Source: an uncultured Polaromonas sp. (GTDB lineage: Bacteria; Pseudomonadota; Gammaproteobacteria; Burkholderiales; Burkholderiaceae_C). Taken from it: a stretch of 30,826 nucleotides of DNA. A model generated the notes under the pieces. That model worked only from the letters and a program-made list of their open reading frames with translations. It had not been told where the DNA came from and ran no database searches. The DNA lies in NCBI GenBank assembly GCA_965365965.1, contig CBDUEA010000001.1, positions 1 to 30,826 of the forward strand, written 5' to 3'. Of the stretch, positions 1-30,826 are shown one piece after another. The position numbers and the translations under genes were made by a program. Numbering within the stretch: position 1 is the first letter of the stretch; every line of letters starts with the position of its first letter.

Positions 1-126
1 GCTTTAGACAAGTCCATTGACCACATGTTGAAAGCATTGCGTGCCGACACACCCAGCCAGGCAGATTGTAAACAGGCAGTGACTGAGATGATGAATACTT
101 TTAATTCGCTCGAAGGTAAGAAGTAA
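1..126 (+). CDS. 3' end of a gene truncated by the window; probably the small conserved protein that often precedes DUF347/COG4705 genes
   Basis: Frame 1 reads open as ALDKSIDHMLKALRADTPSQADCKQAVTEMMNTFNSLEGKK with TAA at 124-126, 32 nt before the next gene. The family assignment is from memory of similar C-termini (LDKAIDxALxALRA...CK). Confidence 0.7.
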   Translation, partial: ALDKSIDHMLKALRADTPSQADCKQAVTEMMNTFNSLEGKK

Positions 127-158
127 ATAGCAAATAGCAAGCATTCATCAGGTATCAA

Positions 159-917
159 ATGGACAATACAACAAAAACTGCTTTGAGCAAGGTGCCAGAA
201 GTCACTTTGCTTTTTTGGATCATCAAAATTGCCGCCACCACCCTTGGCGAGACAGCTGGCGATGCAGTGTCAATGTCAATGAATCTGGGTTACTTGGTCG
301 GGACGGCTATTTTTGCAGCTGTGTTCATTGCTGCAGTGATTGTGCAAATCAAGGCCAAGGCTTTTCATCCATTCCTGTATTGGACAACGATTATTACTAC
401 GACCACGGTAGGTACGACGCTGGCAGATTTTGCAGACCGCTCACTGGGTATCGGCTACGCAGGTGGCTCGATACTGCTGCTGGCACTGCTTTTGGCATCG
501 ATTTTCATCTGGCATCGCACACTAGGCTCCGTCTCAGTCAGCTCCGTCAGTTCGCCCAAAGCAGAAATGTTTTATTGGGTGACGATCATGTTCTCCCAAA
601 CCTTGGGAACGGCGCTTGGGGATTGGACAGCCGGCACGGTTGGGTTAGGCTATGTTGGCGCAGCTATGGTGTTTGGGGCATTGTTGGCATTGGTTGTGGC
701 CGCATACTTTTGGACAAATGTATCGCGTACACTGCTTTTTTGGGCAGCGTTTATTTTGACGCGTCCATTGGGTGCCGTCGTGGGAGACTTCCTAGATAAA
801 CCGCTCAACGCAGGTGGTTTGGCCTTGAGTCGTTATTCAGCTTCCGCTGCGCTCTTTGCGTTCATTTTGGGCAGTATTTTGTTGTTTAAGCAACGCGCTG
901 CTCAAAAGGCACATTAA
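159..917 (+). CDS. COG4705 / DUF347-repeat integral membrane protein
   Basis: N-terminal SKVPEVTLLFWIIKIAATTLGETAGD is the family signature. Four copies of [FY]W-x9-G-x3-[GA]D; hydrophobic throughout. Confidence 0.9.
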   Translation: MDNTTKTALSKVPEVTLLFWIIKIAATTLGETAGDAVSMSMNLGYLVGTAIFAAVFIAAVIVQIKAKAFHPFLYWTTIITTTTVGTTLADFADRSLGIGYAGGSILLLALLLASIFIWHRTLGSVSVSSVSSPKAEMFYWVTIMFSQTLGTALGDWTAGTVGLGYVGAAMVFGALLALVVAAYFWTNVSRTLLFWAAFILTRPLGAVVGDFLDKPLNAGGLALSRYSASAALFAFILGSILLFKQRAAQKAH

Positions 918-979
918 CTGACGGGTTGTCTCACGAAACCATTGCGCGGCACGGATCGCAGAAGAAAGGCTATCGTGTC

Positions 980-1543
980 ATGAATATTGCAGAATGGGTG
1001 CAATCCTACGGCTACTTGGCGGTGGCGGTGGGAACCTTTTTAGAAGGGGAATCCGTTTTGCTCATTGCAGGCGCTGCGGTTGCCCACGGTCATTTGTCAA
1101 TGCCGATTGTGATTGCCATAGCAACGTTCGCCAGCTTTTTGGGCGATCAAATGTATTTTTTCATCGGACGGCGGTATGGCGAAACGCTGCTGGCGAGGTA
1201 CCCGTCTTTAAAACCGCGTGCTGCCCGAGTCATGAACTTGCTCGATCGTCACCACTTGCCGCTGATCCTATCCATTCGATTTTTGTACGGCCTGCGTACC
1301 GTCGGGCCGATGACCATTGGCATGAGCAGCGTTTCGTGGTCTAGGTTTATGCTGCTCAATGGGCTGGGCGCTGTGCTGTGGGCTATGCTCATTACCAGCA
1401 TTGGCTTCGGGGCAGGCCATGCTTTGGTGTATCTGCTGCATTCGGTTGACGCGGACGAAGTATGGGGGTTTTCGCTGCTACTGGCTCTCGGACTTGTATG
1501 GTGGTTATTCAGACGCTACAGCCCATTTAACAAAAAAAACTGA
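980..1543 (+). CDS. DedA family membrane protein (YohD-like)
   Basis: Motifs GTFLEGE, GD..YFFIGRRYG and RFLYGLR. The ATG at 980, preceded by purine-rich GAAGAAAGG, is preferred over the ORF-track start at 926. Confidence 0.88.
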   Translation: MNIAEWVQSYGYLAVAVGTFLEGESVLLIAGAAVAHGHLSMPIVIAIATFASFLGDQMYFFIGRRYGETLLARYPSLKPRAARVMNLLDRHHLPLILSIRFLYGLRTVGPMTIGMSSVSWSRFMLLNGLGAVLWAMLITSIGFGAGHALVYLLHSVDADEVWGFSLLLALGLVWWLFRRYSPFNKKN

Positions 1544-1554
1544 AGGAAGAGCAC

Positions 1555-2220
1555 ATGCGTGTTTTGCTGGTTGAAGATGACACTATGATCGGCGAGGCGA
1601 TCCAAGCGGCATTGAAAGATGCTACTTACGCGACTGACTGGGTGAAGAACGGCCAAACCGCGCTCAGAACACTGGCATGCCAGCACTATGACGTGGTGTT
1701 GCTGGACCTAGGCTTACCCGGCAAGGATGGCTTGGAGGTGCTGGCCAATATCCGTGCGAAAGATAACCCTGTTCCACTGCTGATCATCACCGCTCGGGAT
1801 GGGTTGGATGATCGACTGCGTGGCTTGGACGGTGGCGCAGATGACTATGTGCTCAAGCCTTTTGAGATGGCAGAATTACTCGCCCGTATGCGTGCTGTGC
1901 TGCGTCGCAAAGGTGGTCATGCAACGCCCATTCTTAGCAACGGCGTGGTGTCGCTGGATTCGGCTACCAGAGAAGCCGCTGTCAATAACGGTGTCGCTGT
2001 ACAACTATCGAATCGAGAGCATGCGCTGCTGCAAGCTTTGCTGGTGAGGCCGGGTGCTATTTTGTCCCGCAGCGACTTGGAAGATCGTATTTACGGTTGG
2101 GGCGACGAGGTTGAAAGCAATGCGGTTGAGTTCTTGATCCACGCTTTGCGGCGCAAGTTGGGCAGCGACATCATCAAAAATATCAGGGGGGCGGGATGGA
2201 TGGTTTCAAAAAACGCTTAA
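1555..2220 (+). CDS. OmpR/PhoB-family response regulator (QseB/PmrA-like)
   Basis: Receiver domain (LLVEDD, LLDLGLP, ITARD, ADDYVLKPF) and winged-helix C-terminus (SNAVEFLIHALRRKLG, IRGAGW). Confidence 0.95.
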   Translation: MRVLLVEDDTMIGEAIQAALKDATYATDWVKNGQTALRTLACQHYDVVLLDLGLPGKDGLEVLANIRAKDNPVPLLIITARDGLDDRLRGLDGGADDYVLKPFEMAELLARMRAVLRRKGGHATPILSNGVVSLDSATREAAVNNGVAVQLSNREHALLQALLVRPGAILSRSDLEDRIYGWGDEVESNAVEFLIHALRRKLGSDIIKNIRGAGWMVSKNA

Positions 2221-3623
2221 CAAGTCCCTTAGCAAGGCGATTTAGCGAGTCGATTCAATTCAAGCTGTCCGCATCGTTATCGCTGGCCATTCTGGTTGTT
2301 GCGCTGCTTGCGGGCACTTTCTCATTCTTTGCAGCTTTTAACGAAGCGCACGAGCTACAAGACGATACCTTGACACAAGTTGCAGCCTTGTTTGACAGGC
2401 AACACCTCGATTTAGAACACCTGGGTGATGCAATCTCCAAAAAAAACAGCGATGAAGAAATGCGCGTTACGGTGCAAATGTTCGTTAATGAGAAGCTAGC
2501 TGATGGTGCTAAAGTTTTAAGTAGTCATGATGCAGGTGGACCGCTAGATTTACCTCAAACACTGGCAAATGGTACGCATACGTTGGAAGTTGGTGGTGAG
2601 TCGTATCGGGTATTGGTTAAAACGACCGCACTGGGTGAACGGATTGCTGTATCGCAAGAAACTGGCGTACGTGATGAATTGGCACGCGATGGTGCTTTTC
2701 GGACGCTGCTGCCTTTCCTCATTTTGATGCCCATCTTACTGCTGGTCGTAGCTGATTTGGTACGCAAGATGTTTCGACCAATTGCCACAGTAGCAGCAGA
2801 AATTGACCGGCGTACTGAGCAATCTTTGCATCCTGTGCAGGCAGTACATCTCCCAACCGAAGTCCGCCCATTTGTGGTGGCAATCAATCACTTGTTAAAA
2901 CGCGTTTCGCTGTCGATGGATGCTCAGCGCCGCTTTGTAGCCGATGCTGCGCATGAGCTGCGATCCCCTTTGACGGCTATTTCTCTGCAAGCACAGCGTT
3001 TGGCAGAGACGGAATTGTCTGAATTGGCGCAGGAACGACTTAACACCCTGCAACTTGGTATCGAACGCAGCCGTAATCTTTTAGACCAGCTACTTACCTT
3101 GGCAAAAGCCCAAGCAACGCCTGATTTGCCCAAGTCGCCTATTTCGGTCCAGACAATCTACCGCCGCGTTCTAGAAGACCTGATGCCACTGGCTGAAGCC
3201 AAACACATCGATATTGGTGTAGAAAGCGCGCCAAATGCGCAAGTAACGCAAGAAGTACAAGTGCTTGTGAGCGAGTTGGACCTGATTACCGTGGTCAAAA
3301 ACCTGGTCGACAATGCTATACGATATACCCCAGAAGGTGGCAAGATTGACCTTTCTGTGTCTGTCAGCGAAGGACGCACCACCTTGCACGTCATTGATTC
3401 TGGCCCTGGCATTTCTGCTTCTGAACGCGAACGTGTATTTGACCCTTTTTATCGCACCCTTGGCAGCGAGCAAACAGGTTCAGGCTTGGGGCTTTCCATC
3501 GTCAAAACGATTGCTGATCGGATAGGCGCAGAAGTTCGGTTGAACTACGCAGATGCAGCAAGGCAGTCGGGCTTATCTGTAGCAGTTGCACTTCCCGTTG
3601 TGAGGTCATCTCAAGGCAATTGA
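2196..3623 (+). CDS. Sensor histidine kinase (QseC-like)
   Basis: Two transmembrane segments, HAMP region, H-box DAAHELRSPL, N-box NLVDNAIRY, G1 DSGPGI, F-box FDPFYR, G2 GSGLGL. Overlaps the regulator by 25 nt. Confidence 0.95.
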   Translation: MDGFKKRLTSPLARRFSESIQFKLSASLSLAILVVALLAGTFSFFAAFNEAHELQDDTLTQVAALFDRQHLDLEHLGDAISKKNSDEEMRVTVQMFVNEKLADGAKVLSSHDAGGPLDLPQTLANGTHTLEVGGESYRVLVKTTALGERIAVSQETGVRDELARDGAFRTLLPFLILMPILLLVVADLVRKMFRPIATVAAEIDRRTEQSLHPVQAVHLPTEVRPFVVAINHLLKRVSLSMDAQRRFVADAAHELRSPLTAISLQAQRLAETELSELAQERLNTLQLGIERSRNLLDQLLTLAKAQATPDLPKSPISVQTIYRRVLEDLMPLAEAKHIDIGVESAPNAQVTQEVQVLVSELDLITVVKNLVDNAIRYTPEGGKIDLSVSVSEGRTTLHVIDSGPGISASERERVFDPFYRTLGSEQTGSGLGLSIVKTIADRIGAEVRLNYADAARQSGLSVAVALPVVRSSQGN

Positions 3624-3656
3624 AATCAGTTGCCTGGTACACCTCATTTAATGCCT

Positions 3657-4691
3657 CTATGCCTCAAATCCTGCCAAGACATTCGTCGCATTCACGCCCA
3701 ACTCAGCTGCTGCGTAACCGCCTTCAAGAACAAAAATCGTCGGTAAACCCAGTTGTCTGAGCCGCTCACCCAATGTCACAAAATCGTGGGATTGCAGCGC
3801 GAAGCTTGATATCGGATCGCCCGCGAAAGTGTCCAAACCCAATGAGACGACCAAGGCATCGGCGTTGTGGCGTTGGATGCGGGTGCAAGCGGCCTCCAAA
3901 GCGGCAAACCAAGTGGCTAGCAAACTGTGTGTGGGCAATGGCAGGTTGAGGTTGTAGCCTTGACCTTCGCCCTCGCCCACTTCGTCGGCATGACCCAAGT
4001 AAAACGGATACTCGGTACGTGGGTCGCCGTGGATGCTGACGTAGAGCACGTCAGCGCGGTCATAAAAAATGCTTTGTGTGCCGTTGCCGTGGTGGTAGTC
4101 CACGTCCAAAATAGCTACTCGAGCGCAACCATTGTTTCGCAGGGCTTGAGAAGCGACTGCTGCGTTGTTGATGAAGCAGTAGCCGCCCATGAAGTCGGCG
4201 CCCGCATGGTGGCCGGGCGGGCGAGTAGCGCAAAAAACGCCTTGTTCGCCGGCTTGGAGCAAAGCGGCGGCGCTGACGGCGGCGTCCGCGCCCACTTTGG
4301 CTGCCGCCCATGTGCCTGCGACGAGCGGACTGCCGTTGTCCATGCTGTACAGACCGAGTTTGGCGATGAAGTTGTCGGGTTCTAAGTCGCTGCGCAAACT
4401 GCGAACGGGCCAGACGGAGGGGAAAGGTTGCCGCTCAGCGTTGGCGGGGTCAAGCGCTAGCCACTGACTCCAAGCGGACTGCAAAAATGCCAAATAGCGC
4501 GGCGTGTGGACTTGTGCAAGTACACCGGTACTGTCAACATTCGGGTTGCGAAGTTCATGTTCACGCACCAGTAGCGCTTTCTGAACGTAGGTGGCGCGTT
4601 GTGGTGACTCAAAGCAAGGCACACGCTCGCCACGGAAGAACTCGTACTCGGGTGCGTGGAGCAGATGCTGCTCAGAAAAGAAAGTGATCAT
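3657..4691 (-). CDS. Zn-dependent histone-deacetylase-family protein, acetylpolyamine amidohydrolase-like
   Basis: Motifs RPPGHH, DVDYHHGNGTQ, SLGLDTF and EGGY are all intact. Confidence 0.92.
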   Translation of the reverse strand: MITFFSEQHLLHAPEYEFFRGERVPCFESPQRATYVQKALLVREHELRNPNVDSTGVLAQVHTPRYLAFLQSAWSQWLALDPANAERQPFPSVWPVRSLRSDLEPDNFIAKLGLYSMDNGSPLVAGTWAAAKVGADAAVSAAALLQAGEQGVFCATRPPGHHAGADFMGGYCFINNAAVASQALRNNGCARVAILDVDYHHGNGTQSIFYDRADVLYVSIHGDPRTEYPFYLGHADEVGEGEGQGYNLNLPLPTHSLLATWFAALEAACTRIQRHNADALVVSLGLDTFAGDPISSFALQSHDFVTLGERLRQLGLPTIFVLEGGYAAAELGVNATNVLAGFEA

Positions 4692-4866
4692 TTTTTAACT
4701 TATTTATGCATTAATTGAGCTTTAGCAAGCAAGTTTAAGAGCATGCTGTACCGCGCTTGACCCGCGGCTATTGCAGGTAGATACTTTAAATGAATAGCTG
4801 GGTCTTAAGTATTCAGACTGCCATACAAGCTCATCAAGCTCAGTTTATTTAAGCTAGGAGTTCGTT

Positions 4867-5913
4867 ATGAATCATTCTTTGAAATGCGCAATTTCCTCGG
4901 TCTGGTGCATGACCTGTTGGGGATCGATTGCTATTGCACAATCTGTCACGCCAATGACTGGCTTTCGCAGTGGTCCAGGCAATGGGGTTTACAGCTATGC
5001 GTCTAGCAATCCTGTTACCGTCATGGATTTGATGCAAAGCAATCGACCCAGACCGGCAGCAACAGCCCAAGGTCAGCTGGTATTACCGGCCAACTTGCCA
5101 GCTGATGCCAAAATACCCGCTGTGGTCTTGGTTCATGGCTCGGGTGGTGTCTACCCTGAAGAGGTCACTTTTTGGGCCAAACTATTGAACGAGCAAGGTA
5201 TCGCGGCATTTGTGATTGATATTTTTGGACCGCGCGGTGTCAAATCAACGGGAGAAGACCAAAGTCAAATCTCTTTTGCCACCGACACAGCAGACGCTTT
5301 TGCAGCCTTGGGAATGCTGGCAAGTCACCCTAAGATTGACCCCAAACGCATTGCCGTGATGGGCTTTTCTCGTGGCGGCATCACTGTCTTGCGCAGTGCT
5401 GTCAATAAAATTGCCAGCGGCTCGGTGTCTGCGGGTTTGCGTTTTGCCGCGCATTTGGCCATGTATTCGGGCGGCTGTGCCGGTAACTTGTCTGTCATGC
5501 CCAAACCAGGGGTGTTTGGCGCAGCGCCGATGTTGTTTGTTCACGGCGATGCAGATGATTACACCTACTTATCTGATTGCCGGATTTATGCGCAGCGCAT
5601 CAATGCCGCAGGTACGCCGACCGAGTTGGTGGTGCTGCCAGGCGCGCGGCATAAGTTTGATGTAGACAACCAGCGCCGTATCAATGTGAGCAACAACACC
5701 AAAACCAAAGAAGGCTGTCCGCTTGAGTTTGACATCGACGCGCTGAAACTGCGGGACCGACGCAGTGGCGAGGTGGTGTCGGCTGAAGCGGCACAAACAC
5801 TGGGTCGCGAGTTGTGCGCCGACAAAGGTGCAAGTTTGGAAGGCAGCACTCAAGCCCGTGAGCTAGCGGGCAAAGCAGCTATCGCTTTTTTGCAAAAAGC
5901 CTTTAAAACTTGA
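4867..5913 (+). CDS. Secreted dienelactone-hydrolase-like alpha/beta hydrolase
   Basis: Signal-peptide-like N-terminus (...AIA-QS); HGSGG; nucleophile elbow GFSRGG; HGDADDY; GARHKFD. SD AGGAG at 4856-4860. Confidence 0.85.
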   Translation: MNHSLKCAISSVWCMTCWGSIAIAQSVTPMTGFRSGPGNGVYSYASSNPVTVMDLMQSNRPRPAATAQGQLVLPANLPADAKIPAVVLVHGSGGVYPEEVTFWAKLLNEQGIAAFVIDIFGPRGVKSTGEDQSQISFATDTADAFAALGMLASHPKIDPKRIAVMGFSRGGITVLRSAVNKIASGSVSAGLRFAAHLAMYSGGCAGNLSVMPKPGVFGAAPMLFVHGDADDYTYLSDCRIYAQRINAAGTPTELVVLPGARHKFDVDNQRRINVSNNTKTKEGCPLEFDIDALKLRDRRSGEVVSAEAAQTLGRELCADKGASLEGSTQARELAGKAAIAFLQKAFKT

Positions 5914-5980
5914 AAACATCTAAAAAATACTTAAAAATAGAGCTATATTCCTCTGTAGCCGGCGTTTTTATTGATTTTTT

Positions 5981-5999
5981 AGCTATTTAATTAATAGCT
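5981..5999. repeat. AT-rich inverted repeat AGCTATT-TAATT-AATAGCT followed by a T-tract
   Basis: 7-bp arms seen directly. Could be a weak terminator or a degenerate intergenic REP-like element. Confidence 0.4.
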
Positions 6000-6049
6000 T
6001 TTTTCATCATGGTAAGCTCTGGAGACATCACTAGAGAAAGCGCAGCTTT

Positions 6050-6685
6050 ATGACGACTGAAAAGCAAACTACACCACGCAAAGCCTTTTCGATGATTCGT
6101 GAGTTTCACTTGGCAGATTGGTTCACGTTGGCGAATGCGGTATGTGGCGTTGGGGCGTTGTTTTCGACCATGAGCTATCTAGAAACAGGTTTAGAACAGC
6201 ACATTTACTTTGCCTGTGCTTTGGTTTTAGCCGCATTGATTTTTGATATTTTGGATGGTCGCATTGCACGCTGGCGGCAAAAATCGTCGGCCTTGGGACG
6301 AGAGTTGGACTCGCTGTCTGACGTGATTTCCTTCGGTGTCGCACCAGCCATCATTGCCTACGGTTGCGGCATGCAAGGACTGTATGACCGCATCGTTTTA
6401 GCTTATTTTGTCGCTTGCGGAGTCTCACGTTTGGCTCGCTACAACGTCACGGCAGAAACCTTGTCTGAAGGCACGGGCAAAGTTAAATACTTTGAGGGCA
6501 CACCAATTCCAATGTCTATTTTGCTGGTTGGTGTTATGGCCGTGGCTACCTACTATGGCGCGGTAAGGCAGGATTTGTGGTTTGGCGTGGTAACTCTAGG
6601 TGGCTTCATGCTCCATCCGTTGGTACTGATGTTTGCACTGTCTGGTTCATTGATGATCAGCCGTATTCGCATCCCCAAACCATGA
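6050..6685 (+). CDS. CDP-alcohol phosphatidyltransferase (PssA-like)
   Basis: Family motif D-G-x2-A-R-x8-G-x2-L-D-x3-D is present as DGRIARWRQKSSALGRELDSLSD. Confidence 0.92.
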   Translation: MTTEKQTTPRKAFSMIREFHLADWFTLANAVCGVGALFSTMSYLETGLEQHIYFACALVLAALIFDILDGRIARWRQKSSALGRELDSLSDVISFGVAPAIIAYGCGMQGLYDRIVLAYFVACGVSRLARYNVTAETLSEGTGKVKYFEGTPIPMSILLVGVMAVATYYGAVRQDLWFGVVTLGGFMLHPLVLMFALSGSLMISRIRIPKP

Positions 6686-6844
6686 GCTAAGCATAAAATT
6701 TGACGCTACGTCATCTGCTTTAGTGCCAGCGCTCTAAGCTCAACAAAGCTCGGTATAACCCTAGGTGACGAGCGGCTTGAAATACCTATACTGAACTGAC
6801 AAGTATTCCTTAACTTTCGCATACAACTGCTGGAGCCCTAAAAC

Positions 6845-8542
6845 ATGACCAAGACCAAGATACCCGACGAGTTGCTAGCCCTGCAACGTCTCTACTTTTG
6901 GGAAAAAACCGAACCCAACCGCATCGCTCTGACCCAGCCTATGGGCAATGGCGAGGTGAAAGACTTTACTTGGGCGCAGGTGGGTGACCAAGTCAGACGC
7001 ATGGCGTCGAATTTGAAATCGCAGGGTTGGGAGCCGGGTTCCAAAGTGGCGATATTCTCCAAAAACTGCGCTTGGTGGATGTTGTCCGATTTGGCGATCT
7101 GGATGGCAGGCTATGTATCTGTGCCACTCTACCCTACGCTTGCTCACGAGACAATTCGTCAGATTTTGGAACACAGCGAGGCCAAAGCTTGTTTTATCGG
7201 CAAGTTGGACGGCTGGGAGGGCATGAAAGCAGGTGTCCCGGCAGGTTTGCCATGCATCAGCTATGCATTGTCCCCCGCAGATGCCATTCAAAAGTATGAG
7301 AGCTGGGACGCCATTTGCGCTCGCAGCCAACCCATGCAGGGCGAGCCCGTACGTGCGTCTGACGAGTTGGCCACGCTGATCTATACCTCTGGCACGACCG
7401 GTATGCCCAAGGGCGTGATGCAGAGCTTTGGCAACTTTGCCTGGGCGCTGGACTCCGGCGTCAAGCGCATCCCCATGACGGGAGAAGACCGCATGCTGTC
7501 CTACCTGCCCTTGGCGCACGTGGTTGAGCGTATGCTGGTTGAACACGGCTGGTTGCGCACGGCAATGCATATCTATTTTGCGGATTCGCTGGACACCTTT
7601 GCGGCCGACTTGCAACGTGCACAGCCGACAATTTTCTTTTCTGTGCCCCGCCTGTGGGTCAAATTCCAGCAAGGCATCCACCACAAAATGCCTCCTGCCA
7701 AGCTGAATCGTTTGTTGGGCATCCCCATTTTGGGCGGCATTGTTCGTCGCAAAGTGATGAAAGCACTGGGATTGGACAAATGCACGTTTGCTGCCGGCGG
7801 TGCCGCGCCCATGCCGCTGGCATTGCTGCAGTGGTACAGCAAGCTAGGGCTGAATATCAATGAAGGCTACGGAATGACAGAAAATCTGGCGTTGTCGCAC
7901 ATCACCGTGCCTGGTAAAACCCAGCAAGGCTCGGTCGGCCCTGTTTACGACGGTGTGAAACAGCGTATCGACCCTGAAACAGGTGAAATCCAAATGATCA
8001 GCCCAGCGCTGATGATGGGCTACTACAAAGAACCTGAAAAAACCCGCGAAGCGTTCACCGATGATGGTTGGCTAAAAACAGGCGACAAAGGCCGTATCGA
8101 CGAGCAAGGCTGCCTGCACATCACAGGGCGCGTTAAAGATCTCTTCAAAACCGGCAAAGGCAAATATGTAGCGCCCGCCCCAATTGAGGACAAATTGGTC
8201 ATGCACGAGGCGGTGGAAGCCTGTGTGGTGACCGGTGCCAATCTAGGGCAACCGCTGGGAATTGTGATGTTGAACGCAGAAGCCGCAGCCCGCAGCAAAG
8301 ACCCTACCGCCCGTGCCGAGTTGGAAAGCTCGCTCAAACAACACCTGAAAACCATCAATGCGACGCTAGACCCGCATGAGCAGTTGAAGTGCTTGGTCTT
8401 AGTCACAACGGCTTGGACGGTGGACAACGACATCATCACCCCAACCTTCAAGGTGAAACGCAACCGCATTGAAGACCTGTACTCCAAAAACTATGAAGCT
8501 TGGGAAGCGTCGGGTGACAAGGTGATCTGGCAAACTTCGTAA
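6845..8542 (+). CDS. AMP-binding enzyme, long-chain fatty-acid--CoA ligase-like
   Basis: YTSGTTGMPKG, LSYLPLAHVVER, EGYGMTE, GWLKTGDKG, ITGRVKD and terminal PTFKVKR. SD GGAG upstream. Confidence 0.93.
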   Translation: MTKTKIPDELLALQRLYFWEKTEPNRIALTQPMGNGEVKDFTWAQVGDQVRRMASNLKSQGWEPGSKVAIFSKNCAWWMLSDLAIWMAGYVSVPLYPTLAHETIRQILEHSEAKACFIGKLDGWEGMKAGVPAGLPCISYALSPADAIQKYESWDAICARSQPMQGEPVRASDELATLIYTSGTTGMPKGVMQSFGNFAWALDSGVKRIPMTGEDRMLSYLPLAHVVERMLVEHGWLRTAMHIYFADSLDTFAADLQRAQPTIFFSVPRLWVKFQQGIHHKMPPAKLNRLLGIPILGGIVRRKVMKALGLDKCTFAAGGAAPMPLALLQWYSKLGLNINEGYGMTENLALSHITVPGKTQQGSVGPVYDGVKQRIDPETGEIQMISPALMMGYYKEPEKTREAFTDDGWLKTGDKGRIDEQGCLHITGRVKDLFKTGKGKYVAPAPIEDKLVMHEAVEACVVTGANLGQPLGIVMLNAEAAARSKDPTARAELESSLKQHLKTINATLDPHEQLKCLVLVTTAWTVDNDIITPTFKVKRNRIEDLYSKNYEAWEASGDKVIWQTS

Positions 8543-8587
8543 CTGTTAGCGCTGGGTTGAGGAATTCATCACAACGGCCGTTTCGAT

Positions 8588-9232
8588 TTGGTGTGCATGC
8601 ATGGTCTTAAAACCATTGGTCTCAATTTGAAACGGTCCACGTGCGCAAGCTGCCTGCGTCCACAAAGTGCTTGTATTTGCCAATGGGTCAAGCAGACTGA
8701 ACACGCTGTTGAGGTGCTAATCTTGCAGCACCCACTGGAGGTACATGAAGCCAAGGGCAGCGCGCGGTTGCTGCACCTGAGCTTGCAACACAGTCAGCTG
8801 GTGGTTGGCGAAGAATTTGAGTCGACTTTGTTGCAAGACTTGCTGACGAAACAAGGTAAATTTCCCGTTCTTTTGTATCCAGACTCCCCTGAGGATGCTG
8901 GCTTAGGGCTTTTAAAACCTGCAAACATCGCTTCCGAGATGCTTCAACACCCAGAGAGACTGCGACTGGTAGTACTGGACGGAACTTGGCGTAAGAGCCG
9001 TAAGATGATGTATCTGAATCCATTGCTACAGCAATTACCCCGTTTACCGTTGCACGATACGGCTGCGTCAAAGTACCTTATCCGTAAAGCGCATTTTCCG
9101 AATCAATTGTCAACTATAGAGGCGACTTGTGCAGCCTTGGCGCATTTGGAGGGCAATGCGTTGCAATTTGCACCTTTACTCGCCGCGTTTGACGGTTTTG
9201 TCGCTCAGCAGATGCAACACAAGGTGAAATAG
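8588..9232 (+). CDS. DTW-domain tRNA-uridine aminocarboxypropyltransferase (acp3U; TapT/YfiP-like)
   Basis: CxxC-x5-CxC N-terminus, LQHPLE, LDGTW, YLIRK, LSTIEA. True start is uncertain and may lie a few codons downstream. Confidence 0.88.
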   Translation: MVCMHGLKTIGLNLKRSTCASCLRPQSACICQWVKQTEHAVEVLILQHPLEVHEAKGSARLLHLSLQHSQLVVGEEFESTLLQDLLTKQGKFPVLLYPDSPEDAGLGLLKPANIASEMLQHPERLRLVVLDGTWRKSRKMMYLNPLLQQLPRLPLHDTAASKYLIRKAHFPNQLSTIEATCAALAHLEGNALQFAPLLAAFDGFVAQQMQHKVK

Positions 9233-9299
9233 CGTTAATTCAGGTTTTATCGAACAATACACATATACTGTACAGAGTATCATTTTGTCGATACACTAC

Positions 9300-9319
9300 A
9301 AGTAATTGATCAATTACTT
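9300..9319. promoter_or_regulatory. Perfect 20-bp palindrome AAGTAATTGATCAATTACTT; candidate TetR operator
   Basis: Exact self-complementarity; abuts the SD (AGGTGG, 9320-9325) of the TetR gene. Confidence 0.75.
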
Positions 9320-9328
9320 AGGTGGTGT

Positions 9329-9967
9329 GTGGACCATAAAAAACAGGCAAAATTAGCCACAGATATTCGGCAAGCCAGCTTGGTAGAGGCGGCTTTGCGC
9401 CTAGCTGCAGATCGAAGTCCCGCTGATATCACAACTGGAGATTTAGCGCAGGCTGTAGGCATCACACAAGGCGCAGTCTTTCGTCACTTTGCCAGCAAGG
9501 AGGCGATCTGGTTGGCTGCTTTGAACTGGGCGACAGATTCGCTCATGCAAAAACTGCAGACAGCAGCTGATCAAGCTTTGTCAACCGAAACACCCACCCC
9601 TAGTGCACTCACAGCACTTGAGGCCGTGTTTATGGCTCATGTCGGCTTTGTGGTTGCGCATCCCGGCGTTCCCCGTGTGATTTTTCAAGAACTACAGCAT
9701 GCACAAGATACAGCGCTGAAAGCATGCGTTCGCATACTCATGCAGCAGTACCGTACCCTAGTGATGCGTTTACTCCAAAACGCAAAAGACCATGAACTAT
9801 TGGCCGATGAAACTGATTTGCAAGCGGCTGCCGTTTTGTTTGTAGGCTCAGTACAAGGCTTGGTTATGCAATCGTTGCTCACGGGTCAGGTACAAGACAT
9901 GCCGTCACAAGCACCTGCTGTTTTTGCAATTTATCTGCGTGGGCTAACACGTAAGGAGACTCCATGA
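9329..9967 (+). CDS. TetR/AcrR family transcriptional regulator
   Basis: N-terminal HTH (ITTGDLAQAVGITQGAVFRHFASKEAIW); GTG start. Confidence 0.93.
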   Translation: MDHKKQAKLATDIRQASLVEAALRLAADRSPADITTGDLAQAVGITQGAVFRHFASKEAIWLAALNWATDSLMQKLQTAADQALSTETPTPSALTALEAVFMAHVGFVVAHPGVPRVIFQELQHAQDTALKACVRILMQQYRTLVMRLLQNAKDHELLADETDLQAAAVLFVGSVQGLVMQSLLTGQVQDMPSQAPAVFAIYLRGLTRKETP

Positions 9968-11181
9968 AAATAAACTCTGTAATCGTTCGACGCATAGGTT
10001 TGGGTGCGCTTGCACTGATGTTTTTGGGCGCATTGGCGTATGTTGCCATCAACTCTGGTCCACTAGCTCCCATCAAAGTTACAGTTGCATCAGTCCAAGA
10101 GGGTCGTCTCCAGCCTTCGATTTTTGGAATTGGTACCGTAGAGGCAAGAAAAAGCTGGATGGTTGGGCCTATCGCGCCAGGAAGAGTTCTCAGCGTGAAG
10201 GCGGATAGTGGCGATGCGGTCAAATCAGGGCAGTTGCTAGCTGAGATGGATCCCGTCGATCTGGATCAACGCCTCATGGCTTTAGATGCAGCATTAGCCC
10301 GCGCGGGTAGTGCACAACTCGCCGCTCAAGCGCAAGTGGCAGATGCAACAGCACGACGTGAATTGGCCAACATCAATGCCAAAAGAAATCAAGAGTTAGC
10401 TGCACAAAATTTTATCAGTGCCGGTGCGTTGGAAGCAAAATTGCAGGAAAAAGTGTCAGCTAATGCGGCATTGCAAGTAACTCAAGCCAATTTAAGCGGT
10501 GCAGGTCAAGACCTCGCACGTCAACGCGCTGAACGTGCCGCTTTAGCTATGCAACGCGGCAATGTACGCTTGCTGGCACCGGCAGATGGCGTCGTTACCA
10601 GCAGAGACGCTGAAGTTGGCGCCACTTTGGTGGCTGGCCAATCTGTGCTACGTATGATCGACCCTTCAAGTCTTTGGATCAAACTAAGGGTCGACCAAGG
10701 CCGCTCTTCTGGACTGGTCGTAGGTTTGAAAGCAAAAATTACGCTGCGCTCTCAACCTAACAAACCTTTGAGTGGTCAAGTTGCTCGTGTTGAGCTGATT
10801 GCTGATAGCGTCACTGAAGAACGCATTGCGCAAATCACGTTTGATACACCACCTGTTGGTGTTTCTGTTGGTGAGCTGGCTGAAGTCACCTTGCGACTGC
10901 CTGAAACCGTATCGTCGTTGTTGGTGCCCAATGCCAGCATTCAACATCAACAGGGGCTGACTGGTATTTGGCGAATTGAAGCTGGCAAACCGCAGTTCAC
11001 CCCCATACGTTTGGGCGTCAACAGTCTTGATGGACAGGTGCAAGTGCTTGGAGGTTTGAAAGCGGGTGACAAGGTTATTGTCTATAGCCAGAAGGCAATT
11101 TCCGAGGATGCTCGTGTTCAGATTGTGGATGCTCTGGTTAAGACAGAGCTTAAAAATAATCTAAAAAGTATATCGCCATGA
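9964..11181 (+). CDS. Periplasmic adaptor / membrane fusion protein (MacA-like)
   Basis: N-terminal TM anchor, lipoyl halves (GDAVKSGQLLA; APADGVV), long alpha hairpin, GLKAGDKVI. ATGA overlap with tetR. Confidence 0.9.
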   Translation: MKINSVIVRRIGLGALALMFLGALAYVAINSGPLAPIKVTVASVQEGRLQPSIFGIGTVEARKSWMVGPIAPGRVLSVKADSGDAVKSGQLLAEMDPVDLDQRLMALDAALARAGSAQLAAQAQVADATARRELANINAKRNQELAAQNFISAGALEAKLQEKVSANAALQVTQANLSGAGQDLARQRAERAALAMQRGNVRLLAPADGVVTSRDAEVGATLVAGQSVLRMIDPSSLWIKLRVDQGRSSGLVVGLKAKITLRSQPNKPLSGQVARVELIADSVTEERIAQITFDTPPVGVSVGELAEVTLRLPETVSSLLVPNASIQHQQGLTGIWRIEAGKPQFTPIRLGVNSLDGQVQVLGGLKAGDKVIVYSQKAISEDARVQIVDALVKTELKNNLKSISP

Positions 11182-12371
11182 TCAATCTCGCTGGCCGTGA
11201 CATCGCACACAGTTGGGGCAAGTTCGTGCTGACTGGCTTGGGCTTGGGTCTATTGATCGGAGTAACGCTAACCATGGCCGGCGTCTATCGTGGCATGGTG
11301 GACGATGCACATGCGCTACTCAACAACAGCCGAGCTGACTTATGGGTGGTACAGAAAGACACGCAAGGCCCCTATGCTGAAGCTTCAAGCCTAAAAGATG
11401 ATGTTGTGCGTAGTTTGCTGGGCATGCCCGGCGTGGCGCGAGCGGCAAATGTGACCTATTTCACCATGCAAGTGCAAGGGCATGATGGCAATGACGCTCG
11501 GGCGATGGTGGTTGGTATTGAACCGGGCGAGCCTGGAGAACCGGGCTACTTGTTGGCAGGTCGCCAGATCACGCGCAGCCATTACGAAGCTGTGGCAGAC
11601 ATTAAAACTGGTTTTGAGTTGGGTGAGCGCATCCGTATTCGACGCCATGATTACACGGTGGTAGGTCTTACCCAACGCATGGTTTCTTCTGGCGGAGACC
11701 CGATGGTATTCATCCCTCTTAAAGATGCGCAAGAGGCACAATTTCTAAAGGATAACGATGCGATTGTCAACGACCGTAACCGAACAGCTGCTAACCCGGC
11801 CTTCAATCGACCTGCTGTTCCTGGCTTACTTGATGCCGTTCAATCCTTGCAGACCAGTAGCCACAATGTGAACGCTGTTTTGGTTCAACTTGTGCCTGGT
11901 TCGGACCCAGATCAGGTGGCCAGCCCGATTCGCCGGTGGAAGCATTTGCAGGTTTACACGCGTGCAGGAATGGAAGAGATTTTGGTGTCCAAACTGATTG
12001 CTACTGCAGCAAAACAGATTTTCATGTTTTTGGTCATTCTTGCCATCGTCAGTGCAGCTATCGTAGCCTTCATCATCTACACCATGACGCTGGGTAAGAT
12101 TCGTGAAATTGCCGTTTTGAAGTTGATCGGTACGCGGAACATCACGATTGCCAGCATGATTTTGCAGCAAGCTTTGGGCCTGGGACTGATTGGATTCGTG
12201 GTTGGCAAGGTGGCTGCCACTATCTGGGCACCTGTGTTTCCTAAATTTGTACTGCTACTCACGCAAGATGCGATTACCGGATTAGTCGTCACCTTGCTGA
12301 TTTGTGCTTTGGCCAGTACCTTGGCTATCCGGGCTGCCCTCAAAGTTGACCCTGCAGAGGCCATTGGATAA
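11178..12371 (+). CDS. MacB/FtsX-like ABC transporter permease
   Basis: One TM, large periplasmic domain, then three TMs; KIREIAVLKLIG motif. ATGA overlap with the adaptor gene. Confidence 0.92.
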   Translation: MINLAGRDIAHSWGKFVLTGLGLGLLIGVTLTMAGVYRGMVDDAHALLNNSRADLWVVQKDTQGPYAEASSLKDDVVRSLLGMPGVARAANVTYFTMQVQGHDGNDARAMVVGIEPGEPGEPGYLLAGRQITRSHYEAVADIKTGFELGERIRIRRHDYTVVGLTQRMVSSGGDPMVFIPLKDAQEAQFLKDNDAIVNDRNRTAANPAFNRPAVPGLLDAVQSLQTSSHNVNAVLVQLVPGSDPDQVASPIRRWKHLQVYTRAGMEEILVSKLIATAAKQIFMFLVILAIVSAAIVAFIIYTMTLGKIREIAVLKLIGTRNITIASMILQQALGLGLIGFVVGKVAATIWAPVFPKFVLLLTQDAITGLVVTLLICALASTLAIRAALKVDPAEAIG

Positions 12372-12376
12372 CGATT

Positions 12377-13102
12377 ATGAAAAATCAGCTCAACACAGCT
12401 CTAGGTGGTATTCGAATTGAAGGTCTGCGCAAAGTTTATGGCCATGGAGACACGGCTGTCGAGGCGCTTAAAAACGTCAATATGACGGTAGGCCCAGGTG
12501 AGGTTGTCGGCTTGGTTGGACCATCGGGATCGGGTAAAAGTACACTTCTCAAATGCTTAGGTGCCATCATTGAACCCACATCAGGCCGAATGACATTAGG
12601 CAATGATGTTATTTATGATAATGGTTGGACGACTTCAGACTTGCGTGCTTTAAGACGAGACCGCATCGGATTTGTGTTTCAAGCACCCTACCTCATTCCG
12701 TTTCTTGACGTGACAGACAACGTTGCTCTGCTACCGATGCTGGCTGGCATGCCAAATGCACAAGCTAGAGTTCGTGCGCTGGAGTTACTGACGGCTTTGG
12801 ATGTGGCGCATCGAGCCAAAGCCAGCCCATCACAACTCTCTGGTGGAGAACAACAACGCATTTCTATTGCGCGAGCGCTGGCAAATCGTCCACCCGTCAT
12901 TTTGGCCGATGAGCCCACAGCACCACTGGACAGTGAACGTGCACTGGCAGTGATGCGCATTTTGAATCAAATGGCTCAACAATCACAAACCGCCATTATT
13001 GTGGTGACGCATGACGAAAAGATCATCCCCACGTTTAAACGGATCTATCACATACGCGATGGTCAAACGATTGAGGAAGCTGGCGAAGGAAGAAGTCTTT
13101 AG
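12377..13102 (+). CDS. ABC ATP-binding protein (LolD/MacB-type)
   Basis: Walker A GPSGSGKST, signature LSGGEQQR, Walker B ILADEP, H-loop VTHD. Confidence 0.95.
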   Translation: MKNQLNTALGGIRIEGLRKVYGHGDTAVEALKNVNMTVGPGEVVGLVGPSGSGKSTLLKCLGAIIEPTSGRMTLGNDVIYDNGWTTSDLRALRRDRIGFVFQAPYLIPFLDVTDNVALLPMLAGMPNAQARVRALELLTALDVAHRAKASPSQLSGGEQQRISIARALANRPPVILADEPTAPLDSERALAVMRILNQMAQQSQTAIIVVTHDEKIIPTFKRIYHIRDGQTIEEAGEGRSL

Positions 13103-13105
13103 ACT

Positions 13106-13396
13106 TTAAACGCCATCAACAATCACTACCGTGCGGTTGGCTGATTGTTCGCTGATTTTTAAGACCTCTTGATACGCCGTGTCGTTGTAAAACTTCTCTG
13201 CTTGCTCTTTGGATGGAAACTTGACCACGACCATCCGCGTTGGCGTCCACAGTTTGTTTTCTTTCACGCTCATCGCACCACCACGTACCAAATATTCACC
13301 ACCAAATTTTTCAGCGATGGGTTTGGCGCGAAGTTTATAGCTCTCGTACAACTCTGGATTGAATAGTTCACTATCCACAATGAGGTAGGCTGTCAT
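13106..13396 (-). CDS. DUF1330 domain protein
   Basis: YESYK...FGGEYLVRGG...RMVVVKFPS...FYND..YQ pattern of the family. Confidence 0.85.
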   Translation of the reverse strand: MTAYLIVDSELFNPELYESYKLRAKPIAEKFGGEYLVRGGAMSVKENKLWTPTRMVVVKFPSKEQAEKFYNDTAYQEVLKISEQSANRTVVIVDGV

Positions 13397-13496
13397 AGAG
13401 TTCCTCTAATTTATTTATAAATGTCTAATGGTTAAAGGGATCGTTGATGAGTTGCTAAGTGTAATAGCGCACAATCAGCACACCCAGGAGGTGATT

Positions 13497-14690
13497 TTGA
13501 CTGAACCAACTATAGCCCAAGAAGACTTGATGGATGCAGACCCTGCAACCAGCCTAAAACCTGAAACAATAACGCTTACCGAGCAACAGCGTTTGCTTCT
13601 TCACATGGCGGTCGATATTCGGAGTGCCTCGCTGGTAATTCTGGCGGCACTGGCGTGTATTTTCATGCTGAGGTGGGCAAGTGCCGTCTTTATCCCGGTG
13701 ATGGTAGGAATCTTGTTCAGCTACGGCTTGTCGCCGGTGGTGGACTGGTTGGCCCTGCGCCGGATTCCGCGTGCACTGAGTGCCGCCCTGCTGGTCGTCG
13801 GGATTGTGTTTGGGGTTGGTGCGACCGTCTACTCACTAAGTGACGATGCGGGTAAATTGGTTGAGTCGCTGCCGGTGGCGGCTCAGAAACTGCGTGATGC
13901 AGTTCGTAAACAACGTGGCAAGACGGACACGCTGGCAACCATGCAGAAAGCAGCCACGCAGCTTGAGCAAGCGGCGGAAGAGGCCAACCGAGCCGCCCCT
14001 GTGAACCGTGGTGTACAGCGAGTGCAGATTGAAAAACCAAAATTTGATCTCAAAGACTATTTGTGGACCGGCACCATGGGCTTGGTAGGCATGCTGGGAC
14101 AGATTGGCACGGTTTCCCTGATTACTTTTTTCCTCATGGCTTCGGGTGACACCTTCAGACGTAAACTGGTCAAGTTGGCGGGGCCGACACTGAGCCGCAA
14201 AAAAATCACCCTGCAGGCATTGAATGAAATCAATGCACAAATCCAACGTTACATGGTTGTGCAAATCTTCACCAGCGGGGTGGTAGGCGTGGCAACCTGG
14301 CTGTGCTTTTGGGCTATCGGGCTTGAAAACGCAGCCGTCTGGGGGATTGCTGCCGGTGTGCTCAACCTGGTACCTTATATTGGCAGTGTGCTGGTCACTG
14401 CTGGCTCGGCCATGGTCGGCTTCATGCAATTTGGCACCCTAGACATGGCCTTGCTGGTGGCTGGCATCTCGTTGCTCATCAACAGCTTGGAAGGATTCTT
14501 GCTAACCCCGTGGCTAACCAGCCGTGCCAGCAAGATGAACCCTGTAGCCATTTTTGTCGGCGTATTGGCCTGGGGTTGGCTCTGGGGCGCTTGGGGTTTG
14601 TTGCTTGGCGTACCGATTTTGATGGTCGTCAAAGCCATTTGCGACCGGGTGGATGACCTCAAGCCAGTGGGAGAGTTGCTGGGGGATTGA
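13497..14690 (+). CDS. AI-2E (PerM/TqsA-like) family transporter
   Basis: LNLVPYIG, EGFLLTPWL, GWLWGAWGLLLGVPI. Start chosen at TTG 13497 because AGGAGG lies at 13486-13491; the ORF track gives 13428. Confidence 0.9.
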   Translation: MTEPTIAQEDLMDADPATSLKPETITLTEQQRLLLHMAVDIRSASLVILAALACIFMLRWASAVFIPVMVGILFSYGLSPVVDWLALRRIPRALSAALLVVGIVFGVGATVYSLSDDAGKLVESLPVAAQKLRDAVRKQRGKTDTLATMQKAATQLEQAAEEANRAAPVNRGVQRVQIEKPKFDLKDYLWTGTMGLVGMLGQIGTVSLITFFLMASGDTFRRKLVKLAGPTLSRKKITLQALNEINAQIQRYMVVQIFTSGVVGVATWLCFWAIGLENAAVWGIAAGVLNLVPYIGSVLVTAGSAMVGFMQFGTLDMALLVAGISLLINSLEGFLLTPWLTSRASKMNPVAIFVGVLAWGWLWGAWGLLLGVPILMVVKAICDRVDDLKPVGELLGD

Positions 14691-14760
14691 TCTTTAATGC
14701 GCGTAACTGAGTGTTAATAAGAGATTTGGCCGTTATTGAGAGTCAAGTAGCAAAATTAGC

Positions 14761-15873
14761 CTAGGCTGCCAACATCTGGGCCACTTTTTGCCCAATCGCC
14801 AGCGGGCTGGTTAAACCTGGCGACTCGATGCCAAACAAGTTGACCAAGCCTGCCACACCATGCTCTCTAGGACCTTGAATCATGAAGTCTTTGGCGGCCT
14901 CATGCTGGGCGTTGATTTTGGGGCGTATGCCGGCGTAGCCTTCAATCAGAGCACCGTCTTGCAATTGTGGCCAATATTTGCGGACTTCGGCATAAAAAGC
15001 ATCTCCGCGACTGGGGTCGACCACCAAATTCTCGGCAGATTCAACCCATTGGGTGTCTGGGCCAAATTTTGCCTGGCCTCCCAAATCCAGCGTCAAATGC
15101 ACCCCAAGACCAGCAGCTTCGGGCACAGGGTAAATCAATCGACTGAACGGCGATCGACCGCTCAAGGTGAAATAGTTGCCTTTGCAGTAAAACTCGGGCG
15201 GTACAAAAGACGGATCTAAACCCTGAATACGCCGCGCCAATGTAGGCGCGTGCAAACCGGCGGCGTTGATGACCGTGCTTGCCTCCAATTCCGTACCATC
15301 TAATGCTACTATTTGAATAGCATCTTTGACATAAGATACGCCGGCTACAGCCGAATTTAGTACCACCATCCCGCCTGCATTCTCCAAATCACCTTGCAGC
15401 GCCAGCATCAGCGCGTGGCTATCCACAATACCCGTGCTGGGTGAGTGGACGGCGGCCACACATTCAAGTTCTGGTTCCAAGGTACTAGCCTGTTCGCGAC
15501 TCAGCATCACCAAATCTTGTACGCCATTGGCAGCAGCTTTGGCAATAATGCCTTGTAACTGAGCGACCTGATCTTCATTGGTTGCAACAATCAGCTTGCC
15601 GCAGCGTTTGTAGCCAATGCCGCGTTTTTCGCAATAGTCGTAAAGCATTGCCCTGCCCTGCACGCAAAGCGCTGCTTTCAGTGAACCTTGCGGGTAATAA
15701 ATACCGGCGTGGATGACCTCACTGTTGCGCGAGCTGGTTCCAGTGCCGATGGCGTTGGCGGCCTCCAAAACCATGACTTCTCGTCCCGCAAATTGAGGCG
15801 ACAGAGCCATGGCACGTGCTACAGCAAGACCGACGGCACCTGCACCAATGACAACACAATCAATCTTTTCCAT
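14761..15873 (-). CDS. FAD-dependent oxidoreductase, L-2-hydroxyglutarate dehydrogenase (LhgO)-like
   Basis: [39 protein letters not shown] 15873 (MEKID) avoids overlap with the upstream permease. Confidence 0.88.
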
Positions 15874-15893
15874 GCTCGAATTGTGCCCTACTA

Positions 15894-17192
15894 TCAGCTC
15901 TTCTTTGGTCCAAACAGACCAAGTAGCCAATACAGACCAATCGCTCCAAAAGTAGCGGTTCCGATGCCACCGAGTGCAAAACCACCAAATTTGAGCGTGA
16001 AATCACCTGTGCCCAAAATCAAGGTAACAGCGGCCACGATCAAATTGCGGTTGTTTGAAAAGTCTACTTTGTTGTCGACCCAAATTTTTGCACCCGCAAT
16101 AGCAATCAACCCAAACACAACAATACTGACGCCGCCCATGACAGGCAGGGGTATGGTCTGAATGACTGCACCGAATTTAGGTGAGAAACCTAAAGCCAAG
16201 GCGATCAAACCTGCCACAAAAAACATGGCCGTTGAGTAGATTTTGGTAGCCGCCATGACGCCAATGTTTTCCGCATAGGTGGTCACACCCGTACCGCCTG
16301 CGGCACCGCTCACCATCGTAGCCATGCCGTCACCGATAAAGGCTCTGCCCATGTATTGGTCTAAATTGCGCCCCGTCATGGCAGTCACGGCTTTAATGTG
16401 GCCTAAGTTTTCCGCCACTAATATGATAGCAACAGGTGCAATCAGCAGCATAGCGTTAGCGTTGAACACAGGGGAAGAAAAGTTGGGCATACCGATCCAA
16501 GCAGCATTCATCAAGCCTGAGAAATCCATTGGTTTACCCAGACCCATACCGTTTGTTAGCGCGGCGTAAATCAAACTGGCAATGATCAAGCCGACCAAAA
16601 TCAAAAGTCGTTGCACCATACCTTTGGTGGCAACGGCTACCAAGCCGACGCTGACAAAGGTGACCACTTGCATCCAAGCATCAAAATTGCCTGCTGCCAT
16701 GTTTTTGACGGGAATACTGGCCAAGTTCAAGCCAATCACTGCGACCACCGCGCCTGTCACCACGGGCGGCATCAGCCGCTCAATCCAGCCAGTACCAATA
16801 GCTTGCACTATCAAGCCAATCAACACATATACAGCACCGCAGGCAATGATTCCGCCCAAAGCTATACCTAGGTTGGCATTTGGACCTTTGCCAGCGTAGG
16901 CAGTTGCGGCTATCACCACACCAATAAATGCAAAACTAGAGCCTAAATAGCTAGGAACTTTGCCACCTGTGATGATGAAGAACATCAAGGTGCCGACACC
17001 GCTCATTAAAATGGCAATATTTGGATCAAACCCCATCAAAATCGGTGCGAGCACGGTTGAACCAAACATCGCAATGACATGTTGTACGCCCAATACGGTC
17101 GTTTGCCCCCATGGAAGGCGCTCGTCTGGCGCGATGACACCTCAACCCGCTAAGGTAGAGGCAGGTTTTTCCGTCCAACTGAATAATCCCAT
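15894..17192 (-). pseudogene. Nucleobase:cation symporter-2 uracil/pyrimidine permease (RutG/UraA-like) with an in-frame TGA at codon 17
   Basis: ATG 17192 with SD AGAGGAG reads MGLFSWTEKPASTLAG*GVIAPDERLPWGQTTVLGVQHVIAMFG... in the same frame as the ORF-track product. NCS2 motifs QH, AENLGH and TTYAENIGV are present. The stop at 17142-17144 could be a real mutation or a sequencing error. Confidence 0.75.
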
Positions 17193-17339
17193 CGACAACT
17201 CCTCTAAAGTAAATAGACTAAATGCAAGCATCCTAGGTGGGATGTTGAAATACATTATGCGGGTAAACCTTAGTGAACTTGATATACCTTCGTTCTGTAA
17301 AACAAACAAAAATAACGCAATTCATCTTAATATCTACAC

Positions 17340-18014
17340 ATGACAAATTCGACCTCCTCTATGAAAAGCTTTCACCAATACCCACAACTTTATGTGCTGG
17401 AGCATCCACTGGTGCAACACAAACTCAGTCACATGCGTGACGTGCGAACCTCGACGCGCACCTTCCGCCAGTTGTTGCGTGAGCTGACATTGCTGATGGG
17501 GTACGAAATCACGCGTGACCTACCGCTAACAACAGAGCGCATCATGACCCCATTAATAGAAATGGATGCACCTGTCATTGCCGGGAAAAAAATTGCCATC
17601 GTTCCTGTTTTACGCGCAGGTTTGGGTATGGCAGAAGGGCTGATGGATTTGATACCTTCTGCACGCCAAGGCCACATTGGTATGTACCGTGGACCGGATC
17701 ATAGACCTGTGGAATATTACGTGCGACTGCCTGAAATTGAGGGTCGCATCTTCATTGTTTGCGACCCGATGCTGGCAACAGGTTACTCTGCGGTTGGCGC
17801 CGTTAATATTTTGATAAGCCGCGGTGTTGCACCTGAAAATATTCGGTTTTTAGCATTGGTGGCAGCACCAGAAGGCGTTAAAGTTTTTCATTCAGCACAT
17901 CCAACTGTACCCGTTTATGTCGCTGGTTTAGATTCGCACTTGAACGAAAAAGCATACATCGTACCTGGCTTGGGTGATGCCGGTGATCGAATTTTTGGCA
18001 CCAAACACGAATAA
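17340..18014 (+). CDS. upp: Uracil phosphoribosyltransferase
   Basis: [19 protein letters not shown]-binding [24 protein letters not shown]. Start may be ATG 17361. Confidence 0.97.
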
Positions 18015-18027
18015 AAAGATTTTCGAG

Positions 18028-19464
18028 TTATTTACTGTTAGCCCAACCACCACCCAAAGTTTTGTAAAGTGTGACCTGACTCTGTGATAACGCTAATCGA
18101 GTTTGAACAACAGCTTGTTGAGCCGCAAATAACGAACGCTGGGCATCAAGCAAATCTAAAGAACTCGAAACCCCTTGTTGGTAACGTAAATCTGATAATT
18201 TAAAGCGAACTTCTTCAGCATTGGTTTGAGCTTGTTGAGAACGCAATTGTTCGGCTAGAGTAGACCGTGTAACAAGTGCATCAGCTACTTCTCGAAAAGC
18301 GGTTTGAATCGTTTTGTCATATTGATTCAAAGCAATATCGCGTGCAACCTTCGCTGAGTCTAATCCTGACTGATTTCTACCAGCATCAAAAATTGGTAAA
18401 AGCAATTGCGGAGCCAAGGTCCAGCCCCAAGAACCGTTTTTCAATAAACCTGAAAGCTGACTACTGATACTGCCAGCGCCCACAGTTAGAGAAATTCTTG
18501 GGAAAAATGCTGCGCGAGCTGCACCAATGTTGGCATTAGAGGCCAACAATAACTGTTCGGCTTGTTGGATGTCAGGTCTATTGACAATTAAATCTGAAGG
18601 CAAACCCGCAGGTATATTCTCCATATTCAGCGCATCATTCACTGCAGCAACTTTTGCAGGAGTGTTGGATAAAATTCCTGACAATTCCTTATCTAAAGGC
18701 TGACCAACCAACAAGACCAACGCATTTTCATCTAAAGCACGCTGACGCGTTTGCTGTGCAAAGGCTATTCGAGCCGTCTCTAACAGCGATTCTGCTAAGC
18801 GAAATTCAACCTCAGAACTTACCCCATTCTCAAATCGAAGTTGACTTAGTTTGAAGGATGCTTGACGCGACACCAGTGTCTTACGTGTAATTTCAATCAA
18901 TGCATCATCTGCCAGAATATTCAGATAGGTATTCGCCACAGAAGCAATCAAATTAATTTGTGCCGTTTTTCGTCCCTCTTCTGTCGCTAAATATTGCGCC
19001 AAGGCGACTTCTTTTAAGCTGTTGATGCGTCCAAAAAAATCTAACTCATACGCGGTAACTGCTAATCCGACGTTGTACAAATTTGTACTACTGCCGTTTG
19101 CTGCTGGAGTACGAGATCCATTTAATACAGCACTCACGCTTGGAAATTGATCCGCACGTTTGATTTGATACTGGGCTTTCGCCAGCTCAATGTTCAGTAC
19201 GGCGATACGGAGATCGCGGTTACTGATCAAAGACCGTTCAATTAATTGTTTGAGTTTGATATCTGTAAAAAAATTCTGCCAAACTAGATCGGTGACCTGA
19301 GATTTAGCCACTGAAACCAACTCATTCGAGTTTGATTTTATGTAGTCAGGAAAACTTTCCGACACTGGGAGCGCAGGACGCTCGTAAGTGGGAACCATGG
19401 AGCAACCCGTAGTTAACAAAACGACGCTTGTCGCAAGAAGTTTGTGAAAGTTATATTTACGCAT
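18028..19464 (-). CDS. Efflux outer-membrane factor lipoprotein (OprM/NodT-like)
   Basis: Lipobox LLTTGC; YELDFFGR, RPDIQQAEQLL, ARAAFFPRISL, LYKTLGGGW. ATG 19464 overlaps the RND stop by 8 nt. Confidence 0.94.
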   Translation of the reverse strand: MRKYNFHKLLATSVVLLTTGCSMVPTYERPALPVSESFPDYIKSNSNELVSVAKSQVTDLVWQNFFTDIKLKQLIERSLISNRDLRIAVLNIELAKAQYQIKRADQFPSVSAVLNGSRTPAANGSSTNLYNVGLAVTAYELDFFGRINSLKEVALAQYLATEEGRKTAQINLIASVANTYLNILADDALIEITRKTLVSRQASFKLSQLRFENGVSSEVEFRLAESLLETARIAFAQQTRQRALDENALVLLVGQPLDKELSGILSNTPAKVAAVNDALNMENIPAGLPSDLIVNRPDIQQAEQLLLASNANIGAARAAFFPRISLTVGAGSISSQLSGLLKNGSWGWTLAPQLLLPIFDAGRNQSGLDSAKVARDIALNQYDKTIQTAFREVADALVTRSTLAEQLRSQQAQTNAEEVRFKLSDLRYQQGVSSSLDLLDAQRSLFAAQQAVVQTRLALSQSQVTLYKTLGGGWANSK

Positions 19465-22400
19465 TGCCAGCTCCTTTGGCAACTTCGCGCTTATCTTGTT
19501 CTTCTATTCCAGCATCTTGTGCATGTTTTGAATAAATTTTGCGCTGCCGCTCACTTCCTTTGAAGAATCCGCGTATCACGACAAAGAAAACGGGTACGAA
19601 AAATACAGCCAAAGCTGTTCCAGTGATCATGCCGCCAATCACGCCTGTCCCAATCGCGCGTTGACTCGCGGAACTGGCACCGGTTGCAATCGCCAAAGGT
19701 AATACACCCAGCATGAATGCCATAGAAGTCATAATAATAGGTCGAAAACGAAGATGTGCAGCAGCTAGCGCTGATTCAATTACCCCTTTGCCTTGTGCTT
19801 GAAGGTCCTTGGCAAATTCGATAATCAAGATTGCGTTTTTTGCGGATAAACCAATGATGGTAATTAGACCGACTTGAAAGTACACATCATTGGCATAACT
19901 ACGCAAAAAGGTTGCCAATAAGACCCCAAGGACTCCAAGCGGTACAACCAAAATGACAGCCAATGGTATTGACCAGCTCTCATAAAGAGCTGCAAGGCTT
20001 AAAAACACAGCCAAAATAGCAAATCCATACAAAATGATTGCCTGCGAGCCAGCAAGTTTTTCTTCTCTTGACTGACCCGTCCACTCATAACCGAAACCTG
20101 GCGGCAGTTGAGCAGCAAGTTTTTCCATTTCAATAATTGCAGCACCAGTGCTATACCCAGGTGCAGCACCGCCACTGATGCGCATTGCAGGGTAGCCGTT
20201 ATAGCGAATTGTCTGCATGGCGCCCTTGATCCAGCTGGTAGAAGCAAATGCAGATATGGGTAATTGTTGCCCTTGCTTATTGCTGACATTCAGTTGAAGA
20301 ATATCCTCAGGCTGCATGCGGTTAGGAGCATCAGCCTGCACCACAACACGCTGCAAACGCCCTTGATTCGGAAAATCATTCACGTAACTAGAACCCAAAC
20401 CCGTAGAAAGTACCGAATTGATAGTATCTAAACTGACACCCAATGCGTTTGCCTTGTCACGATCAATATTGATTTGTAGCTGCGGCGCATCCTCTATTCC
20501 ATCAGGTCGAACTTGAGCCAGAATAGCACTTTTCGATGCCAAACCTAAGAGTTGATTTCTTGCCGCTAACAAAGCATCATGCCCAGCACCTGCACGATCC
20601 TGGAGACGAAATGTAAAACCGCTGGCAGAACCTAATTCAGGAATTGGCGGTGGGCTCAAAGGAAATATTGAAGCATCGCGAATGCCGGAGAGTGCCCCAT
20701 ATGCTCGCCCAGCCAATGCCTCCGCAGATTGGCCTTTTTCTTTTCGCTCTGACCAATCTTTCAAGGTCGTAAAGGCCAAAGCAGCATTTTGTCCTTGACC
20801 TGAAAAACTGAAACCCAATACACTGACCATGCTCTGCACTTCGGGCTGCTTCAAAATATTAGCTTCAACCTGCTCAACGACATTGCTCGTACGCTCCAAA
20901 GTTGCTCCTGGCGGAAGTTGAACGTTAACCAGCATGGTTCCTTGATCCTCACCAGGCAAAAATGAAGTTGGTAGTCTTGTATAGATTAAAGCCACAACGC
21001 CCACGATGGCGACATAAAGTATCAAATATCTACTAGCACGTCCAAGAATACGCGCCACCAGTCCTTCATAATTTTTGGCAGTGCGTGTAAATCCGCGATT
21101 AAACCAGCCAAAGAAACCGGTCTTAGCGTGGTGATGACCAGCATCAACCGGCTTAAGCAGTGTTGCACACAGCGCTGGCGTTAAAGAAAGTGCTAGAAAG
21201 GCTGAAAATGCGATTGATGTCACCATCACCGTAGCAAACTGCCTGTAGATATTTCCGACAGAACCTGCGAAAAATGCAAGTGGCACAAACACAGAAATCA
21301 ACACGACTGTTACCCCAACAATAGCACCTGAGATTTGCCCCATTGCTTTACGTGTGGCATCCAGTGGCGATAAGCCTTCTTCGCTCATGATGCGCTCAAC
21401 ATTCTCTACCACCACAATAGCATCATCCACCACAATACCAATGACTAAAACCATGCCAAACATGGTCAAAACATTGATAGAAAACCCCAACGCCAATAGT
21501 GTGGCAAAAGTTCCGAGTAAAGCGATCGGCACAACAATGGTTGGGATGATGGTGTAACGCCAGTTTTGTAAAAACAAAAACATCACTAAAAACACCAGGA
21601 CGACAGCCTCTATCAATGTCTCAGCCACTTGCCGAATCGAAATGCTCACAAAACGTGAGCTGTCGTATGGAATAGCGTAACTAACGCCTTGGGGAAAATA
21701 CACTTGCAACTCATCCATCTTGGCGCGAACTGCCTTCGCTGCTGCCAGAGCATTTCCGCTAGGTGTGAGCTGAACACCAATGCCGGTAGAGGGTTTGCCA
21801 TTCAGTCGGGCAGAAGTTGCGTATGTTTGCGCGCCCAAATCAATGCGCGCTACATCTTTCAAGCGCACGGTCGATCCGTCGGTATTCGAGCGCAACACAA
21901 TATTTCCAAACTGCTCTACATTAGTAAGCTGACCATTCACAACCACCGTAGCAGTGATGCCTTGACCAGCAACGTTTGGAAGATCGCCTATTGTTCCTGA
22001 CGAAATCTGAGCATTTTGTGCACGAATAGCGTTGGTGACATCGCTCGCTGAGAGCGTCAAACCAGCTAGTTTTGCAGGGTCAATCCAAATGCGCATCGCA
22101 CGCTCAGTGCCAAACAACTGCACTTGACCTATGCCGGGCAAACGTTGCAGTTCAGGAATGACGTTGCGCGAAGCATAATCACCCAATCCCACTGGATCAA
22201 CAGCAGGATTATTTGAAGAAAGCATCGTAAACAGCAAAAAGTTGGAGCGCGACTTATCGACACGTACGCCCTGCTGAGTCACACTTTGTGGCAAACGTGG
22301 CGCTGCACGTGACAAACGGTTTTGAACGTCAACTTGAGCCAAATCTGGATTGGTTCCAGTTTCAAAAGTCAAAGTGATGCTCCCCGAACCGTTTGCTTGA

Positions 22401-22645
22401 GCAACAGACTCCATATAAATGAGGCCAGGGGATCCATTCATTTCACGTTCAATCACGCTCAACACGCTGTCCTCTAATGTGCTGGCTGATGCACCTGGAT
22501 AACTGGCAGAAACGATGATAGAGGGTGGAGCCACTGGTGGGTACTGAGCAATCGACAATTGCGTGATTGCGACACTACCCAAAACCACAATGAAAAGGGC
22601 AATCACCCAGGCGAAGATAGGTCGATCAATAAAAAATTTGGCCAT
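19457..22645 (-). CDS. HAE1 RND multidrug efflux permease (AcrB/MexB-like)
   Basis: MAKFFIDRPIFAWV start; proton-relay residues in VDDAIVVVEN, SAKNAIL and RFRPIIMT are intact; 1062 aa. Confidence 0.97.
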   Translation of the reverse strand: MAKFFIDRPIFAWVIALFIVVLGSVAITQLSIAQYPPVAPPSIIVSASYPGASASTLEDSVLSVIEREMNGSPGLIYMESVAQANGSGSITLTFETGTNPDLAQVDVQNRLSRAAPRLPQSVTQQGVRVDKSRSNFLLFTMLSSNNPAVDPVGLGDYASRNVIPELQRLPGIGQVQLFGTERAMRIWIDPAKLAGLTLSASDVTNAIRAQNAQISSGTIGDLPNVAGQGITATVVVNGQLTNVEQFGNIVLRSNTDGSTVRLKDVARIDLGAQTYATSARLNGKPSTGIGVQLTPSGNALAAAKAVRAKMDELQVYFPQGVSYAIPYDSSRFVSISIRQVAETLIEAVVLVFLVMFLFLQNWRYTIIPTIVVPIALLGTFATLLALGFSINVLTMFGMVLVIGIVVDDAIVVVENVERIMSEEGLSPLDATRKAMGQISGAIVGVTVVLISVFVPLAFFAGSVGNIYRQFATVMVTSIAFSAFLALSLTPALCATLLKPVDAGHHHAKTGFFGWFNRGFTRTAKNYEGLVARILGRASRYLILYVAIVGVVALIYTRLPTSFLPGEDQGTMLVNVQLPPGATLERTSNVVEQVEANILKQPEVQSMVSVLGFSFSGQGQNAALAFTTLKDWSERKEKGQSAEALAGRAYGALSGIRDASIFPLSPPPIPELGSASGFTFRLQDRAGAGHDALLAARNQLLGLASKSAILAQVRPDGIEDAPQLQINIDRDKANALGVSLDTINSVLSTGLGSSYVNDFPNQGRLQRVVVQADAPNRMQPEDILQLNVSNKQGQQLPISAFASTSWIKGAMQTIRYNGYPAMRISGGAAPGYSTGAAIIEMEKLAAQLPPGFGYEWTGQSREEKLAGSQAIILYGFAILAVFLSLAALYESWSIPLAVILVVPLGVLGVLLATFLRSYANDVYFQVGLITIIGLSAKNAILIIEFAKDLQAQGKGVIESALAAAHLRFRPIIMTSMAFMLGVLPLAIATGASSASQRAIGTGVIGGMITGTALAVFFVPVFFVVIRGFFKGSERQRKIYSKHAQDAGIEEQDKREVAKGAGNA

Positions 22646-22657
22646 GCAAAGTGCCCC

Positions 22658-23923
22658 TTACTTCGCAGCCGCTGTATTGGCGGTAGCGTTAGCACTATTA
22701 TCAGCAGGTGTGCTTGTGCTACCAGTAGCAACTGCAACCCCAGGCTGCCAAGGAACCGGTTTGACGGATGCGCCAGGCTGTATTTTTTGGAAACCATCAA
22801 CCATAACCTGCTCTCCCGCCTTGAGACCGTCGATTACAACCCATTGCGCGCCCTTGGCAGAACCTATCTTGACTGTACGAGGAGCCACTTTTCCATCGCT
22901 ACCAACCACCATGACTGTGTCGCCTTGCCCCGTACGCGTTACCGCCTGTTGCGGTAATAAAATGGCATTAGAAGCTTGCGCTTGCTCAAGTCGAACTCGG
23001 ACATAGAGCCCAGGCAGTAACTGTCCTGTTGGATTTGGAATCTCGGCTCTCAAAGTAACTTGGCCTGTCGTCGGATCAACGCTCAAGTCAGAGAACAAAA
23101 GTCGTCCTTGTAAAGGATATTCCGTACCATCTTCAAGGACCAACCGGACACTGGCAGCATTCGCACCACTGGCCCGTTTAAATTGACCACTGTTCATGGC
23201 CGCTTTTAGCTTCATTACGTCCGATGCTGACTGCGTAAAGTTGATGTACATCGGATTAATTTGCTGAATGACTGCCAGTGGCGTTGCTTCACTCTGCCCT
23301 ACAAGCGCTCCTTCGGTGACCAAGGCACGCCCGATGCGGCCTGAAATTGGTGCGGTCACAGATGAATAACCTAAAGTGATGCTCGCAGTTTGAACGTTGG
23401 CCTTTCCAACGGCTACATCTGCAGCTGCTTGTTTTTGCGCCGCTACAGCATTTGCATATTCCTGCTTGCTGATCGCATTAGCTTCGACAAGAGGTTTGTA
23501 CCTATCAGCCAATTCAGTCGTCTGTGCCAAGTTTGCTTCGGCGCGTGCTTGATTTGCTTTTGCGCTGGCCAGAGCAGCTGCATAAGGCGCCGCATCAATT
23601 TTAAAAAGTGATTGACCGACTTTCACGTCACTACCTTCTTTGAACACTCTTTTTTGTAAAATCCCAGCGGTACGCGCCCTAACTTGAGCGATACGAGAGG
23701 CTTCAAGACGCCCAGGCAGCTCAGTAAGTAGACCAACATCACCAAGTTTAACCATGACTACACCAACTTGAGCCATCGGAGGAGCCTTGCCACTGGGTCC
23801 AGCAGGTGCAGATTCTTTGCTACATCCGGATAACGCAAATACACATAGTGCAAGCGAAGAAAGGGATGATTTAAGCATCCATGGATTCGACAAAAATGAT
23901 TTGGAAACACTAAACATAGTCAT
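22658..23923 (-). CDS. RND periplasmic adaptor lipoprotein (AcrA/MexA-like)
   Basis: Lipobox ALSGC; ELPGRLEA, APISGRIG, VDPTTG, LLPGLYVR, GLKAGEQV. Confidence 0.95.
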   Translation of the reverse strand: MTMFSVSKSFLSNPWMLKSSLSSLALCVFALSGCSKESAPAGPSGKAPPMAQVGVVMVKLGDVGLLTELPGRLEASRIAQVRARTAGILQKRVFKEGSDVKVGQSLFKIDAAPYAAALASAKANQARAEANLAQTTELADRYKPLVEANAISKQEYANAVAAQKQAAADVAVGKANVQTASITLGYSSVTAPISGRIGRALVTEGALVGQSEATPLAVIQQINPMYINFTQSASDVMKLKAAMNSGQFKRASGANAASVRLVLEDGTEYPLQGRLLFSDLSVDPTTGQVTLRAEIPNPTGQLLPGLYVRVRLEQAQASNAILLPQQAVTRTGQGDTVMVVGSDGKVAPRTVKIGSAKGAQWVVIDGLKAGEQVMVDGFQKIQPGASVKPVPWQPGVAVATGSTSTPADNSANATANTAAAK

Positions 23924-24241
23924 TCAACATCTCGATTTAAAAATATTGCGATATTGGCAATGAACGAAATTTCATCATTCAAAATTTCACGCTCAGATAA
24001 AGCACCAAGGTAACCTCAAAGGGCTAGTTTACATATTTTTCGAGTTATTTAAATTAGCTTATCTAATCTTTATAAGTACTTGGGGAAAAGCGTAGGCAAT
24101 TTGATTCATTCATACAGAGGACATATGCCCTACTCACATCGATTAGCTAAGCGTTCAATGATTTAGACTTATGAGGATCATGCATAATGTTATGCTTTGG
24201 CGCCGCATTGTGCGCTTTTTCATCAAGAAAGCCCTCTGAAA

Positions 24242-25585
24242 ATGAAGTATGAGTCTGTCGATAGCTTCCTAGAACATGTAGCACAACGTAACCCCGGTCA
24301 GCCAGAGTTTCTGCAAGCCGTCACCGAAGTCATGGAAAGCTTGTGGCCATTTATCGAAAAGCATCCCAAGTATGCTGAACACAGCTTGCTGGAACGCTTG
24401 ATAGAACCAGAACGCGTGATCATGTTCCGTGTCTCATGGACAGACGATCACGGCACGGTACAGGTTAACCGTGGCTACCGGATTCAGCACAGCATGGCGA
24501 TTGGCCCTTATAAAGGCGGTCTGCGCTTTCACCCATCGGTTAACCTCTCGGTGCTCAAGTTTTTGGCATTCGAGCAGACCTTCAAAAATGCACTAACCAC
24601 CCTGCCTATGGGTGGCGGTAAGGGTGGTTCTGACTTCGACCCCAAAGGCAAGAGTGCTGGCGAAGTCATGCGTTTCTGCCAAGCCTTTGCCAGTGAGCTG
24701 TTCCGCCACATTGGTGCTGACACGGACGTGCCAGCAGGCGATATCGGCGTGGGCGGCCGCGAGGTGGGATTTATTGCCGGCATGTACAAGAAGCTCAGCA
24801 ACCGCGCTGACTGCGTGTTCACTGGGAAGGGCCTGTCTTTTGGTGGCTCGTTGATCCGCCCAGAAGCCACAGGTTACGGCACCGTTTACTTCGCTGCAGA
24901 AATGCTCAAGACTCGTCGCAAGACATTCGATGGATTGCGCGTTTCGGTTTCAGGCTCAGGTAACGTTGCTCAATATGCGGTGGAAAAAGCCATGGCACTG
25001 GGCGCCAAGGTGGTTACGGTGTCTGACTCCAGCGGAACCATCGTCGATGAAGAAGGCTTCAACACTGAAAAACTCATTATTTTGATGGATGTGAAGAACC
25101 ATCTCTATGGCCGTCTGAGCGACTACGCCAAGCGCACTGGGGTGAAGTTCGAGGCAGGCAAGACGCCTTGGCATGTGCCGGTGGACATTGCCTTGCCCTG
25201 CGCAACTCAAAACGAGCTGACCCTAAGTGACGCTGCTACTCTGATCAAAAATGGGGTGATTTGCGTGGCTGAAGGCGCGAACATGCCTTCAACCATCGAA
25301 GCCGCCAAGGCCTTTGAAGCCGCGGGCGTCCTCTATGCACCGGGTAAGGCCAGTAACGCTGGTGGTGTGGCTACATCGGGTCTTGAGATGAGCCAAAACG
25401 CCATGCGTTTGAACTGGACTGCTGAAGAGGTGGACAACCGTTTGCTGATGATTATGCAAGGCATCCATGCAGCATGCCTGAAGCACGGCAGCCGTGCTGA
25501 TGGCTCGGTGAGTTACATCGACGGTGCTAACGTAGCCGGCTTCGTCAAGGTAGCCGACGCCATGTTGGCGCAAGGCGTAATCTAA
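24242..25585 (+). CDS. gdhA: NADP-specific glutamate dehydrogenase
   Basis: GPYKGGLRFH, LPMGGGKGG, DVPAGDIGVG, RPEATGYG, GSGNVA, EGANMP, KASNAGGVA. ATG 24242 is preferred over 24197. Confidence 0.97.
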   Translation: MKYESVDSFLEHVAQRNPGQPEFLQAVTEVMESLWPFIEKHPKYAEHSLLERLIEPERVIMFRVSWTDDHGTVQVNRGYRIQHSMAIGPYKGGLRFHPSVNLSVLKFLAFEQTFKNALTTLPMGGGKGGSDFDPKGKSAGEVMRFCQAFASELFRHIGADTDVPAGDIGVGGREVGFIAGMYKKLSNRADCVFTGKGLSFGGSLIRPEATGYGTVYFAAEMLKTRRKTFDGLRVSVSGSGNVAQYAVEKAMALGAKVVTVSDSSGTIVDEEGFNTEKLIILMDVKNHLYGRLSDYAKRTGVKFEAGKTPWHVPVDIALPCATQNELTLSDAATLIKNGVICVAEGANMPSTIEAAKAFEAAGVLYAPGKASNAGGVATSGLEMSQNAMRLNWTAEEVDNRLLMIMQGIHAACLKHGSRADGSVSYIDGANVAGFVKVADAMLAQGVI

Positions 25586-25688
25586 AGAATACTCTCTTCA
25601 ACACGCAATAGATCATACTTAGATAAGGTGATTTTTGGATCACTTTAACAAGAGACATATACTTAGAACAACAGGAATACATACGACC

Positions 25689-26933
25689 ATGAGTGGATAC
25701 AACGTAGTAGCAGCAAAAAATACGATGAATGCGCCAAACAGTAATGGCTCATATTCACAATCAGTCGCTTTCTCTCACTACAACAACCTATCAGCTCAAT
25801 TACCTATCGATCCAAAAACTGGTCAATTGGTGGCTGGCGGCGTCAATGAGCAAGCGAAACAGTGCTTTGACAATATCAAAGCGGTTCTAGAAAGTATCAA
25901 CCATGTAATGGACGATGTCGTCAGGATCACGGTATTTGTCAAAAATATTGCTGATGTCGCCGCTGTTGACAACGTATTTACCAGCTTCTTCACAGGCTAT
26001 GTACCGACACGTACCACCGTTGCTGTGGCAGCTTTGCCTAACGGCGCTTTGGTACAAATTGAAGCGCTGGTATCGCATGGCGAAGGCACCATCCCCAATG
26101 CACCGCAGGCTGGTGACCTTGTTAAAGTTGCAAGAAATACAAGCAATGCACCAATAAATGAGCTGTCTACACAAACGGTCGCCTTCTCGCACTACAACAA
26201 CCTTTCAGCTCAATTACCCATTGACCCAAAAACAGGGCAGCTGGTTGCAGGTGGTACAAAAGAGCAAGCCACACAATGCTTCAACAACATTAAAGCCATT
26301 TTAGAAAGCATCGGCCATGTTATGAACGATGTGGTACGAATCACCATCTTCGTTAAAAACTTAGCCGATACCGAGAATGCAAAAGACGTTTATAAAACTT
26401 TTTTCCCAAGCTATGTTCCGGCACTCACAAACGTTGTTGTGACCGCGTTGCCGATGGACGCTTTGGTGCAAATTGAAGCCGTTGTGTCGCACGGCGACGG
26501 CACACCCCCGCAACCTGTTGAAGACGCGCGCAACATCGTCATTAAAGCCAACAACACAGACACTGCTCCCAAAGGCCCCTACTCACAATCTGTTGCCTTC
26601 TCGCATTACAACCACATTTCAGCGCAATTACCTGTAGATGCTAAAACTGGTCAGCTTGTCGGCGGTGGCGTTAAAGAACAAGCAAGCCAGTGCCTGAAGA
26701 ATATCAAATCAATTGTGGAAAGTATTGATCATGTGATGGGAGATGTTGTCAAAATCAATATCGCCCTCAAAAACATCACAGATATTGACGCTGTAGAAGA
26801 AACTTACGCAACATACTTTCCCGGAGGAGTTCCAGCGCGCAGAATCATTGGCGTATCAGCACTACCTAAAGACGCATTGGTCCAAATTGATGCAGTCATT
26901 TCAAACGCTGAAGGAACTCCGCCAAAAGCGTAA
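25689..26933 (+). CDS. Three tandem RidA/YjgF/UK114 domains in one polypeptide
   Basis: Three repeats of SQ..AFSHYN..SAQLP.D.KTG...EQA.QC..NIK...DVV.I..P.R...ALP..ALVQI[ED]A. ATG 25689 is the likely start (414 aa). Confidence 0.92.
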   Translation: MSGYNVVAAKNTMNAPNSNGSYSQSVAFSHYNNLSAQLPIDPKTGQLVAGGVNEQAKQCFDNIKAVLESINHVMDDVVRITVFVKNIADVAAVDNVFTSFFTGYVPTRTTVAVAALPNGALVQIEALVSHGEGTIPNAPQAGDLVKVARNTSNAPINELSTQTVAFSHYNNLSAQLPIDPKTGQLVAGGTKEQATQCFNNIKAILESIGHVMNDVVRITIFVKNLADTENAKDVYKTFFPSYVPALTNVVVTALPMDALVQIEAVVSHGDGTPPQPVEDARNIVIKANNTDTAPKGPYSQSVAFSHYNHISAQLPVDAKTGQLVGGGVKEQASQCLKNIKSIVESIDHVMGDVVKINIALKNITDIDAVEETYATYFPGGVPARRIIGVSALPKDALVQIDAVISNAEGTPPKA

Positions 26934-26990
26934 CTTGCATTAGTAAGTGTTTAAATAGATACTTATTAAACAATATTTAGCCCCAGAAAC

Positions 26991-27029
26991 AAAAAAAGGG
27001 ACTTGGCAGTGATGCTAATTCCTTTTTTT
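26991..27029. terminator. Bidirectional rho-independent terminator
   Basis: AAAAAAAGGGA-C-TTGGC-AGTGAT-GCTAA-TTCCTTTTTTT: imperfect stem with A7 and T7 flanks, between the RidA gene (+) and the tRNA fragment (-). Confidence 0.75.
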
Positions 27030-27052
27030 ATAACTAATTTATTTGTTGATTT

Positions 27053-27100
27053 TGGTGGGCAGTTCAAATTTCGAACTTGTGACACCTGCAGAGTGAATGC
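27053..27100 (-). pseudogene. Degenerate 3' fragment (positions 29-76) of tRNA-Val(CAC); candidate att scar
   Basis: Minus strand reads GCA-TTCACTC-TGCAG-GTGTC-ACAAG-TTCGAAA-TTTGA-ACTGCCC-A-CCA, which matches tRNA segment lengths (7,5,5,5,7,5,7,1,3). No D-arm or 5' acceptor strand upstream. Confidence 0.8.
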
Positions 27101-27587
27101 CTTTATTATTGTCGGCGCCGATTGAATCTTGACCCAAGGGGGTGCGGACAATTTCTCACCTCTATAGCTATAACTTCTTTATTACACTTACACTTCTTAA
27201 GTTAAGAAATATATATATATAAAGAGAGTAGTAAATTAAATATTACATATAGGGTTTCAGAGCCAAGCGGAATATAACTAATTAGCGAACATAGGATCGA
27301 CGTTTTAAACGGCATTTGCTGGCATAGCGTCCAGCAATGAAGCTCCAAACTTCTTGTCACCTGCCAGTTTCTGTACTTCATTGGCGAGTTGTTCGATCGC
27401 AGTAGCCAGTACCATCGGATCACCGGCAGGTCAGACCAAAAGGTAGTGGAGCCCTATATCCTGCACACTGATTCTTGCTCTTTAAGCCTACAAACAAAAA
27501 AGCTTTAATTGCACCTTAGGTGAAGGTAAATTCAACTTCTAATTGTTCATATAGACTCAATGCTTTTACATTTAAAGGAAAACATCC

Positions 27588-27734
27588 ATGAATCTTCATC
27601 TCGCTCCAATCGTATCTTTGATTGCTGGCATTCTTATTTTAGTGGCGCCTCGTCTGCTGAACTACATTGTGGCGATTTACCTGATCATCATTGGCCTGAT
27701 TGGTTTGCTTGGCACGGGTTCGCTGCGCCTGTAA
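27588..27734 (+). CDS. DUF3096-like small membrane protein (48 aa), not in the ORF track
   Basis: MNLHLAPIVSLIAGILILVAPRLLNYIVAIYLIIIGLIGLLGTGSLRL; SD AAAGGA at 27574-27579; family motif LIAGILIL..PRLLNYIVA.YLI. Confidence 0.88.
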   Translation: MNLHLAPIVSLIAGILILVAPRLLNYIVAIYLIIIGLIGLLGTGSLRL

Positions 27735-28332
27735 ATTCAACCATAAATTATTCAAATTTCAGTTTGAAGTTGTCAAATTAAACATTTGGACTTTCAATTG
27801 CATTTTTAGCTAAACGAAATTGTAGTTACCTCTTTAGACTGGACATTTTATTTTTCTGCCAAATGAGTAATTTATGAAGCAAAGAACGGTGTATATATGC
27901 CCCAATTTCGTCAGCAAGTGGTCTAATTTGTCGGTATTGGAATTCCTGTGCTGCTGCTCCTGATTAATGCTGAAGGCTCTGCTAACTCCCTCAAGACAAC
28001 GAAGTTAGTCAACGCATAAGTACCTTCAGCGACTTGACCATCGTTTCGGGCCACAAAGCTGGTGACTTGATGAATACCGTTCAAGTTCACTTCAGAGCTG
28101 AGCTTTATAGATGGAATTGCATCGTCTTCAATTTAATTTCTCTTATCGAAAATTGTTGAACTGATTGCCACAGCGCAACAAGGAGTAACTTGAAATATAA
28201 GAATTGCGCACCAGATAAATACTATTAAAGACTGAGAAGCTAAGCTCGCCAACCCTAAGCTTGAAGTTGCTCCAGAAGCCTCACCCAAATCTACACCGCA
28301 CCCAATTCACCTACAACTGAAAGAAAAAACCC

Positions 28333-29016
28333 ATGAAAAAAATCCTGATGGTGCTGACCTCGCACGACCAATTGGGCAACACCGGTGCGAAAACCGGTTT
28401 CTGGCTAGAAGAATTTGCGGCGCCTTATTACGTGTTCAAGGATGCTGGTGCCGAAATCACCTTGGCATCTCCCCTAGGTGGACAACCACCGCTCGACCCC
28501 AAGAGTGACGATGCCGCTTCACAAACCGACGCTACCCGTCGTTTCAAGGCCGATGCTGATGCCCAAGCGCTATTGGCCAGCACCCAAAAATTAAGCGACA
28601 TGAATACTGACGCTTTTGATGCTCTGTTTTACCCAGGCGGCCATGGCCCACTGTGGGATCTGGCGGAAGACAAAAACTCCATTGCCCTGATTGAAACCAT
28701 GCTTTCCGCGGGCAAACCGGTTGCCGCAGTTTGTCACGCACCTGCCGTACTGCGTCACCCAAAAATAGACGGTAAATCCGTGGTGCAGGGCAAGAAGGTG
28801 ACTGGGTTTACCAACACCGAAGAATCCGCTGTGGATCTGACCGACATCGTTCCCTTTCTGGTGGAAGACATGCTCAAAAGCAACGGCGGTCATTACTTCA
28901 AAGGCGCAGATTGGCAACCCTATGTTTTGACTGATGGCTTGTTAATCACAGGGCAAAACCCAGCTTCTTCTGAGCCAGCGGCACATGCACTCCTAAAGGT
29001 TCTCAAAAAACTGTGA
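28333..29016 (+). CDS. DJ-1/PfpI (type 1 glutamine amidotransferase-like) protein, Hsp31/glyoxalase III-like
   Basis: LTSHDQLG.TG..TGFWLEE, PGGHGP, nucleophile AVCHAP, TGQNPAS. Confidence 0.92.
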   Translation: MKKILMVLTSHDQLGNTGAKTGFWLEEFAAPYYVFKDAGAEITLASPLGGQPPLDPKSDDAASQTDATRRFKADADAQALLASTQKLSDMNTDAFDALFYPGGHGPLWDLAEDKNSIALIETMLSAGKPVAAVCHAPAVLRHPKIDGKSVVQGKKVTGFTNTEESAVDLTDIVPFLVEDMLKSNGGHYFKGADWQPYVLTDGLLITGQNPASSEPAAHALLKVLKKL

Positions 29017-29127
29017 GGTAGCACACCTGCGGTGTCACATAGCACTGGAATGAATCCGACTTGGTATGTTGAATCCGACTCGGTATGCATTACCAGCACA
29101 CGCTCGTCATTTTTGTATAAAACCACC

Positions 29128-29871
29128 ATGACCGACCACTCTGACTTTTGGCAAGACCTTTACCAACAAAGCCAACAATCCACCCTTGAGGTTGGGTCAC
29201 TTCCTGTTTTGCGCGTGAACCAAGATCTGCAAGTCGACGCCCAAGTAAGCTCTGCAACAGCACCGTGGGTCGCATCTCCTGCAGCAGGGGTTCGGCGGAT
29301 TCTCTTGGAACGCGACGGTGGCGAAATCACCACGCGCGCGACCAGTCTGGTTGCCTACCGCGCCGGCAGTCGATTCAATGCCCACACGCATCCCCAAGGC
29401 GAAGAGATATTGGTTTTGAGCGGCGTCTTTTCAGACGAAAGTGGAGACAACGCAGCCGGCAGCTACTTGCGCAACCCACCGGGTTCTTCGCACGCCCCTT
29501 TTAGCGACGAAGGCTGCCTGATTTTTGTGAAGCTCCAGCAATTTTCTCCACAAGACAGCGTACAGCTAAGGTTGGGTGCGCAGGAGACTAGTTGGCCGTT
29601 TACGCAGTTGGCAATGACCAGACGGTTGCTTTTTGAGCGACCCAATGAGCGCGTGGAGTTGATCCATTTTGGGCAAGCCGCCCAACTGCCTTCTGACCTA
29701 GGTCTGCAGGGTTTGGAGATATTGGTCTTGAAAGGTGAGTTGACTGGGACTGATACCAATTACCCAATTGGCACATGGCTGCGCTGCGCATCATCACAGA
29801 CGCTCACCTATCACGCCCAAGCTGGAACTGAGATTTACGTCAAAAGTGGGCACTTGGGAGCGTTTGCATGA
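29128..29871 (+). CDS. ChrR-like bicupin (cupin_7) protein
   Basis: PWVASP..GV.R..L, RATSLV.Y..GSRF..HTH..GEEILVL.G, YLRNPPGSSH.P, IFVKL.QF, then a second cupin (GLEILVLKG...GTWLR...YVKSGHL). ATG 29128 is preferred over GTG 29032. Confidence 0.88.
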   Translation: MTDHSDFWQDLYQQSQQSTLEVGSLPVLRVNQDLQVDAQVSSATAPWVASPAAGVRRILLERDGGEITTRATSLVAYRAGSRFNAHTHPQGEEILVLSGVFSDESGDNAAGSYLRNPPGSSHAPFSDEGCLIFVKLQQFSPQDSVQLRLGAQETSWPFTQLAMTRRLLFERPNERVELIHFGQAAQLPSDLGLQGLEILVLKGELTGTDTNYPIGTWLRCASSQTLTYHAQAGTEIYVKSGHLGAFA

Positions 29872-30826
29872 GTGTTCGCGGCTTAACCTCTACATCAACG
29901 CCCGCCTTGATCGTGGGTGGTGGCCTAGCTGGTTTGTATGCAGCCTATCAGCTTGAGAAAGCTAAGATCCCATATGTATTGTGGGAAGCACAACCGAGAT
30001 GGGGTGGACGCATTCTTTCTCTGCCTATTGACGGCGATTCAGACCTTGGTTTTGACCTAGGTCCTACTTGGTTCTGGCCTCACCAACACCGCATGCAACG
30101 TCTTTGTGCTGAATTGGGTCTAACAAGCTTTGAACAACCAGTGGCGGGTGATGTGATGTACCAACTCACGCCAGGACAAGCACCTGAACGCTCAGTGGGA
30201 GCTGGCTCAATGGTGTCTTACCGCCTTGAAAACGGCATGCAAACCTTGATGACTGCGCTGGTGAAACGCCTAGACCCGTCATCCTTGAAGTTAAATCATG
30301 CGCTTACCAAACTCACCAGATCAGGCAAGGTCTGGACGGCAACAACCAACCACTTGGGAGAAACGCGAGAGCTCGAAGTGGGGCAGCTGATCCTAGCCAC
30401 TCCACCACGAAAGGTTGCGCCGCTGTTGCACCCTCATTTACCTGCCCGACTGCATGCGGAGTTAAACGCCACGCCTACCTGGATGGCAGCACAGGCCAAG
30501 TTTGTGGCAGTCTATGAAACCCCGTTTTGGCGCCAAGCAGGCCTAGCAGGTCAAGTGTTCAGTCGGGTTGGGCCTATGGTAGAAATATACGATGCCTCGT
30601 CATCCCCACATAACGGTTATGCCCTCTTTGGCTTTTTAGGTGTTCCCGCCCAAGTCAGACTCCAGCATAGTCAGGCTGCGGTTGAGGCCGCTTGCTTGAA
30701 TCAATTGATATCCGTTTTTGGGCCGCTAGCCAGCAATCCGCGTACCATAGGACTGAAGGACTGGGCCCAGGACGATTGGATTGTGAGCGAACAAGATCTC
30801 TCAGAGACACCTCAGCATCCTGACTT
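29868..30826 (+). CDS. Flavin monoamine-oxidase-family FAD oxidoreductase, 3'-truncated by the window (absent from the ORF track)
   Basis: Open from ATG 29868 (ATGA overlap with the cupin stop) to the window end: IVGGGLAGLYAA, EAQPRWGGR, FDLGPTWFWP, NGMQTL, KFVAVYETPFWR, DWAQD. Confidence 0.9.
   Translation, partial: MSVRGLTSTSTPALIVGGGLAGLYAAYQLEKAKIPYVLWEAQPRWGGRILSLPIDGDSDLGFDLGPTWFWPHQHRMQRLCAELGLTSFEQPVAGDVMYQLTPGQAPERSVGAGSMVSYRLENGMQTLMTALVKRLDPSSLKLNHALTKLTRSGKVWTATTNHLGETRELEVGQLILATPPRKVAPLLHPHLPARLHAELNATPTWMAAQAKFVAVYETPFWRQAGLAGQVFSRVGPMVEIYDASSSPHNGYALFGFLGVPAQVRLQHSQAAVEAACLNQLISVFGPLASNPRTIGLKDWAQDDWIVSEQDLSETPQHPD

Follow-up and report, generated by a model that had tools for sequence, protein, structure and literature searches.

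Genomic islands integrated in tDNA, recognizable by a regenerated tRNA gene and a displaced fragment, are reportedly the subject of an account by Williams in Nucleic Acids Res in 2002 (30:866). In the Islander principle, a regenerated tRNA gene and a displaced tRNA fragment mark the ends of an island, the incoming element having restored the gene that it split, and an integrase and two intact att sites are required of each island (Hudson, Lau and Williams 2015, PMC4383910). An attP centred on the anticodon defines the class to which 2083 of 3919 islands belong, and tandem arrays of two or more islands at one tDNA number 125 (PMC4383910).

Here we analyse a window of 30,826 nt, the whole of contig C1 in a fragmented metagenome-assembled genome (MAG; 2.38 Mb, 529 contigs, 79% complete) of an uncultured Polaromonas sp. 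A displaced 3' part of tRNA-Val(CAC) occupies 27053..27100 on its minus strand, and we consider it, with a probability of roughly 0.8, to be the old attachment-site scar of a tyrosine-integrase element that inserted into this tRNA gene. Such a scar is a routine and well-known footprint of integrase insertion at a tRNA hot spot, and no new mechanism is implied.

Results

A decayed 3' part of tRNA-Val(CAC) and its terminator

The minus-strand string quoted in the preliminary description runs from 27100 to 27053, just where that description had placed it, and corresponds to canonical tRNA positions 29-76 (gene bases 28-75), CCA included, of tRNA-Val(CAC). Its alignment with the intact 75-nt gene of relatives is ungapped, with 44 of 48 bases identical (E 8e-12, vs the whole 2.4-Mb MAG), and the homology reaches no farther than 27100. 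The match to the tRNA is lost at base 27101, and the similarity does stop within the anticodon stem, as had been proposed. This confirms the fragment as a genuine, mutated and displaced 3' part of tRNA-Val(CAC).

Four substitutions separate the fragment from the gene of the genus: A37T, G45T, C61T and U65A. Three sites of decay had been pointed out earlier, namely the pyrimidine at position 37, the T in place of C61 and the mismatch of A49 with A65, and they prove to be real derived changes, to which G45T adds a fourth. All four differences are taken as derived because A37, G45, C61 and U65 are kept in each of the 15 intact genes that were read in relatives. Across the genus the gene hardly varies, with identical 3' halves in 10 of the 14 copies first read and solely pairing-preserving changes in the remaining four. 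Two of the four changes in the fragment were counted as breaking tRNA rules. A working tRNA would have neither a pyrimidine at 37 nor T at C61 nor a mismatch between A49 and A65, and the four changes together are decay that set in once the fragment fell out of use, matching the original proposal. The fragment has no present tRNA function, since its 5' half and promoter are absent and its T arm is disrupted. One prediction failed: the 5' strand of the acceptor stem, expected to read GGGCAGT, is in fact GGGCGGT, which gives a G5-U68 wobble.

Neither ARAGORN, run on the window and thus over the fragment site, nor Rfam at E<=10 over 26000-28500 reported a tRNA. This silence is no counter-evidence, because tools built for whole tRNAs miss half genes. 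The fragment region had no match in the E. coli collection, and among the 21 tRNAs assembled in the MAG it showed generic T-arm similarity only, a comparison made uninformative by the fact that tRNA-Val(CAC) is not assembled whole there.

Downstream of the CCA, some 75-85 nt share homology with the terminators that stand behind the tRNA-Val genes of relatives. They include a hairpin with A-run and T-run flanks at 26989..27031, evident from alignment to relatives and from its folds, at -14.6 kcal/mol on the minus strand and -16.6 on the plus strand, vs -22 to -24 in relatives. The terminator described earlier is therefore upheld by its homology, but it is decayed and weaker than its counterparts, and a simple consensus terminator scan did not call it. 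We infer that it could still stop the convergent triple-RidA gene that ends at 26933.

Somewhat farther on, a degenerate copy of a GTGTCTAA-type motif lies at 26948..26972 on the minus strand, as judged by local alignment to genomes G010 (p ~0.001, 1000 shuffles) and G004 (p 0.05). In both of these genomes a repeated motif of the GTGTCTAA type comes after the live tRNA and its terminator, and the DNA match of the window to them extends to 26966. A similar repeated motif is present in both arms of the complete island of G023. We read 26948-26972 as an arm site, now decayed, for the integrase of an earlier island. Accessory cargo comes next in both G010 and G004, and in G004 it takes the form of efflux genes in place of upp or the gene for a DAO-type oxidoreductase. 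At L044:8078-9844 (contig G004:C160), beyond the live tRNA-Val, the terminator and a repeated GTGT(T/C)TAA motif, come genes for a small secreted product and an efflux protein of the outer membrane, which look like the start of a metal-efflux cluster, i.e., island cargo.

The live gene and the loss of synteny

The region 26500-28700 was searched as DNA in 40 related genomes. Matches to 27052-27100 were many, at 88-92% identity, and every one of them ended at 27100; most are intact 75-nt tRNA-Val(CAC) genes by ARAGORN. Synteny accordingly stops exactly at 27100, as expected of the break that had been proposed: relatives continue into the 5' half of the tRNA and on to exonuclease-fdx-hscA, and the window beyond 27100 is unrelated AT-rich DNA.

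A matching intact tRNA-Val(CAC) had also been predicted, and half of it was found. Contig C502 (1736 nt) of the same MAG carries hscA, fdx, a gene for an RNase T-type exonuclease and then positions 1-46 of tRNA-Val(CAC), where the contig ends. The 5' part thus stands beside its native upstream flank (the order hscA-fdx-exonuclease-tRNA is the same in seven relatives), but the gene is cut at position 46. Positions 1-46 on C502 are 100% identical to the consensus, A37 and G45 included, so the MAG holds two differing copies of positions 29-46, a consensus copy next to the native flank and a mutated copy next to the terminator in the window. Positions 47-76 of the live tRNA are not assembled, C502 is neither physically linked to the window nor oriented relative to it, and a protein look-up with the C502 exonuclease, made to extend the contig, returned no record. 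The break of the contig at this point is accounted for by low coverage (~3-7x in the best runs) together with identical tRNAs from co-occurring relatives at much higher depth. With unlinked contigs, a MAG that is 79% complete and a depth of ~5x, C502 and the window could in principle represent different strains; nevertheless, their divergence from relatives, at 76% nt for C502 and 72-79% for the core genes of the window, fits one species. Neither of these two checks, both set out in the preliminary description as ways to refute its reading, went against it, and that reading is supported.

Equivalent fragments and integrases in relatives

Fragments of the 3' part of tRNA-Val(CAC) that lack a 5' half occur in four other genomes, namely G002, G018, G023 and a further MAG (locus L061). 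They start at gene bases 26-28 (canonical 27-29), no more than 2 bases from the break in the window, and are identical or near-identical to the tRNA of their own genome. The fragment of G023 lies 89 kb from the intact gene, and a 392-aa tyrosine integrase (PF00589, L035:940-2118) starts 110 nt from its truncated side and reads away from it. Homologues of this enzyme, 42-46% identical to it and 88% to each other, are found ~93-94 nt from the fragments of G018 and L061. More distant integrases stand beside tRNA-Val-like fragments at two loci of G172 (50-52% identical) and in G281 (39%), at ~120-380 nt from the truncated side. The island had been said to extend to higher coordinates, and this agrees with G018, G023 and L061, where the integrase is on the side equivalent to the higher coordinates of the window.

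The fragment and the intact gene of G002 share one contig and one orientation, 30.5 kb apart. Here (G002:C10) the intact tRNA-Val(CAC) (L033:15794-15868) forms one end of a 30.5-kb island, and a 49-nt fragment (L032:2264-2312) that matches the genome's own tRNA across its span forms the other. A gene for a ParM-like actin adjoins the fragment, Rieske and ferredoxin-reductase genes adjoin the tRNA, and a search of G002:C10 for a PF00589 integrase found none. In the MAG under study, contig C344 (G000:C344:1-2506) opens within the C-terminal part of a tyrosine integrase that is 62-74% identical to the G023 and G172 enzymes, after which a gene for a 711-aa UvrD-like helicase lies on the opposite strand. 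This C-terminus is the sole member of the family in the MAG, and its contig is unlinked to the window; C344 may be part of a different island at the tRNA-Val locus.

The left-hand block and the neighbours of the terminator

The preliminary description took the fragment as the boundary of an island. Foreign DNA is indeed present on its right, but the left side is strain-specific as well, and no border between core and island runs through the fragment. The core genome ends instead at 18014, the stop of upp, and a 9-kb block at 18015-26977 is wedged exactly between that stop and the tRNA terminator. By Pfam, its genes (18015..26933) encode an outer-membrane factor, an RND pump, a membrane-fusion protein, GdhA and the triple-RidA protein, and this block was not found in 18 genomes of the same genus. 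GC content is 43-47% at 18-21 kb. The triple-RidA gene has its nearest homologues (66-73% identity) outside its own family, in others of the order, and no tRNA-Val was found beside those. Within the family, 9 sampled genomes yielded no homologue, nor did the 18 of the genus.

Behind the tRNA terminator, relatives natively have one of two genes, that for the DAO-type oxidoreductase (14761-15930 in the window) or upp (17340-18014). The latter is the case in G006, G007 and G011. The upp stop, 9 kb away from the terminator in the window, directly adjoins it in G006, and this lends support to a stack of islands. The displaced tRNA part would then have come with an earlier island, now reduced to 18015-26977, and the fragment would be the junction between two islands, a model to which we give slightly better than even odds. 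As the arm downstream of the fragment looks island-borne, such a junction is a likelier identity for the fragment than the outermost edge of an island, and 18015-26977 is probably the leftover of the earlier one.

Genome G018 bears on the same question. Its terminator after the live tRNA is of the "upp type", and the displaced fragment keeps a terminator of the "DAO type". Because terminator type in G018 travels with the downstream gene, islands of this family appear to carry their own terminator behind their copy of the tRNA. On two contigs of this genome, G018:C288 (L048) and G018:C227 (L049), upp is directly behind the live tRNA and the displaced fragment is beside the DAO gene. Thus uraA-upp, which looks like core in the window and in G006, G007 and G011, may itself have come as island cargo. 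No displaced fragments were found beside DAO or upp in the stretches fetched from G004, G010, G017, G012, G002 and G001.

The stacking model must assume a deletion at 18015, since no second fragment or integrase is found at that outer end, where 18015-18027 provide only 13 nt. The same finding favours a single-island history along the lines of the preliminary description, in which the fragment and its terminator are native and were displaced by one right-hand element, the left 9 kb having arrived by an unrelated route such as homologous recombination. The homology of the terminator to those behind the intact tRNAs of relatives is in keeping with this, as are G007 and G011, in which ordinary genes (desaturase, kynureninase) lie between upp and the terminator without any fragment. 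Ordinary metabolic genes at this spot in two genomes suggest that it may vary by other routes. We nevertheless think a single island the less likely of the two, because 26948-26972 matches the G010/G004 type, in which G004 goes on to accessory efflux genes and not to upp or DAO, and because it is the downstream gene, rather than the tRNA, that the terminator type goes with in G018.

The right-hand element and its junction

The first 75 nt past the break (27101..27175, plus strand) resemble the remnant of an island-side (P) arm. They contain a 28-nt motif, 27145-27172, that is also present in the G018 arm between fragment and integrase, with 24 of 27 aligned bases identical and one gap (score 34, null maximum 29 in 500 shuffles, p<0.002), and a shorter core of it is present in L061. 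Beyond this short motif, the P-arm region showed no similarity to the islands of relatives by blastn or tblastx. The position held by the integrase in relatives corresponds to an AT-rich, mostly non-coding stretch at 27176..28332 (GC ~39-42%). A tblastn search of 27101-28332 with the G023 and G018 integrases (E<=10) revealed no remnant, and the 3.7 kb of the element that are visible, 27101-30826, contain neither PF00589 nor an integrase-like frame. A gene for a 48-aa DUF3096 membrane protein (27588..27734, plus strand; PF11295, E 3.4e-18) stands intact and alone within the eroded stretch.

The plus-strand genes at 28333..30826, identified by Pfam, encode a DJ-1/PfpI protein, a ChrR-type cupin and a flavin amine oxidase that is cut by the contig end; they are not core and are probably island cargo. 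The cupin was not found in 18 genomes of the same genus, and copies of the DJ-1 gene, ~70% identical, are located elsewhere in 3 of the 18. A metagenome scan with the cupin found relatives at <=62% identity only, none from the same island, and an exact-protein look-up of DJ-1 gave just one low-coverage contig of 1.7 kb.

The end of an IS3-family element, comprising its terminal region and the first codons of orfA, is preserved at 27816..27941 on the plus strand, 81% identical over 127 nt to C361:2436-2562. The intact relative in the MAG (G000:C361:1279-2562) carries both orfA (HTH_Tnp_1) and orfB (rve). With an IS remnant 716 nt from the break, the tRNA could conceivably have been truncated without site specificity, by IS-mediated deletion or insertion, and never regenerated, C502 then coming from another binned strain. 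tRNA-Val(CAC) may be dispensable, as tRNA-Val(UAC), which can read GUG, is present in the MAG, and the fragmented assembly leaves its contigs unlinked. This history is very improbable, however. In four other genomes, three of them with an integrase next to the fragment, the fragment starts within 2 bases of this break; the arm motif common to G018 is contained in the first 75 nt past the break, and the IS remnant is away from it; and the divergence of C502, close to that of the window core, fits one species.

The junction itself is seen in two Logan contigs, one covering 27034-27420 with no differences and the other 27053-27928. They come from separate runs of one study, which may be the source samples of the MAG and so are not fully independent evidence. 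Both run across 27100/27101, at a depth as low as that over the remainder of the window, and carry the private substitutions of the fragment, and hence 27100/27101 is no assembly join. We therefore reject, as having almost no probability, both a chimera formed at a tRNA-like stretch, which low coverage, an assembly graph tangled by the identical tRNAs of co-occurring relatives and the overlap of high-depth consensus-tRNA contigs with 27053-27100 might suggest but which the private substitutions rule out as a join through shared words, and a chance resemblance to a tRNA, which is at odds with 44 of 48 matching bases at E 8e-12 and a homologous flanking terminator.

Discussion

We suggest that the attachment-site scar arose in the following way. 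An element with its own copy of positions 29-76 would have inserted into tRNA-Val(CAC), and this copy would now complete the live gene, the 5' part of which is on C502. The previous 3' part would have been pushed away together with its terminator and would then have drifted at four sites. The inserted DNA would run from 27101 to higher coordinates, and its integrase end would since have eroded, leaving an arm of ~75 nt and a nearby IS3 remnant but no integrase. If islands were stacked, the 3' half would have come from an earlier one and been displaced when a further element, with an arm of the G018 type, inserted; a later deletion would have removed the first island's integrase and outer scar. 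The similarities between arm motifs are short (25-28 nt).

Tyrosine recombinases such as lambda Int, Cre and Flp need identity in the overlap segment. The adjacent arm contains no integrase, and one of the substitutions, A37T, affects the anticodon loop, where crossover probably takes place; excision is therefore unlikely, and it is plausible that the fragment is no longer able to excise. As the integrase end of the right-hand element is eroded and without an integrase, the scar appears to be inert.

More tentatively, and at somewhat less than even odds, the tRNA-Val(CAC) locus could be a site of layered accretion used by two or more sub-lineages of a single integrase family. Their islands would have the integrase by the displaced fragment rather than by the live tRNA, carry their own terminators and bring cargo of the uraA-upp type that becomes fixed as apparent core once an att scar is deleted. 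Were this true, the mutated fragment would be a datable boundary between layers. The scar in any case marks the DNA from 27101 onward, and probably 18015-26977 too, as horizontally acquired, and horizontal origin bears on how the triple-RidA gene and the DJ-1/cupin/amine-oxidase trio are to be read. It also illustrates that a half tRNA unreported by ARAGORN and Rfam was correctly recovered by reading the raw sequence without tools.

Like the islands in Islander, the window has a 3' tRNA fragment accompanied by the tRNA's own downstream sequence, with foreign DNA at the truncated side, and complete examples with a tyrosine integrase are found in relatives. Unlike them, its visible part is without an integrase, its fragment bears four substitutions and the partner is on another contig. 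The locus agrees with the anticodon-centred class, as the block of identity extends from position 29, in the 5' strand of the anticodon stem, through the loop to the 3' end. Tandem arrays are matched by strain-specific DNA on both sides of an internal fragment, with a G018-type arm on one side and a G010/G004-type arm on the other, although in a formal tandem array each member has a fragment and an integrase, and the left block of the window has neither at 18015. In G023 and G018 the fragments are identical to their own tRNA and the integrase is ~95-110 nt away, whereas the copy in the window is mutated and its integrase is lost. The islands of G023 (89 kb) and G018 are nevertheless like the one in the window in having the same target gene, a start at most 2 bases apart and the island on the same side, and with G018 the arm motif is held in common.
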